Assembly (NCBI GenBank): GCA_963716725.1
Contig: CAVQUB010000008.1
Span: 32,001 to 96,000, forward strand
Source of the DNA: an uncultured delta proteobacterium
GTDB taxonomy: Bacteria > Myxococcota_A > Polyangia > Polyangiales > Polyangiaceae
Reading direction: 5' to 3'
Length of the DNA: 64,000 nucleotides
Shown here: positions 1 through 64,000 of the stretch, in pieces
Position numbering within the stretch: the first letter of the stretch is position 1
Layout of the letters: every line of letters starts with the position of its first letter
Position numbers and translations under genes: made by a program
Notes under the pieces: model-generated
Databases searched by the model: none
What the model was told of the DNA's origin: nothing
What the model saw: only the letters and a program-made list of their open reading frames with translations

Positions 1-28
1 CGCTCGTCAAGGGTTTGCGCCCGTCTCT

Positions 29-1569
29 GTGTCGGACCTCCGCGCTTCGGTGATAACCTGTGCGGCGGTGGAGGCGGATTCGCGGAACCCGTTGGAGCTC
101 GAGCGCGACCTTTACCGGCGTTTGCTCGAGCTGGGCGAGCGCGAGGACGTGCTGCCCTTCCTCGACGAGGCACTGAACCTGGTGGTCGAGGTCACGGGTG
201 CTCGGCACGGATACCTCGAACTCGGGTCCGGCGGCACGCCGAGGTTTTGGCTCGCGCGGGCCCTCGACGACTCCGAGGTGGAGCGTGTGCGCAGCGAGCT
301 CTCATCCGGAATCATCGCCCGCGCGCTCTCGACGGGCAAGGCCGTGAGCACCGCCAGCGCCATCGACGATCCACGCTTCGCGGCCCAGGGCAGCGTCCAA
401 GCTCAGAGGATCCGCGCCGTGCTCTGCGTTCCGATCGGCAGCCCTTCGGTCGGTGTCATCTACCTGCAGGGTCGATCCGAGCCGGGTCCCTTCCCGGAGC
501 GCGATCAGAAGCTGGCCGGAGTGTTCGCGCGCCACCTGGCGCCCTTCGTCGACCGCTTGCTCGCGAATGAGACCGAGACACGCCGGCGCGACCACACCGC
601 TGAACTTCGCGCGCGGCTCGCCGTTGGAGAGTTGATCGGGGCCAGTCAGGCGCTCGCGAAGCTGTTTCAGGGCATGCTCGTCGCGGCGCCCGTTGAGATG
701 TCGGTGCTGATCGCGGGCGAGAGCGGCACCGGAAAGACGGCAGTGGCCCGTGCGCTTCACGCGAGTTCGCTCAGGAGTCACGGACCCTTCGTCGAGCTGA
801 ACTGCGCCGCCATCCCGTCGACGCTGTTCGAGAGCGAGCTGTTTGGCGCCGAGAAGGGCGCGCACAGCACCGCCGACCGACGCATCGAGGGCAAGGTCGA
901 CGGGGCTGCCGGCGGCACCCTGTTCCTGGACGAGATCGCGGAGATCCCTCTGGAGACTCAGAGCAAGCTCCTGACTTTCTTGCAGAGCAAGACCTACTAC
1001 CGCCTCGGCAGCAGCAGCCCGAGGACCGCGGACGTGCGCATCGTGGCGGCCACCAACGTGGACCTGCGCGAACAGGTCGCGAAGAAGCGCTTCCGCGAGG
1101 ACCTCTTCTATCGACTTGGCGCCCTCGAGCTCCACGTGCCGTCGCTGTCAGCGCGGAGAGACGACATTCCCGCCCTGGCTGACGCGGTGGCGCGCCGCAC
1201 CAGCAGCGCACACGGTCGCGATATTCCGCTCACGCGCGCTGCAAAGCTGGCGCTCTCCGAGGCAGAGTGGCCGGGCAACGTGCGCCAACTCGAGAATCTC
1301 GTGCAGCGCGGGTGGGCCACGGCTTCGGCGCTCGGTGCGTCTGCAATCGAGCCCAAGCACCTGTTCGGCGACGCGCCGGCGCAGGCTTCGGACGGGGACG
1401 CCCAGGCGCTCTCGTATCACGACGCCCTGCGCAGCTTTCAACGGCGCTTCATCCGCGAAGCGCTGGACGAGTGCGACTGGAACGTGACCGACGCCGCGCG
1501 TCGGCTCGAGTTGTCTCGGTCGCGATTGAACGAGCTGATTCGGTCGCTGGAGATCCAGCGCCCGGGGAA

Positions 1570-1573
<4 letters not shown>
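29..1573 (+). CDS. Sigma-54-interacting transcriptional regulator (GAF + AAA+ + Fis HTH)
   Basis: N-terminal GAF-like region (SVQAQRIRAVLCVPI...VGVIYL). AAA+ motifs GESGTGKT, ELNCAAIP, GGTLFLDEI, FREDLFYRL, WPGNVRQLEN. C-terminal WNVTDAARRLELSR HTH. The GAFTGA loop reads GAHSTA. Start could be GTG at 68. Confidence 0.93.
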
Positions 1574-4089
<2,516 letters not shown>

Positions 4090-4167
4090 GGCATCCCGGT
4101 GGCCGGGAAACGAGCCACCACTGCCGCAAGATCTGGCGATCCGCCGCGCCGAACGCCGGCTTTCGCC

Positions 4168-4183
4168 CGGCACGCCTCTCGCA
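4168..4183 (+). promoter_or_regulatory. Putative sigma-54 (-24/-12) promoter
   Basis: CGGCACG-CCTC-TCGCA: GG at 4169-70 and GC at 4181-82, 10 nt apart. Lies about 60 nt upstream of ATG 4244. Confidence 0.55.
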
Positions 4184-4243
4184 ATGAGTCTGGGTACGGC
4201 GCCTAAGGTGGCGGTCGCAATTCGAAAGCAGGGTCCAAAGAAC

Positions 4244-4579
4244 ATGACGACGTATTTTCAAGACGGTGGTTACGCGATGTGGCTGATTCTGATCATCGCG
4301 CTCGGCTCGACCGCGGTCGCGGTGGCCAGCAAGGCCGAACGGCGATCGAAGGCGCTCTGGCTCGGCAGCTACGGGTCGCTGGTGGCGGGCGTCTTCGGCA
4401 TGTCCGCCGGCATGGTCGCGGTGAGCAGGAACATCTCGCGCTTCGCGGACAAGGGCGCAGCCGTCGCCGAGGGCCTGGGCGAGCTGAGCAACAACGGAAG
4501 CTTCGCCGCGATCCTCGCCGTGGTGCTCGCGGTCGCGGCGCTGATCACAGCCCCCAAAGCGACTCCTCAGAAGGTCTGA
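4244..4579 (+). CDS. Small 3-TM membrane protein, MotA/TolQ/ExbB-like
   Basis: MTTYFQDGGYAMWLILII...AGVFGMSAGM...VAEGLGEL. The FxxGGxxM start and GxFGxxxG / VAxGxxE patterns resemble ExbB/TolQ helices. 111 aa. Confidence 0.7.
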   Translation: MTTYFQDGGYAMWLILIIALGSTAVAVASKAERRSKALWLGSYGSLVAGVFGMSAGMVAVSRNISRFADKGAAVAEGLGELSNNGSFAAILAVVLAVAALITAPKATPQKV

Positions 4580-4941
4580 TCCCGAGGGATGACTCGTCGG
4601 TCCAGGGACCGCAGGAGCGTACGCCGCGGGTCCGGTTCGGGCTCTCTGCGCGCCGCCTGTCGGCGCTCCTCGCCGTCGCGCCGGTCTCCGAGCGGACAGC
4701 ACTCGCCCCTGAGCTCGGTGAGGGTCAAAGACCGTCGCCCTGCCATGGCGGAGTGGTTCGCGCACAAGACGGCGACGCCGTTTCGCAACGCATGGCGTCG
4801 CAGCACTCGCAGATCGGCCAAGCCACACACGGCGCAGGGACCAGCGAGGGCGTGTCCCCGGGTCACGCGCCGGTAGCAGGCGGGGCAGCGGGACCGACGA
4901 GCGTGGCACGTCGGTCGACCACACGTGATGCAATGGGTCAC
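4567..4941 (-). CDS. Small Cys-rich (putative Zn-finger) hypothetical protein with Arg-rich tail
   Basis: CITC, CPAC, CAVC and CANH motifs, then DRR-x-ERR-x-RR. GTG start at 4941 chosen by eye. Confidence 0.55.
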   Translation of the reverse strand: MTHCITCGRPTCHARRSRCPACYRRVTRGHALAGPCAVCGLADLRVLRRHALRNGVAVLCANHSAMAGRRSLTLTELRGECCPLGDRRDGEERRQAARREPEPDPRRTLLRSLDRRVIPRDQTF

Positions 4942-5032
4942 GATTTCTACTAACCCATGATGGCTGCCTTTGGCCAAGATTGCCGCGTCGCTGCCCTCAG
5001 CCGCGACACCGTGCGAGTCCACGACTGGCGCG

Positions 5033-6127
5033 TCAGAGACGGGCCAGTAGCCCGATTAGGCGAACGAGTTCGCGCTGCCCCGAGAGCCCGGTCGCCGCGT
5101 AGACTTGCTTGAGCTGGAAGCGGGCGGTGCCTGGCGTGATGCGAAGCGGTTGGGCGGCCTCGCTGGCCGAGTGGCCCGAGCCGACGAGCGCCGCGACGCG
5201 CGCCTCCGCGGCGGTCAGTCCATAGAGGCTCCGAAGCTTGGTTTCGACGAGGCTGAGATCGATCGCGTGGAGCGGATCGTGGATCACGACCAGCGCCGCG
5301 GGCCTCGGGCCGCCGACCCTCGCTGCCGACACTCGCTCGCTCAAGGTCGAGACGCTCGCGATCAACGCCGGACCTTTCGCGCGCCGCAGCGCGACGTGCA
5401 GCACGGCGGCGCTGCCCGAGTCGGATCCAGGCCTCGTTTCGCGCAACTGGCGTGCCAGAGCGAGGTCGCTGACTGGACAGGTCGCCCTAAGCCGGTTCTG
5501 TCTCGCGGAGATCGCGTCTCCGGACCGGAGCAAGGCCAGCGCAGGCTGGTTTTTCGATCGGATCAGACCTTCCGAGTCGATCACCAAGATCGCTACGCTT
5601 CCGACAGCGCCGGCGGTCTCGAGCTCGGAGAGACGTTGGTCGATCCAGAGCGCTCGGCGGATGCGCGGGAGGAAGGGCTCCAGCCGAGCGGCGTCGCTTC
5701 GGTCGAAGGAGCGCGCTCCGTCCGCGCGCATCAGCGCAAACGTCGTGATGCCCCCGTCCGATGACTGATCGACGATGCCCCCGACGATCTCCCGGAGGCC
5801 GTGGGGCTTCAGGAAGTCCTGGTAGAACTCCGAGGTGTCGAGCACGTGCCCCGGCACGAAGTCCTCACTCGGAGCACACCTGCCCACCGGCCGCGAGCGA
5901 GCCGTCGGCATCCAGGGATCGAGGCGGTGGTAGTGATCCAGGTACGCGCGCTCGAAGGCTTCCGACAAGCCGCACCAGGTCTGCGTCACAGCGCCGTCAG
6001 GAGCTTCGACACGCACCCCGCCGGCCAGGCCACCAAACTCGGCCGCGATCGCGCAGAGCGAGTCCCGCCAGCGATCGGGATCGGGGCCGGCGTCGTCGAA
6101 ACAGGAGAGCGTGAGCTGTCTCGACAA
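5033..6127 (-). CDS. LuxR-family HTH regulator with N-terminal sensor and PAS-like region
   Basis: C-terminal YGLTAAEARVAALVGSG...AAQPLRITPGTARFQLKQVYAATG...QRELVRL. TTG start at 6127 has a GGAGG RBS upstream. Confidence 0.88.
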   Translation of the reverse strand: MSRQLTLSCFDDAGPDPDRWRDSLCAIAAEFGGLAGGVRVEAPDGAVTQTWCGLSEAFERAYLDHYHRLDPWMPTARSRPVGRCAPSEDFVPGHVLDTSEFYQDFLKPHGLREIVGGIVDQSSDGGITTFALMRADGARSFDRSDAARLEPFLPRIRRALWIDQRLSELETAGAVGSVAILVIDSEGLIRSKNQPALALLRSGDAISARQNRLRATCPVSDLALARQLRETRPGSDSGSAAVLHVALRRAKGPALIASVSTLSERVSAARVGGPRPAALVVIHDPLHAIDLSLVETKLRSLYGLTAAEARVAALVGSGHSASEAAQPLRITPGTARFQLKQVYAATGLSGQRELVRLIGLLARL

Positions 6128-6236
6128 ACCTAGATCCTCCCCAAGTACTGGGCCGAACTCAAGGTAATTGTCGGACCACACCTCCCAGGTGGGAGGTGTG
6201 CCACCGGTCGAGTCACGGCAAACTGCGCTTGGCTCA

Positions 6237-7634
6237 ATGACACCGGTGACGGAAGGCGAGGTGCTCCTCGGCAAGTACGTCGTCGAGAAGGTGCTCGGCA
6301 TGGGCGGCATGGGGGTGGTCGTCGCGGCGCACCACCTTCAGCTCGACGAGCGCGTGGCGCTGAAGTTCCTCTTGCCCGACGCCGCCGCAAATCCGCTGGT
6401 CGTCGCACGATTCCTCCGTGAAGCTCGGGCGGCCGCAAAGATCAAGAGTGAGCACGTCACTCGCGTGTTCGACGTCGGCACCATGGAGAACGGCTCGCCG
6501 TTCTTGGTGATGGAGTATCTCGATGGGCAGGACCTCGCTGCTCTGATCGCTTCGAGCGGTCCGTGCGCGCCCGACGTCGCCGTCGACTACGTGCTCCAAG
6601 CGTGCGAGGCCATCGCAGAGGCGCACGCCGCTGGCGTGGTGCATCGCGATCTCAAGCCGCACAACCTGTTCCTGAGCCGCCGCGCCGACGGGTCGCCGTG
6701 CATCAAGGTGCTCGACTTCGGGATCTCGAAGGCGACCGGTTCCCCCGCCGCGGCGATGACGAGCACCGCCGCGATGATGGGGTCGCCGCTGTACATGTCG
6801 CCGGAACAGATGGTGAGCGCGCGCGACGTCGACCCCCGGTCGGACATCTGGGCCCTGGGCATCATCTTGTACGAGCTCTTGGCCGGCAAGACGCCCTTCG
6901 ATGCAGAGACGATGCCCCAGCTGGTGCTCCAGGTCACCCAGCACCCGCCTCGCATGCTGCGGGTCGATCGTCCGGACGCGCCACCGGGGCTCGAAGCGGC
7001 CATCAATCGATGTCTGGAGAAGGCGCCCGCCGCTCGATACCAGAATGTCGCCGATCTCGCGGCCGACCTCGCGATCTTCGTGCCGCCGGAACGCAGAAGT
7101 TCGGTGATTCGCATCAGTCGAGTGCTCGGCGGATCGACCGAAGCGATCCGCGCGCCAGCGCGATCCGACTCTGCGATGGCGACTGCGGCTTCGCCCGGCG
7201 CAACCCAGGGATCCTGGGGATCCACGCGGGCGGAGGGGCGCGGACTTTCCATAGGGACTGTGGCTCTTGCCGTGGGCGTCATGGTGCTGGTCGGCGCATC
7301 CGCTTGGGCCGGGCTCCGGTTCATGAGGTCGTCCGGCGCAGCGAGCGTGTCGCCACCCGTGGCCAGCGAAAGCGCGGCCCTCCTAGCGGCTACGGTCGAG
7401 AGTGCTGCACCAGTCGAAGCTCTGCCCGCCGTTGCAGTCGAGCCCGACGCCTCGAGGCCCGTCGACGGCCGCGCGTCGCCCTCGGAGTCCACCAATCCGC
7501 CCGCCGTCGGGGATCACGAAGCGCGTCGTACGGTGACCGCGGGCAAACCCAGTCCACCGGCGAAGCGCCCAGCTGTCCCGGCACTTTCCTCCGCCAACAG
7601 CCCGCCCAGCGAAGTCCCCAATGATCGGAAATAG
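6237..7634 (+). CDS. Ser/Thr protein kinase, single TM
   Basis: LGMGGMGVV, VALK, HRDLKPHN, DFG, GSPLYMSPE, DIWALG; then a TM segment and a Pro/Ala-rich tail. Confidence 0.95.
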   Translation: MTPVTEGEVLLGKYVVEKVLGMGGMGVVVAAHHLQLDERVALKFLLPDAAANPLVVARFLREARAAAKIKSEHVTRVFDVGTMENGSPFLVMEYLDGQDLAALIASSGPCAPDVAVDYVLQACEAIAEAHAAGVVHRDLKPHNLFLSRRADGSPCIKVLDFGISKATGSPAAAMTSTAAMMGSPLYMSPEQMVSARDVDPRSDIWALGIILYELLAGKTPFDAETMPQLVLQVTQHPPRMLRVDRPDAPPGLEAAINRCLEKAPAARYQNVADLAADLAIFVPPERRSSVIRISRVLGGSTEAIRAPARSDSAMATAASPGATQGSWGSTRAEGRGLSIGTVALAVGVMVLVGASAWAGLRFMRSSGAASVSPPVASESAALLAATVESAAPVEALPAVAVEPDASRPVDGRASPSESTNPPAVGDHEARRTVTAGKPSPPAKRPAVPALSSANSPPSEVPNDRK

Positions 7635-7638
7635 CAGC

Positions 7639-8622
7639 ATGCACCATCGGAGCTTTCGAATCTGGCTGCTGGCTGCAGCGGCGCCCTTCGCGCCGTCAAT
7701 CGCGGCCGCGCAGTCGAGCACCTCCGCTCAAGCTCTGTTCGATGACGCGCGAGTTCTGATGAGTGCCGGCAGACACGCCGAGGCTTGCCCCAAGCTCGCG
7801 GAGAGCCAACGTCTCGATCCGGGGGGTGGCACGCTGATCCACCTTGCACTGTGCTACGAACACGTCGGCAAGTCGGCATCTGCGTGGGCGACGTTCAACG
7901 ATGCGCTCAGCGCTGCAAAGCGGGACCGTCGAGACGATCGTTTGAAGGTTGCCGAAGAGCATCTCGCGCAACTCACGCCGAAGCTCACCAAGCTGAGGCT
8001 GGTCGTGCCGCCCCAGATCGCAAACACCAAAGGCCTGGTCATCAGGCGCGGGGAAGACGAAACCAGCCCGGCCGAGTGGGGTTCAGCCGTGCCGGTGGAT
8101 CCGGGCGAGATCCGGGTCGTGCTGAGCGCCCCGGGCAAGAAGACCAAGGTGCAGACCGTCGTCGCCGACCGGCCCGGTCAGACCTTGGACGTCGAGGTCT
8201 CGGCGCTCGAGAACGCACCCGACGCGACGGCGGGTGGCCCCGGGATCGCGGTACAAAGCGACGCCGGCGTCCGGTCGAGCTCGGGCGGGGGCCAACGTAC
8301 GATCGGCTTGGTCGTGGCGGGGGTCGGCTTGGTTGGTCTCGGAGTCGGCGGCTACTTCGGCCTGCAGTCGTTGTCGAAGAAGAAAGATGCCGACGCGTAC
8401 TGCGACGGAGCGGCGTGTCGCGAACACAGCGGCGTCGATCTTCGCGACGACGCGCGCGGCGCCGGCAACATCTCGACCGTGGCGTTCATCGCGGGAGGCG
8501 TTGCGGTGGCGGCGGGCGCGACGCTCTACCTGACCGCGCCCAAGAAGAATCGCACGAGCGTCGCGCTCCGACCGGCGCTGGCGCCTGGCTACGCGGGACT
8601 AGGAGCGACGGGACGATGGTGA
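7639..8622 (+). CDS. Secreted TPR/PEGA-type protein typical of myxobacterial kinase operons
   Basis: Signal peptide; AQALFDDARVLM...ACPKLAESQRLDPGGGTL TPR-like helices; PVDPGE beta domain; C-terminal Gly-rich hydrophobic segments ending GATGRW. Confidence 0.85.
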   Translation: MHHRSFRIWLLAAAAPFAPSIAAAQSSTSAQALFDDARVLMSAGRHAEACPKLAESQRLDPGGGTLIHLALCYEHVGKSASAWATFNDALSAAKRDRRDDRLKVAEEHLAQLTPKLTKLRLVVPPQIANTKGLVIRRGEDETSPAEWGSAVPVDPGEIRVVLSAPGKKTKVQTVVADRPGQTLDVEVSALENAPDATAGGPGIAVQSDAGVRSSSGGGQRTIGLVVAGVGLVGLGVGGYFGLQSLSKKKDADAYCDGAACREHSGVDLRDDARGAGNISTVAFIAGGVAVAAGATLYLTAPKKNRTSVALRPALAPGYAGLGATGRW

Positions 8623-9842
8623 TGCAAAACGGATCGTGGGGTCTGCTCGTGGCGCTTGCGGTCACCGGGTGCAACGCCATCCTCGGAAACGAGGAAGGCG
8701 AGCTGGTCGCTGCGACGGGCGGCAGCGGCGGCGCGACGGGCGGCAGCGGCGGCGCGACGGGCGGCAGCGGCGGCGCGACGGGCGGCAGCGGCGGCGCGAC
8801 GGGCGGCAGCGGCGGCGCGACGGGCGGCAGCGGCGGCGCGACGGGCGGCAGCGGCGGCGCGACGGGCGGCAGCGGCGGTGCGACGGGCGGCAGCGGCGGC
8901 GCCACGGGCGGCAGCGGAGGCGCGACAGGCGGCAGCGGAGGCGCGACAGGCGGCAGCGGAGGCGCGACCGGCGGCAGCGGCGGCGCCAACCCCAATGCAG
9001 CGGCGGCCGACGAAGTTGGCGTGCTTTTCTACAGAAAGAGCGACGCCTCGAACAGCTTGCGTTGGATCAAGAGCAACCACACTCAGCGCACCGCGGCAGC
9101 GTATTCGTGGGGTCCCGGCTGGACCACCATCACCAGCGTCGCCAAGCTGTTTGGCGCCGGGGCCGAGCTGATCCTGCACTCGGCGGGGTCACCCTACGTC
9201 ACGACTGCGCTCTCCGTTGGCAACGACACTGCCACCAGTCAAAAGACCAACGCCAACTTCCCGGGCAGCTACGAGCTCGCCACCAGGCGGTCGGATGGCA
9301 AGGTGATGATGTTGAACGGAACTACGGGGAGCTGGATCACCGGCGGCTGGTCGTCGACCTGGATCAAAGAGTACGAAGGCACCATCACGCTCCCGGCGAG
9401 CACCACCTTCGAGCACCTCCACCGCTGTGGAAGTGGGAGTGCCAGCCTGAGCACCTTCATCTTCTATTCGACCAACGACACGCTGCTTTATACGCGAATC
9501 TTCGGCACCGGGTTCACGACGGCGACGCAGATGGCAGTGCCCGCATCCAGCCACGCGGTCTGCGTCGGCACGAATGAGAATTTCACGTTCGTCTATGCGT
9601 CGTCGACGGGGGGAGCCAAGCTCTACAGCGCGTCGACGGAGCTCAGCAGCTGGGGCGCGAGTAGCTTCGGTGCTTGGACGCACATCGTGAATCTGCGATC
9701 GGGGCTGACACTCTTCTATCGCGCTGCGACGGGCGAGGGCGTCATCGGCGAGTTCAAGAACACCGCACCCTATTTCAGCCAGCTCGGCGCGTTTGCGCCC
9801 AGCACCTTCCCAACCGGAATGGACATCGTCACTGCGCTCTAG
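8616..9842 (+). CDS. Lipoprotein with (ATGGSGG)13 linker and putative beta-propeller domain (paralog A)
   Basis: Lipobox LAVTGC. Start overlaps the upstream stop. The ~285-aa C-terminal domain has LFY...GWTTI and WTHIV...LFY motifs. Confidence 0.85.
   Translation: MVMQNGSWGLLVALAVTGCNAILGNEEGELVAATGGSGGATGGSGGATGGSGGATGGSGGATGGSGGATGGSGGATGGSGGATGGSGGATGGSGGATGGSGGATGGSGGATGGSGGATGGSGGANPNAAAADEVGVLFYRKSDASNSLRWIKSNHTQRTAAAYSWGPGWTTITSVAKLFGAGAELILHSAGSPYVTTALSVGNDTATSQKTNANFPGSYELATRRSDGKVMMLNGTTGSWITGGWSSTWIKEYEGTITLPASTTFEHLHRCGSGSASLSTFIFYSTNDTLLYTRIFGTGFTTATQMAVPASSHAVCVGTNENFTFVYASSTGGAKLYSASTELSSWGASSFGAWTHIVNLRSGLTLFYRAATGEGVIGEFKNTAPYFSQLGAFAPSTFPTGMDIVTAL
8712..8984 (+). repeat. 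21-bp tandem repeat x13 (GCGACGGGCGGCAGCGGCGGC, encodes ATGGSGG)
   Basis: 273 bp = 13 units; the first ~7 are identical at nucleotide level. Confidence 0.95.
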
Positions 9843-9904
9843 TCCCGGGGTTACCTCCCATCTGGGAGATGCGGGTGCGCGGGGCGCTTGATAGCCATGC
9901 GCGC

Positions 9905-11239
9905 ATGAAACGTCTGGCAATCGGGCTCATCACCTGCTCACTCGTCGCGTGCGGATCTGACGGAGACAGCGGCGGCGCGAAGAACACGGGCGGGACCGGG
10001 GGCGTGACCGGAGGGGCGGGCGGCGCGGGCGGTAGCGCGACCGGTGGCGCGAACACCGGCGGAGCAAACACCGGCGGAGCAAACACCGGCGGAGCAAACA
10101 CCGGCGGAGCAAACACCGGCGGAGCAAACACCGGCGGAGCAAACACCGGCGGAGCAAACACCGGCGGCACGGCGGGCAGCGGCGGAGCAACCGGCGGCGC
10201 AGCGGGCAGCGGCGGAGCGACCGGCGGCAGCGGCGGAGCGACCGGTGGCACGGGCGGTACCGGCGGCACGGGCGGAGCGACGGGCGGCACGGGCGGAGCG
10301 ACCGGTGGCACGGGCGGAGCGACCGGCGGCACGGGCGGCACGGGCGGAGCGACCGGCGGCACCGGCGGTGGAGGCAACCCCAATGCCGCGGCCGCGGACG
10401 AAATCGGCGTGCTCTTCTACAAGAAGAGCGATGGCTCCAACAGCCTGCGTTGGATCAAGAGCAACCACACCCAGCGCACGGCGTCCTCGTTCACCTTCAG
10501 CCAGAACTGGGCGACGATCACCAGCGTCGCCAAGCTCAGCGGTGCCGGCGCCGAGTTGATCTTCCACAACGGAAGCGCGAATCCGACCTTCGTGACGACC
10601 TCCTTCCTCGTGAACAACGACACGACCACCAGCCAGAAGACCAACGCTGACTTCGCCTCGAACTACGGCCTCGCCACCCGGCGGTCCGACGGAAAGGCCA
10701 TGATGCTGAACGGCACCAGTGGAAAGTGGGTCACGGGTGGCTGGGGAGCGTCCACCTGGACCAAAGATTCCGACGGCACGCTCACCCTGCCGGCGAGCAC
10801 CACCTTCGAGCACTTCCATCGCTGTGGCGCCCCGGCTGCCGGCCTGAGCACGTTCATCTTCTACTCGACCAACGACACGCTGCTCTACACGCGGATCTTC
10901 GGTACCGGGTTCACGACGGCGACGCAGATGGCAGTGCCCGCATCCAGCCACGCGGTCTGCGTCGGCACGAACGAGAACTTCACCTTCGTCTACTCCTCGT
11001 CGACCGGCGCGGCGAAGCTCTACAGCGCGTCGACGGAGCTCACCAGCTGGGGAGCGAGTGGCTTCGGTGCCTGGACGCACATCGTGAATCTGCGATCGGG
11101 TCTGACTCTCTTCTACCGGGCCTCGACCGGAGAGGGCGCGATCGGCACGTTCACGAACGCGGCGCCGTTCTTCACCGAGCACGGCACGTTCGCGGCGGGC
11201 ATCTTCCCCACGGGAATGGACGTCGTGACGGCGCTCTGA
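9905..11239 (+). CDS. Lipoprotein with Gly/Thr linker and putative beta-propeller domain (paralog B)
   Basis: MKRLAIGLITCSLVAC lipobox. The C-terminal domain is collinear with and highly similar to 8616..9842 (NPNAAAADE...PTGMDxVTAL). Confidence 0.87.
   Translation: MKRLAIGLITCSLVACGSDGDSGGAKNTGGTGGVTGGAGGAGGSATGGANTGGANTGGANTGGANTGGANTGGANTGGANTGGANTGGTAGSGGATGGAAGSGGATGGSGGATGGTGGTGGTGGATGGTGGATGGTGGATGGTGGTGGATGGTGGGGNPNAAAADEIGVLFYKKSDGSNSLRWIKSNHTQRTASSFTFSQNWATITSVAKLSGAGAELIFHNGSANPTFVTTSFLVNNDTTTSQKTNADFASNYGLATRRSDGKAMMLNGTSGKWVTGGWGASTWTKDSDGTLTLPASTTFEHFHRCGAPAAGLSTFIFYSTNDTLLYTRIFGTGFTTATQMAVPASSHAVCVGTNENFTFVYSSSTGAAKLYSASTELTSWGASGFGAWTHIVNLRSGLTLFYRASTGEGAIGTFTNAAPFFTEHGTFAAGIFPTGMDVVTAL
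10049..10168 (+). repeat. 15-bp tandem repeat x8 (GCAAACACCGGCGGA, encodes ANTGG)
   Basis: Directly visible; 120 bp. Confidence 0.95.
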
Positions 11240-11280
11240 GTCGGGGCGCGCTCCCCGCGCGCTCCCGTCACCGCCCTTGC

Positions 11281-12195
11281 TCAGCGTTGCCCGAAGGGCT
11301 TGGCCGAGAGCGTGCCGAAGAACGCGAACAACGCCTTCTTCTCGGTCTCGTTCAGCTTCCCGATGGCGTCGAGCGGCATGAATGGATCGAGCTTGTTGCC
11401 GTTCCTCTTGAGCCCTTGAGTCAAGACCTTGTCGAAGTCTTCGTAGCTCCAGCCCGCGATGCCCGTCGCGTGGGGCGTGAGGTTGGTCGGGATGGGCACC
11501 GACGCTGGCGCCCCCGGGATAGGACCGCCCGAGAAACCCTCGCCATGACAGCCCTGGCAGCTGCGCGCCAGGAACTTGCCGTAGGCTGCGGTGGGCTCCG
11601 GGGCGCCAACGGCTTCTTTCTTGGCGTGGTCGATGCGACGAGCGATGTCGATGGCGAGCTCGCCGCGTTGGTCGAGGACCTTGCCCAGAACCCCGACCTC
11701 GCTGGCGGGGATCGTGCGCTGCACCGGCGGGACGGTGCGCAGATACGACACAATCGCCGTCAGCTCGTCGTCGGGGAGCCATGAGAGATCCTGCGACGGC
11801 ATGAAGCGCACGGAGCGCCCGTCCTTCTTCACGCCGTGTTTGACCAGGCGAGCAAGCTCGCCGTCGTTGTAGGAGTCGAGCAGGCTGCCCGGGGTGACGT
11901 TGGGACCATGGAAGGTCCCCACGGGTCCCATGCTGATCGGCTTGCCGCCGCCTAGATCGGCGCCGTGGCAGTCCGCGGACACACACCCCGCGGTGGCTTC
12001 GACCAGATGCTTCCCGCGTTCGATCACCTTCGCATCCGTCGAGCGAGTGACCGCCGGGAGGGGCACATCGTAGACCTTCGACATGCTGGTCTCGTACGCG
12101 GACGATTTCACCGCCGCGTACGCGCCGCCTCCGACGAACACCAAGAGCACCACCCCGCCAACCCCTACGCCCGCTCGCTTCAGCCAAACCTTCAT
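11281..12195 (-). CDS. Membrane-anchored diheme cytochrome c
   Basis: N-terminal TM; RGKHLV...CVSADCH, PNVTP, GKFLARSCQGCHG, TNLTPHATGIAGWSYEDF, FMP. Confidence 0.88.
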   Translation of the reverse strand: MKVWLKRAGVGVGGVVLLVFVGGGAYAAVKSSAYETSMSKVYDVPLPAVTRSTDAKVIERGKHLVEATAGCVSADCHGADLGGGKPISMGPVGTFHGPNVTPGSLLDSYNDGELARLVKHGVKKDGRSVRFMPSQDLSWLPDDELTAIVSYLRTVPPVQRTIPASEVGVLGKVLDQRGELAIDIARRIDHAKKEAVGAPEPTAAYGKFLARSCQGCHGEGFSGGPIPGAPASVPIPTNLTPHATGIAGWSYEDFDKVLTQGLKRNGNKLDPFMPLDAIGKLNETEKKALFAFFGTLSAKPFGQR

Positions 12196-12231
12196 TGCCC
12201 AAGCCTCCGGTCAGATCGTGTCATGTTGCCA

Positions 12232-12633
12232 TCAATCGGCGGCAGTCGCTTCGAGTTCGACGAGCAGGTCGGGGAATGCGAGGCGCGCGACGCCGAGCAG
12301 GCTACCCGGCGGCTGGCATCCCGCAGCGGTCAGGCGCTTGGCGAGGACCTCATGGGCGGCGAAGAACTGATCGATGTCAGTTGTATAGATGTTCAGGCGA
12401 ACCAAACTCGAGAGGCTCATTTCGGCCTTGCGCAGCACCTCTTCGAGGTTGTCGAGGGACTGGGTGATCTGCGCTGCCATGTCCCCAGCGTGCACGGCGT
12501 TGCCCTCGGCATCCATCGACGATTGGCCCGCGCACCACACGACTCGTCCCGGCGACCGAACCTCGGTTGCCTGCGAAAAGGCCATGTTGTCCTGCCAGGT
12601 CCACGGGTTCACGTTTCGTCTTGCTGCTCCCAT
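12232..12633 (-). CDS. RidA/YjgF/UK114 family protein
   Basis: FSQA, AGQ, NLEEVLRKAEMSLSSLVRLNIY, LAFPDLLVELEATA. Confidence 0.9.
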   Translation of the reverse strand: MGAARRNVNPWTWQDNMAFSQATEVRSPGRVVWCAGQSSMDAEGNAVHAGDMAAQITQSLDNLEEVLRKAEMSLSSLVRLNIYTTDIDQFFAAHEVLAKRLTAAGCQPPGSLLGVARLAFPDLLVELEATAAD

Positions 12634-12725
12634 TTCACGTCGCTCCTTTTGGATACCGAGGGAGTGGGACGACTCCGCCCCGCGTTACAGTGAAGCCAGC
12701 GCTTTGTGTTAGGCTCGGGGGTCAA

Positions 12726-13274
12726 ATGGTCGACAGTCGGCCCATCGATGAGGCTCACATCGCTCGGCAGGTAGCCGCCGGTCGCTCCGACGCGGAAGAA
12801 GCGCTCTGCCGGGCGTTCGCGCCTAGGATTTGGGCGTATGGCGTGCGCCACCTTCGCGAGCCGAGCGACGCCGCTGACCTGGTCCAGCAAGTCCTGCTGG
12901 TGGTGCTCGAAGCGCTGCGCGCCGGCAAAGTCAGAGACGCCGAGCAGATCGGCAGCTTCGTGCTCGGCACCAGCCGGAACCTCGCGACGGACTTTCGCCG
13001 GACGAACGCCCGGCGGTCGGGCCTCCTCGAGCAGTACGGACCGGGATCGAATGACGGCGTGGTGACGCCACCCGAACCCGTCGAGACCCACCGGCTCCAC
13101 GAGTGCCTGGTGCAGCTCGGGCACACCGCTCGTCGAGTCTTGGTGATGACCTTCTTCGAAGACGCCGAGGGTCCCGAGATCGCCGAAGCCCTGCGCGTCT
13201 CGCCGGGCAACGTGAGGGTGATCCGGCACCGCGCGCTCGAGGCGCTCCGCAAGTGCATCGAGGTGACGCCTTGA
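12726..13274 (+). CDS. ECF RNA polymerase sigma factor
   Basis: Region 2: DAADLVQQVLL. Region 4: EIAEALRVSPGNVRVIRHRALEALRKC. Confidence 0.92.
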   Translation: MVDSRPIDEAHIARQVAAGRSDAEEALCRAFAPRIWAYGVRHLREPSDAADLVQQVLLVVLEALRAGKVRDAEQIGSFVLGTSRNLATDFRRTNARRSGLLEQYGPGSNDGVVTPPEPVETHRLHECLVQLGHTARRVLVMTFFEDAEGPEIAEALRVSPGNVRVIRHRALEALRKCIEVTP

Positions 13275-13837
13275 CCGGAACACTCTGCTCCTGGGCGGGC
13301 GAGGCGGCGACAATCGCCGACTATCTCGGGAGGGACCAGTCGGCTGCGGACGAGGCACGCTTCGAAGAGCACGTGTTTTCTTGTCGAGCCTGCGCCGACG
13401 AGCTGGTCAGATGGACCCAGATCGGCGCTGCAGTGGGTGCGGCCGTGCGGGCGGATCACGTGCTCGCCGTCGTCTCGCGCCGCCACGTTGACCAGCTTCG
13501 CGCTGACGCCGTGCCTCTTCAGGAAGTGAACCCGACCGGCGAAGAGGTGCACGTCGCCCTCGACCGCAGCAGGCGGCTCATCATCGCGCGCCTGCCGGGC
13601 GACTTCGGCGGGGCCGCCCGCGTCGACGTGCGCTGGTACAACGACTGGGACGGCTCGGTGACGGAGGAGCTCGGTGTGTGCCCCGACCGGCCGGACGAGG
13701 TCATCATCGCCTGCGGCACGAGCTTCTTCACCGAGGCGTCGGGCGTGCTGCGTTCACGCTGCGAGATCACCGCGGCGGACGATCCCGACAAGAAGCCGCT
13801 CGCCACCTATCACCTCGTGCTCGACGCGGGGCTTTGA
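13271..13837 (+). CDS. zf-HC2 anti-sigma factor-like protein (no TM)
   Basis: TTG overlaps the sigma stop. FEEHVFSCRAC is an HxxxCxxC motif. Confidence 0.85.
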   Translation: MTGTLCSWAGEAATIADYLGRDQSAADEARFEEHVFSCRACADELVRWTQIGAAVGAAVRADHVLAVVSRRHVDQLRADAVPLQEVNPTGEEVHVALDRSRRLIIARLPGDFGGAARVDVRWYNDWDGSVTEELGVCPDRPDEVIIACGTSFFTEASGVLRSRCEITAADDPDKKPLATYHLVLDAGL

Positions 13838-13884
13838 GCCCAGGCCTAGCGTCGCGCTAGCGGAGCACCAGCGCGCCCTCGACG
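13785..13884 (+). repeat. 100-bp direct repeat, left copy (96% identical to 16588..16687)
   Basis: Aligned by eye: 4 mismatches. Contains the anti-sigma 3' end, the palindrome CTAGCG-tcg-CGCTAG, and a remnant of the acyltransferase 3' end. Confidence 0.95.
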
Positions 13885-14055
13885 CTCTTCTCCGAGGCAT
13901 GCCGCGCGCCTCAGTCGCAGGTCGGGCGACCGCTCGACTTTCGCCATCGAGATCACCTCATTCGGCGCGCCGAGATCACCCATTTCGGGGCCTGTTCAGC
14001 GGTATCGGTGACCCCGATCGCCGCCGGATGATAGCTTGCTCGCGGAGGGCGACCC

Positions 14056-15291
14056 TTGCTACCCGCATCGCTGAACCGGATCTCGGGCGACAAACTCGAG
14101 GGCTTACTCGCGGCCGCCTACGCGATCGATCTGCCCACCGAGGAGCACCTGGCTACGATCCATGAGGCCTGGGCTCGCCTCGAGATCGATGGCGATCGCT
14201 GCGTCGCGTTTTGCTGGCACCCGGACGCCTCCGGCCAGCCGGTGGTCGAGCACCTTCGCTCGACGCCCCCCGAGCTGCTGGAGACCTTCGGGCAAGTCAT
14301 GCAAAACACCACACCGGCGGTGGTCGCGAGGATGGCGCAATCCCGGGCGGACTGCGGGTTCATGTCCCAGCACTTCCAACGCACCCGCGGCCTCCGTGCT
14401 GCACGCAACCAGGGCTACCCCGACTTCTTCGGCCTGTTGAGCCCCACCCAGACGGGCTTCGTCGTGTCGGTTGGCACGCCGATGCCCACGACCGCCAAGC
14501 AGCCCTATGCGTCGGCCGCTGGCAGAGGGCTCGCGGAGCACCTCGCCGCTTCATGGCGCTTGCGTAAACGTCTCGAAGCTCCCGACGCTTTCGAGGAGAA
14601 CGCCGAAGCCGTCTTGGCCCCCGACGGGCGGCTCCAAGACGCAGTGGGCGAGGCACGGCGGCCAGATCTGCGCGAGCGGCTTCGCGCCCACGTAATGCGC
14701 CGCGAGGTCGCGATGCGCGAGCGAGACGGCAGCTTGTGGCCCGCGCTTTTGGACGGGCGCTACACGATCGTGGACCGCTTCGAGCGATCCGGCTCGCGCT
14801 ACGTGGTGGCCTACCGAAACTCCGCGAACACGTCGCGCGTCCTGCGGCTCACCCCGTTGGAAAAACAGCTCGCGCTGGGAGTCAGCGCAGGAGTTCCCCA
14901 GAAGGTGCTCGCCATCGAGCTGGGGCTTTCGCCTTCACGCATCTCGAGTGCGTTGCGACATGCGCTTCGCAAGGTCGGCATCGCGAACGCCATCGAGCTG
15001 AGCCTGCTAGCGGCGGGCGGGGAAGTCGTCGCGGTCAACGACGAAGTGCTCGGCCCATCGATCCTCGCCGCCTATCGGCTCAACGACACCGCGGGCGCGG
15101 GCCTGCTATCCCTGACCCCGGCGGAACGGGAGGTCACGGCAGATCTACTGCGCGGCCTCAGCAACCGCGAGATCGCCGCCAAGCGCAATCGCCGCGTTCG
15201 AACCATCGCCAACCAAGTCGCGAGCGTTTTGGCGAAGGTCGGGGCTGGCTCGCGTCGCACGCTCGTGACCGCTCTCGCCGGCCGCCCGTGA
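14056..15291 (+). CDS. LuxR-type regulator with two HTH domains
   Basis: LTPLEKQLALGVSAGVPQKVLAIELGLSPSRIS and LTPAEREVTADLLRGLSNREIAAKRNRRVRTIANQV. Confidence 0.85.
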   Translation: MLPASLNRISGDKLEGLLAAAYAIDLPTEEHLATIHEAWARLEIDGDRCVAFCWHPDASGQPVVEHLRSTPPELLETFGQVMQNTTPAVVARMAQSRADCGFMSQHFQRTRGLRAARNQGYPDFFGLLSPTQTGFVVSVGTPMPTTAKQPYASAAGRGLAEHLAASWRLRKRLEAPDAFEENAEAVLAPDGRLQDAVGEARRPDLRERLRAHVMRREVAMRERDGSLWPALLDGRYTIVDRFERSGSRYVVAYRNSANTSRVLRLTPLEKQLALGVSAGVPQKVLAIELGLSPSRISSALRHALRKVGIANAIELSLLAAGGEVVAVNDEVLGPSILAAYRLNDTAGAGLLSLTPAEREVTADLLRGLSNREIAAKRNRRVRTIANQVASVLAKVGAGSRRTLVTALAGRP

Positions 15292-15352
15292 TCGAATCGC
15301 TACGGTACGGCAGGGTGAGTCAGTGGCTGATGAGTTGGTCCATCCAGCAGGG

Positions 15353-16396
15353 TCACTGGCATTTGTCGTCACCGTCGGTGCCGATCACGTTGCAGCACAG
15401 CGATGCATCCACCGTGTTGCCGATCTTGGGCACGACCCCAGCGGAGAAACAGCACTGGTCACCGGTCCAACCCGAACCGCAACTGGTTCCCGCGATGCAA
15501 CAGGGCACCCCAGGCAGGCGACTACATCGTTCCGCTTCTGAGGGCGCGGAGGCGTTCGGCAGTGCACATGTGGGCTTCTCACAGAGCCCTTTCTCGCCGG
15601 TCTTCGGGATACCGTTTGCTTTGGTGCGACACGCCAAGCCGATATTGCAGTCGAGGATGCTCTCGCACTCACTGCCCGCTGGTAGCAAACAACTCGATCC
15701 GGCGCAGACGAACCCCGGACAGCAGGGCACAGAGTCCGGACCGCCGCCGCACTTTGTGCCGTCCTTCAGCTTTCCGCACGCGAGCGGATCTGCGCGGCAT
15801 CCCGCGTGTTCGCCTTCGGACCAACACTCCGCGTCAGTAGCGCAGTAGGTGACCGCGACCTTGCCGACCTTGCCGACCTCACAATTGAAGGCGACGTTGC
15901 CTTCGCAACGTGCGGCGTAGTTCGAGTTGCAGCTGCTACCGATGCCGTCGCCCGAGCACAGCGCTACCGGGCCGATGCTCGTCTGCTGGACAGCGCAGGT
16001 TCCGAAGGCCGAGCATTCCCCAAGAAACAGCGCAAACTGGCCCTGGTATTGGGCACAGGTGATAGCGCAACCGTTGACGCACTCCCCCTTGGACTGGCTA
16101 CAGGGCGCGCTCTTCGGGCAGGTTGGCGGATACGTGGCGCTGGCACTCCCCGAGCCGCCCGCGCTGGTACCGCCCGCGCTGGTACCGCCCGCGCTGGTAC
16201 CGCCCGCGCCGGTCCCGCCCGCGCCGGTCCCGCCCGCGCCGGTCCCGCCGCTGCCGCCGCCCACGCCCCCGGTGTTCGCGCCGGTCCCACCACTCGCGGG
16301 ATCTGACACTCCGCTATCGTCGCTGGAGCAAGCCGACAACCCAAGGCCAAGGGCTGCGGCGGCCGAAAGAGCAAGGAAATGAAAGACTCGCCGCAT
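15353..16396 (-). CDS. Cys-rich lipoprotein with Gly-rich linker
   Basis: MRRVFHFLALSAAAALGLGLSAC lipobox; GTGAG/GTSAG repeats; about 30 Cys. Confidence 0.8.
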   Translation of the reverse strand: MRRVFHFLALSAAAALGLGLSACSSDDSGVSDPASGGTGANTGGVGGGSGGTGAGGTGAGGTGAGGTSAGGTSAGGTSAGGSGSASATYPPTCPKSAPCSQSKGECVNGCAITCAQYQGQFALFLGECSAFGTCAVQQTSIGPVALCSGDGIGSSCNSNYAARCEGNVAFNCEVGKVGKVAVTYCATDAECWSEGEHAGCRADPLACGKLKDGTKCGGGPDSVPCCPGFVCAGSSCLLPAGSECESILDCNIGLACRTKANGIPKTGEKGLCEKPTCALPNASAPSEAERCSRLPGVPCCIAGTSCGSGWTGDQCCFSAGVVPKIGNTVDASLCCNVIGTDGDDKCQ

Positions 16397-16587
16397 CGAT
16401 ACAGCACCCAAACGAGAGTTCATCTTTGCCTCTGTGGCGCTCCGAACTCTCGATATTCATCCCGAGCCCACCGTGCCGCCCAGCCAACGCGGAACACGAT
16501 GCGCGTCCGGCGCGACCCGCGCATGGCACGCTGCCCGGCTGCGACGGGCTGAGTCCCGACAGCTCGAGGTCGACGAGCCCGGCGACT

Positions 16588-16687
16588 CCGACAAGCAGCC
16601 GCTCGCCACCTCTCACCTCATGCTCGACGCGGGGCTTCGAGCCCAGGCCTAGCGTCGCGCTAGCGGAGCACCAGCGCGCCCTCGACG
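16588..16687 (+). repeat. 100-bp direct repeat, right copy
   Basis: Degenerate anti-sigma tail (TGA changed to CGA) plus the true 3' end of the acyltransferase gene. Confidence 0.95.
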
Positions 16688-17439
16688 ATTTCGCGAAAGC
16701 GCTTGGCGAAGCGCGCGGCCGGCGCGCCGTCGACGATGTCGTGATCAATGCTCGCGGTGAGCGCGAGGGTGTCGCGCGCCTCGATGCGTCCGTCGATCAA
16801 CCCCGGCTTCCGCGTGATGCCGCCGACCGTGAGCCCGAGCGTGTGCAGCGGGACGATGCCGACGGCCCAGCCCGCGCCCATGCCGAACATGCCGACGGAG
16901 GTCACCAGGGTGGTGCCTGCGGTGCGCTTGAGCGACCTCGGATCCCGCCTGAGCGCTCGAAAGAACGCGCGACGCAAAAAGCCCGGAGTGACGCGCGACA
17001 GTCGCATCAGCGCTCCGGAACGCTGAGCGCTCGCCGCGGGCCGGGACTGGACGCGGCGGATCTCGTCGTGCAGCTCCCGGGGTGTTCTGCGGTTCGCGGC
17101 CCGGATCACGTGCGGGATGGCGACGCCATCGCGCTCCGACTCGATCAAGGTCACCACGTCCACCTCGTCGAAGAGCACCAGTCGACCGCGCCAGTCTCGG
17201 TAGGCGTGCAGGCGCTTGTCCTCGTCGATGGCGCGCGCCAGGCTCGCGACGATGAAGGCAGTGAACGACAGCCGCTCGCGCTCGCTGGTGGCCTGAGCGC
17301 GCATGAGCGCGAGTGCGTCGGTCACGTCGAACTCGAGGATCGCGTGCACCATGTGGCGGTGGACCCCGACCTCGAGCGCATCGACGATGTCGTGCCGCGA
17401 TCTCGGGAAGGGCCTCAGCTCGAAGGACGCTGCGCTCAT
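16660..17439 (-). CDS. 2-oxoacid dehydrogenase E2-type acyltransferase catalytic-domain protein (stand-alone)
   Basis: LSFTAFIVASLARAI, GT...TSVGMFG, LTASIDHDIVDGAPAARF (DHxxxDG). No lipoyl domain. Confidence 0.88.
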   Translation of the reverse strand: MSAASFELRPFPRSRHDIVDALEVGVHRHMVHAILEFDVTDALALMRAQATSERERLSFTAFIVASLARAIDEDKRLHAYRDWRGRLVLFDEVDVVTLIESERDGVAIPHVIRAANRRTPRELHDEIRRVQSRPAASAQRSGALMRLSRVTPGFLRRAFFRALRRDPRSLKRTAGTTLVTSVGMFGMGAGWAVGIVPLHTLGLTVGGITRKPGLIDGRIEARDTLALTASIDHDIVDGAPAARFAKRFREIVEGALVLR

Positions 17440-17482
17440 GGCGCGAGGTTGCCACAGGGCGCCACGCGGCGCATCGGGTCGC

Positions 17483-20400
17483 TCACTCGGCCGGGCTCGG
17501 CAGCTCTGCTCCGCCCGCGAGTAGCGGTTCGCTGTGCCGCTCTCGCCGCCGGGCAGCCATGGCGTAGAGAACGGGGACCGCCGCGCGGCTCACGAAGAGC
17601 GAGGCGATCTCGCCCGCCATCAGCGCGATGGCCAGGCCCTGGAAGATCGGATCGAACAAGATCACCGCGGCGCCGAGCACCACCGCCATCGCGGTCAGGA
17701 GCATTGGGCGGAAGCGCACGGCGCCGGCCTCCACCACTGCGTCCTGCACCGACATGCCCTCGGCCATGCGGGCTTCGGCGAAGTCCACCAAGATGATCGA
17801 GTTGCGGACCACGATGCCGGCGCCCGCCATGAAGCCGATCATGCTGGTGGCCGTGAAGAAGGCGCCCATGGCCGCATGGGCGGGCAAGATGCCGATCAGT
17901 GAGAACGGGATGGCCGCCATCACCACCAGCGGTGTTCCAAACGAACGGAACCAACCGACGAGCAACGCGTAGATCAAGATCAGCACGACGCCGAAGGCCA
18001 GACCAAGATCCCGGAACACCTCCAGTGTCACATGCCACTCTCCGTCCCACTTCACGGCAGGCTTGGCGTCGTTTGCGGGTTGCTTCAGGTCGTAGAGCGC
18101 CAGCTGTCCGGTGGTCCCGCCGAACTTCGTAGCGTCGAGCTTCTCGAGTTCCTTGTTCATCTCGAGCACGGCGTAGGCCGAGCTCTCGGGGCCGCCTGCG
18201 ACGTCTCCCGTCACGTAGACCACCGGCACTAGGTTCTTGTGATAGATGCTCTGGTCTTCGACGGTGCGCTCCACGCGAACGAGCTCGCGCAAGGGCACCA
18301 GCCCGCCGCCGTTGCCCGAGGGCATGAGCAGCCCCAGCAAGCTGTCGGTGTCGGGGCGTTGATCGCGGGGCAGGTCCAGCATCACGGTCACGTCTTCTTG
18401 CTCTCCCGGCACGTGCACCAATCCGAGAGCCTCGCCGCCGACCGCGACCTTCACGCTAGCCGCGATGGCATCGGCGCTGATGCCGTGCAGGGCCGCCTTC
18501 TCTTTGTCGACGACCAGGCGGTGTTTCGGTTGCGGATCTTCCGCGTACCAGTCCACGTCGACCACGCCTTCAGTGCGCTTGAACAGGGAGCGCACCTCTT
18601 CGGCCAGGCGCCGTCGCGACTCGGCGTCGGGTCCGTACACCTCGGCGACCAGGGTCTGCAAGACGGGCGGTCCCGGCGGCACTTCGGCAATGGACACCCG
18701 GGCCTCGTAGCGCGCCGCGATCTCGGCCACGCGCGGCCGAATGCGCAGCGCGATCTCGTGACTCTGCGAGCTGCGGTCGTGCTTCGGCAACAGGTTCACC
18801 TGCACGTCGGCCACGCTGGAGCCCGAGCGCAGGTAGTAGTGCCGGACCAGGCCGTTGAAATTGAAGGGCGCCGCGGTGCCGGCGTAGACCTGATAGTCCG
18901 TGACCTCGGGCTCCGTACGCACGGCCGCGGCGATCTCGCGCGCGACGCGCGTGGTGCGCTCCAGCGAGCTGCCCTCGGGCATGTTGAGCACCACCTGCAG
19001 CTCGCTCTTGTCGTCGAAGGGCAACATCTTCACGCGCACGAGGCCGGTGGGCACGAAGGCCATGGCGCCGACCAAGAGCCCCGCCACACCAATCAAGAAG
19101 CCCCAACGCCAGGCGGTCTTGCCGACGAAGCGCGACATGACCCAGCGGTAGGCCCGCGTGAGCCGGTCGTCCGCGCTGCCGTGCCCTCCGCCGCCGTGGC
19201 CGGCCTTGCCGTGGGCTTTGCCACGTCCCAGCAAGCGAACGGCGGCCCAGGGTGTGACCATGAAGGCCACGACCAAGGAGAAGAGCATGGCCGCGGTGGC
19301 ACCCACCGGAATAGGCCGCATGTACGGCCCCATCATGCCGCCCACGAAGCCCATCGGCACGATGGCCGCGATCACGGCCAGGGTCGCCAAGATGGTGGGG
19401 TTGCCGACCTCGTCGACCGCGCGGACCGCCACTTCGCGCAGCGACCGACCCTGGTTCTCGGGCAAGTCGCGATGTCGCACGATGTTCTCGACGACCACGA
19501 TCGCGTCGTCCACCAAGATGCCGATGGAGAAGATCAGCGCGAAGAGCGTGATGCGGTTGAGCGTGTAGCCGGTCAGGTGGAAGACCAAGAGAGTCAGCGC
19601 GAGGGTCGAAGGAATGGCCACCGCGACCACCAACGACTCACGGAAACCCAGCATGAACAAGATCAGGAGCGACACGCTGAGCACCGCCACTCCCATGTGG
19701 AAGAGCAGCTCGTTCGACTTCTCGCTCGACGTCTCGCCGTAGTGGCGCGTGGTGGTCACGTGCACGCTGCTCGGGATCAACGTGCCCTTGACGGACTCGA
19801 GTTGCGCGAGCACTCCCGCGGCCACGTCGATGGCGTTGGTGCCCGGTCGCTTGGCCACCGAGAGCGTGACCGCCGCGGACTCGTCGGCGCTGGCCGACTT
19901 CGCGGCGCCCTTGCCGAAGAGCACGTACTGTGACGCCTCTTCGCTCGCGTCGCTCACCTGCGCCACGTCCCGCACGTAGACCGGCGCTCCCTGCTGCACA
20001 CCCACCACCACCGCGCCGACGTCCTCCGCGCTCTGGAAGAAGCCGCCGGTCTGCACCACCACGCTGCGATCGTCGGTGGTGAGCGCCCCGGCGGAGCTCT
20101 GTTCGTTGGCTTGGCGCAGCGAGCGTGCCACCTCGGCCATGCCCAGGGAGCGCGAGGCCAAGAGCGCGGGGTCCAGTGACACGCGCACCTGGCGGCGCAG
20201 CCCGCCAATCAGCTGCGTCTCGCTCACCTCGGGGATGCGCTTGAGCTCCGAGGCCACCTCGGCCGCCAAGCGACGCAGCGTGAGGTGATCGTGATCCTTG
20301 CCGTGGAAAGTGAGGGCCAAGATCGGCACGTCGTCGATGGATCGCACCTTCACCAGCGGCGGCGACACGCCGCTCGGGATGCGGTCTTGATTGGCGGCCA

Positions 20401-20758
20401 GCTTGGCGTCCAGCTTCACCACCGAGCGCTCGACGTCTTCGCCCACGCGGAAGCGCACCACGGTGAGGGATCGGCCCGGCTGGCTCGTGGTGTAGACGTA
20501 CTCGACTCCGGGGATCTCCCAGAGCAATCGCTCGATGGGGGCGGACACCCGGCTCTCCACCTCTTTGGCGCTGGCGCCCGGCATGGCGACCATCACGTCG
20601 ACCATCGGCACCTTGATCTGCGGCTCCTCTTCTCGCGGCAGGAGCACCAGCGCAAAGAGGCCGAGCAACACCGACGCTACGATGAACAGCGGCGTGAGCT
20701 TCGAGTCGACGAAGGTGCGCGCCAGGGCGCCCGCGGGTCCGAGGCCGGAGCGGCTCAC
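17483..20758 (-). CDS. RND efflux permease (AcrB/AcrD/AcrF family)
   Basis: 1091 aa; [36 protein letters not shown]. Confidence 0.96.
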
Positions 20759-21768
20759 TGGCGGACCTCGAGCGGCTGACCGTCGCTGAGCTGCGCGGCG
20801 TTCGTGATCACAACGCGTTCGTCGACCTCGAGTCCGCTGGAAATCTCGACGAAGCCGCTGCGTGCCCGTCCGCTGCGCACCAAGCGCAGCGCGGCGCGAT
20901 CTTCCAAGGCCACGAACACCATTTCGAGCTGGCCGCGCTGGACCAGCGCTCCTGCCGGGACCTCGAGCGCGCGGCGCTCGCCGGAGCTGAGCTCGACCCG
21001 ACCGAACATGCCGGTGCGCAGGGCGGGGTGGCTCGGCAGATCGATCTTCACCAGCACCGTGCGCGTGCTCGCCTCGGCGCTGGGGCTGATCTCGGCGATG
21101 ACGCCTTCCAGCTTTTCAGCCACGGCGTCCACGACGATTGCCAGCTTCTGCTCGGGCCGGAGCCGCGCTGCCATGGCCTCGGGCACCGAGGCTTCCAGGC
21201 GCAAAGCCGTTGGATCTTCGAGCACCAAGAGCGGACGGCCGGGCAACGCCTGGTCCCCCGCGTTGGCCAGCTTGGCGGTCACTACTCCGGAAAAAGGCGC
21301 CCGGATCACCGTGTAGCCCTGCATCACCCGCGCTTCGCCGTGCGAGGCCTCGGCGACTCGCATCTGCGAGTTGGCTCGGTCGAGCTCCGACTTCGAAATC
21401 ACGCCGCGTTGCTCCAGGCTCTTGGTTCGAGCGAGCTCGATCTTGGCTTGATCGAGCAGCGCCGATGTCTGCCGCGCCTTGGCGTCGATCTCCCCGGCAC
21501 GCAGTCGCACCAAGATGTCACCGGCCTTCACCCGACTGCCGAGCGTCACATCGAGGGTCTTGACGGTGCCCATGACGTTCGACGAGAGACTGGCGCTGGA
21601 GCGCGCGCGCACGGTGCCGACGACCTCTTGCACGACGCTGCTCTCAGCGCGGCGCGCGGGCGCGACGGTGACCGCGGCGCGCGGCAGAGCAGTCGGGCTC
21701 GGCGCTGGGGGCGCGGGCTGACACGCGGCGAACAGAGGCAGGGCGGTGAGGAACATCAGGCGGCTCAT
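20755..21768 (-). CDS. RND efflux periplasmic adaptor (MFP) lipoprotein
   Basis: Lipobox [27 protein letters not shown]. Stop overlaps the permease start. Confidence 0.93.
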
Positions 21769-21812
21769 GGTTGCGACGCGCTTTCCGGGGAGTTACCCTT
21801 TGGACAGACGGA

Positions 21813-21836
21813 ACATATCACCATATAGTAATATGT
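21813..21836. promoter_or_regulatory. AT-rich imperfect palindrome, putative ArsR operator
   Basis: ACATATCACCAT|ATAGTAATATGT (10/12 symmetric). Lies between the divergent MFP and arsR genes and overlaps the arsR start. Confidence 0.7.
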
Positions 21837-22177
21837 CAATGTCGCGTCGTAGCCGTATTCGCCGCCTGGATAGCCCGATTCTGGAGAGCGTCGCCGGGGT
21901 CTTCTCGGTGCTGAGTGAGCCCACCCGCTTGCAGATCCTGCAGCTCCTGGGCGAAGGCGCCCTGAGCGTCTCGGAGATCGTGACCTCTCTCGAGATGAAG
22001 CAGGCCAATGTCTCCAAACAACTCGGCATCTTGAACCAAGCGGGCCTGGTGGGTCGCGAGCGCGACGGGTCGAACGTGCGCTACTCGATCACCGAACCGA
22101 TGATCTTCGACCTCTGCGATCTGGTCTGCGGCAAGCTGAAGAAGGACGCCGAAGCCCGCATTGCGAGCCTGAAGTAG
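21833..22177 (+). CDS. ArsR/SmtB family transcriptional repressor
   Basis: LSEPTRLQILQLL, SVSEI, QANVSKQLGIL, GLV..ERDG..VRY; C-terminal LCDLVC. Confidence 0.93.
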   Translation: MSMSRRSRIRRLDSPILESVAGVFSVLSEPTRLQILQLLGEGALSVSEIVTSLEMKQANVSKQLGILNQAGLVGRERDGSNVRYSITEPMIFDLCDLVCGKLKKDAEARIASLK

Positions 22178-22195
22178 CGGGGGTAGCATCGGGGC

Positions 22196-23212
22196 GTGCG
22201 GATCGCGTTGGTCATCGCTGCGCTGGCCCTGGGGTGCTCCTCGTCCGACGACGAGTCGAAGGTCTGCGAGCCGGGGCGACAAGTCGCCTGCGCCTGCATG
22301 AGCGGGAGCGGGATCCAGAAGTGCCACAGCGATGGCAGCGGCTACGGCGCCTGCCAGTGTGGTGACGCGGGCGCCGACGCCAGCGCCGGTTCGGGCGGCG
22401 GCGGCAACGCCGGTTCGGGCGGCGGCGGCAACGCCGGATCGGGCGGCGGCGGCAACGCCGGTTCGGGCGGAGCGTCCGGTGGCGCATCCGGTGGTGTGGG
22501 CGGTGGTGTGGGCGGTGGCAGCGGCGGCAGCGGCGGATCCTCCGGCGACGCCGGCACGACCTGCGCTCCGGGCACGGCCACCAACGTCACGGGTGCCTGC
22601 GATCTCGTCACCCAGAACTGCGCCGCGGGTCTGACCTGCCGCGTCGAGCAGACCGATGCGGGCGGCTATCAGAGCGCGTGCATCGATCTCGGCAACGGCG
22701 CAAAGAAGCTGGGCGAGTCGTGCAATGCGCACAAGGACTGCCAGGCCAAGCTGAGCTGCGCGCTCTCGAAGTGCACGCGGCCCTGTTGCAACGACGGCCC
22801 CTGCGGAGCCAACGGCTCCTGCGACATGAAGATCAGCTACGGCTCCTCCTTCGTGCAGGTCTGCACCTTCTCGGCGTCGTGCACTCCATGGGCAAAAGAC
22901 TGCCCGTCGGGACCCGAGTCCGACTGCCATATCGGCGCCAACGGCAAGCTCAAGTGCAGCTTCCCCAACTACACAACCGACGCGGGCTCGACCTTGGGCA
23001 CGGCCTGCCAGTTCTTGAACGACTGCCAGGATTCGCAGCAATGCGACTTTGCGAGTGGCAGCGGCGTGTGTCGCTGGCTCTGCAAGGCCAGCGGCAGCGG
23101 CGCGCCGGACGCCGGCGCCGTCGGCGGCACGCCCGGCAACGGCGGCTGTCCCAGCGGGCAGACCTGCAAGGCCTACTCGAGCCCGAGCTGGCTCGGCGTG
23201 TGCCGGCCGTAG
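22196..23212 (+). CDS. Cys-rich lipoprotein
   Basis: Lipobox LALGC; (AGSGGGGN)3 linker; many Cys pairs. Confidence 0.82.
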   Translation: MRIALVIAALALGCSSSDDESKVCEPGRQVACACMSGSGIQKCHSDGSGYGACQCGDAGADASAGSGGGGNAGSGGGGNAGSGGGGNAGSGGASGGASGGVGGGVGGGSGGSGGSSGDAGTTCAPGTATNVTGACDLVTQNCAAGLTCRVEQTDAGGYQSACIDLGNGAKKLGESCNAHKDCQAKLSCALSKCTRPCCNDGPCGANGSCDMKISYGSSFVQVCTFSASCTPWAKDCPSGPESDCHIGANGKLKCSFPNYTTDAGSTLGTACQFLNDCQDSQQCDFASGSGVCRWLCKASGSGAPDAGAVGGTPGNGGCPSGQTCKAYSSPSWLGVCRP

Positions 23213-23221
23213 GGACCCGCC

Positions 23222-25867
23222 ATGTCATTGGCAATCAACGGCGCGCTTTCGGGCTTGGCCCTGGGCATTGTCCTGCTCGTCGCGAGCGGCTGTGCTTGCG
23301 GCTCGAGCGACGACGCCAAAGGTTCCAGCGGAGGAAGCTCCGGCGCTGGCGGCTCCGGCGGCTCCGGCGGCGCGGCGGGAGGCGGCGCGACGGGCGGGAT
23401 CGCGGGCAGCGACGGCGGCGGTGGCGCGAGCGCGTGCGAGCCGAACGTCACCGAGAAATGCGATCCATGCAGCGGCGGCATCGGCTCGCGGCGCTGCGCG
23501 GCGGACGGCAGCGGCTGGTCAGCGTGCGAATGCGAGACCTACGGCACCGAGATCGCCGTCAGCCCGAAGGGCAGCGACTCCGCCGCCGGCACCCTGGCCG
23601 CACCCTTTCAGACCCTCGGCCGCGCCAAGCAGAGGGTCGGAGAGCTGGTCCTCTCCGGGCTACCCGCTGGCGGCGTCGTCGTCTGGCTCCGCGACGGGGT
23701 GTACTCGCTGACCGACACCCTGACGCTGGGCGCGAAGGAGTCCGGCAGCGACGGCAAACCGGTGGTGTGGCGTGGCTACCCGGGCGAGCGCCCTCGCTTG
23801 GTGGGCGGGGCGAGCGCTCCGCCCAGCGCCTTCAAGCCCATCACATCGAGCTCGCCGATTTACTCTCGCCTCGATCCGCCAGCGCAGGCGAAGGTGATGG
23901 AGGCGTCGCTCCCGGCGCTCGGCATCACGGACTACGGGGCGCTCACTCGGCGCGGATTCTGCGGCAGTGCGTCAAAGGGTCCCCTCGAGCTCTTTGTCGA
24001 CGGAACACCGATGACGCTCGCGCGCTGGCCCGACGCATCTCAAAGCGACGTGATCGTGGACGCCGAGCAGGCGGGCGCGGTCGACGCGTTCGGCTCGCCG
24101 ACGCCCAACGTCGCTGGGCACTATTCGAAGACAGGCTCGAAAGACGGCGTCAGCGCCTTTGCGCGCGATGGGCTGGTCGGCGGCCTGCAATATCAGCTGT
24201 ACCGGCTGACGTGGGACTACCAAAACAGCACCTACACAGCTTGGTTTCTGACCACCGACGCCTCGGGCTACCCGAGCGATACGCACCCCTGGTGGTCGCG
24301 CTACGACCAGAAGCTCGGTCCCATGAGCCCGTCCGCCGGAGCCTCCGGCAACGTCACCTTCCAAGACCCCGACGCCATCAACCATGGTTTTGCCAGCGTC
24401 GCCGAGGCGGTTTCGACCACGGTTTGGCGTTACTCCGGCGATCGCCCCTCGCGTTGGGCAGATCCGACCGACGTGTGGTTCCACGGCTTCTGGAAGTACG
24501 CGTGGGCCGATTGCCACGTGCCGACGGCCAAGATTGATCTCGGCACCAAGACCGTGACGCTCGGTGACTCGCCTGGTTATGGAGTCGCCGCCGAGCAGCC
24601 TTACTACGCCTACAACATGCCGGAAGAGCTCACGGTGCCGGGCGAGTACTGGATCGATCGAGCCACCGGCTCGCTCTATCTCTGGCCGCCGGACAAGTTC
24701 GCTGCCGCCGAGATCGTGGTCTCGCTGCTCGAGGCGCCCCTTGTCACGTTGAACGGTGCGACCCACGTGGGGTTGCGCGACCTCACCTTGGAAGCCGGTC
24801 GAGGTGAGCTCGTGCGAGTCACCGGCGGCTCTCACGATCAGCTGGTTGGGCTCACCCTGCGCAACGCCGGCACCAACGCCGGATCGATCTCCGGCAGCGA
24901 ACAGCTGGTCCGTTCCTGCAATGTGTACGGCACGGGCAATGGCGGTTTCTCGGTCTCGGGCGGCGATCGCCCGTCTCTGACCCAGGCCAAGAACGTCGTC
25001 GAGAACTCGCACTTTCACGGGCTTTCGCGCTGGGAGTGGACCTATCGTCCGGCCATTGGCCTCAGTGGGGACGGCAACGTTGCGCGCAACAACACCATCC
25101 ACGATCTGCCTCACTCGGCGATCCTCTACGGTGGCAACGAGCATCAGATAGAGCTGAACCACATCCACCACGTGTGTCAGTTTTCGAGCGACGCGGGCGC
25201 TATCTACGCCGGCCGTGACTGGGGCGCGCGCGGCAACGTGATCCGCCACAACTTCATCCACGACCTCAGCACCTGGTTCGAGGGCTACGGCGTCCAGGGC
25301 ATCTACCTCGACGACTGCCTGAGCGGAGTTCGGGTCGAGGGCAACGTGCTCTACAAGATCTCCGGCTACGGTATCCAGCACGGGGGCGGGCGCGACAACA
25401 TTTTGCGCAACAACATCATGGCAAAATGCGGCGGGGCACTCACCGCTGATAGCCGCTGCATGACCTGGCTCCCGAACGGCGAGCCCAACGACAAGCCCGG
25501 CGACAGCTGGAACCTGCTCGAGAAGCTGAACGCTGTCGGCTACCAGAAGGAGCCGTGGGCCTCGCGCTTCCCCGAGTGCGCGGCCATCCCCAACGATTGG
25601 ACCGCCATCAGCTCGCCGCCCTCGCACTGGCTCTTGCCCGAAGGGTCCGAGCTGACGCGCAATCTAGGGTTCGGCAACGGCAAGTGGGCCAGCGCGTCGA
25701 GTCAGACTCTGGCGGCTTACGCCAAGAACGCAGACAACCTGGAAGACACGGACCCGCTCTTCGTGGACGAGGCCAAGTTGAACCTCGATCTCATGCCGAA
25801 CTCGCCGGCGTACGCGATCCCGGGCTTCGAGAAGATCCCCTTCGCGAGCATCGGCATCACGCCCTGA
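23222..25867 (+). CDS. Secreted/lipoprotein right-handed beta-helix protein (pectate-lyase-like fold, putative glycan-active enzyme)
   Basis: VSPKGSDSAAGTLAAPFQTL, VWLRDGVY, LFVDG..MTLARWP, PGEYWID, DAGAIY, GIYLDDCLSG..VEGNV. Confidence 0.85.
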   Translation: MSLAINGALSGLALGIVLLVASGCACGSSDDAKGSSGGSSGAGGSGGSGGAAGGGATGGIAGSDGGGGASACEPNVTEKCDPCSGGIGSRRCAADGSGWSACECETYGTEIAVSPKGSDSAAGTLAAPFQTLGRAKQRVGELVLSGLPAGGVVVWLRDGVYSLTDTLTLGAKESGSDGKPVVWRGYPGERPRLVGGASAPPSAFKPITSSSPIYSRLDPPAQAKVMEASLPALGITDYGALTRRGFCGSASKGPLELFVDGTPMTLARWPDASQSDVIVDAEQAGAVDAFGSPTPNVAGHYSKTGSKDGVSAFARDGLVGGLQYQLYRLTWDYQNSTYTAWFLTTDASGYPSDTHPWWSRYDQKLGPMSPSAGASGNVTFQDPDAINHGFASVAEAVSTTVWRYSGDRPSRWADPTDVWFHGFWKYAWADCHVPTAKIDLGTKTVTLGDSPGYGVAAEQPYYAYNMPEELTVPGEYWIDRATGSLYLWPPDKFAAAEIVVSLLEAPLVTLNGATHVGLRDLTLEAGRGELVRVTGGSHDQLVGLTLRNAGTNAGSISGSEQLVRSCNVYGTGNGGFSVSGGDRPSLTQAKNVVENSHFHGLSRWEWTYRPAIGLSGDGNVARNNTIHDLPHSAILYGGNEHQIELNHIHHVCQFSSDAGAIYAGRDWGARGNVIRHNFIHDLSTWFEGYGVQGIYLDDCLSGVRVEGNVLYKISGYGIQHGGGRDNILRNNIMAKCGGALTADSRCMTWLPNGEPNDKPGDSWNLLEKLNAVGYQKEPWASRFPECAAIPNDWTAISSPPSHWLLPEGSELTRNLGFGNGKWASASSQTLAAYAKNADNLEDTDPLFVDEAKLNLDLMPNSPAYAIPGFEKIPFASIGITP

Positions 25868-25888
25868 CAGCGCTCAGAGCGGGCGCCG

Positions 25889-26752
25889 CTACTGCTTGAT
25901 GAACTCCGCGGTCTCCGTGTCACCCGCCTTGCATCCGGCGAGCTTCTGCAAGGTGACCTGTGCGAGGAACGTCGCATCGAGCACCCGGGTTCCCGTGAAC
26001 GACTTCCCGTTCTGCGTCAGGTTGAACGTGTCGATGAGGCTCGCCTGGTTGCCCGACGTGCACTTTGCCGCGGCGCATGTGGCGCTGCACGTGTAGCTGG
26101 TCGCCGTCGTGGAGGTGACCACACCGCAGCTCGGATACGCGACCGTGAAAGCCGTGGTGCGCGTGCACGCGGGAGTGCCCGAATAGGAGACGTTGACGAC
26201 GCCCGCGGTACCCGAGAAGGTTTCCTCGACCGAGGCGATGCCCAGGCTGATCGCGTACGCGCGGATGTCGGTGGTGCCGCAGGTCCAGATCCCCCACGTG
26301 TAGTTGCCGTCCAGGTACGTCGCACAGCCGCTGTCGGCTTGCGCGTCGGGCGCGGCATCAGCGGCAGCGTCCACAGCGGAGTCAGCGGCAGCGTCCACAG
26401 CGGAGTCAGCGGCAGCGTCCACAGCGGAGTCAGCGGCAGCGTCCACAGCGGAGTCAGCGGCAGCGTCCACGGCGGAGTCAGCGGCAGCGTCCACGGCGGA
26501 GTCAGCGGCAGCGTCCACGGCGGAGTCAGCGGCAGCGTCCACAGCGGAGTCAGCGGCAGCGTCCACAGCGGAGTCAGCGGCAGCGTCCACGGCGGAGTCA
26601 GCGGCAGCGTCTGCGGAAGAATCGGCGCCCGCGTCCGCTGGCTTGCCGGGACTTCCCGAGTCGTCGTCACCGCAAGCAACGACGCACGCGGACGGCACCA
26701 GGATCAATGCCGCCGCGCCAACTACCCACGATCGCGTCCAAGGGTGACTCAT
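25889..26752 (-). CDS. Lipoprotein with (DAAADSAV)n repeat linker
   Basis: Lipobox VVACG; Cys/Thr-rich C-terminal domain of about 145 aa. Confidence 0.8.
   Translation of the reverse strand: MSHPWTRSWVVGAAALILVPSACVVACGDDDSGSPGKPADAGADSSADAAADSAVDAAADSAVDAAADSAVDAAADSAVDAAADSAVDAAADSAVDAAADSAVDAAADSAVDAAADSAVDAAADSAVDAAADAAPDAQADSGCATYLDGNYTWGIWTCGTTDIRAYAISLGIASVEETFSGTAGVVNVSYSGTPACTRTTAFTVAYPSCGVVTSTTATSYTCSATCAAAKCTSGNQASLIDTFNLTQNGKSFTGTRVLDATFLAQVTLQKLAGCKAGDTETAEFIKQ
26358..26611 (-). repeat. 24-bp tandem repeat x~10.6 (TCAGCGGCAGCGTCCACRGCGGAG on + strand)
   Basis: Units start every 24 bp from 26358. Only one position varies (a/g, synonymous). No spacers. Confidence 0.96.
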
Positions 26753-26956
26753 ATGACTTTCTGCCTCGGCGACCGGCTGAGTCGAAGGAACCCGCGCGGC
26801 GCGATCTCGGCGATCGTGGAGTAGACGTCACCTGCTCGCGTTCAGCAATGAAAAAGGGCGGCTCCTCCGCCTCGCCATCGGGCGAGCACCTTCGAGACTC
26901 AGGCGCATCCACGCTGACGGAGGCGGCCGTTGCCTGAACGCTACCGCCTTGGGTGA

Positions 26957-27976
26957 TCAGAGCGGCGCGAGGGCGGCGCCGTAGATCTTGAAGTCGTCGA
27001 TGATGCCGTTGGCCGGGGTCGCGTCGTTCGCACCGAGGGCTCCAAGGAAAATCGAGCCCGCGGTCGAGATGCCGCTCATGCTGAGCGGGTACTTGGCCGG
27101 GCCTTCGGCGAACTTCTTTGCCTCGACCTTGTCGAGCCAGATCCGAACCGCCGGCGCGCCCGGGGGCGAGGTGTTCGACGACCACGCGATGGTGATCCGA
27201 ATCAGTGACCCAACCTTGAAAGCGTAGTCGCTGGGGCCGATACTGGTCGGGTGAGCGATCAAACTCGAGTTGACGAGCGTGAACTGAAGCAGGTTCGACG
27301 CGGTCTTGGTGAGCTTGATGCCACCCTTGCTGTCGACGTCGCCCGTAGCAAATAGGTTGTGGACCAGACCGTCGGTGTGAAGGTCGTCCGGCATGTACCA
27401 AAAATCGATGGTGCCGGCGTTGAGGTTGAGGTTCGGCGCCATCGGGTACTCGACGTGCTCGGCTCCCGCATCGATGAGCAGCCCGTTGCCACACTGCGCG
27501 GACTTGAAGTCGTCGTCCGGAACGGCCGTTCCAGGCCCAGCGCCCTTCATGGGGTTCTTGATTTCAGCCGCGTTGTCGAGGGTCGTGTAGAGCTTGATGG
27601 GCAGGCCGCTCACGAAGCCGCAAGCCGGCCACACCATGGCGCCGCCAGAGCCGCCAGAGCCGCCACTGCCACCACTGCCACCACTGCCACCACCCGACCC
27701 GCCGATGTTGCCGCCGCCGCCCCCCGTGTTGCTGCCACCACTGCCGCCCGCGCTCGTTCCGCCCGCGCTCGTTCCGCCCGCGCTCGTTCCGCCCGCGCTC
27801 GTTCCGCCCGCGCTCGTTCCGCCCGCGCTCGTTCCGCCCGCGCTCGTTCCGCCGCTATTCGATCCCGCTGCGCCGCTACTCGCCCCCGTCCCGCCCTCGC
27901 TCTTGAACTCACTGCCGCTACAGCCCACCGCGAGTGCAACGAGCCCAACGCAAGGTCCGTACGTTCGCCAAGACAT
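26957..27976 (-). CDS. Lipoprotein with LamG/ConA-like jelly-roll domain
   Basis: Lipobox LAVGC; (GTSAG)6 linker; GTIDFW...ITIAW...IWLD...IFLGA...GIIDDFKIY. Confidence 0.83.
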   Translation of the reverse strand: MSWRTYGPCVGLVALAVGCSGSEFKSEGGTGASSGAAGSNSGGTSAGGTSAGGTSAGGTSAGGTSAGGTSAGGTSAGGSGGSNTGGGGGNIGGSGGGSGGSGGSGGSGGSGGAMVWPACGFVSGLPIKLYTTLDNAAEIKNPMKGAGPGTAVPDDDFKSAQCGNGLLIDAGAEHVEYPMAPNLNLNAGTIDFWYMPDDLHTDGLVHNLFATGDVDSKGGIKLTKTASNLLQFTLVNSSLIAHPTSIGPSDYAFKVGSLIRITIAWSSNTSPPGAPAVRIWLDKVEAKKFAEGPAKYPLSMSGISTAGSIFLGALGANDATPANGIIDDFKIYGAALAPL

Positions 27977-28102
27977 TCGGACGATGCTAGCAGGATCTCA
28001 GCCTGGGGACCGTCGGTTTGCTACTCCGGGCGCACCCTGCGGCGCCCGACGGCGGGCGTTCGCGCCGCCCGCGCATCCTTGGGCAGGGCACTGACTGCCA
28101 GG

Positions 28103-28411
28103 GTGATCGAGCCCGCTCCCGCCGACCATCCCAGTGCGTTGTTGTCGAGGCCTTCGGTTATCATCCAAAAGCGCGTCGAGCTCGTCACCGAAAAGGGCAC
28201 GGTTGCCGCGACGGTCGTGTTCATCGGCTGCGATGGCGATCGTGACTGTCTCGGAGTCGAGCTGAGACCCGACACCACCGTGGCGACACCGGCCCATGAC
28301 GCCCTCGGATACCTCTTCGGGTGCGGCACGGAGGGCGACGAGCTGCGCTGCACCGACCTCGGCAAGGCGCGCAAGTTCTATCGCTACCCCAAGGAGGACG
28401 GAGGCACCTGA
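28103..28411 (+). CDS. Hypothetical protein
   Basis: Plausible composition in the 3' part of ORF 27359..28411; start uncertain. Confidence 0.4.
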   Translation: MIEPAPADHPSALLSRPSVIIQKRVELVTEKGTVAATVVFIGCDGDRDCLGVELRPDTTVATPAHDALGYLFGCGTEGDELRCTDLGKARKFYRYPKEDGGT

Positions 28412-28530
28412 ACCCGGTCGGCGGGTGCTGCGCTGGCTCTCACGCAGCGGTGCCGGGCGAAGGGCGGCGGCGCAGCGACGGATCGCTTTGTCCGTCGCGG
28501 AAACGAGCGGAACGGAGTACGGAGGCGGCA

Positions 28531-29160
28531 ATGAACCGAAAGCTCTCGACGGCGATCGTCACCGTCACCGTCGCGCTCGGATTGGCGGTGGCGTGCGCGG
28601 CCGAGCGCGCGAGCTCCGGCCCCGGCGGTTCTCCGCCGGATCCAGCCCCCTCGCCGTCGTCAGCCCTGATCGGCTCCGGCACTGCCGACGCGAGCGCGGA
28701 CGCGGTCGCAAACGCGGTCGCAGATGCGAGCCCCGTCGACGCAGGCGCGACCGACCCCGCCGCCGTCGACGCGGCTACGGATTCACCAGAAGCGTCCACT
28801 CGCGACGCCGCGGCTGGGGCCGATGCTTCCGGCTGGGTGCAACCGCCGCTGGTCTTGAGGGGTGTGCGACGGTGCACGGCGGACGAGGATCGGGAAGACG
28901 TCTGCGCGGAGGGAGAGAAGCGCGGACTGTGTCTCGACAGCTACTGCGTGACGGCCTCCACTTGCAACCGGTACTGCACGGCGTCGGGAGCCAGCACCGC
29001 GGCCGTATGTCGGACCGATCCGAAGGAGTGCGGCGGAGTACGCGAGTGCCTGAAAGTGATCCAAGAAACCAACGTGCAATGCGAGCAATTCCGACGTCAG
29101 CTGATCCGCGACTGCGTCGCGACAATATGCCCCGCGATCCGAACCCTCGGACCGCGGTGA
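28531..29160 (+). CDS. Cys-rich lipoprotein
   Basis: GGAGG RBS; lipobox LAVAC; Pro/Ala/Asp linker followed by a ~12-Cys domain. Confidence 0.75.
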   Translation: MNRKLSTAIVTVTVALGLAVACAAERASSGPGGSPPDPAPSPSSALIGSGTADASADAVANAVADASPVDAGATDPAAVDAATDSPEASTRDAAAGADASGWVQPPLVLRGVRRCTADEDREDVCAEGEKRGLCLDSYCVTASTCNRYCTASGASTAAVCRTDPKECGGVRECLKVIQETNVQCEQFRRQLIRDCVATICPAIRTLGPR

Positions 29161-29187
29161 GCCGATTCAGCGCGTGCCATGCCTCGC

Positions 29188-30216
29188 TCAGTCGGGCACC
29201 AGTACCAGCTTGCCGACGGTGCTGCCGGACTCGATGGCGGCGTGCGCCTCGCCGACGCATGACATGGGGAACACACGCACCTCGTGGGGGCGGATCTTGC
29301 CGAGCCAACCGATGAGATCGCGCATGCCGTCCACCAAGAACTCTGGACGATCGAAGAGGTACGACAGATTGAAGGCCATCACGCTGCGGTTCTGCTCCGT
29401 CAGCGCCAGCGGGTTGAAGCGCGGCGTGCGCAGCCAGTCCACGGCCAGCTTGCCGTAGTGCGGCTTGCCGCCGCTCTTGGGCATCATGGTGTGAAAGCCG
29501 TAGATCACCAGGCGCCCGCTCGGCCGTACGTGACGGTAGCTCTCGCCGAGCGTCTCGATGCCGTTGGCATCGAGCACCACGTCGTAGCCCTCGGGAGCGA
29601 AGCGCTCGGCTGTCGGCCACAGATCGACGCTGCTCTTGTCGATCACTTCCGTCGCGCCATGGCCGCGTGCCGCCTCGACCTTGTGGGAGCTGCCCACGAC
29701 CCCGACCACGTCGCAGCCCTGGACTCGCGCGATCTGCGTGAGCGCGCCGCCCACCCCGCCCGCCGCCGAGTGCACCAGGATCTTCATGCCGGACCGCAGC
29801 CGGCAGAGCTCCATCAGCGCGTAGTGCGCGGTCAGGAACACCGCAGGGAAGCCCGCGGCCAGGGTCGCCTCCATCTCGGGCGGCCGCGCGAAGACCTGGA
29901 CCTCGGGCACCACCACCTGAGTGGCGTAGCCGTCGAAGCGAGTGATGCCGATGACCTCGCTGCCGACGGCGGGTCCCGACGCGCCGTCGCCCAGGCGCTT
30001 GACGCGGCCCGCGACCTCGAAGCCCGGCGTGATGGGCCAGCCGACGTACTTCTTGGCCGACGAGTACAGGCCCATGCGCACGATGCAGTCGGCGTAGTTC
30101 ACGCCCATGGCGTCGACGTCAATCAGGACCTCGCCAGGGCCGGGCTCGAGATCGGCGTGCTCTTCGATGCGCAGCTTGTCGTAGGAACCTGCGCGATGAA
30201 CGACGACCTTTTTCAC
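29188..30216 (-). CDS. Medium-chain dehydrogenase/reductase (Zn-independent, quinone oxidoreductase/VAT-1-like)
   Basis: GVNYAD...PGFEVAG, LVHSAAGGVG, AHAAIESGSTVGKLVL. Confidence 0.92.
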   Translation of the reverse strand: MKKVVVHRAGSYDKLRIEEHADLEPGPGEVLIDVDAMGVNYADCIVRMGLYSSAKKYVGWPITPGFEVAGRVKRLGDGASGPAVGSEVIGITRFDGYATQVVVPEVQVFARPPEMEATLAAGFPAVFLTAHYALMELCRLRSGMKILVHSAAGGVGGALTQIARVQGCDVVGVVGSSHKVEAARGHGATEVIDKSSVDLWPTAERFAPEGYDVVLDANGIETLGESYRHVRPSGRLVIYGFHTMMPKSGGKPHYGKLAVDWLRTPRFNPLALTEQNRSVMAFNLSYLFDRPEFLVDGMRDLIGWLGKIRPHEVRVFPMSCVGEAHAAIESGSTVGKLVLVPD

Positions 30217-30255
30217 GACGTCGTGCCTAACACGGCGCGAAGCGCTCGTGTCGTC

Positions 30256-31456
30256 TCAACGTGGGATCGCCGCCAGCGCGGGCGCGCTCGCGGTCGTCTG
30301 ACGCACTGCGAGCACCGTCATGCTGCTCGAAGAGCTCGGCGCGTGCAGCACAGCGACGGATCCAAGTTCCTGCTTCTGGGGCCCGGACGATCCGTCCAGC
30401 GCGGCACGAAAGAGCGTGCTCTTGCCCTCCCAGCGCACCACCCACTCCGCGACCCCAGCCCGCGCCGTCGGGCGCACGGCCTGCTCGGACTGCACTTGGG
30501 TGAGCTTCGTGCCCGTCGCCGTTGGGCTCGCGAGCGGCACGGCCCAGATGGCATATTCCTGCAGCTTGGGCACCGGGTGCACGCCGACCCACTCGAGGTA
30601 GCTCAAGGTCCCGCTCGATCCGAGCATCGGGAAGGCTTGCTTGCCGCTGGCGCTCCGCAGGGTTGCCGTGTTCGTCGCGCGATCGACGACGATGACGTCC
30701 GCGAGGGTGGTCCCGTCGCCGGAGTAGATGCCGCTGGGATCTTCCGAGAAGTCACTGAGCGCAACATGGGTCAGTGACACGTCGGCGAAGCGCTGCTGCC
30801 CCTTTCCCCCGGACACGAGCTGCGTCGACTGATCGCTCAGCTTATAGAGGAACACGTCGGTGTCGGAGTCCGCCGTCGCGCCGAGCCAGCCGGTGAAGAC
30901 CACGGCATCGGTCGTGGCCCGCGGCTCACCCGACTGGACGAAGGAGCCGCTGAGCGTGGTGGTCACGCCGGCGTGGCGTATCCGCACCGCGGTCGACCCC
31001 GCAGCGCCGGTTTCCCACGCCAGCACGTCGCCGGCGAGGCTGGGGCGACGGGGGACTGCCAGCCGCGCTCTCGACGCTGGTCTCGCTGCCCGTGGCGAGA
31101 TCGCGCACCACCAGCGCTTTGCTCTTGGCCGAGACGTAGGCGAGCGTGCAGCCGTCGACGGTGTACGAAGGAAAGCCATCGAGATCGACCTCGGCGACCT
31201 CGATGCCCCTGGCTTGGGCCAGGCAGTCGGGCCCGCCTCCGCCTCCGCCCTTGCCGCTGGTGCCCGCGCTGCCCCCGCTGGTGGTGCCGCCAGTTCCGCC
31301 GCTTGCGGTTCCGCCGCTGCCCCCGCTGGGCGCGCCGCCAGTGGCGCCGCTGCCGCCGGCTCCGCCTCCGCTCGCCGCGCCCGGCGTTGTCTCGTCCGCC
31401 CCACACGAGAACGCAAGCACGGCAAGCATCACAATCGCCAGGCGCGTCATGTTCAC
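30256..31456 (-). pseudogene. Lipoprotein with TolB-like beta-propeller, interrupted by +1 frameshift in a homopolymer
   Basis: N-half (lipobox LAFSC...ESAAGSP) and C-half (PRRPSLAGDVLAW...) are in different frames. Deleting one base of the G5 run at 31050-31054 joins them. Confidence 0.8.
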
Positions 31457-34400
31457 CCTCCAGAGACCTTGGGCGAACGCATGCCCAAACGAACCATCTT
31501 CTTCTTGAGGCCGTGCCGGGTGATGCGCAAGCGCTCCGCCGCCCGCGTGATGTTTCCGCCCTCTCGCTCCAGGGCTGCGCGGACCTCGTCCCGCTCGGCA
31601 TCGGGGCCCGCCGCCTTCTTGTTGGGCGCGAGTGATATCCTTGGTGCCGGCGCCTCTTTGAACGCCGCCCGCACCTCCCTCGCCAGGTGCTCGAGCTCGA
31701 TACGCGGCACGCCCAGGGCCGCCACTCGCTGCATCTGATGCTCGAGCTCACGCACGTTGCCGGGCCACCGATGCGAGACGAGGGCGCGGGCTGTGCGCGG
31801 CGTGAGCGTGCTCTTCGACCCCGCCGTCTCGAGCACGCGTTCGGCGATTGTCAGGATGTCTTCCGGTCGCTCGCGCAGCGGCGGCACGCGGACCTCGAGC
31901 ACGTTGAGGCGATACAAGAGATCGCGGCGGAAGCCGCCGGTTTCGACCTCGTGCTCGAGATCGCGGTTGGTCGCGGCGATCACCCGAACGTCGAAGGGCT
32001 TCTCCTCGTCGCTGCCGACGGGACGATAGCGCCGCTCGGCCAAGGCTCGCAGCAGGGTGGCCTGTCGCATCATGGGCAACTCGCCGATTTCGTCGAGAAG
32101 CAAGCTGCCGCCCTCGGCTCGGGCGATCAGGCCGGCGCGCGCGCGATCCGCGCCGGTGAAGCTGCCGCGGGCGTGACCGAAGAGCTCAGCCTCGAAGAGA
32201 GCGTCGGGCACCGCGCCGCAGTTGATCGCCACGAAGGGCGCGGAAGCACGTGGCCCGCTGTCGTGAAGCGCGCGTGCGAAGAGTTCCTTGCCGACGCCGG
32301 TCTCACCGGTGATCAGCACCGGCAGATCGCTGTCGACGGCGGTGTCGAGCCGGGCCAGCGCGCGCTGAAGGGCCGCGCTCTCGCCGATGATGTTGGGGAA
32401 CGCCCGGTGTCCGTGGCGAGAGGGCAACACCGTGCTCGGCTCCCGGAGCGAATCGGGGGCTTCCGATCCGCGTTCGCGGGACGGCGGCGCGGCGGCCGCA
32501 GACGAGCCACCGGCGCCCAGCGCGACAGCGAGCGCGGCGCAGATCCCCCAGCGTTCGACCTCGCGCCGGTCGAGCTTCTCGAAGGCGTTGGCGACGAAGC
32601 GATGCTCCAGCACCAAGAGCGCCCGCTCCGCCCGCGCGCTCTCGGGCCCCAGGGCAACCAAGCGCGACCCAATTCCGCCGCGGGTCGCCACCGTGGGCTG
32701 ATGGCTGATGTCGCCCGCACTGAGCGCGCTCTCGAGGGTCTCCGCCGACACTCGCTCCAGCACGTCTGGGATCGGCACCCCCTCGATGTCGACACCGACT
32801 CCGCCGCGCGCTCCGGACACAGCCATGGCGATCACAAAAGCACGTTCGGCGCCGCTCGCTTCCACCACCCATCTACACAGCGCGAGTGCGGCCGCTTCGC
32901 TGTCGGCCGCGATGCTGGCCGCCGACAGAAAGCTCCACAGCTGTTCGTCCCCTGCCATGCTCGGGACCGAAGCGTAGCCGCGCGTTGGCGCCGAGGCGAA
33001 GCGCCTTCGCGCTGCGGCCAAAACCCCGAGCGCGCGTTGCTCGGGTTCGGGGAGCCCCGCTGCTCGCGCGCGTCGCGCCGCGGCCACGGCGGCGCGGGCC
33101 GCTCGGCCTCGATCGGCGGGCAGGGTGCACAAATGGGCGCTGGCCCTCAGCGTGAGCGATCGCGCCCCGAGCAACGCATCTTGCTCGACGAGCGCAGCGT
33201 CGACGCGCCCGAGGTGGGTCAGGGCCAGATCGCCTTTGCCTTCCGCGAGCGCGATCTCGGCGCGCAGCAGCGCGAGATCCGCGTGCACGGGCTTTGGGAT
33301 CACGTCGCCCAGATGCTCAGCCTCGGAAACGAAGCGCTCTGCTGCGGCGCGATCGCCTCGGCGCAGGGACACGTCGGCCAGCGCCGCCAAACACCAACCT
33401 GCACCCGAGAGCTGCGAAAGCGCGCGACAGGTCGCGACGGCTTCGAGCAAGGCCGCCTCGGCTTGGTCGTACCGAGCGAGCTGTGAACACGCGAGACCCA
33501 AGTTGAGAAGGCACGCCCAAGTGCCGCCTCGGTCTCCCATTTCGCGCTTGGCGCGGAGCGATTGTTCGAACGCCTCCAGCGCTTCGTCGACCCGACCGCG
33601 ATACAGCGCGACCACGCCCCGGTTGTGATCGAGCCTCGCGAGTTCTTCGCTGTCGTCTACCGCCGCGGCCGACAACGCATCCGTGGCCCGCGCCAGAGCC
33701 AGCTCGGCGCGCGTCCAGTCAGCGCGGTACAGCGCGGTCGAGGCGAGGGTCGAGAGCGCGAGCACCTCGTCCGCAGGCTGCTCTGCCAGCGCCACCGCTC
33801 GCTGCGCCAGCTCCTCCGCCGCCTCGTGATCTCCAGCCCGCGCCTGCTGCTCTGCGTGGCGGCGCAGCGCAAGCACCGCGAGCGCGGGGTGGGTCGCCGC
33901 CGCTGCTTCGAGCCAGGTCACCAGCTCCGGATGCAGGCCGGCGCTGCCCCCGCCCCGCGTCGAGCGATCCAGCGCCGTCAGCGTCTGGGGCGTGCGCTCC
34001 CGGGGATCTGCGGCCAGCGCCAGCAGTGCGTCGGTCTCTTGGGATCGCAGCCCGGCGTCCCGCGCTGTACGCGCCGCGAGCGAGAGCAGCTCGCCTCGGC
34101 GGTTCGGGGGAGACAGCGCGCGTGACAGGGACAATAGCTGCGCCGCGGAGACGCCGACGGGGTTTGCGAGCACGTGGTCGGTGATCGAGTCCACGATCTC
34201 GAAGCTCGCCAGCGCGTCGGCGATGTCCGACTGGATCTCGGTGTGTGTGAGCCGCCAGCTGACGCCTGCGTCTCCGGCGCGTCGCTGTAGCAGGCTCGCC
34301 CGCGCGAGTTCCGCGCACGCCTGGCGCGCCTCGCCAGCACCGAGCACGTCGTTCAGCAGCGCGTCGCTGGCGTGCCCGTCGAGCACGGCCACGGTGGCCA

Positions 34401-35814
34401 AGGCCCGGGCTGCTGTCGGCGCGAGCGCCTTGGCTCGCGCGAGCACGGCGGCGCGCTCCAACGGGACTCTGCCCGTGAGCGCTGCGATGAATCCAGGGTT
34501 GCCATCGCTCGCGCTGCGAAGCTCTTCGGCGCGCTCGGGATCCACGTCGAGCTCCGCGCACAGACCGCGCACGCCGCGCAGGTCCAGGGCACCGAGCACG
34601 ATCGCGTTCGCATCGGCGGGCGCTTCGCGCAGCGCGGCGATCAGCGTGGTGTCGTCCGGGGACCAACGGGAACCCTCGGCAGGGCCGCGCCGACGACAAC
34701 GAAACGCTTCGAGGGCCGAGCGGACTTCCATGGGCGCGGCGTGGGCGTCGTCCAGCGCCACCAAGAGCGGCCCCGCCGCAAAGGGCCGAGCGCGCTCGGA
34801 GCCGCGAAGCCAAGCGATCAGCCGGGAAACGAGCTGATGGTCGTCGTTCGGAAAGCGCAGGAGCCGCGCAGCGTGGCCCGAGAGCAGCGCGCGCGTGACC
34901 AGCTCGGAGATCACCTGGCTCTTGCCCATTCCCGGCGCGCCCACCAGATAGGTGAGCCCCGGTTTCGCCCGCTCTAGTCTCGAGAGCTGGGGCTCGCGCA
35001 CCGATCGCTCGGCTCCTCCCGAGCGGAGCGATCGCACGGGACGCGGCGCTCCGAAGACCACGCTCTGACCCAGGAGCTGGAGCACGTCTCGAGCATCGCA
35101 GGGTCGATCTGCGGGATGCTCGGATCGCAGGCGATCGACGACGTCCGCCAAACTGGGTGGAAGCCAGGTTGCGAGACTGCGGACGGGCGCGTGCGACTCG
35201 GGCGGTTTGCCCGTGGCGACCGAATACGCCAGCGCGCCGAGTGCAAACAGATCGGTCTTCGGACTCGGAGGCGCTCCGGCGCGAAGCTCGGGCGCGGCAT
35301 AACCAGGCGTGACCGCGTTCGGTGCGAGATCCAAGCGTGCGCGCGCTACGGCAGCGCCCAAGTCAATGAGGGTCGCGCGACCGTCCTCGGGAATTCGCAC
35401 ATGTGCGGGCTTCAAGTCCCCGTGCAAGAAGCCGCTGTCGTGAACCAGCGCTAGAGTGGCGGTCACCTCGCTCAGCAGGCCAGCCAGACGCTCCGCACGA
35501 GCGCGATCGCTGGGTGCTGCTTCGAGGAAGCGGCGCGCGTCGGGCCCGTCGACGAAATCTTCGACCAGGAACGGGGCCTCGGAGACTTCGTCGCGTCCCA
35601 GGTCGTGCGCGCGAACCAGTCCCGGAACGTGCAGGCGCGAGAGCAGCGCAAACTCTCCCCTCAAGAGCTGCTCGTCGAAGGCTCCTGGCTGCCACAGCTT
35701 TGCGACCAAAGCGCGCGACGGCGACTCCCGATCGGTGACCCGCAGCACCACGGCCTGCGCACCTCGGCCGAGGACCGGGCCCGGCAGGTAGCGGGGGTGC
35801 TGCAGGAGGGACAT
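31453..35814 (-). CDS. Fusion: Ser/Thr kinase + P-loop ATPase + TPR + GAF-like + sigma-54 activator + HTH
   Basis: LGRGAQAVV, HGDLKP, DLG, TPGYAAPE; GAPGMGKS; TPR helices; GETGVGKE, ELFGHARGSFTGA, WPGNVREL, GNITRAAERL. Confidence 0.92.
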   Translation of the reverse strand: MSLLQHPRYLPGPVLGRGAQAVVLRVTDRESPSRALVAKLWQPGAFDEQLLRGEFALLSRLHVPGLVRAHDLGRDEVSEAPFLVEDFVDGPDARRFLEAAPSDRARAERLAGLLSEVTATLALVHDSGFLHGDLKPAHVRIPEDGRATLIDLGAAVARARLDLAPNAVTPGYAAPELRAGAPPSPKTDLFALGALAYSVATGKPPESHAPVRSLATWLPPSLADVVDRLRSEHPADRPCDARDVLQLLGQSVVFGAPRPVRSLRSGGAERSVREPQLSRLERAKPGLTYLVGAPGMGKSQVISELVTRALLSGHAARLLRFPNDDHQLVSRLIAWLRGSERARPFAAGPLLVALDDAHAAPMEVRSALEAFRCRRRGPAEGSRWSPDDTTLIAALREAPADANAIVLGALDLRGVRGLCAELDVDPERAEELRSASDGNPGFIAALTGRVPLERAAVLARAKALAPTAARALATVAVLDGHASDALLNDVLGAGEARQACAELARASLLQRRAGDAGVSWRLTHTEIQSDIADALASFEIVDSITDHVLANPVGVSAAQLLSLSRALSPPNRRGELLSLAARTARDAGLRSQETDALLALAADPRERTPQTLTALDRSTRGGGSAGLHPELVTWLEAAAATHPALAVLALRRHAEQQARAGDHEAAEELAQRAVALAEQPADEVLALSTLASTALYRADWTRAELALARATDALSAAAVDDSEELARLDHNRGVVALYRGRVDEALEAFEQSLRAKREMGDRGGTWACLLNLGLACSQLARYDQAEAALLEAVATCRALSQLSGAGWCLAALADVSLRRGDRAAAERFVSEAEHLGDVIPKPVHADLALLRAEIALAEGKGDLALTHLGRVDAALVEQDALLGARSLTLRASAHLCTLPADRGRAARAAVAAARRARAAGLPEPEQRALGVLAAARRRFASAPTRGYASVPSMAGDEQLWSFLSAASIAADSEAAALALCRWVVEASGAERAFVIAMAVSGARGGVGVDIEGVPIPDVLERVSAETLESALSAGDISHQPTVATRGGIGSRLVALGPESARAERALLVLEHRFVANAFEKLDRREVERWGICAALAVALGAGGSSAAAAPPSRERGSEAPDSLREPSTVLPSRHGHRAFPNIIGESAALQRALARLDTAVDSDLPVLITGETGVGKELFARALHDSGPRASAPFVAINCGAVPDALFEAELFGHARGSFTGADRARAGLIARAEGGSLLLDEIGELPMMRQATLLRALAERRYRPVGSDEEKPFDVRVIAATNRDLEHEVETGGFRRDLLYRLNVLEVRVPPLRERPEDILTIAERVLETAGSKSTLTPRTARALVSHRWPGNVRELEHQMQRVAALGVPRIELEHLAREVRAAFKEAPAPRISLAPNKKAAGPDAERDEVRAALEREGGNITRAAERLRITRHGLKKKMVRLGMRSPKVSGG

Positions 35815-35937
35815 GGAGGGCAGGGTACGGTCCTTGTAAGCAGGGGGCGATCCAGAGCCCCGGTTTGCAGGGAATCCATGGAAATCAAGGACGGATGGAC
35901 GATGGTTGCCGGCAACTCACGGGAGGCGAAGTTACCA

Positions 35938-37704
35938 GTGACTCGGGCGCTGGCCCTCGCCACGGGCCTGGTCGTGGCCAAGGCCGTTCTGGTCGGGCTT
36001 CGCGTCGTCGACGGCGGCGGCGGCGCGACCCTCGTCGATGTTTGGGCGCCGCTCGCCCTCCTGCACCAAGACGCGCTGGTGGTCGGAGCGTACCTCTTGC
36101 TCGACCTGGTGGTTTCGCGGCGGATCCCCCGGGCGCTCTGGGCGCTCGTCTGGGTGCTGGTCGCGTACTCGGCGATCAACGTGGCCGTCGCGCGGGTGTT
36201 CTCCACACCGTTGACCATCTCCATGCTTGGCGCCGCTGGTGGTGCGCTCAGCGACTCCATCGGGACCTACGTGACGGCCTCGAACCTGTTGGCGATCGCC
36301 GTCGTGATCGCTGCCAGCGCGGCCGCGACCCGCCTTCGCTTCGCACCGCGTGCGCCTTGGCACCTGCTCCTTGCCAGCGCAGCCCTGCTGTTCGCCGGCA
36401 TCGCCGGTTCCCACGCGGCGGCCCGCGTCGAGACGCTGGGGCTGCACCGGAACGCCGCAGTTGCCCTCGGGGTCACCGGCATCGCTCGGCTCTCACCCTC
36501 GCCGCGCGCCACGCAGGTCGGCGCGCTCGCGGACGAAGGACCGGCCCTCGACCTGAGGCAGTTTGCCGGTGCGGCGCGTGGGCGCAACGTCGTTTGGGTC
36601 ATTCTCGAGTCCACCGCAGCCGAATACCTCGGCGCCTACGGTGCGCGCCTCGATCCAACGCCCAACCTGACTCGGCTGAGCGAGGAATCACTGGTATTCG
36701 ACGCGGCCTACAGCGCCTATCCCGAGAGCATCAAGGGTCTGTGGTCGATGCTTTGTGGCGCATCGCCCGCAGCCCAGACCACGGCGAAGGACTACGCTGC
36801 CGGGCGCCTGCCCTGCGCCTCCATCGCGACGTCGCTCGGCGCGGCGGGGTATCGCACCGCGTTTTTCCACTCGGGGCGCTTCCGCTACCTCGGCATGCAG
36901 GCCGTCGTCGACGACCGCGGCTTCGGCGCGCTCTTCGACGCCGAGACCATCGGGGGCACGCACGCGTCGAGCTTCGGCACCGACGATGCTTCGACCGTGC
37001 GGCGTCTGCTCAGCTTCGTGGATGAGGCAGCGGGGGATCGATTCTTCGCGGTGTACTCGCCGATCTCGGGCCATCACCCCTACAAGTCCCCGGGCGACGG
37101 GCCGCGCCCTTTCCCGGCCCGCACCGAGAAGGACCACTACCTGAACGACCTCTTTGCCGGTGACGCCGCCTTCGGCAAGCTCGTGGATGGGTTGGTTCAA
37201 CGTGGTGTTCATCAAAACACGCTGTACGTGATCGTCGGCGATCATGGCGAGGCGTTTGGGCAGCACGAGGGCAACTTCGCTCACACCCTGCACCTCTACG
37301 ACGAGAACGTGCGCGTGCCGTTGATCGTGTCGGCCCCGGGCTTGACGGTCGGGAGGCTGCGTGTGCCCCAGATCGCCAGCCTCACGGATCTCGCGCCGAC
37401 GACCCTGGCGTTGATCGGACTCCAGCTGCCTTCGCGCCACGAAGGACGGTCGCTGCTGGCGCCCCAGCCCGGCGTCGCGCGCTTCTACACCGATCACGGT
37501 CCCCTCTCTCTTGGGCTCCGGCAGGGGCGTTTCAAGGCCCTGCACTCCACCGAGCACGACCGCACGCGCCTCTTCGACCTGGACCGGGATCCGGGTGAGA
37601 AACGCGACCTTGCGGCGGAGCATCCGGAGCGAAGCGAGCGCTATCGCAGGCATCTGCTCGAGTGGTCCGCGTCGCGTCGGGCAGCCGTCGCGAACGCCAA
37701 CTGA
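35938..37704 (+). CDS. Membrane sulfatase/alkaline-phosphatase superfamily enzyme, LtaS-like
   Basis: About 5 N-terminal TM segments; NVVWVILES, TPNL, HHPY, GDHGE, VPLIV. No CxPxR motif. Alternative ATG at 35878. Confidence 0.85.
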   Translation: MTRALALATGLVVAKAVLVGLRVVDGGGGATLVDVWAPLALLHQDALVVGAYLLLDLVVSRRIPRALWALVWVLVAYSAINVAVARVFSTPLTISMLGAAGGALSDSIGTYVTASNLLAIAVVIAASAAATRLRFAPRAPWHLLLASAALLFAGIAGSHAAARVETLGLHRNAAVALGVTGIARLSPSPRATQVGALADEGPALDLRQFAGAARGRNVVWVILESTAAEYLGAYGARLDPTPNLTRLSEESLVFDAAYSAYPESIKGLWSMLCGASPAAQTTAKDYAAGRLPCASIATSLGAAGYRTAFFHSGRFRYLGMQAVVDDRGFGALFDAETIGGTHASSFGTDDASTVRRLLSFVDEAAGDRFFAVYSPISGHHPYKSPGDGPRPFPARTEKDHYLNDLFAGDAAFGKLVDGLVQRGVHQNTLYVIVGDHGEAFGQHEGNFAHTLHLYDENVRVPLIVSAPGLTVGRLRVPQIASLTDLAPTTLALIGLQLPSRHEGRSLLAPQPGVARFYTDHGPLSLGLRQGRFKALHSTEHDRTRLFDLDRDPGEKRDLAAEHPERSERYRRHLLEWSASRRAAVANAN

Positions 37705-37705
37705 C

Positions 37706-38530
37706 TCACTCGAACAGGGTCTGACCCATGCGGACTTCGGGGCCCTCGCAGCAGCGGGTCGGGGCGCCTGGCGGCAAGAGCACGACCACGGTCGATCCGA
37801 AAGCAAAGTGCCCGACTTCGTCGCCATGCCCCAGGCTTCGGCCGAGCTCGAAGGGCCGCGGTCTCACCCACTCGCGCCGGTCGGTGCCCTCGAGGTGGAT
37901 GCCGCCGATCAGGCTCGCGCCCACCATCACCATCAAGAACGGTCGCCCCTCTCCATCGCGGCAGCTCAGGGTGGCCCGCTCGTTGCGCTCGTACACCCGC
38001 GGCACAATCCTGAGCGCGTCCGCGTTCTGCGGAAAGTAGCGACCCGGGATCCATCGCACCGCATCGAGCGTTCCGCGGACCGGCATGTGCACGCGGTGGT
38101 AGCCCCGCGGCGTGAGGAAGATCACCGCGTACATGCCGCCGTCGTACTCCGAGAGGTCGAGATCGTAGAGCCCACCGTTGACCACTCGATCGACGCTGAG
38201 TCGCTGCTCCTTGACCACGAGCGGGCGGCCGAGATCGAGGCGGCCTGAAGCAATCAGGTTGCCGTCCGCGGGCGCGACGAAGCCGCGCCCGATGGGGCGC
38301 GCGCCGGGCGCCAGACGACGCAAGAAGAAATCGTCCAGGGATTCGAAGCGCCGATCTTCGAACTCCGAGAGGTCGATCCGGTCGCGCTCGGTCCAGCGCG
38401 CGACTGCGCGGTCGACGGCCCACGCGGGCCGGGTGGCGGAGGTCAGGAACGCGGTGGTCCGGTTCAGCCAGCGGTGCGGCAGAAAGGCGTAGCTTCGGAG
38501 AAACGCCTCGGTCCGGTGTAGCTCGGTCAC
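37706..38530 (-). CDS. psd: Phosphatidylserine decarboxylase proenzyme
   Basis: FFLRRL, APADG, FLTPRGYHRVHMP, NER, VGA..IGGI, FGST self-cleavage motif. Confidence 0.88.
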   Translation of the reverse strand: MTELHRTEAFLRSYAFLPHRWLNRTTAFLTSATRPAWAVDRAVARWTERDRIDLSEFEDRRFESLDDFFLRRLAPGARPIGRGFVAPADGNLIASGRLDLGRPLVVKEQRLSVDRVVNGGLYDLDLSEYDGGMYAVIFLTPRGYHRVHMPVRGTLDAVRWIPGRYFPQNADALRIVPRVYERNERATLSCRDGEGRPFLMVMVGASLIGGIHLEGTDRREWVRPRPFELGRSLGHGDEVGHFAFGSTVVVLLPPGAPTRCCEGPEVRMGQTLFE

Positions 38531-39777
38531 AGCTGTCCCCGGCTCAATGTCATGCGCTTGAGCAGGAGCCAGGAGACGATCCGCGAGCAGCCGGTGGGGC
38601 GAGCCCAGAGCCAGTCGTGTCGGAGCACCGGGGTGGCGCGCGCGGCTTCGAGCAAGGTCGCGTCGTCACCGACGAATCCCAGCGGTGTGACCACGAGGTC
38701 GCAGACGGAGTGTCGGCTTGGGTCGAAGCTCTCGATGCAGAAACGGACGCGACCGAGGGGGAAGCGACGTCGCTTCAAGTGGTCGATAGCATGGGACACG
38801 CTCGCGGCCGAACGATCGACGACCACGAAGCGAGCCTGTGGGAGCAGCTTTGCGAGCACCAGCAGCGAACGCGGGAACAAGCCGCCGCCGACGATGGCCA
38901 CTCGCTTCGGGAGCTCCGGCAGGCCGCCAAGCAGCGGCGCCATGGCGCGCGCATGGGTCCAGAGCATGAAGCGTTGCAGCAGCGACGAGCCGAGCGCGAT
39001 CCGCTCGAGAGCGCACAAAAAGAGCCCCTTGAGCTCGTGCGGTGTGGCGCGTTCCAGGAAGCGCAGGTGCGGGGGAAATGCGCTCGACGCGAGGGTGATC
39101 TGCCCGCGCAACGCCGACACGCGGGTCCAGTGCGCGCGCGGGGACAGGTGATGCTCCGCGTGATAGCCGTCGTTGAACCAGAAGAAATTGTAGAGACGAC
39201 CGTAGTGGCTCACGCCGGCCTCGGGGCGCTCAGTCCGCGCGTGCTCCATATCGCCCTGCAGGCGAGCGAGCCCCATCCCGAGCAGATAGCCCGGCGCGTA
39301 ACCGAACAGGAACAACTCGGGCGCCACCCCGAGGAACACGAGCCAACTGACACCCACGATCCCAATCTCGATCAGCGCACGGCGGCTGAGCCGCCGGCGC
39401 GGGCGGGTGGGCTCACCTGCGTGGTGCCAGAGATGGCGCGCTTTCCAGATCGACTGCGGGACGCCCAGCAGCAGGCTGAGCCAAAGGTCGAAGCCGCGGT
39501 TCAGCCTGCGCGAGCGGAACAAAGCGTTGTGCAAGTGATTGTGGGAAACCGTGTTGGAGCACCAACACACCCCGATGCCGAAGATCAGCGCGGAGACGCC
39601 CGCACCAACGCTGCTGGCGGGCGCCACGAGGCCGAAGGCTATCAGTGTCACGCAGGCCTGAGCCAGCGTCACCGCGACCAGCCAGGCGTCGCTCGCGGAG
39701 TGGCGGAACACCGAACGAGCTCGTCGCTTCGTCGCCGAAGCGTCGCCGAAAGACCACCACTCCGCGGGCATCGCCAT
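38527..39777 (-). CDS. Fatty-acid desaturase-like membrane diiron enzyme fused to C-terminal SAM/Rossmann-type domain
   Basis: His boxes HNHLH, HLWHH, YHAEHH; C-terminal VAIVGGGLFPRSLLVLAK...VVVDRS. Confidence 0.82.
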   Translation of the reverse strand: MAMPAEWWSFGDASATKRRARSVFRHSASDAWLVAVTLAQACVTLIAFGLVAPASSVGAGVSALIFGIGVCWCSNTVSHNHLHNALFRSRRLNRGFDLWLSLLLGVPQSIWKARHLWHHAGEPTRPRRRLSRRALIEIGIVGVSWLVFLGVAPELFLFGYAPGYLLGMGLARLQGDMEHARTERPEAGVSHYGRLYNFFWFNDGYHAEHHLSPRAHWTRVSALRGQITLASSAFPPHLRFLERATPHELKGLFLCALERIALGSSLLQRFMLWTHARAMAPLLGGLPELPKRVAIVGGGLFPRSLLVLAKLLPQARFVVVDRSAASVSHAIDHLKRRRFPLGRVRFCIESFDPSRHSVCDLVVTPLGFVGDDATLLEAARATPVLRHDWLWARPTGCSRIVSWLLLKRMTLSRGQL

Positions 39778-39780
39778 GGC

Positions 39781-40605
39781 TCAGTTCCTCTTCCTTCGCC
39801 GCAGCGCGAACGCGAGACCCAGGCCCGAGAGCAGCCACGCGATCCCGCCTTTGCGGCTCGGATCCGCGAGGCTGCAGCCGCCTTCATCGTCCGAGTCCGA
39901 ACCCGATTTCCCCGCCGCGCCACCGGTCGCAGCGCCGCCGCTCGCCGCGCCGCCGCTCGCCGCGCCGCCGCTCGCCGCGCCGCCGGAGCCAGCGCTGCCC
40001 GCGGTGCCTCCGCCAGCCCCCGCCGTTCCGCCGGTGCTGGTCGAACCGCCAGCCCCCGCCGTTCCGCCGGTGCTGGTCGACCCGCCAGTGCCGGTCGCGC
40101 CACCGGTACCACCTGCACCACCGGTGCCGCCGTCGGCCTGGCTGTTCAGGAACTTGTCGATGACCTGGCAGGGGGTGAAGCCGGCCAGCACTCCCAACGC
40201 GATGGGATAGACGTCCGGCTTGACGGGCGTCGCGTTCGGCGCCCGCAAGCTGCCCGTGGGCAGACTCTGATCCCCGAGCCCGATGCAGACGTCGTCCTTT
40301 TCCTTGATGTTCTTCTCGACGTCCGCCCACTCGCTGACGCAGGTCTTCTCCTGACCGGACGGGCAGGAGTAGTACAGATACCCGAACGCGGGCTCGGTGT
40401 ACCCGGCGTAGCTGGTGCCGGTGCTCTTGTCGTAGAGCATCGCGGCGCCGTGGATTTGGATCTTCGTGGGCGCGGTGGCGCTGGGTTCGAGCACCACCTT
40501 CTTCACTTTGACCCAGACGCCGGCTGGCAAACTCGCCGACGCGTCGCTCGCGCTGAACACGACGCCGAGCGCGAGCAGGGTTTTGAACACATTTGCAGAC
40601 CTCAT
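39781..40605 (-). CDS. MYXO-CTERM secreted protein
   Basis: Signal peptide, 4-Cys domain, Gly linker, then GGCSL...WLLSGLGLAFALRRRKRN. Confidence 0.85.
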   Translation of the reverse strand: MRSANVFKTLLALGVVFSASDASASLPAGVWVKVKKVVLEPSATAPTKIQIHGAAMLYDKSTGTSYAGYTEPAFGYLYYSCPSGQEKTCVSEWADVEKNIKEKDDVCIGLGDQSLPTGSLRAPNATPVKPDVYPIALGVLAGFTPCQVIDKFLNSQADGGTGGAGGTGGATGTGGSTSTGGTAGAGGSTSTGGTAGAGGGTAGSAGSGGAASGGAASGGAASGGAATGGAAGKSGSDSDDEGGCSLADPSRKGGIAWLLSGLGLAFALRRRKRN

Positions 40606-40706
40606 TCCTGACACCTCCAGTTGCAGAGGAGACCGTCTGAGCAACAGGCGGGCCAGGACCGGATCCAGTGATTACGAACGGTTCCCCGTGGTCTCCGCGC
40701 GTTTCA

Positions 40707-40718
40707 GTTACCGGTAAC
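40707..40718. promoter_or_regulatory. Perfect palindrome GTTACCGGTAAC, putative operator
   Basis: Located in the divergent intergenic region 40606-40816. Confidence 0.5.
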
Positions 40719-40816
40719 CGCGGCTCGGGCCGGGGGGGCCCGGCGCCGCTCGAATCGCGCCGATTGCGCCCGCTCACGGCAGTTGGTACCGAGCGGCCGA
40801 ATACGGTTGACCCCAA

Positions 40817-42544
40817 ATGCGACGTTCCCCTCTCTTCACGCTCACTGCCGTCACGCTGCTCTGTGCCTCCACCGCGCTCGCGGAGGGCGGCTTCGCCCTC
40901 GATCGCTACGAGCCGTCCGAGCGCGGCAGCGATTGGTTCGCCAACGAGTCCCTCGATCTGCGAGGCAACGGTCGCCTCGCGCTCGGGGCAGTCGGTGACT
41001 ACGCGTACAAGCCGCTGGTCTTTTACGACGCCAACGGGGACGAGCAGGCCGCCGTGGTCGAGCACCAGCTCTTTGTCCACCTCGGCGGTGCGATCGTGCT
41101 CTTTGATCGACTGCGGCTCGGCGCGAACCTGCCTCTCCTGGCCTACAGCAAGGGCGACTCGCTCGACGTCGCCAACTCATCCTTCTCGACCAGCGACAAA
41201 GCGAGCGTGGGCGATCCGAGGTTGACGGCCGACGTTCGCGTGCTCGGTGAATACGGCGGCGCAGCGACCCTCGCCTTCGGGGTCCAGGGGTTCATCCCGG
41301 TGGGCAACGAGGAAGCCTTCGCCAGCGACGGCAAGCTGCGCATCCGGCCGCGCCTGATGCTGGCCGGTGACGTCGGCGACATGGCCTACGCGGCACAGAC
41401 GGGGTTCAACTATCGCGCCAGGGGCGACAACCTCGGCGAGGAGGCCTTCGGGAGCGAACTCACTTTTTCGGCGGCGGTCGGCCTGCGCGCCCTGGACAAG
41501 AAGCTGATCGTCGGCCCCGAGGTCTTCGGCTCGACCGTGGTCAGCGACGGTGGCGACGGCGCATTCAAGAAGCGAACGACGCCGCTCGAGCTGGTCTTCG
41601 GCGGGAAGTACCGGGTCACGCCGGATTGGCGAGTCGGCGCTGCCGTCGGACCGGGCCTGAGCCGCGGCGTCGGCGCGCCCCAGGTGCGCGTGCTCGCGAG
41701 CATCGAGTGGTTCCCCGCGATGGAAAAGGCCGCGGGTCCGTCGGACCGCGACAGGGACGGGATCCTCGACGCGGACGACGCCTGCCCGGACACCCCGGGC
41801 GTTCGTACGGACGACCCCAAGACCAACGGCTGCCCGCCGGCGGATGCGCCCTCCGATCGCGACAAGGACGGGATCCTCGACGTGGACGACGCTTGCCCCG
41901 ACGTGCCCGGGGTCAAGAACGACGATCCCAAGAAGAACGGCTGCCCGCCCCCGAAGGACTCGGACGGAGACGGGATCACCGACGACGTCGACGCCTGCCC
42001 GACGGAGGCCGGTGTTGCCAACGTCGATCCGAGCAAGCACGGCTGTCCCGCCCCGAAGGACACCGACGGCGACGGCATCCTCGACGCAGAGGACGCCTGC
42101 CCGGACAAGGCCGGCCCTGCCGATCCCGATCCCAAGAAACACGGCTGCCCGAAGGCCCAGATCGACAAAGGGCAGATCAAGATCATCGAGCAGGTGCAGT
42201 TCGCGACCAACAGCGCGAAGATCCTGCCGGCCAGCGATCCCGTGTTGAACGCGGTCCTGGAGATCCTGCGAGATCACCCCGAGATCACCAAGGTGAACGT
42301 CGAGGGCCACACGGACAACCGCGGTGGCAAGGGCCACAACAAGGATCTCAGCAAACGCCGGGCCGCCAGCGTGGCCAAGTGGCTGGTGGACAAGGGCATC
42401 GAGGCGAAGCGGCTCTCTTCGGCGGGCTTTGGCATGGAGCGTCCCCTCGACAGCAATGACACCGAGGACGGCCGGCAGAAGAACCGGCGCGTCGAGTTCC
42501 ACATCCAGGCGAACGAAGGTTCGACGACCGTGAAGACGAAGTGA
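40817..42544 (+). CDS. OmpA-family outer-membrane protein (beta-barrel + TSP3 repeats + OmpA PG-binding domain; TraB-like architecture)
   Basis: Signal peptide; beta-strand-rich N-domain; 4x DxDGIxDxxDACP; VEGHTD, LSKRRA, NRRVEF. Confidence 0.92.
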   Translation: MRRSPLFTLTAVTLLCASTALAEGGFALDRYEPSERGSDWFANESLDLRGNGRLALGAVGDYAYKPLVFYDANGDEQAAVVEHQLFVHLGGAIVLFDRLRLGANLPLLAYSKGDSLDVANSSFSTSDKASVGDPRLTADVRVLGEYGGAATLAFGVQGFIPVGNEEAFASDGKLRIRPRLMLAGDVGDMAYAAQTGFNYRARGDNLGEEAFGSELTFSAAVGLRALDKKLIVGPEVFGSTVVSDGGDGAFKKRTTPLELVFGGKYRVTPDWRVGAAVGPGLSRGVGAPQVRVLASIEWFPAMEKAAGPSDRDRDGILDADDACPDTPGVRTDDPKTNGCPPADAPSDRDKDGILDVDDACPDVPGVKNDDPKKNGCPPPKDSDGDGITDDVDACPTEAGVANVDPSKHGCPAPKDTDGDGILDAEDACPDKAGPADPDPKKHGCPKAQIDKGQIKIIEQVQFATNSAKILPASDPVLNAVLEILRDHPEITKVNVEGHTDNRGGKGHNKDLSKRRAASVAKWLVDKGIEAKRLSSAGFGMERPLDSNDTEDGRQKNRRVEFHIQANEGSTTVKTK

Positions 42545-42558
42545 CCAAGAGGACGACC

Positions 42559-45672
<3,114 letters not shown>

Positions 45673-45695
45673 GTCGCCCCGTCGTGTGCTCGGGT

Positions 45696-45716
45696 CCGGC
45701 GGCTTTTGTCCGCCGG
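45696..45716 (+). terminator. Putative terminator hairpin
   Basis: CCGGCGG-cttttgt-CCGCCGG, 23 nt after the stop codon. No U-tract. Confidence 0.4.
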
Positions 45717-45871
45717 GATCCGGGCCCGCGCGCGCCCACTCGATTCTCGAGCGGCCACCCAAACCATTGATAACATTATAGAATAGACATGTTCGCGGCC
45801 CACGGGGGGCAGGTCCCGCCATTGCCGTCTGTGCCCGATTCCACCAAGATTCGGGTTCGGAGGACGGCGCT

Positions 45872-48800
45872 ATGTCTAGAATTCATACAGTCGCGGTGCC
45901 CTTGCTCCTCGGCCTGACGGTTTGGGTGAGCTCGAGCTGCAGCCAGCGGGAGGTCGAAGCAGAGGGTACCTACTTCGACAAGAAGATCGCGCCCATCCTC
46001 AACGGCTCATGCGCGACGAGCCCGACGGGGTCGCTCTGTCACGTCACGGCCGACCAACGCGGCAACGCGCTCGGCAACCTCGACGTTACGAGCTACGAGA
46101 TGCTCGCGAAGCGGCAGGACCTGCTCGAGGACTTCGGTCCCTATGGGATGCCGGCGCTGCTGGCCAAGGCGGTGTCGCCGCAGACGCTCAAGCTCACCCA
46201 TTTCGATGGCACCGAGGACGCCATCGAGACCGATATTCCCCACGCCGGAGGCAGCGTCTTGGATGGCAGCTCCGCATCCTTCCGCACGGTCCTGAACTGG
46301 TTGGAGCGCGGCGCGCAGAAGAACAATTCTCAATCGAAGCAGCCGACCATCGATCGCGATCCCTGCGTGGAGAGCATTGGCAAAGATCCGCTCTTCGACC
46401 CGACGCAGGATCCAACGAACCCCGCCTACCAGACCTTCGTCGACAAAGTGAACCCGTGGCTCGTGAACAACTGCGCCGGCGGCAACTGCCACGGCACGGA
46501 CGAAGCCGCGTTTCCGCTCTCGTGCGGCAAGACGCCCGAGCAGAAGCGCTGGAACTATTTTTCGGCGAGCGACTATGTCGCCCTTGCGCCCCAGTTCAGT
46601 GAGATCCTGACGCGACCGCTCAACCCGGCCTACGGAGGAGTGCATCACCCGGGCGGTTGGGTCCTCGATTCGACCGACGACGCCGCGTACAAGGCCGTGC
46701 TCGACTGGGCCACGCAGCAAGGCGGAGCCACCAACGTTCCGAAGGACCCTGGCTTCGCGATGTTCGCCAAACGCGTGCAGCCGATGTTCGTCAAACGCGG
46801 CTGCGTCCTGCTCGGCTGCCACTCCTCGCCGGTGTTCAACGATTTCCGTCCGCGTCCGCCCAGCGCTGGGCATTTCGGCCTCGCCGCGACCCGCCACAAC
46901 TACCAAGAAACGCTGGAGCAGATCGCGCTCGAGTCGGCCGATCCCAACGCGAGCCGTCTGGTCCGGAAGAACCTGCCGCCCGGGCCGAAGGGTCCTGGCA
47001 TGCGTCACCGCGGTGGATCGCTGTTCGCGCTTGGCGGCGACCCCGCTGCCTGCGATCTGGTCGCCGCGGAGACCGGTCCCATCGATGAACAACCGCCCTA
47101 CTGCGTGGTCGTGGCGTGGATCGCCAAGGAGCGCGCGGAGCGCATGAAGAACGCGGTGCCTCTCGAGGGCATCGTCTATGTCAAGCGCGCGCCGCTCGCC
47201 CAACCCGAGATGATGCAGGACTGGGAGACCTATCGCCCCGGCGCAGATCTGCGTTGGATCGGCGCTTCGATGGACGCCGCCGGAGCCGTCAGCACCAGCG
47301 GCGGCGACAAGAGTCTGCTCGCGGGCTGCGGACTCACCGCGACCAGCGCCGACTTGAGGCGACCCATGGTGTCGTGGGACGGGAAGAAGGTCGCGTTCGC
47401 TGCGCGCAGCTCCGCCAACGAACCGTACCGGGTGTTTGTCATGAACGCTGACGGGTCGGCCTGCGCGCTCGAGCCGACCATCAACGCGGCACCGACGGAC
47501 ACCGGCGGCGCGCCGCTGCCGATCAACGGAGAGTTGATCCACAACTTCGATCCCGCCTTTGCGCCCGATGGCACCCTGGTCTTCGCGTCGAGCCGCGGCA
47601 ACATCTTCAAGGGCCACCTCTTCCCAGGCCCCCAGCGCTCCGCGGCCGATCCGGCCAAGCTCAACGCGAACCTGTACGTGCTCGAAAACGGCAAGATCCG
47701 CCAGCTCACCTTCCTCTCGAACCAAGAGCTGTACCCGGCGTTCAAGTCCAACGGGCAGGTGCTGATGACCAGCGAGAAACGCGCGCCGGGCTTCTACCAG
47801 CTCGCGTCTCGGCGCATCAACTTGGATGGCGGCGACTACCACCCGAACTTCGGGCAGCGCGCTCACTTCGGACATCTCCAGCTCACCGAGACGTCGCAGC
47901 TGATGGATCACAACTTCGTCGGTATCGCCAGCGACCGCGGCGCCGCGAATCTGGCTGGCGCTCTGGTGGTCATCAATCGCTCCATCGGCCAAGACAACGT
48001 CAGCGAGAACCCCGACGACTACGCTGAAGATCCGGACGCGCTCGACTACGCGAAGACGGCATTTTACCAGCGCTCCCTCTCGAACGTGGATCCTCCGGCC
48101 AATGGTCGCGTCGCCCAGACCATTCAGGGTGCGTACCGCAATCCGACGGCGCTCCCGAACGGCGGCATCCTGGCGAGCTACGCCGGCAACGTGGTCAACC
48201 TCGAGACCTTCAGCGGCAACTTCGACGTCGTCGCCGTCGATCCATCGACCGGTCAGCGCACCTCGCTCGCCGGGCTGGCCGACCCCAACGCCGACGAAAT
48301 CTGGGCAGTGCCGGTCTTCGGCCGCTACGACCGCGGGGTGTTCCGCACCACCCCTGGCGGCGACTCGGTGTTTCACGGTGTGGTCTATCCCGAGGACGAC
48401 GACCAGCCGCGCGTCGATCGCTTCCAGCTCACCATCGTCGATTTCCCAATGCTGGCGGCGCTGTTGTTCCAGAGCACGCGCTCGGCGCGGCGGATCAACA
48501 CGGACATGACCTCCTTCGAGGCGTGGGCCAGCTTGCCTCCGGATACCGAGAAGAGCCTGAACGACCCGAGCCCCTACATCGTCGAGGACGAGTACGGCAA
48601 GGTGTACGCCCGGCGCGTCAAGGTCGGCACCGTCCCGCTTCTCAGCGACGGATCGGTCAAGCTGCAGGCGCCGGCGGGGTTGCCCGTGGTCCTGGCCTAC
48701 GAGCAGCAGCTCAAGGGTGAGAGCAAACCGACCCTGCACCACCAGCGCGAAGAGCTGCAGTTCTACCCGGGTGAGTGGTTGACCTTGTCGTTCCGTCGCG

Positions 48801-48976
48801 AGGTGTTCAACAACTTCTGCGGCGGCTGTCACGGCCCGACCACGGGCAAGGAGTTCGACCTCTCGGTCAAACCCGACATCATCAGCCACGCGTCCAAGAG
48901 TCAGGCTCGCAAGGCGAAGCCCGTGGACGCCACCGGCGCCAAGCTCGATCAGATCATGGGTCCGCCCTTCCCCTGA
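45872..48976 (+). CDS. HzsA-related (hydrazine synthase alpha-like) multiheme lipoprotein with PD40/TolB propeller
   Basis: Lipobox-like SSSC; three F..VxP...C..CH modules; PMVSWDGKKVAFA, FDPAFAPDGTLVFASSR, INLDGGDYHP; DGSV...PAGLPV...YPGE...CGGCH. Confidence 0.78.
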   Translation: MSRIHTVAVPLLLGLTVWVSSSCSQREVEAEGTYFDKKIAPILNGSCATSPTGSLCHVTADQRGNALGNLDVTSYEMLAKRQDLLEDFGPYGMPALLAKAVSPQTLKLTHFDGTEDAIETDIPHAGGSVLDGSSASFRTVLNWLERGAQKNNSQSKQPTIDRDPCVESIGKDPLFDPTQDPTNPAYQTFVDKVNPWLVNNCAGGNCHGTDEAAFPLSCGKTPEQKRWNYFSASDYVALAPQFSEILTRPLNPAYGGVHHPGGWVLDSTDDAAYKAVLDWATQQGGATNVPKDPGFAMFAKRVQPMFVKRGCVLLGCHSSPVFNDFRPRPPSAGHFGLAATRHNYQETLEQIALESADPNASRLVRKNLPPGPKGPGMRHRGGSLFALGGDPAACDLVAAETGPIDEQPPYCVVVAWIAKERAERMKNAVPLEGIVYVKRAPLAQPEMMQDWETYRPGADLRWIGASMDAAGAVSTSGGDKSLLAGCGLTATSADLRRPMVSWDGKKVAFAARSSANEPYRVFVMNADGSACALEPTINAAPTDTGGAPLPINGELIHNFDPAFAPDGTLVFASSRGNIFKGHLFPGPQRSAADPAKLNANLYVLENGKIRQLTFLSNQELYPAFKSNGQVLMTSEKRAPGFYQLASRRINLDGGDYHPNFGQRAHFGHLQLTETSQLMDHNFVGIASDRGAANLAGALVVINRSIGQDNVSENPDDYAEDPDALDYAKTAFYQRSLSNVDPPANGRVAQTIQGAYRNPTALPNGGILASYAGNVVNLETFSGNFDVVAVDPSTGQRTSLAGLADPNADEIWAVPVFGRYDRGVFRTTPGGDSVFHGVVYPEDDDQPRVDRFQLTIVDFPMLAALLFQSTRSARRINTDMTSFEAWASLPPDTEKSLNDPSPYIVEDEYGKVYARRVKVGTVPLLSDGSVKLQAPAGLPVVLAYEQQLKGESKPTLHHQREELQFYPGEWLTLSFRREVFNNFCGGCHGPTTGKEFDLSVKPDIISHASKSQARKAKPVDATGAKLDQIMGPPFP

Positions 48977-49083
48977 GCACCCTGAAAGAAATTACTGTCG
49001 CGCTGCGAGCCCAGTGTGGCCCGAGGCTGTTGCACAACCACCACGAAACGCGAGTCGTGGGCGCGATCAGCGCGGGATTCTTC

Positions 49084-49099
49084 CGGCACGAGCCTTGCG
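49084..49099 (+). promoter_or_regulatory. Putative sigma-54 promoter
   Basis: CGGCACG-AGCC-TTGCG, near consensus. About 60 nt upstream of ATG 49160, which has an AGGAGG RBS. Confidence 0.65.
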
Positions 49100-49159
49100 A
49101 TGGGCCTTCATGAGCGACGCGCCCCGCGACGGGGTGCGCCGCGCTCGCAGGAGGTCCAC

Positions 49160-49543
49160 ATGCTTTCCAAATTCATTTCAATCTTCACCGTACTGTCCGC
49201 CGGAGCGCTGGCGCTCGGCTGTAGCTCGTCGCGGGACGTCGAGGTCAAAGGTCAGGTCAGCTCAGCGTCCGCGCAAGGGCAGATCCTCCTCGAGTTCTTC
49301 GACGTCGACGGCGCGGACAAGACCAGCGTGCACACCGCCAAGGCCGACGCCGACGGTTCGTTCAAAGCGACGGTCGCGCTCTCGGGCGACGAGGTCCTGG
49401 TGCGCGCCATCGCCGACGCCGACGCTGACGGAGCGTGCAGCCAGGGAGAACTCTGGGGCGAGACCTCGGCGAAGATCCAGGATGATGCGGTGGAGCCCAT
49501 CACGCTGGTGCTCGGGGCCGAGGCTTGCCCCAAGGCCGAATAG
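49160..49543 (+). CDS. Small lipoprotein (Ig/transthyretin-like beta fold suspected)
   Basis: AGGAGG RBS; lipobox LALGC; DADADG motif. Confidence 0.8.
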   Translation: MLSKFISIFTVLSAGALALGCSSSRDVEVKGQVSSASAQGQILLEFFDVDGADKTSVHTAKADADGSFKATVALSGDEVLVRAIADADADGACSQGELWGETSAKIQDDAVEPITLVLGAEACPKAE

Positions 49544-49609
49544 CCCTGCGCCTTGGAGCTCGGGCGGCGGAGTCGGCGCCGCCCGGGCGCTTGCGCTAGA
49601 AATGGCAGC

Positions 49610-50140
49610 GTGAGCTCGCGTCTCTTCGATCTGCGCATGGCCGACGGCAGCCGCCACTTCGCGGATCTGCCCGAGACCCTGGGCAGGTCCGAGCCCGAGT
49701 GGGATCGGCTGCGGGATGCGGCTCAGGGGCTCGAGGGATCGACCTCGTGCTCGCTCACCACCGACGGCGTGACCGAAGCGTGGATCGAGTTCGAGTACCG
49801 CGACCTACGGTTTGCGATCAACAACCAGCACGGGCTGTGGTGGTTCTTCGTCTCGGATCCGCTCTGCCCCGACCAAGTGCTGCTCCGGGTCCACGATCAC
49901 TTCGAGCGGGCGCTCTCGCCTCACGCCGCGCGAGCGCGTGCGGCGGGTGAACTCGCGACCGGCGCTCACCGGGTACTGACCTACGAGCCAGACTCGCGGG
50001 TCGGGAGCAAGGATTTCGCTTCGCGCGCCGACGCCCAAGCCTACGCCGACGACGCAGCCTCGGAGACCGAGAACGGGATCGTGTCGGCCTACGTGTTCGA
50101 CGACTGTTTCCGGATGGTCAGCGTCGGGAAGCACTACTGA
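49610..50140 (+). CDS. Hypothetical protein
   Basis: Plausible composition (DGSRHFADLP, TDGVTEAWIEF, FAINNQHGLWWFFV). Confidence 0.7.
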   Translation: MSSRLFDLRMADGSRHFADLPETLGRSEPEWDRLRDAAQGLEGSTSCSLTTDGVTEAWIEFEYRDLRFAINNQHGLWWFFVSDPLCPDQVLLRVHDHFERALSPHAARARAAGELATGAHRVLTYEPDSRVGSKDFASRADAQAYADDAASETENGIVSAYVFDDCFRMVSVGKHY

Positions 50141-50270
50141 AGCTCACGGCGCCTCGGACACGAGGATCAGGGTTCGCCTCGAGCCGTCGCGCGGTCGGCG
50201 TGGAAATCGAAGGTGGCGCAGGCATTGCAGCGAGGCTCCGGAACTTACTTCTCGTGATCGGAGGTCTTCG

Positions 50271-50693
50271 ATGAGACGTGCGCAGATCTGCGTGGTGGCG
50301 ATGGTGTGTCTGGTGCCGACGCTCTGGGCTTGTGGGTCGAGCAGCGAAACGGACCCGGGTTCGGGCGGCGAAAGTGCCAGCGGTGGAAGTGGCGGTGCCG
50401 ATGCTGGTTCTGGGGGTACCGGGTCGGCGAGCGGCGGCTCGAGCGGCGCTTCGAGTGGTGGCGGCGGAGCGGGCGGTTCGCCCGGTGGAGGCGGCAGCGG
50501 CGGGGGCAGCGGGGCGTCCGCCGGGTCCGGTACGGGTGGAGGATCGCAGGTGGGATCGGGGCTCTGCGCACCGGGCGCCAAGTGCGGCGGGATCAACGTC
50601 TGCCATGAGGACTGCTTCAGCGCCGACTGTTGCTGGGTCACGTGTTGGTGTGACAACGGCGAGACGCTGGAGTGCAACATGGACTGCACCTGA
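50271..50693 (+). CDS. Small Cys-rich lipoprotein
   Basis: Lipobox LWAC; Gly linker; 10-Cys tail. Confidence 0.75.
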   Translation: MRRAQICVVAMVCLVPTLWACGSSSETDPGSGGESASGGSGGADAGSGGTGSASGGSSGASSGGGGAGGSPGGGGSGGGSGASAGSGTGGGSQVGSGLCAPGAKCGGINVCHEDCFSADCCWVTCWCDNGETLECNMDCT

Positions 50694-50725
50694 GGCAGCC
50701 CCCTGCGCTACGATGTCGCGGAACG

Positions 50726-51613
50726 GTGCGCGGCCTCGGATTTTCGCTCTCGCTCTTACTCGTGACGATGCTCGTCGCGAGCTGCGTCGTGGACGAAGAC
50801 TTCGACGACGGGCACTTTCTCTGCGATCCCGGCGGCGGCGAGGACGAGTGCCCGGAGGGGCTGCGTTGCGCCCAAGACGGTCGTTGCCGCAAGTCGCTCT
50901 CCCTGCCCGACGGCAGCGCTGGGACCGGCGGCAAAGACAGCGGCGCCGACGGGAGCTGCTTCCCGACCACGTGCCAGAGCCTCGCTCCAAAGTGCGGGGA
51001 CTTGGACGACGGCTGCGGGAACAAGCTCAATTGCGGCTGCCAAGCTCCGGACAGCTGTGGCGGCGCGGGCACGCCAGGCGTCTGCGGCTGCACCAAGAAG
51101 CAGTCCCGGACCAGGTTTGCAGACGCGGTGTTCGAAGCCAAGATCACGGGCAATACGGCCTGGACCAACGTCGCGGATGCCGCCCTCTCCGACGACAAAT
51201 GGGCCACCACCGCCGTGGCCCTGGACGCCGGCAAGACCACCAATCAGCTGAAGGCTTCGGCCTTCGGGTTCACGCTGCCGCCCAAGGCCGTGGTGCTGGG
51301 CGTCGAGATCGGCATCGAACGCTCGGCGCTCGGATCGGCGACGGCGCTGAAGGACAAAGAAGTGCGGGTGCTGGTGAAAGGCGTGGCGCTGGCGACCAAC
51401 GGCGCCAGTGCCGCAGCGTGGTCCACGACCGACGCCGAAGCGAAATACGGCTCCGGCACGGAGCTGTGGGGAGCGACCTCGATCTCGCCGGCCGACGTCC
51501 AGGCCGCTGACTTCGGTGTGCTCTTGACCGTTACGGCGACGGCCTCCGGCACTCCGCGCGTGGACGCGATTTCGATCACGGTTCACTTCGACGATCCGGC
51601 GTGTCCCAACTGA
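50726..51613 (+). CDS. Cys-rich lipoprotein with C-terminal beta-sandwich domain
   Basis: Lipobox LVASC; CGDLDDGCG..LNCG repeat; FGFTLP..VLGVE...YGS..ELWG domain. Confidence 0.78.
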   Translation: MRGLGFSLSLLLVTMLVASCVVDEDFDDGHFLCDPGGGEDECPEGLRCAQDGRCRKSLSLPDGSAGTGGKDSGADGSCFPTTCQSLAPKCGDLDDGCGNKLNCGCQAPDSCGGAGTPGVCGCTKKQSRTRFADAVFEAKITGNTAWTNVADAALSDDKWATTAVALDAGKTTNQLKASAFGFTLPPKAVVLGVEIGIERSALGSATALKDKEVRVLVKGVALATNGASAAAWSTTDAEAKYGSGTELWGATSISPADVQAADFGVLLTVTATASGTPRVDAISITVHFDDPACPN

Positions 51614-51620
51614 GGTCACG

Positions 51621-52145
51621 ATGAGTCCCTATCGGACCAGCACGGCGACCATTCGTCCCGAGGATCTCGACCAACTCTTCGCGGCCAAGAGCAACTTGAA
51701 GGCGGAAGATGGGCTCAGCGTTTCTTACCTTCTCCTGCCCTGGAAACGTCACGTGTTCGTCGTGCGCTACGAGCCTGCCTCGATGGGTGCGTTCCTCCAA
51801 CCTCTGGCGAGCAACGCAACGTTTCGCATCGACGTGCTTCGCTCGGATGAGGTCGCGATCGGTCGTTATGGAATCGATGGCGACCGGCTGACCCGCCAAG
51901 ACGCGCGGGAGCACGAGTTCGAACGCGAGAGCCACGACCTGGAGGTGCTGAGTCGCGTGACCAGCGCGCAGGTGCGCGTCGGTGGCGTGCGCTTCGGCTT
52001 GGCCGAAGGCAAGCTGCTGTTCGAGGTCTCGGGCTTCGAAGTCGACGAGTTGAGCCAGCGCTTCAGCGCTGCATTTCCATGGCAGGCCCTCGGGCTGCCT
52101 GCCTTGCTGGGTCGAGAGTGGCTGGTGCTCGACCGTCCGATGTGA
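51621..52145 (+). CDS. Hypothetical protein
   Basis: GAGG RBS; fills the gap between flanking genes. Confidence 0.55.
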   Translation: MSPYRTSTATIRPEDLDQLFAAKSNLKAEDGLSVSYLLLPWKRHVFVVRYEPASMGAFLQPLASNATFRIDVLRSDEVAIGRYGIDGDRLTRQDAREHEFERESHDLEVLSRVTSAQVRVGGVRFGLAEGKLLFEVSGFEVDELSQRFSAAFPWQALGLPALLGREWLVLDRPM

Positions 52146-52233
52146 CCCGGGAATGCCAACCGGGGGTTTGCGTCGGCAAGACGCGGTTGGCGGCTCAGCC
52201 CCGACAACATCGTGAAATCGGGGGGGTCCGCTC

Positions 52234-52249
52234 CGGCCTCGGACTTGCA
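52234..52249 (+). promoter_or_regulatory. Possible sigma-54 promoter
   Basis: CGGCCTCGGACTTGCA (GG-N10-GC with TTGCA) just upstream of ATG 52265. Confidence 0.4.
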
Positions 52250-52264
52250 CTGGACAGCGTCTAC

Positions 52265-53344
52265 ATGCGCAAGCGGCTGATGGTTTGGGCCTTCGGGGGG
52301 ACGGCAACGCTGGCGCTGCTCACGCTCGTGCTCGGCAGCGGAAGCGAGCGAAGCGTCCTTCGGGCGAACCCGGTTCGCCTCTCGCTCGGGAGTGCTGCGG
52401 GTCGCGCCGCTCCAAAGCCCACGCCCGCGGCCTCGGCGCTGCCCGCTGTGACCACCGCGACCGCGCAGAACGGCGTGAGTTCCGAGCAGGTCTTCCACGC
52501 GCCTTGGGGTGCGGCAACCGGTGAGCTGGGCAAGAAGGCCGCAAATGAGTCCTCCCCCGAGGGACCAGCCAGCTTCGCGGTAGACGCGCGCGGTCGGGCC
52601 TTTGTGCTCGATCAGGTCAACGGCCGCGTGCAGATCTTCGAGCCGGGACTGAAGCCTCGCAGCGTCCCGCTTCCGGGAGACACCTACCAAGACGTCGCCC
52701 TGAGGTCTGACGACGGCATCGTGTTGCTCGATCGTCTGACCAAAGAGACGGTGGCCTTCGCCGACGCCAGCGGCAAGGTCACCCACGAGATCCGCTTGCA
52801 GGGCGAGGGCGTCGTCGAGGCTGGCGACGTGACCGGCTTGTTCCAGCGCAACGACGGCACCTGGGTCGAGGTGAAACACGCGAACTTGGTGCAGATCGCC
52901 GACGCCGACGGCGCCCCGCTGGAAGATCGCACCATCGTGCAGGGTCGAATGGCGGCGGACGGCAAGGTGCTGCGCGCATCGAAGTCGGGATCGCATGCCG
53001 CATACGTCGCAGAGAAGACCAGCGACGGCGTGAGAGCGCTGGCCAAGGTCAACTTCGACTTGCCGGTGTGGCAGCTGCTCGAGCTCGACACCGACGCCCG
53101 AGGGCGCGTGTTTCTGGGGGCGAGCCTGCTGGAGGAGTCCGCCGCGCCCCCCTTCCAGGTGATCGAGGCGCGCGAAGTGGTGGTCGTGCTCGACGACGCC
53201 GGAGTCGAGCAAGCGCGCGTGGACCTTCCGGCCAGCACCGGCGCCGAGGAGAGCTTTCGCCGCATCCGGATCGGCGCCGATGGCGTCCTGTATCACCTGG
53301 CCTACGAGGAACGCGGCGCGACCATGAGGAGGTTCTCGCTATGA
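52265..53344 (+). CDS. Membrane-anchored/secreted NHL-type beta-propeller protein
   Basis: N-terminal hydrophobic segment; EGPASFAVDARGRAFVLDQVNGRVQIF, LDTDARGRVFL, IGADGVLY. Stop overlaps the next ATG. Confidence 0.82.
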   Translation: MRKRLMVWAFGGTATLALLTLVLGSGSERSVLRANPVRLSLGSAAGRAAPKPTPAASALPAVTTATAQNGVSSEQVFHAPWGAATGELGKKAANESSPEGPASFAVDARGRAFVLDQVNGRVQIFEPGLKPRSVPLPGDTYQDVALRSDDGIVLLDRLTKETVAFADASGKVTHEIRLQGEGVVEAGDVTGLFQRNDGTWVEVKHANLVQIADADGAPLEDRTIVQGRMAADGKVLRASKSGSHAAYVAEKTSDGVRALAKVNFDLPVWQLLELDTDARGRVFLGASLLEESAAPPFQVIEAREVVVVLDDAGVEQARVDLPASTGAEESFRRIRIGADGVLYHLAYEERGATMRRFSL

Positions 53345-54921
53345 TCCGCTGGCGTCACCTGGCGCTGGTCGGCGCCGCTCTCGGTGTCGCGTTGCCGGCG
53401 CTGGCCGCGCCGCCCGCCATGACCCGCGACGAAATCCTCTCGCGGGGCAAGGGCGTCGTGAAGTTCTCCTATTGGTGGGGCCATGGCCGCTGGAGCACCA
53501 GCTCGACCTCCCACGGATCGTGCTCGGGTAGCTGCCCGGGCTGTTCCCACTCGGGCTCCTACGGGGCGGACTGCTCCGGCTTCGTCGCCAAGGCGTGGCA
53601 GGTGCCCGGCGCCATCAGCGTGACCACTGACTCGCACCCCTATTCGACCTATCACTTCGACAACACCAGCACCCACTGGACCACGATCTCGCGGAGCAGC
53701 ACCAAGCAAGCCGACGCCTTCGTCTACAACACCAACGGCGCCGGCCACATCGTGCTCTACGAGAGTGGCGACCCCTGGGGATGGGTCACCGCCATCGAGT
53801 GCAAGGGATGCAGCTACGGTTGCGTGCGCGGCAGCCGCACCCTGAGCTCGAGCTACAAGGCTATCCGACGCCACAACGTGCAGGACTTTGCCGACAAGGA
53901 CGGCGACGGAGTCGCGGACGCCAAAGACAACTGCGTATCGACCAAGAACACCAGCCAGACCGACACCAACAAAGACGGGCAGGGCGACGCCTGCGACACA
54001 GACGACGACGGCGACGGCGTGGCGGACGCCAAGGACAACTGCGCCTTGGTGAAGAACGCGACCCAGACCGACACGGACAAAGACGGCAAGGGCGACGCCT
54101 GCGACACGGATGACGACGGCGACGGCGTGCTGGATGCCAAGGACAACTGCGCGCTCGCGTCCAACAAGAGCCAACTCGACACGGACAAAGACGGTAAGGG
54201 CGACGCCTGCGATACCGATGACGACGGCGACGGCGTCTTGGACAGCAAGGACAACTGCGCGCTGGTGAAGAACGCGACCCAGGCCGACACCGACAAAGAC
54301 GGCAAAGGCGACGCCTGCGCGGTGGATGACGACGGGGACGGCGTCGTCGATACCGACGACAACTGCAAGCTCGACGCCAACTCGGACCAGACCGACAGCG
54401 ACGGGGACGGCAAAGGCGACGCTTGCGACGACGACGACGACGGAGACGGCGTGGTCGACGCGGCCGACGTCTGTCCCAACGTGACGGATTCGACGCAGGC
54501 GGATGCGGACGGCGACGGACTGGGCGATGCGTGCGACGATGATCGCGACGGCGACGGAGTCGCCAACGCGAGCGACAACTGTCCGGAGCTCGCCGCCGAG
54601 AGCCAAGACGACAGCGACGAGGACGGCGTGGGCGACGCGTGCGACGACGATCTCGACGGCGACGGCGTCTTCAATGCCGTCGACAACTGCCCGACCGTCT
54701 CCAATCCCGATCAGAAAGACGGCATTGGCGACAAGGGTGCAGCGTGCTCGGCCGGTGATCTCGGAGATTTGGGCTTCGATGGCGCCGGAGGCTTCGACCC
54801 GGGTGAAGAGATGAGCGGCGGCTGTGGTTGCTCGCTGCCCGGCGACGGGCGCGAGTCGTCGTTCGGGCTCCTGGCCCTGATCGCCGCGCTCTCGCTGATC
54901 GGCCGTCGGCGCTCCCGCTAG
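53341..54921 (+). CDS. NlpC/P60 (C40)-like peptidoglycan endopeptidase + 8 TSP3 units + MYXO-CTERM
   Basis: Signal peptide; [27 protein letters not shown]; 8 x 36-aa DGDGVxDxxDNC..DxDxDGxGDAC; GGCGC...[10 protein letters not shown]. Confidence 0.88.
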
Positions 54922-54922
54922 G

Positions 54923-54939
54923 GCCAACCGCCGGTTGGC
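54923..54939. terminator. Palindrome GCCAACCG-c-CGGTTGGC after stop codon
   Basis: Perfect 8-bp inverted repeat right after the TAG. Could be a terminator or a binding site. Confidence 0.35.
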
Positions 54940-55002
54940 AGTTGGCGGCGGCGGTGACGCCAAGACTCAGCCCTAACCAGCTGAAATCACACGCTGGGAA
55001 GC

Positions 55003-55018
55003 TGGTCCCGCCTTTGCA
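55003..55018 (+). promoter_or_regulatory. Possible sigma-54 promoter
   Basis: TGGTCCCGCCTTTGCA (GG-N10-GC) just upstream of ATG 55032. Confidence 0.45.
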
Positions 55019-55031
55019 CATACATCAGCCC

Positions 55032-56531
55032 ATGGCGCACTGGGCTCGCTTCGGGTTGTTGTTGACCGTCCTGTTCACCTTCGCGTGTCAGGCAGGGCCA
55101 ATGGGAAACGAGGAGCCGATCCTCGAGGTGCATCAGGACGTCAGCGCGCCGCTCGCCAAGGCCTACTGCTCGGTCCCGGTGACGGGCGTCGGGACGAAGA
55201 ACATGGAGGAGGACTACCTCCCCCACGTGATCACCTGCGAGAACGGCGGCGCCAATCTCCAGGCGTTGAAGGCGCAGGCCATCTCCGCGCGTTCCGTCGC
55301 CTACTACGCGATGGCCACCAAGGGATCCATCTGCGACGGACAAGGCTGCCAGGTGTACTCGTGTGGCGCGAAGCCCTCGGCCAAGGCCTACCAGGCCGTG
55401 AAGGAGACCGCGGGCATCTACCTGTCGTTCGGCGGGATGCTCACCTACGGCTTCTACGTCAGCGGTGACAACAACACCTCGGCGCCAAGCTGCAAGGGCA
55501 GCTCGAGTCACGCCATGGAGAAGTACGTCACCTACAACTCCGGGCTCAGCGGCACGAGCGTGAAGCAGACCTCGCTCGGGTACATCGGGCCGCCGGGCTA
55601 CGGACAGAACCGCGGGTGCATGAGCCAATGGGGCGCGCGCTGCCTCGAGGCCAACAAGGGCTACGACTACAAGCAGATCTTACAGTTCTACTACGGCTCG
55701 GACATCAAGCTCCTGACCGCCTCGGGGTCGTGTGTCGGGCCGGCCGACGGCGACGGCGACGGCGTGACCGACGACAAAGACAACTGCCCGAGCGCCAAGA
55801 ACGCGGATCAGAAAGACACGGACAAGGACGGCAAGGGTGACGCTTGTGACACCGACGATGACGGTGACGGCGTCGCGGACACGACGGACAACTGCCCCTT
55901 GGTGTCGAACAAGGCGCAGACCGACACGGACAAGGACGGAAAGGGCGACGCTTGTGACACCGACGATGACGGCGACGGCGTCGCGGACACGACGGACAAC
56001 TGCCCCTTGGTGTCGAACAAGGCGCAGACCGATACGGACAAGGACGGCAAGGGCGACGCCTGCGAGACCGATGACGACGGTGACGGAGTCGCCGACGACA
56101 CCGATAACTGCCCTGGGACTCCCAACGCTGACCAGACCGACACGGACAACGACGGCGAAGGGGACGTCTGCGACGACGACGGAGACGGTGACGGAGTCGC
56201 CGACGCGAGCGACAACTGCCCGACCACGTCGAATCCCGATCAGGCCGACTCGGACGAAGACGGAGCGGGCGACGCTTGCGACTCGCCGAGCGGCACCGGC
56301 GGTGCCAGCGGCAGCGGCGGCTCGAGTGGTGCCGGCGGTTCGAGCGGCGGCAGCGGTTCGGGTGGCAAGAGCACCGGCGGCGGCGCGGGCCAGCAGACGA
56401 AGGTGGTCGACGATGGCGACGACGACGGTGGCTGCACCACGTCGCGCGGACCGGCCGGGTCTGGCTTCGGACTGATGGGCGCGCTGGTCGCCCTTGCATT
56501 CGCCGGGCGCCGGCGGACAATGGCGCGATGA
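55032..56531 (+). CDS. SpoIID/LytB-family lytic transglycosylase + 5 TSP3 units + MYXO-CTERM
   Basis: [26 protein letters not shown]...[24 protein letters not shown]; lipobox-like FTFAC; GGC...LAFAGRRR. Confidence 0.9.
55815..56085 (+). repeat. 108-bp near-identical tandem repeats (TSP3 units)
   Basis: Units begin at 55815, 55923 and 56031. GTCGCGGACACGACGGACAACTGCCCCTTGGTGTCGAACAAGGCGCAGACC is identical in two copies. Confidence 0.85.
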
Positions 56532-57766
56532 TCGCCCGCGCTTTGGTGCTGCTCGGCGTGCTGGGGCTCGCGGGGTGCGCCGTCGAGGTTCAGCCCGACG
56601 AGCCCGACGGTCCCGAGCCACAGGAAGAGATCGCGACCGTCCAGAGCGGGCTCAGCGTGTCCCAGGCCCTCTCGAGTGGCTGCTCGACTGCGATCGTCGA
56701 AGGCCTGAGCAAGCAGATCATCGCGGAGATGAACTGCATGAACCCGAACGCGCTGAAGGCGGTGCCGTCGCGCCCGAACCTGGTGAAGAACGCCTCGCAC
56801 GTGTTCATGGTCATGCAGCCCAGCGCGGTGGACGCTCTGGTCAAGGCGGTGGACTCGAGCCCGAGCAAGACGCTGCACATCAACAGCATGCTGCGCACCC
56901 TGCCCCAGCAGTGGCTGCTCTATCACTGGTACCAGGCCGGCAAATGCGGCATCCCGCTGGCAGCCACGCCCGGCAACTCGAACCACGAAGGCGGCACGGC
57001 CTTCGACACCGGGGACTACACTGCCTGGAAGAGCGCGCTCACCGCCAAGGGCTTCCAGTGGTACGGCTCCAGCGACGTCTACCACTACACCTACGTTGGC
57101 GCCGGCACCGTCAACCTCAAGGGCAAGGACGTTCTCGCGTTCCAGCGGCTTTGGAACCTGAACAACCCGGGAGACAAGATCACGGAGGACGGCGACTTTG
57201 GCCCGGCCAGCGACTCTCGCTTGGGCAAGAGCCCCACCGAAGGATTCGCGAAAGGGTCGACTTGCTCGCAGCAGCCCAGCGACTCCGATGGCGACGGCGT
57301 CGCGGACGCCACGGACAACTGCCCCGGCGCGAAGAACCCGGGCCAGGAAGATCTCGACCAGGACGGCCAGGGCGATGCCTGCGACGATGACGACGACGGT
57401 GACGGCGTCCCCGACGCGACGGACAACTGCCCGAGCGTGGGCAACGCGACCCAAGTCGACTGCGACCAGGACGGCAAAGGCGACGCCTGCGACGGCGCCA
57501 GCGACTGCGGAACTGGCGGTGCGGCCGGTGCGGCGGGAGCCGGCGGAAGTGCGGGCGTGGCGGGTGCGGCCGGCAGCGGCGGTGCGATCAGCGCGTCGGG
57601 TGGCAGTTCAGGCACCGGCGGCGGAGGCGGGCAGTCGACCAAGACGCTCAGCGACAGCGGCGACGGCGGCAGCTGCACCGTGAGCGCACAACCGCGCGCT
57701 GCGGGCTTCGCTTGGCTGCTCGCCGCGTTTGCACTGGGTTGGGCCCGACGCCGACCTGTTCGCTGA
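56528..57766 (+). CDS. M15-family (VanY-like) Zn peptidase + PG-binding domain + 2 TSP3 units + MYXO-CTERM
   Basis: Lipobox [62 protein letters not shown]...LGWARRR. Confidence 0.9.
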
Positions 57767-57863
57767 ATTTCACGCTCTTGGGTGGCCCTCGGCCCGCGGG
57801 CCGTGCTATTTGCACTGCACCGAGGGGCACCCCGCGTCGCTCGGCTCAGCGAAGGAGCATCGC

Positions 57864-59045
57864 ATGCGTCGAGGCCTGGCTTTCGTTCTCGGTTCAGTCG
57901 TCATCACGATCGCCGCTGCGGCGTGCAGCAGCGCTAGCGGCGGAGGCGGCGACGGAGGAGGAGGAGGTTCGAGCGCCTCGGGCGGCGGTGGCAGCGGCGG
58001 CAGCGGCGGTGGCGTGAACATCGACGGCGGTGGCGGCACCGGCGCGCTGACGGGCTGCGAGAAACAGGTCTTTGGCGGCGAGCTGGTCCCCGTCGACATG
58101 TTCCTGATGTTCGATCGCAGCGGGTCGATGCAGGACGGCGGTAAGTGGAGCTCCGTCACCGGCGCCGTGAAGAAATTCGTCGCGCTGCCTGGGCTCAGCC
58201 AGCTCGGCATGGGGCTCGGTTTCTTCCCGGTCAACGCCACCGGCCCCATCCCCACGGCCTGCACCAAGGACCTCGACTGCGGCTTTTACGGGCCGTGCAT
58301 GCCCGGCTTCAACAACTGCTCTGGTTCGCTGCTCGGCATGAAAGACTCATGCGTCTCGACCGACTACCAGAAGCCGGCGGTCGGGATCGAAGACTTCCCG
58401 GGCGTTGCATCCAAGATCACCGCCGCCCTTGACGGTGCGACCCCGGGCGGCGATTCGACTCCGGCGGGGCCCGCCCTCGAAGGCGCCATCGATCACGCCA
58501 CGATCTGGCAACAGGATCACCTCGACCGCGTGGTGGTGGTGATCCTCGCCACCGACGGCGAGCCCAACAACTGCACGCCCAACACCGTGGCGGACGTGGC
58601 TGGCCACGCCGCCGAGGGGGCCAAGCAGACGCCTCCCATCAAGACCTTCGTGATCGGCGTCGGCGAGCTCTCGGTGCTCAATCAGGTCGCCGCGGCTGGA
58701 GGGACCGACAAAGCCATCATCGTCAGCACCGGCAACGCCGAGAAAGAGTTCCTCGACGCGCTGAACAAGATCCGCGGCGCGGTCGGCTGCCAGTACCTGA
58801 TCCCCACCGGCGGCAAGTCCGACCCCAAGAAGGTCAACGTGCTCTTCACGCCCGAAGACGGCAGCCCGGGCGTGCTCATCAAGCAGTCCCCGAGCGCGTC
58901 CGCCTGTGTCGGTCAAGTTGGCTGGTACTACGACAATCCCGACTCGCCCACGCAGATCATCTTGTGCCCCGGTGCCTGCGACCTCGTCACGAACAAGAAG
59001 GGCAAAGTCGAGGTCGTGGTCGGCTGCAAGACCGAGGTCAACTAG
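57864..59045 (+). CDS. vWA-domain Cys-rich lipoprotein (CglB-like)
   Basis: Lipobox [42 protein letters not shown]. Confidence 0.87.
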
Positions 59046-59443
59046 GCCGCCTTCTTCGTCAAGGCGTCTCGAATCTCGGTCAAGAGCTCGACCTCGGGCG
59101 ACGGACCCGCGGGGGCCGCCTCCGGCTCGGCGCGCTTGAGCTTGTTCATGGCCTTGATCGCCATGAAAATCGCGAGCGCCACGATCAAGAAGTCGAAGAT
59201 GGTCTGCAGAAAGACGCCGTACTTGAGGATCACGGCGGGCTTGTCACCGACCGCTTCCTTCAGGGTGACGCCGAGCGCCGAGAAGTTCACGCCGCCCACC
59301 ACGACCCCGAGGGCAGGCATCACCAGGTCGTTCACGAGCGAGGTCACTATTTTCCCGAAGGCGCCGCCGATGATCACACCGACGGCCATGTCGACCACGT
59401 TGCCCTTGACCGCGAACTCTTTGAACTCTTGAATCAAACCCAT
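59042..59443 (-). CDS. mscL: Large-conductance mechanosensitive channel
   Basis: [34 protein letters not shown]...LLTEIRDAL. Confidence 0.97.
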
Positions 59444-59506
59444 GGCCGGGTTCGTACCGCTTTCTCAGGGTGGGTCAATAGAGCGGGTTTCGCGCGGCGG
59501 GATGCC

Positions 59507-60379
59507 ATGACCGACCCTCGGAACCGAGGCTTCGGCGCAGCCCCCAATGCGCCGTTCTGGCTCGTATCGGAGCACCACTCCGTCGGCCTGGTGTCCGGCA
59601 GCTACGTGCTGGGTCGCGCCGCCGATGCTGACGTGCAGATCCTGTCTGACCCCAACGTGTCACGCCGTCACGCACGGCTGGTCGTCACTCAGGACGTGGT
59701 CGAGGTCGAAGACCTGGGCAGCAGCAACGGGACTTGGCTCGACGGTAAGCTGGTGCAGCACCCGCTCCGCATGCCGGTGGGCGCCAGGCTGCGCGTCGGC
59801 GCGGAGATCTTCGAACTTCGTCGATTGCACCCCTCCCGCAGAGACCGGAACACGGCGAGGACCTCGCCGGAGGCGCCGAACGCGCGGCAAGTGCAGATCC
59901 GGGAGATCTCTGGGCCTGACGCGGCGACCGCCCAAGAGACGCCCGTCGACATGGTCTACGACCAGGTGATGGCGCTGCTCGAAAAGAAGGACGTGGCAGG
60001 CGCGCGGCGCTTCGTCGATCCGCTCCTCGACCTGCTCGAGCTCGGGCATCGGCCGCTGCATGCCGCCGCCCTCGAGCGCGTCTCAGCGCTGACCCTCGGC
60101 CTGGCCGAGGCGTCGGGCGATGGTCGCTACGTCGAGTGGACCCTCACCGAGCATCGTCGCCGCTCCCGCCTCATGAGCCAGCGCACGGTGGACCTGTTCG
60201 AGCGGGTGCTGTGCACCGGCGTTCCGGTCGATGCGGAGCCCGTCGAGAACTACCTGGCCGCCATCGACGAGCTCAGCCTCGCCGTCACGCCCGGGGATGT
60301 TGTGCAGGTCTCGCGCATCCGGGCCGCCGCGGAAAGCCGCGGTTTCACCCTGCCGGCCCCGCCGCCGGAGCGGCACTGA
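59507..60379 (+). CDS. FHA-domain protein
   Basis: LGR, VSRRHARL, VEDLGSSNGTWLDG. Confidence 0.9.
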   Translation: MTDPRNRGFGAAPNAPFWLVSEHHSVGLVSGSYVLGRAADADVQILSDPNVSRRHARLVVTQDVVEVEDLGSSNGTWLDGKLVQHPLRMPVGARLRVGAEIFELRRLHPSRRDRNTARTSPEAPNARQVQIREISGPDAATAQETPVDMVYDQVMALLEKKDVAGARRFVDPLLDLLELGHRPLHAAALERVSALTLGLAEASGDGRYVEWTLTEHRRRSRLMSQRTVDLFERVLCTGVPVDAEPVENYLAAIDELSLAVTPGDVVQVSRIRAAAESRGFTLPAPPPERH

Positions 60380-60464
60380 GGGCGAATGCCCTGGGTATGA
60401 CGGGCCTCCCGCGACGGCCTCAAATCGAGTAGCGTCCGACCCGCCCATGGAAAGGACGAGTCGA

Positions 60465-61862
<1,398 letters not shown>

Positions 61863-61883
61863 TCGCGCGCTAGAGCCGGCCTG

Positions 61884-61907
61884 CCCCTCTCCCCTGCGGG
61901 AGAGGGG
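61884..61907. terminator. Hairpin between convergent genes
   Basis: CCCCTCTCCC-ctgc-GGGAGAGGGG, a perfect 10-bp stem. Confidence 0.7.
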
Positions 61908-61915
61908 AGCGGCGC

Positions 61916-64000
61916 TCAGTGCGTCGCGCTGGCCGGCGCCGCAGGCTTCCGGTGGGCCGCGAGGTCCAACGGCGACAGTCCGGCGCCCGTCAGCGCCGTG
62001 CGCACGGCGACGAAGGGCACCTCACCAAAGACGGCCGCAGCCACCTCGGAGATCTTCACGGCGCCCTGCTGCGAGAACCAGACCTCGACGGAAATGGCCA
62101 GCGTGCGCCCCACGATGCCGGCGCATGCGAGGGCTTCCTCACCGCCCACGGTCAGCGAGCTAACGAAGGATCGGACGTCGACGCTCTTGCCCACGCCCTC
62201 GATCTGCCGGCGCACGACGTGGGTGTCTTTAGCCATGAAATCCCGGATCTGGCCCTCCACGTCGAGCACCTCGCCGCCCAGCCCGATCACGTAGCGCGCT
62301 CCGTCGAGGATGCGGTTGATCCCGGGATCGTTGGCCCCGAGCGCTTGCGCGCCGGTGAACCACAGGCCCGGAGCGACGGCTTCGTTCAGCTGGTCGAGCA
62401 AGCTCTCCGGCGCGTCAATCAGCTTGACGTCGACCCACTCGTCGAGGCTCGCGACGCCCAGCGACAGTGCGGGTCCAAAGCTCAGATCCGGTTTCGGGTG
62501 AAAGCCGGTCGTGTACGCCGTCTTGACGCCCGCACGACGGATGATCCGAGGCACCTCGCGCATCAGATCCAGATGACCCAAGAGGGCCGCGGCGCCCGTC
62601 TTGTGGAAGGACAGGCGATAGCGTACCGGCGCGCTGCCTGACCGCAGCGGTCGAAAGACCTCCGGTTGGTGCTTCCTCCGCTCCGCGTTCGTGATCAGCG
62701 GGAGCTGTCGCCGCTCGGCGGGTTCGTCCGCGCCAAACTCCCGCAGCGCCCCGATGCGGCGCTCGCGCATTTGCCCCAGGTCGCAGGCAATGCCGCAGTC
62801 GTAGCAGACCAGGCGGCGCTGATCGGCGGCGGCGTCCCGGGCGTTGTCGTGGTGCACGAACATGGCCTTGGCCTTGCCGCAGGGTGGGCTGAGCCGCCCG
62901 TGAAGGCTCTTGCGATACTCGCGAGCCAGAAAGCCGTCTTCGAGCCCGACGTCGATGTGGTCCCAGGGCAGCCGTGCGCCGACGGGAAGGGTTCCTAGGT
63001 AGCGCGCATCATCGATCTCGTGGGCCTCGAAGGCGGCGCGCCAGAGATCCAACTGCACCCGGCCTTCCCAGCTGTCGAAGCGCGCGCCCGCGCGGTAGGC
63101 GTGCTCGATCACCGCGCCGAGGCGCCGATCTCCGCGGGCGATCACCGCCTCGAGGAAGCTAGAGCCCGGCTCGTGCATGCGAAGCTTGAGCCCCCGGGCG
63201 TCCCGGGCCGCGCCCCGCAACAGGCGCTGCTTGTGGGCGATCTGGTCCGGCGTGTCCATTGCGCACCACTGAAACGGGGTGTGCGGCTTCGGCACGTGCA
63301 CGCTGACGCTGGTGGTGACCGTCGCGCGAGCGCCCAGTCGTTTGCCCACGGCGAGGGCGTTCTTGCCGACTTGCACGATGCCGAGCACGTCCTCGTCGGT
63401 CTCGGTAGGCAGGCCGCAGATGAAGTAGAGCTTCATCTTGTCGAAGCCTCGGGAGAACACCCGGTTCGCGGTCTCGATCAACTGCGCTTCGGTGACGTTC
63501 TTGTTGATCACGTCACGCATGCGTTGGGTGCCGGCCTCGGGAGCGAAGGTCAGCCCAGTGGCGCGCACTTGGCGCATGTCGTCGAGCAGGTCTTCCGCGA
63601 GGCCGTAGGCGCGGAGCGAGGCCACGCCCAAGCTCACGCGCTCGGGCGCCGTCTTCCGGGCCAAATCGCGGATCAGCGGGGATATCGCGCTCACGTCCGC
63701 CGTGGACAGGGCCGTCAGGCTCACCTCGTCTTGCCCGCTCTTGTCGAGCGCGCGCTCGACGGTGCGCACCACCTCGAGCGGGTCGCGCTCGCGCACGGGC
63801 CGGTAGATCATGCCCGCCTGGCAGAAGCGACAGCCCTCGGTGCAGCCGCGCGCCACCTCGATGCTCATCCGATCGAAGATCGCCTCCGGGCCGCCGACGG
63901 GTCCGTCGTCGGGAAACGGAAACCGATCCAGGTTCTCGAGCACACGGCGCCGGATCGGAAACGGGACGGGTTCGAGCGCGGGACCGCTGACCACCTCGAG
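61916..64000 (-). CDS. Radical SAM protein (TIGR03960-type) fused to radical-SAM-associated DUF2344-like domain; 5' end lies beyond the window
   Basis: EVARGCTEGCRFCQAG (CxxxCxxC), TFAPEAG, KLYFICGLPTE, PKPHTPFQW; C-terminal HLDL...GFHPKP..SFGPALSLG. Confidence 0.92.
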   Translation of the reverse strand, partial: LEVVSGPALEPVPFPIRRRVLENLDRFPFPDDGPVGGPEAIFDRMSIEVARGCTEGCRFCQAGMIYRPVRERDPLEVVRTVERALDKSGQDEVSLTALSTADVSAISPLIRDLARKTAPERVSLGVASLRAYGLAEDLLDDMRQVRATGLTFAPEAGTQRMRDVINKNVTEAQLIETANRVFSRGFDKMKLYFICGLPTETDEDVLGIVQVGKNALAVGKRLGARATVTTSVSVHVPKPHTPFQWCAMDTPDQIAHKQRLLRGAARDARGLKLRMHEPGSSFLEAVIARGDRRLGAVIEHAYRAGARFDSWEGRVQLDLWRAAFEAHEIDDARYLGTLPVGARLPWDHIDVGLEDGFLAREYRKSLHGRLSPPCGKAKAMFVHHDNARDAAADQRRLVCYDCGIACDLGQMRERRIGALREFGADEPAERRQLPLITNAERRKHQPEVFRPLRSGSAPVRYRLSFHKTGAAALLGHLDLMREVPRIIRRAGVKTAYTTGFHPKPDLSFGPALSLGVASLDEWVDVKLIDAPESLLDQLNEAVAPGLWFTGAQALGANDPGINRILDGARYVIGLGGEVLDVEGQIRDFMAKDTHVVRRQIEGVGKSVDVRSFVSSLTVGGEEALACAGIVGRTLAISVEVWFSQQGAVKISEVAAAVFGEVPFVAVRTALTGAGLSPLDLAAHRKPAAPASATH

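Follow-up and report, generated by a model that had tools for sequence, protein, structure and literature searches.

Do the neighbouring genes at 52265..57766 of the window, the whole stretch of 64,000 nucleotides analysed here, form one conserved system for cutting peptidoglycan at the cell surface? A first-pass annotation had described three co-oriented hydrolase genes of three chemistries. The three chemistries are present, but the locus holds four genes, and the first (g1, 52265-53344) encodes no hydrolase.

Layout of the locus

The locus consists of four + strand ORFs with high third-position GC. The g1 gene (52265-53344, 359 aa) encodes a protein predicted to inhibit g2 or to serve as its immunity partner. 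Each of the other three encodes an enzyme head followed by TSP3 repeats and a MYXO-CTERM tail: g2 (53341-54921, 526 aa) has an NlpC/P60-CHAP-like cysteine peptidase head, g3 (55032-56531, 499 aa) a SpoIID-like head, and g4 (56528-57766, 412 aa) an M15/LAS zinc peptidase head. The domain identities, catalytic residues, tags, codon overlaps, gene-pair conservation and predicted interface reported below are computed.

ATGA start/stop overlaps are found at 53341 (g1/g2) and 56528 (g3/g4). Both had been noticed before and are real, but at 53341 the partner of the NlpC/P60 gene is g1, so that no two hydrolase genes are joined there. A GAGGAGG sequence lies 9 nt upstream of the start ATG of g2. Just past the g2 stop, within the 110-nt gap between g2 and g3, an inverted repeat (GCCAACC-GCC-GGTTGGC, 54924..54940, + strand) can be read directly in the sequence. 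A terminator scan did not call it, for lack of a T run; it may mark the border of a transcript or a site of processing between g1-g2 and g3-g4. Two genomes of the same genus have the pairs separated at the junction that holds this repeat.

The g1-g2 pair

The main new result of this analysis is the g1-g2 pair. The g2 product has a signal peptide with ALA/AP and a head at residues ~25-180, with the residues C78, H136 and E153. Its Pfam NlpC/P60 match is below the cut-off (18.4 bits vs 23), yet these three residues are invariant in all 29 aligned g2-head sequences, and the fold model (pLDDT 78.7) matches the expected enzymes. The Foldseek matches shown at E≤0.01 were all bacterial or phage cell-wall hydrolases, nearly all of them NlpC/P60 or CHAP, such as RipB, MepS and CHAPK (E 5e-4, TM 0.45-0.50). 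The head is thus confirmed as a divergent NlpC/P60-type cysteine peptidase, as first proposed, though it is identified only by means more sensitive than Pfam.

The g1 product begins with a hydrophobic segment (signal or anchor) and a Pro/Ala-rich linker, followed at residues ~70 to 359 by an NHL-like six-bladed beta-propeller. A Pfam scan of g1 returned no family at E≤0.01, and the NHL match is weak (14.1 bits); its feature neighbours in a protein atlas are the 6-bladed beta-propeller and NHL clusters. The family comprises 201 cluster representatives at E≤1e-30. The N-terminal hydrophobic segment is found in 115 of the 126 full-length-like representatives, and residues E95, P98, E99 and P101 are conserved at 90% or more. 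A hydrolase identity for g1 was rejected: the protein is read as an NHL-like beta-propeller behind an N-terminal segment of membrane or signal type.

The g1 and g2 families occur in the same 17 of 41 genomes. Across these 41, a g1-like gene lies within 2 kb of 31 of the 35 strong g2-head matches (four have none), and 30 of 32 g1-like matches have a g2-head match no more than 2 kb away. The position of the partner varies – upstream, downstream, divergent or convergent. The source genome also has two paralogous g1-g2 pairs, in which the partnership is kept even though the enzymes lack MYXO-CTERM.

A predicted complex of g1 with the g2 head scored 0.94 in three runs (best of three controls, 0.00), passing a mark that 116 of 157 solved complexes attained, as did 2 of 215 mismatched pairs; the model was built on our own alignments, a like complex (Tse1-Tsi1) has already been solved, and the pass may reflect likeness to that complex instead of binding by this g1-g2 copy. 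The runs share at least 98% of contacts, with a partner pLDDT of at least 92. The predicted interface joins g2 residues 77-80, 134-136 and 153-160 to the g1 loop 91-98, and the conserved loop N-E-S-S-P-E-G-P is modelled onto the catalytic Cys78/His136 of g2. On this model g1 would plug the active site of g2, as its inhibitor or immunity partner.

A close parallel is Tse1-Tsi1 of the Pseudomonas aeruginosa type VI system, which likewise joins an NlpC/P60-superfamily Cys-His enzyme to a periplasmic, all-beta, propeller-type protein from the adjacent gene. Tsi1, a partial beta-propeller, places a Ser on the catalytic His of the amidase Tse1, and its conserved loop occludes the active site, according to the part of the structural description cited here (PMC3391265); the same is predicted for g1. 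No sequence similarity was detected between g1-g2 and Tse1-Tsi1. Tse1 is a single-domain protein loaded into the type VI system, whereas g2 carries a Sec signal together with a tag for surface sorting. The propeller of g1 is NHL-like and complete, with six blades and about 290 residues; that of Tsi1 is partial, with three sheets. In a second solved analogue, the X-Tfe/X-Tfi system of Xanthomonas type IV secretion, a membrane-tethered, periplasmic, beta-propeller-like immunity protein acts against the cell's own wall-degrading effector and protects from cis-intoxication, as given in the cited part of PMC10933484. Unlike g2, X-Tfe is lysozyme-like, has no signal peptide, and is exported by the type IV system.

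The g3-g4 pair

The g3 product has a lipobox-type signal (..FTFAC, Cys19) and a compact, Cys-rich, SpoIID-like head of about 210 residues (~25-243) with the catalytic Glu E70. The SpoIID assignment was borne out by PF08486 (43.7 bits, cut-off 23); TIGR02669 scored 71.2 bits, below its cut-off of 83.3, and g3 scores under the TIGR02870 cut-off as well. The match of g3 to the solved SpoIID structure 5i1t (E 2.2e-5) brings the Glu and the MSQWGA motif into register. E70 is conserved in 78 of 78 g3-family sequences, and E70 and nine Cys in 76-78 of them; a lipobox-like N-terminus was found by regular expression at 50 of 77 g3-family loci. From its sequence, g3 is predicted to be a SpoIID-like lytic transglycosylase. 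It shares the domain, the Glu and the motif with SpoIID of the SpoIID/SpoIIP pair in endospore-former engulfment, and is also coupled to the gene of a stem-peptide peptidase. It differs in being compact, lipid-tagged and rich in conserved cysteines, and in coming from a non-endospore former; its partner g4 is an M15 peptidase, while SpoIIP is an amidase. Among the papers listed by a literature search, judged by title or abstract, no study tied SpoIID-like proteins to myxobacterial biology.

The g4 product has a lipoprotein signal (LAGC) whose Cys17 is invariant in all 27 aligned family sequences, an extra N-terminal helical part, and an M15/LAS zinc peptidase head with H153, D160 and D183-x-x-H186, also invariant across aligned members. 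The VanY match of g4 is below the cut-off (19.2-20.4 bits vs 25), yet each of the 27 members matches VanY at E≤0.01. The family profile matches LdcB-like 4mph (E 4e-4) and Ply500 2vo9 (E 1e-3), and the fold model (pLDDT 87.1) resembles the M15/LAS structures VanXYc, Ply500 and LdcB. The M15 identity (VanY/LdcB/Ply500 kind) is thereby confirmed, again only by means more sensitive than Pfam. Like the carboxypeptidases LdcB and VanY and the phage L-Ala-D-Glu peptidases Ply500 and LysB4, g4 has the SxHxxGxAxD Zn-ligand motif, a later His and the LAS fold; unlike them, it bears TSP3 repeats and a MYXO-CTERM tail as well as a lipobox and the helical part at the N-terminus. The acidic residue three before the last His is Asp (D183), as in the aligned Ply500, where VanY and LdcB carry Glu, so the call is made at the level of the M15 family and not of a bond-specific class. 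The peptidoglycan-binding domain once reported in g4 was not recovered: PG_binding_1 (PF01471) was matched by 0 of 27 family members. Residues 200-234 form a two-helix element resembling part of such a domain, a candidate only.

Tags, stalks and proposed function

In a six-frame genome search, MYXO-CTERM scored 26.2 bits in g2, 22.0 in g3 and 25.0 in g4 (cut-off 20), in agreement with the original assignment; whole-protein hmmscan gave 20.6, 16.5 and 19.7, which puts g3 and g4 slightly below the same cut-off. All three tails have a Cys, a hydrophobic helix and an Arg cluster (g2, 54814-54918; g3, 56424-56516; g4, 57662-57754), and in g3 and g4 a Gly/Ser linker precedes them; the tail DNA of g4 and g3 is 74% identical over 68 nt. 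The TSP3 repeats number ~7 in g2 (53891-54730; PF02412 232.2 bits in 7 stretches), ~5 in g3 (55744-56259; 173.7 bits, 5 stretches) and 2-3 in g4 (57279-57578; 52.4 bits, 2 stretches). PF02412 was absent at E≤1e-4 from all 46 other MYXO-CTERM proteins of the source genome, so the three-gene TSP3 layout is not a genome-wide background. Domains among those 46 include Peptidase_M23 in three, Amidase_2 in one and SpoIID in one, as well as trypsin, subtilase, lyase and phosphatase. NF047638, the NCBIfam cohesion protein, also joins TSP3 to MYXO-CTERM and matches g2, g3 and g4 in part, but at 247.7, 176.7 and 71 bits, far under its cut-off of 350; an identity as MtsC was therefore rejected.

The same three-part tag is found in Myxococcus xanthus proteins (TraA, MXAN_4924, MepA, MstC/MtsC) sorted by the myxosortase MrtX and type II secretion. 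The source genome likewise has one myxosortase-core gene above cut-off (150.4 vs 100 bits) and three secretins. That MYXO-CTERM sorts proteins such as TraA to the surface, as the first reading stated, is supported by the cited part of PMC11980579: the tag directs TraA and MXAN_4924 there by way of MrtX and type II secretion, and in the working model the folded client waits in the periplasm. The same part describes M. xanthus MYXO-CTERM proteins as mostly predicted adhesins or hydrolases, and the legend of its Table S1 includes TSP_3 repeats and a MurNAc-LAA amidase domain (PMC11980579), so the earlier remark that no such organisation had been described was too strong. The characterised clients include no peptidoglycan hydrolase, while here three wall-cutting chemistries are tagged side by side. 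Also unlike those clients, two of the three enzymes add an N-terminal lipobox, and g2 has a dedicated inhibitor-like partner.

The common layout of head, TSP3 and tail stands, but the signal peptides are not all of the plain type first described, those of g3 (FAC) and g4 (LAGC) being lipobox-type. The first-pass annotation had overlooked these lipoprotein signals, and also g1 as a predicted inhibitor of the NlpC/P60 enzyme. With a lipoprotein signal plus MYXO-CTERM, g3 and g4 have two lipid anchors and an ambiguous topology; the signals place their heads beside the N-terminal anchor, which weakens the idea of stalked enzymes. Outer-membrane lipoprotein hydrolases are usually oriented towards the cell's own wall. 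TSP3 repeats also lie between barrel and OmpA domain in the two OmpA-family proteins of the window, a position that is periplasmic by established topology; the TSP3 spacer is therefore no mark of extracellular location.

We read the region, with slightly better than even confidence, as two translationally coupled pairs, g1-g2 and g3-g4, of an uncultured Polyangiaceae-type myxobacterium, encoding envelope- or surface-tethered hydrolases directed against foreign peptidoglycan, with g1 shielding the cell's own wall during the periplasmic passage of g2. How the enzymes would be exported and exposed at the surface, what they would cut and how g2 would be inhibited we infer as follows. Sec would export g2, g3 and g4; the MYXO-CTERM helix would hold them in the inner membrane, the Cys of the tag would be lipidated and myxosortase would cleave. 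The type II secretion system would then place them on the outside of the outer membrane, and hence onto vesicles too, and they would cleave the peptidoglycan of other cells or debris. Meanwhile g1, membrane-tethered in the periplasm with its loop on Cys78/His136, would hold the folded g2 inactive and spare the producer from its own enzyme. We propose that the three enzyme genes are adjacent because local shuffling put a TSP3-plus-tag tail on three heads, and that they form no obligate machine. The locus encodes wall-cutting enzymes with a surface-anchoring tag, one paired to a predicted inhibitor as a toxin is to an antidote.

An inhibitor fits a regulated autolysin equally well, and IseA-LytE and NlpI-MepS are known parallels. 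We give a modest chance to the proteins being periplasmic, envelope-tethered autolysins that remodel the cell's own wall (in growth, division, or spore or fruiting body formation), with g1 as regulatory inhibitor of g2: the N-terminal lipid and/or the C-terminal tag would anchor them inside the outer membrane, and the TSP3 spacer would reach the cell's own sacculus. The lipobox signals of g3 and g4 and the linker role of TSP3 in the OmpA-family proteins agree with this. The heads, however, are accessory and multi-copy, unlike core wall enzymes, and homologs carry SH3_3, PEGA, CarboxypepD_reg, FG-GAP and SLH modules in place of TSP3, modules typical of secreted proteins. In the source genome, the leading gene of a type II secretion cluster (sigma-54 activator, gspD, gspE, gspF) is a g3 paralog that carries a MYXO-CTERM tail, and the gspD-gspE order is found downstream at at least 4 of 77 g3-family loci (L093, L100, L102, L108). 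MYXO-CTERM itself has hitherto been shown only to route proteins onto the surface of the cell, by the account in the cited part of PMC11980579.

Conservation of the locus

The three-gene cluster was found in one genus only. Of 6 same-genus genomes, 4 have it in one piece, and in the other two g1-g2 and g3-g4 lie 13-23 kb apart with unrelated genes between. When 34 other genomes were searched with the heads, the three head types never shared one contig. Of 41 related genomes, 17 have the g2 head, 15 the g3 head and 22 the g4 head, each positive genome giving 1-6 matches. The idea of a conserved three-enzyme system is not supported; the analysis suggests that the heads are accessory and outward-looking in character.

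This distribution also makes unlikely a co-evolved machine of the sequential kind first proposed, in which the peptidases would remove stem peptides and the SpoIID-like enzyme would then cut the bare glycan on contact with prey. SpoIID does prefer stripped glycan, but the cluster has no amidase able to strip it. In favour of such a machine, g3 and g4 are translationally coupled, adjacent in all six same-genus genomes and reminiscent of SpoIID with SpoIIP, and a g4-like gene stands directly downstream of the g3 homolog at three more distant loci (L081, L085, L094). The TSP3 stalk, too, is common only to g2, g3 and g4 among the MYXO-CTERM genes of the genome. Within 7 kb of a g3 homolog, however, a g4-like gene is found at 9 of 77 loci and g1/g2 at 3 of 77, and one g4 copy within the genus seems to be broken into two frames.

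Least likely is that g1-g2 is an effector-immunity pair for antagonism among myxobacteria or against other Gram-negative neighbours, whose lipid-anchored hydrolase would enter a neighbour's envelope, e.g. by outer membrane exchange or vesicle fusion, and harm cells with no matching g1. Tight linkage, shuffled order and several diverged pairs per genome, as seen for g1-g2, are the usual pattern of toxin-immunity modules, and the predicted binding mode is like that of Tse1-Tsi1. Lipoprotein toxins do pass between myxobacteria by outer membrane exchange, in the cited part of PMC8546572, but an outer-leaflet enzyme must still traverse the neighbour's outer membrane, and paralogs with no lipid tag also keep the partner, which self-protection during export would explain more simply.

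Gene content of the hydrolase interval

The interval 52265–57766 was described in the first-pass annotation as a run of co-oriented genes for three peptidoglycan hydrolases, each with TSP3 repeats and a MYXO-CTERM tail. The genes are co-oriented, but there are four rather than three: g1 (52265–53344), g2 (53341–54921), g3 (55032–56531) and g4 (56528–57766), all on the + strand and all open reading frames with high third-position GC. The coordinates given in that annotation start at g1, a gene absent from its description. Of the two start/stop overlaps it reported, the one at 56528 is an ATGA overlap as described; the one at 53341 is also ATGA but couples g1 with g2, not one hydrolase with another. 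The gap between g2 and g3 is 110 nt and holds a short inverted repeat. A promoter scan of the region found 0 sites, and the 6 terminator-like sites (4.0 ± 2.0 expected) were uninformative.

The TSP3 arrays lie at 53891–54730 in g2, 55744–56259 in g3 and 57279–57578 in g4, each with a 108-nt period. They consist of 7, 5 and 2 stretches and score 232, 174 and 52 bits, respectively. Recent gene conversion among the arrays was rejected, as DNA identity between copies is just 64–74%. The tails of g3 and g4 have 74% DNA identity over 68 nt, and PF02412 was found in 0 of the 46 other MYXO-CTERM proteins scanned in the same genome. The TSP3-plus-tag tail common to the three heads looks like local domain shuffling.

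The window is rich in envelope proteins (39781–40671, –; 42460–45672, +; 40811–42544, +; 60231–61862, +). These include two more MYXO-CTERM proteins, of which one lacks any Pfam family and the other has DUF11 together with bacterial TSP3 repeats, and two OmpA-family outer-membrane proteins in which TSP3 repeats separate the barrel from the OmpA domain.

Catalytic heads

The three enzyme identities proposed earlier all stood, though not all by the same route. Single-sequence searches of solved structures were unusable for g2 and g4 – Rv1477 (2xiv), the best relevant match of the g2 head, had an E value of 0.15, and the g4 head had chance matches only – so profiles and folds were required.

For g2, the NlpC/P60 identity is carried by the fold and by invariant residues, despite an HMM score below the cut-off. 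PF00877 scored 18.4 bits on the isolated head (gathering cut-off 23) and had no match on the whole protein at E ≤ 0.01; the family of the g2 head has at least 776 proteins, and a Pfam family was annotated on the head in 0 of the 120 listed. A model of the head built from 29 sequences (the query and 28 of the 120 homologs listed) had a pLDDT of 78.7. Its Foldseek matches included RipB, MepS, CHAPK, RipA, LytE and SagA, with E values of 5e-4 to 1e-2, probabilities of 0.91–1.00 and modest TM values of 0.26–0.50. The structural matches shown were wall hydrolases from bacteria and phages, in nearly every case NlpC/P60 or CHAP, and the papain-like fold predicted for the head is the one common to solved wall hydrolases of these two types. 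All 29 aligned sequences have C78, H136 and E153, which by their position are a putative catalytic triad. Just before the catalytic cysteine is a cysteine-rich stretch (residues 57–73, window ~53509–53559) with invariant C61, C65, C68 and H70, which may form a knot held by metal or by disulfides. Model confidence is low in this stretch, and residues 65–66 are within the predicted interface with g1.

The g3 protein exceeded the cut-off for PF08486 (43.7 bits against 23), while its scores for TIGR02669 (71.2 bits) and TIGR02870 (32.5 bits) were below their cut-offs of 83.3 and 234.75. E70 aligned with the glutamate of the GEM motif in the solved SpoIID structure 5i1t, and a ten-residue stretch aligned with GHGVGMSQWGA of the same structure. 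All 78 family sequences keep E70, and nine cysteines are also conserved in the family. The protein is SpoIID-like by these features, with a predicted lytic transglycosylase activity on peptide-free glycan. The family extends to cultured Nannocystis, Enhygromyxa, Plesiocystis and Paraliomyxa. Literature searches, judged by title or abstract, found no work on myxobacterial SpoIID-like proteins, and a search on MtsC in Myxococcus found nothing on these enzymes. Six g3-family loci (L125, L127, L140, L143, L145 and L146) have tails without MYXO-CTERM, which by eye are either cysteine-rich and like somatomedin B or like bulb-type lectins; one g4-family member matched Somatomedin_B at E 9.8e-23.

The g4 protein had been described as an M15 zinc peptidase with a peptidoglycan-binding domain. 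The peptidase was confirmed by its family: the VanY model PF02557 scored only 19.2 and 20.4 bits on g4 (gathering cut-off 25), and was matched at E ≤ 0.01 by 27 of 27 aligned family members (the query and 26 of the 120 homologs listed), the best at 5.1e-9. The family profile matched solved M15 enzymes, including LdcB-like proteins and Ply500, at E values of 4e-4 to 6.5e-3, and the g4 model (pLDDT 87.1) had Foldseek matches to VanXYc, Ply500, LdcB and VanX, all consistent with a LAS fold. H153, D160, D183 and H186 (D183-x-x-H186) were invariant in 27 of 27 sequences; the predicted zinc ligands on this fold are the His-x6-Asp pair and the later histidine. The binding domain was not recovered – PF01471 was absent from g4 and matched 0 of the 27 family members, and the model has only two helices at this site (residues 200–212 and 226–234). 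Since a DG-x-FGP motif is conserved in the two-helix element, it could be a degenerate relative of PG_binding_1.

Two further observations concern this family. PF26780, a recent Pfam family, is listed for many g4-family proteins in precomputed annotation and was absent from our own Pfam scans. Elsewhere in the genome (G000:C15:305260–307157), a g4-like M15 match is broken by an in-frame TGA and adjoins, on the opposite strand, a MYXO-CTERM protein with a weak M15-like match; a second M15 locus may have decayed here.

Sorting signals and other MYXO-CTERM proteins

The MYXO-CTERM tails reported on all three enzymes were found at the extreme C-terminus, 0–4 residues short of the stop codon. In a six-frame search of the genome with TIGR03901 (cut-off 20 bits), g2, g3 and g4 scored 26.2, 22.0 and 25.0 bits; hmmscan on the complete proteins gave 20.6, 16.5 and 19.7 bits. 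The genome has 56 MYXO-CTERM matches, three secretins and one myxosortase-core gene over the cut-off (NF040914, 150.4 bits against 100).

In the published account of sorting in Myxococcus xanthus (PMC11980579), MYXO-CTERM proteins reach the surface by way of the myxosortase MrtX and type II secretion, and surface exposure, cleavage and lipidation are documented for TraA and MXAN_4924 only. In the model of its authors, the folded client waits in the periplasm. According to the same authors, adhesins or hydrolases are predicted for most clients, and the legend of their Table S1 lists an amidase domain (PMC11980579).

At the N-terminus, g2 has an ordinary signal peptide, while g3 (..FAC) and g4 (LAGC) have lipobox-type signals. 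The lipobox cysteine is invariant in 27 of 27 g4-family sequences, and a simple regular expression found a lipobox-like start in 50 of 77 g3-family loci. Lipid anchors are thus predicted at both ends of g3 and g4, which is a topology problem.

Besides the window genes, 46 MYXO-CTERM ORFs in the genome were scanned for other domains, after removal from the 56 of five ORFs shorter than 150 aa, one internal match and the four window genes. Three had Peptidase_M23, one had Amidase_2 and one was a SpoIID paralog; trypsin, subtilase, polysaccharide lyase, phosphatase and glycosidase domains occurred in others. Wall hydrolases thus account for at least 8 of the 50 MYXO-CTERM proteins scanned from this genome, which shows that such enzymes are a recurrent class of clients. 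The spacers of the Peptidase_M23 and Amidase_2 proteins (loci L043, L065, L071 and L050) contain MopE-type metal-binding motifs, FG-GAP or Golvesin_C, and no TSP3.

The SpoIID-like MYXO-CTERM paralog of g3 (G000:C2:344808–353843; locus L021, 809–9844, – strand) is immediately followed by a sigma-54 activator gene, after which come an unknown gene and then gspD, gspE and gspF. The downstream order gspD-gspE is also found in at least 4 of the 77 g3-family loci (L093, L100, L102 and L108), and a fifth (L098) has it as far as gspD.

Conservation of the cluster

In the six same-genus genomes, g3 and g4 are always adjacent (6/6), and all four genes are contiguous in four. In the other two, unrelated genes put 13 and 23 kb between g1-g2 and g3-g4, which share a strand. 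One same-genus g4 ortholog appears split into two frames. Beyond the genus, homologs of the three heads occur but were never found together on one contig in 34 other genomes; many of these assemblies are fragmented, so the result is a failure to find them together rather than proof of absence. The conserved clustering across Polyangiales that the first-pass annotation would have needed was not seen in these genomes, and a three-enzyme operon conserved across the order was rejected.

A further 77 loci around g3 homologs were taken from named records. A MYXO-CTERM-like tail was found in 55 of them by a crude pattern (of the 22 missed, several have such a tail by eye and three run off the locus), and TSP3 repeats in 11. 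A g4-like gene is within 7 kb of the g3 homolog in nine loci and directly downstream in seven of these, though four of the seven have g3 identities of 77–92% and may overlap the same-genus set. Only three loci have both g1 and g2. Together with the evidence from the genus, this divides the locus into two separable pairs, g1-g2 and g3-g4.

In the same-genus genome with the 23-kb split, the inserted region contains a 114-aa ORF whose only parts are one TSP3 repeat and the MYXO-CTERM tail (L073 12283–12627, –; also L074); it may have been left behind when a g2-type tail was rearranged. In this genome (L073/L074), the g2-head match lies in an open frame of 930 codons.

Pairing of g1 with g2

The g1 protein begins with a hydrophobic segment followed by a Pro/Ala-rich linker. 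It has no Pfam family and a weak NHL match, and its nearest neighbours by protein-atlas features are clusters of six-bladed propellers; these features and the confidence of the complex model described below suggest a propeller fold. At E ≤ 1e-30 the family comprises 201 cluster representatives, a number that rises to 605 at E ≤ 1e-10. Among 126 representatives with a start residue and 300–450 residues (from 144 new identifiers of 150 listed), 115 have the N-terminal hydrophobic segment and 22 a lipobox-like motif.

In a set of 41 related genomes (the window's own and 40 others), the g1 and g2-head families occupy the same 17. There were 39 g2-head matches, of which four weak partial ones were set aside; 31 of the 35 strong matches have a g1-like gene within 2 kb, and 30 of 32 g1 matches are paired with a g2 head within the same distance. 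The position of the partner varies – upstream, downstream, divergent or convergent. Two paralogous pairs in the window's own genome keep the link with enzymes that lack a MYXO-CTERM match: one enzyme has SH3_3 domains, and the other, which matches NLPC_P60 at 21.4 bits, also overlaps the stop codon of its partner.

No immunity-like partner was found for g3 or g4. The downstream gene at 57729–59045, with a weak VWA match, lacks a counterpart beside the same-genus orthologs.

A complex of g1 (residues 70–359) and the g2 head (residues 25–180) was modelled with alignments made for this analysis as input. It scored 0.94 in three runs, against 0.00 for the best of three controls; in calibration, 116 of 157 solved complexes and 2 of 215 mismatched pairs came up to this mark. 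Contacts agreed between runs to at least 98%, and partner pLDDT was at least 92. On the g2 side, the predicted interface comprises residues 77–80, 134–136 and 153–160, and so includes C78, H136 and E153. On the g1 side it includes the loop 91–98, with E95, P98, E99 and P101 nearby at least 90% conserved. In silico, then, g1 may bind g2 and occlude its active site, though a like complex has already been solved, and the score may mirror likeness to it rather than binding of this copy.

Two known wall-hydrolase effector and immunity pairs are close parallels with solved structures. In Tse1-Tsi1, the partial propeller Tsi1 puts a serine onto the catalytic histidine of the NlpC/P60 amidase Tse1 (PMC3391265), and the propeller-like X-Tfi of Xanthomonas shields the producer from its own wall-degrading effector (PMC10933484). 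Pairs of the Tse1-Tsi1 kind use contact-dependent delivery by type VI or type IV systems, whereas the Sec signal and MYXO-CTERM tail of g2 point to another export route. The g1-g2 pair looks like an effector-immunity module placed on Sec, myxosortase and type II export, without an injection system. A literature search joining NlpC P60, immunity protein, propeller and peptidoglycan found nothing.

Predicted function

The known kinds concerned are MYXO-CTERM surface hydrolases and pairs of wall hydrolase and immunity protein. From the computed sequence and structure evidence, we give somewhat better than even weight to the reading that g2, g3 and g4 would be exported and lipid-tethered and, from the surface of the cell or of vesicles, would cut foreign peptidoglycan, while g1 would keep g2 blocked inside the producer's periplasm. 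An outward role is preferred over housekeeping because the heads are patchy and multi-copy in their distribution, because homologs carry extracellular-type modules, because the g3 paralog sits in a type II secretion context, and because an inhibitor is needed. Against a surface location are the lipoprotein signals of g3 and g4 and the use of TSP3 as a linker in the window's OmpA-family proteins. Both features would fit periplasmic autolysins, a reading of low probability.

The first-pass annotation had the enzymes acting in sequence as one three-enzyme machine. Its observations largely hold and its interpretation holds in part; the claim of a new system was overstated, and with the pairs separable in the genus a sequential machine seems improbable. 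About as improbable is antagonism between neighbours.

The most interesting part of the locus is the g1-g2 module, which the earlier description missed. More tentatively than the surface reading of this one locus, myxobacteria may hold widespread, undescribed wall-hydrolase and immunity modules that work without injection. In these, a Sec-exported NlpC/P60-type enzyme, as a contact weapon against the walls of prey, would be displayed on the surface or on vesicles via MYXO-CTERM and type II secretion, or released, and a cognate membrane-tethered six-bladed propeller would plug its active site in the producer's periplasm. If so, the g1 family (201 cluster representatives at E ≤ 1e-30) would represent a new fold family of immunity proteins or inhibitors, and the locus would be a naturally occurring example of three wall-cutting chemistries that share a single calcium-binding stalk and anchor.

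Only a small number of myxobacterial bacteriolytic enzymes are characterised, with LlpM and MepA named in a review (PMC10433427), and the locus bears on how predators keep the hydrolases they export from attacking their own wall. The g1-g2 pair joins an unannotated NlpC/P60-like family to a stand-alone propeller family and is directly testable. Should they prove active, the g2, g3 and g4 enzymes could be used to lyse Gram-positive walls.

Occurrence in metagenomes

A wastewater metatranscriptome (X20) has mismatch-free contigs at 53576–53729 (g2 head), 53966–54104 (g2 TSP3) and 56863–57013 (g4 head). Depth is low and the library may contain DNA, so these contigs are no proof of transcription of g2 or g4; most of the TSP3 cover comes from other organisms, and uncovered stretches are uninformative. 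DNA nearly identical to 51500–58500 of the window is present in biofilter, wastewater, sediment and groundwater metagenomes. The best-matching DNA run may be the source sample, and so dependent support; in all, at least half of the sampled words of this region were found in nine runs from three studies.
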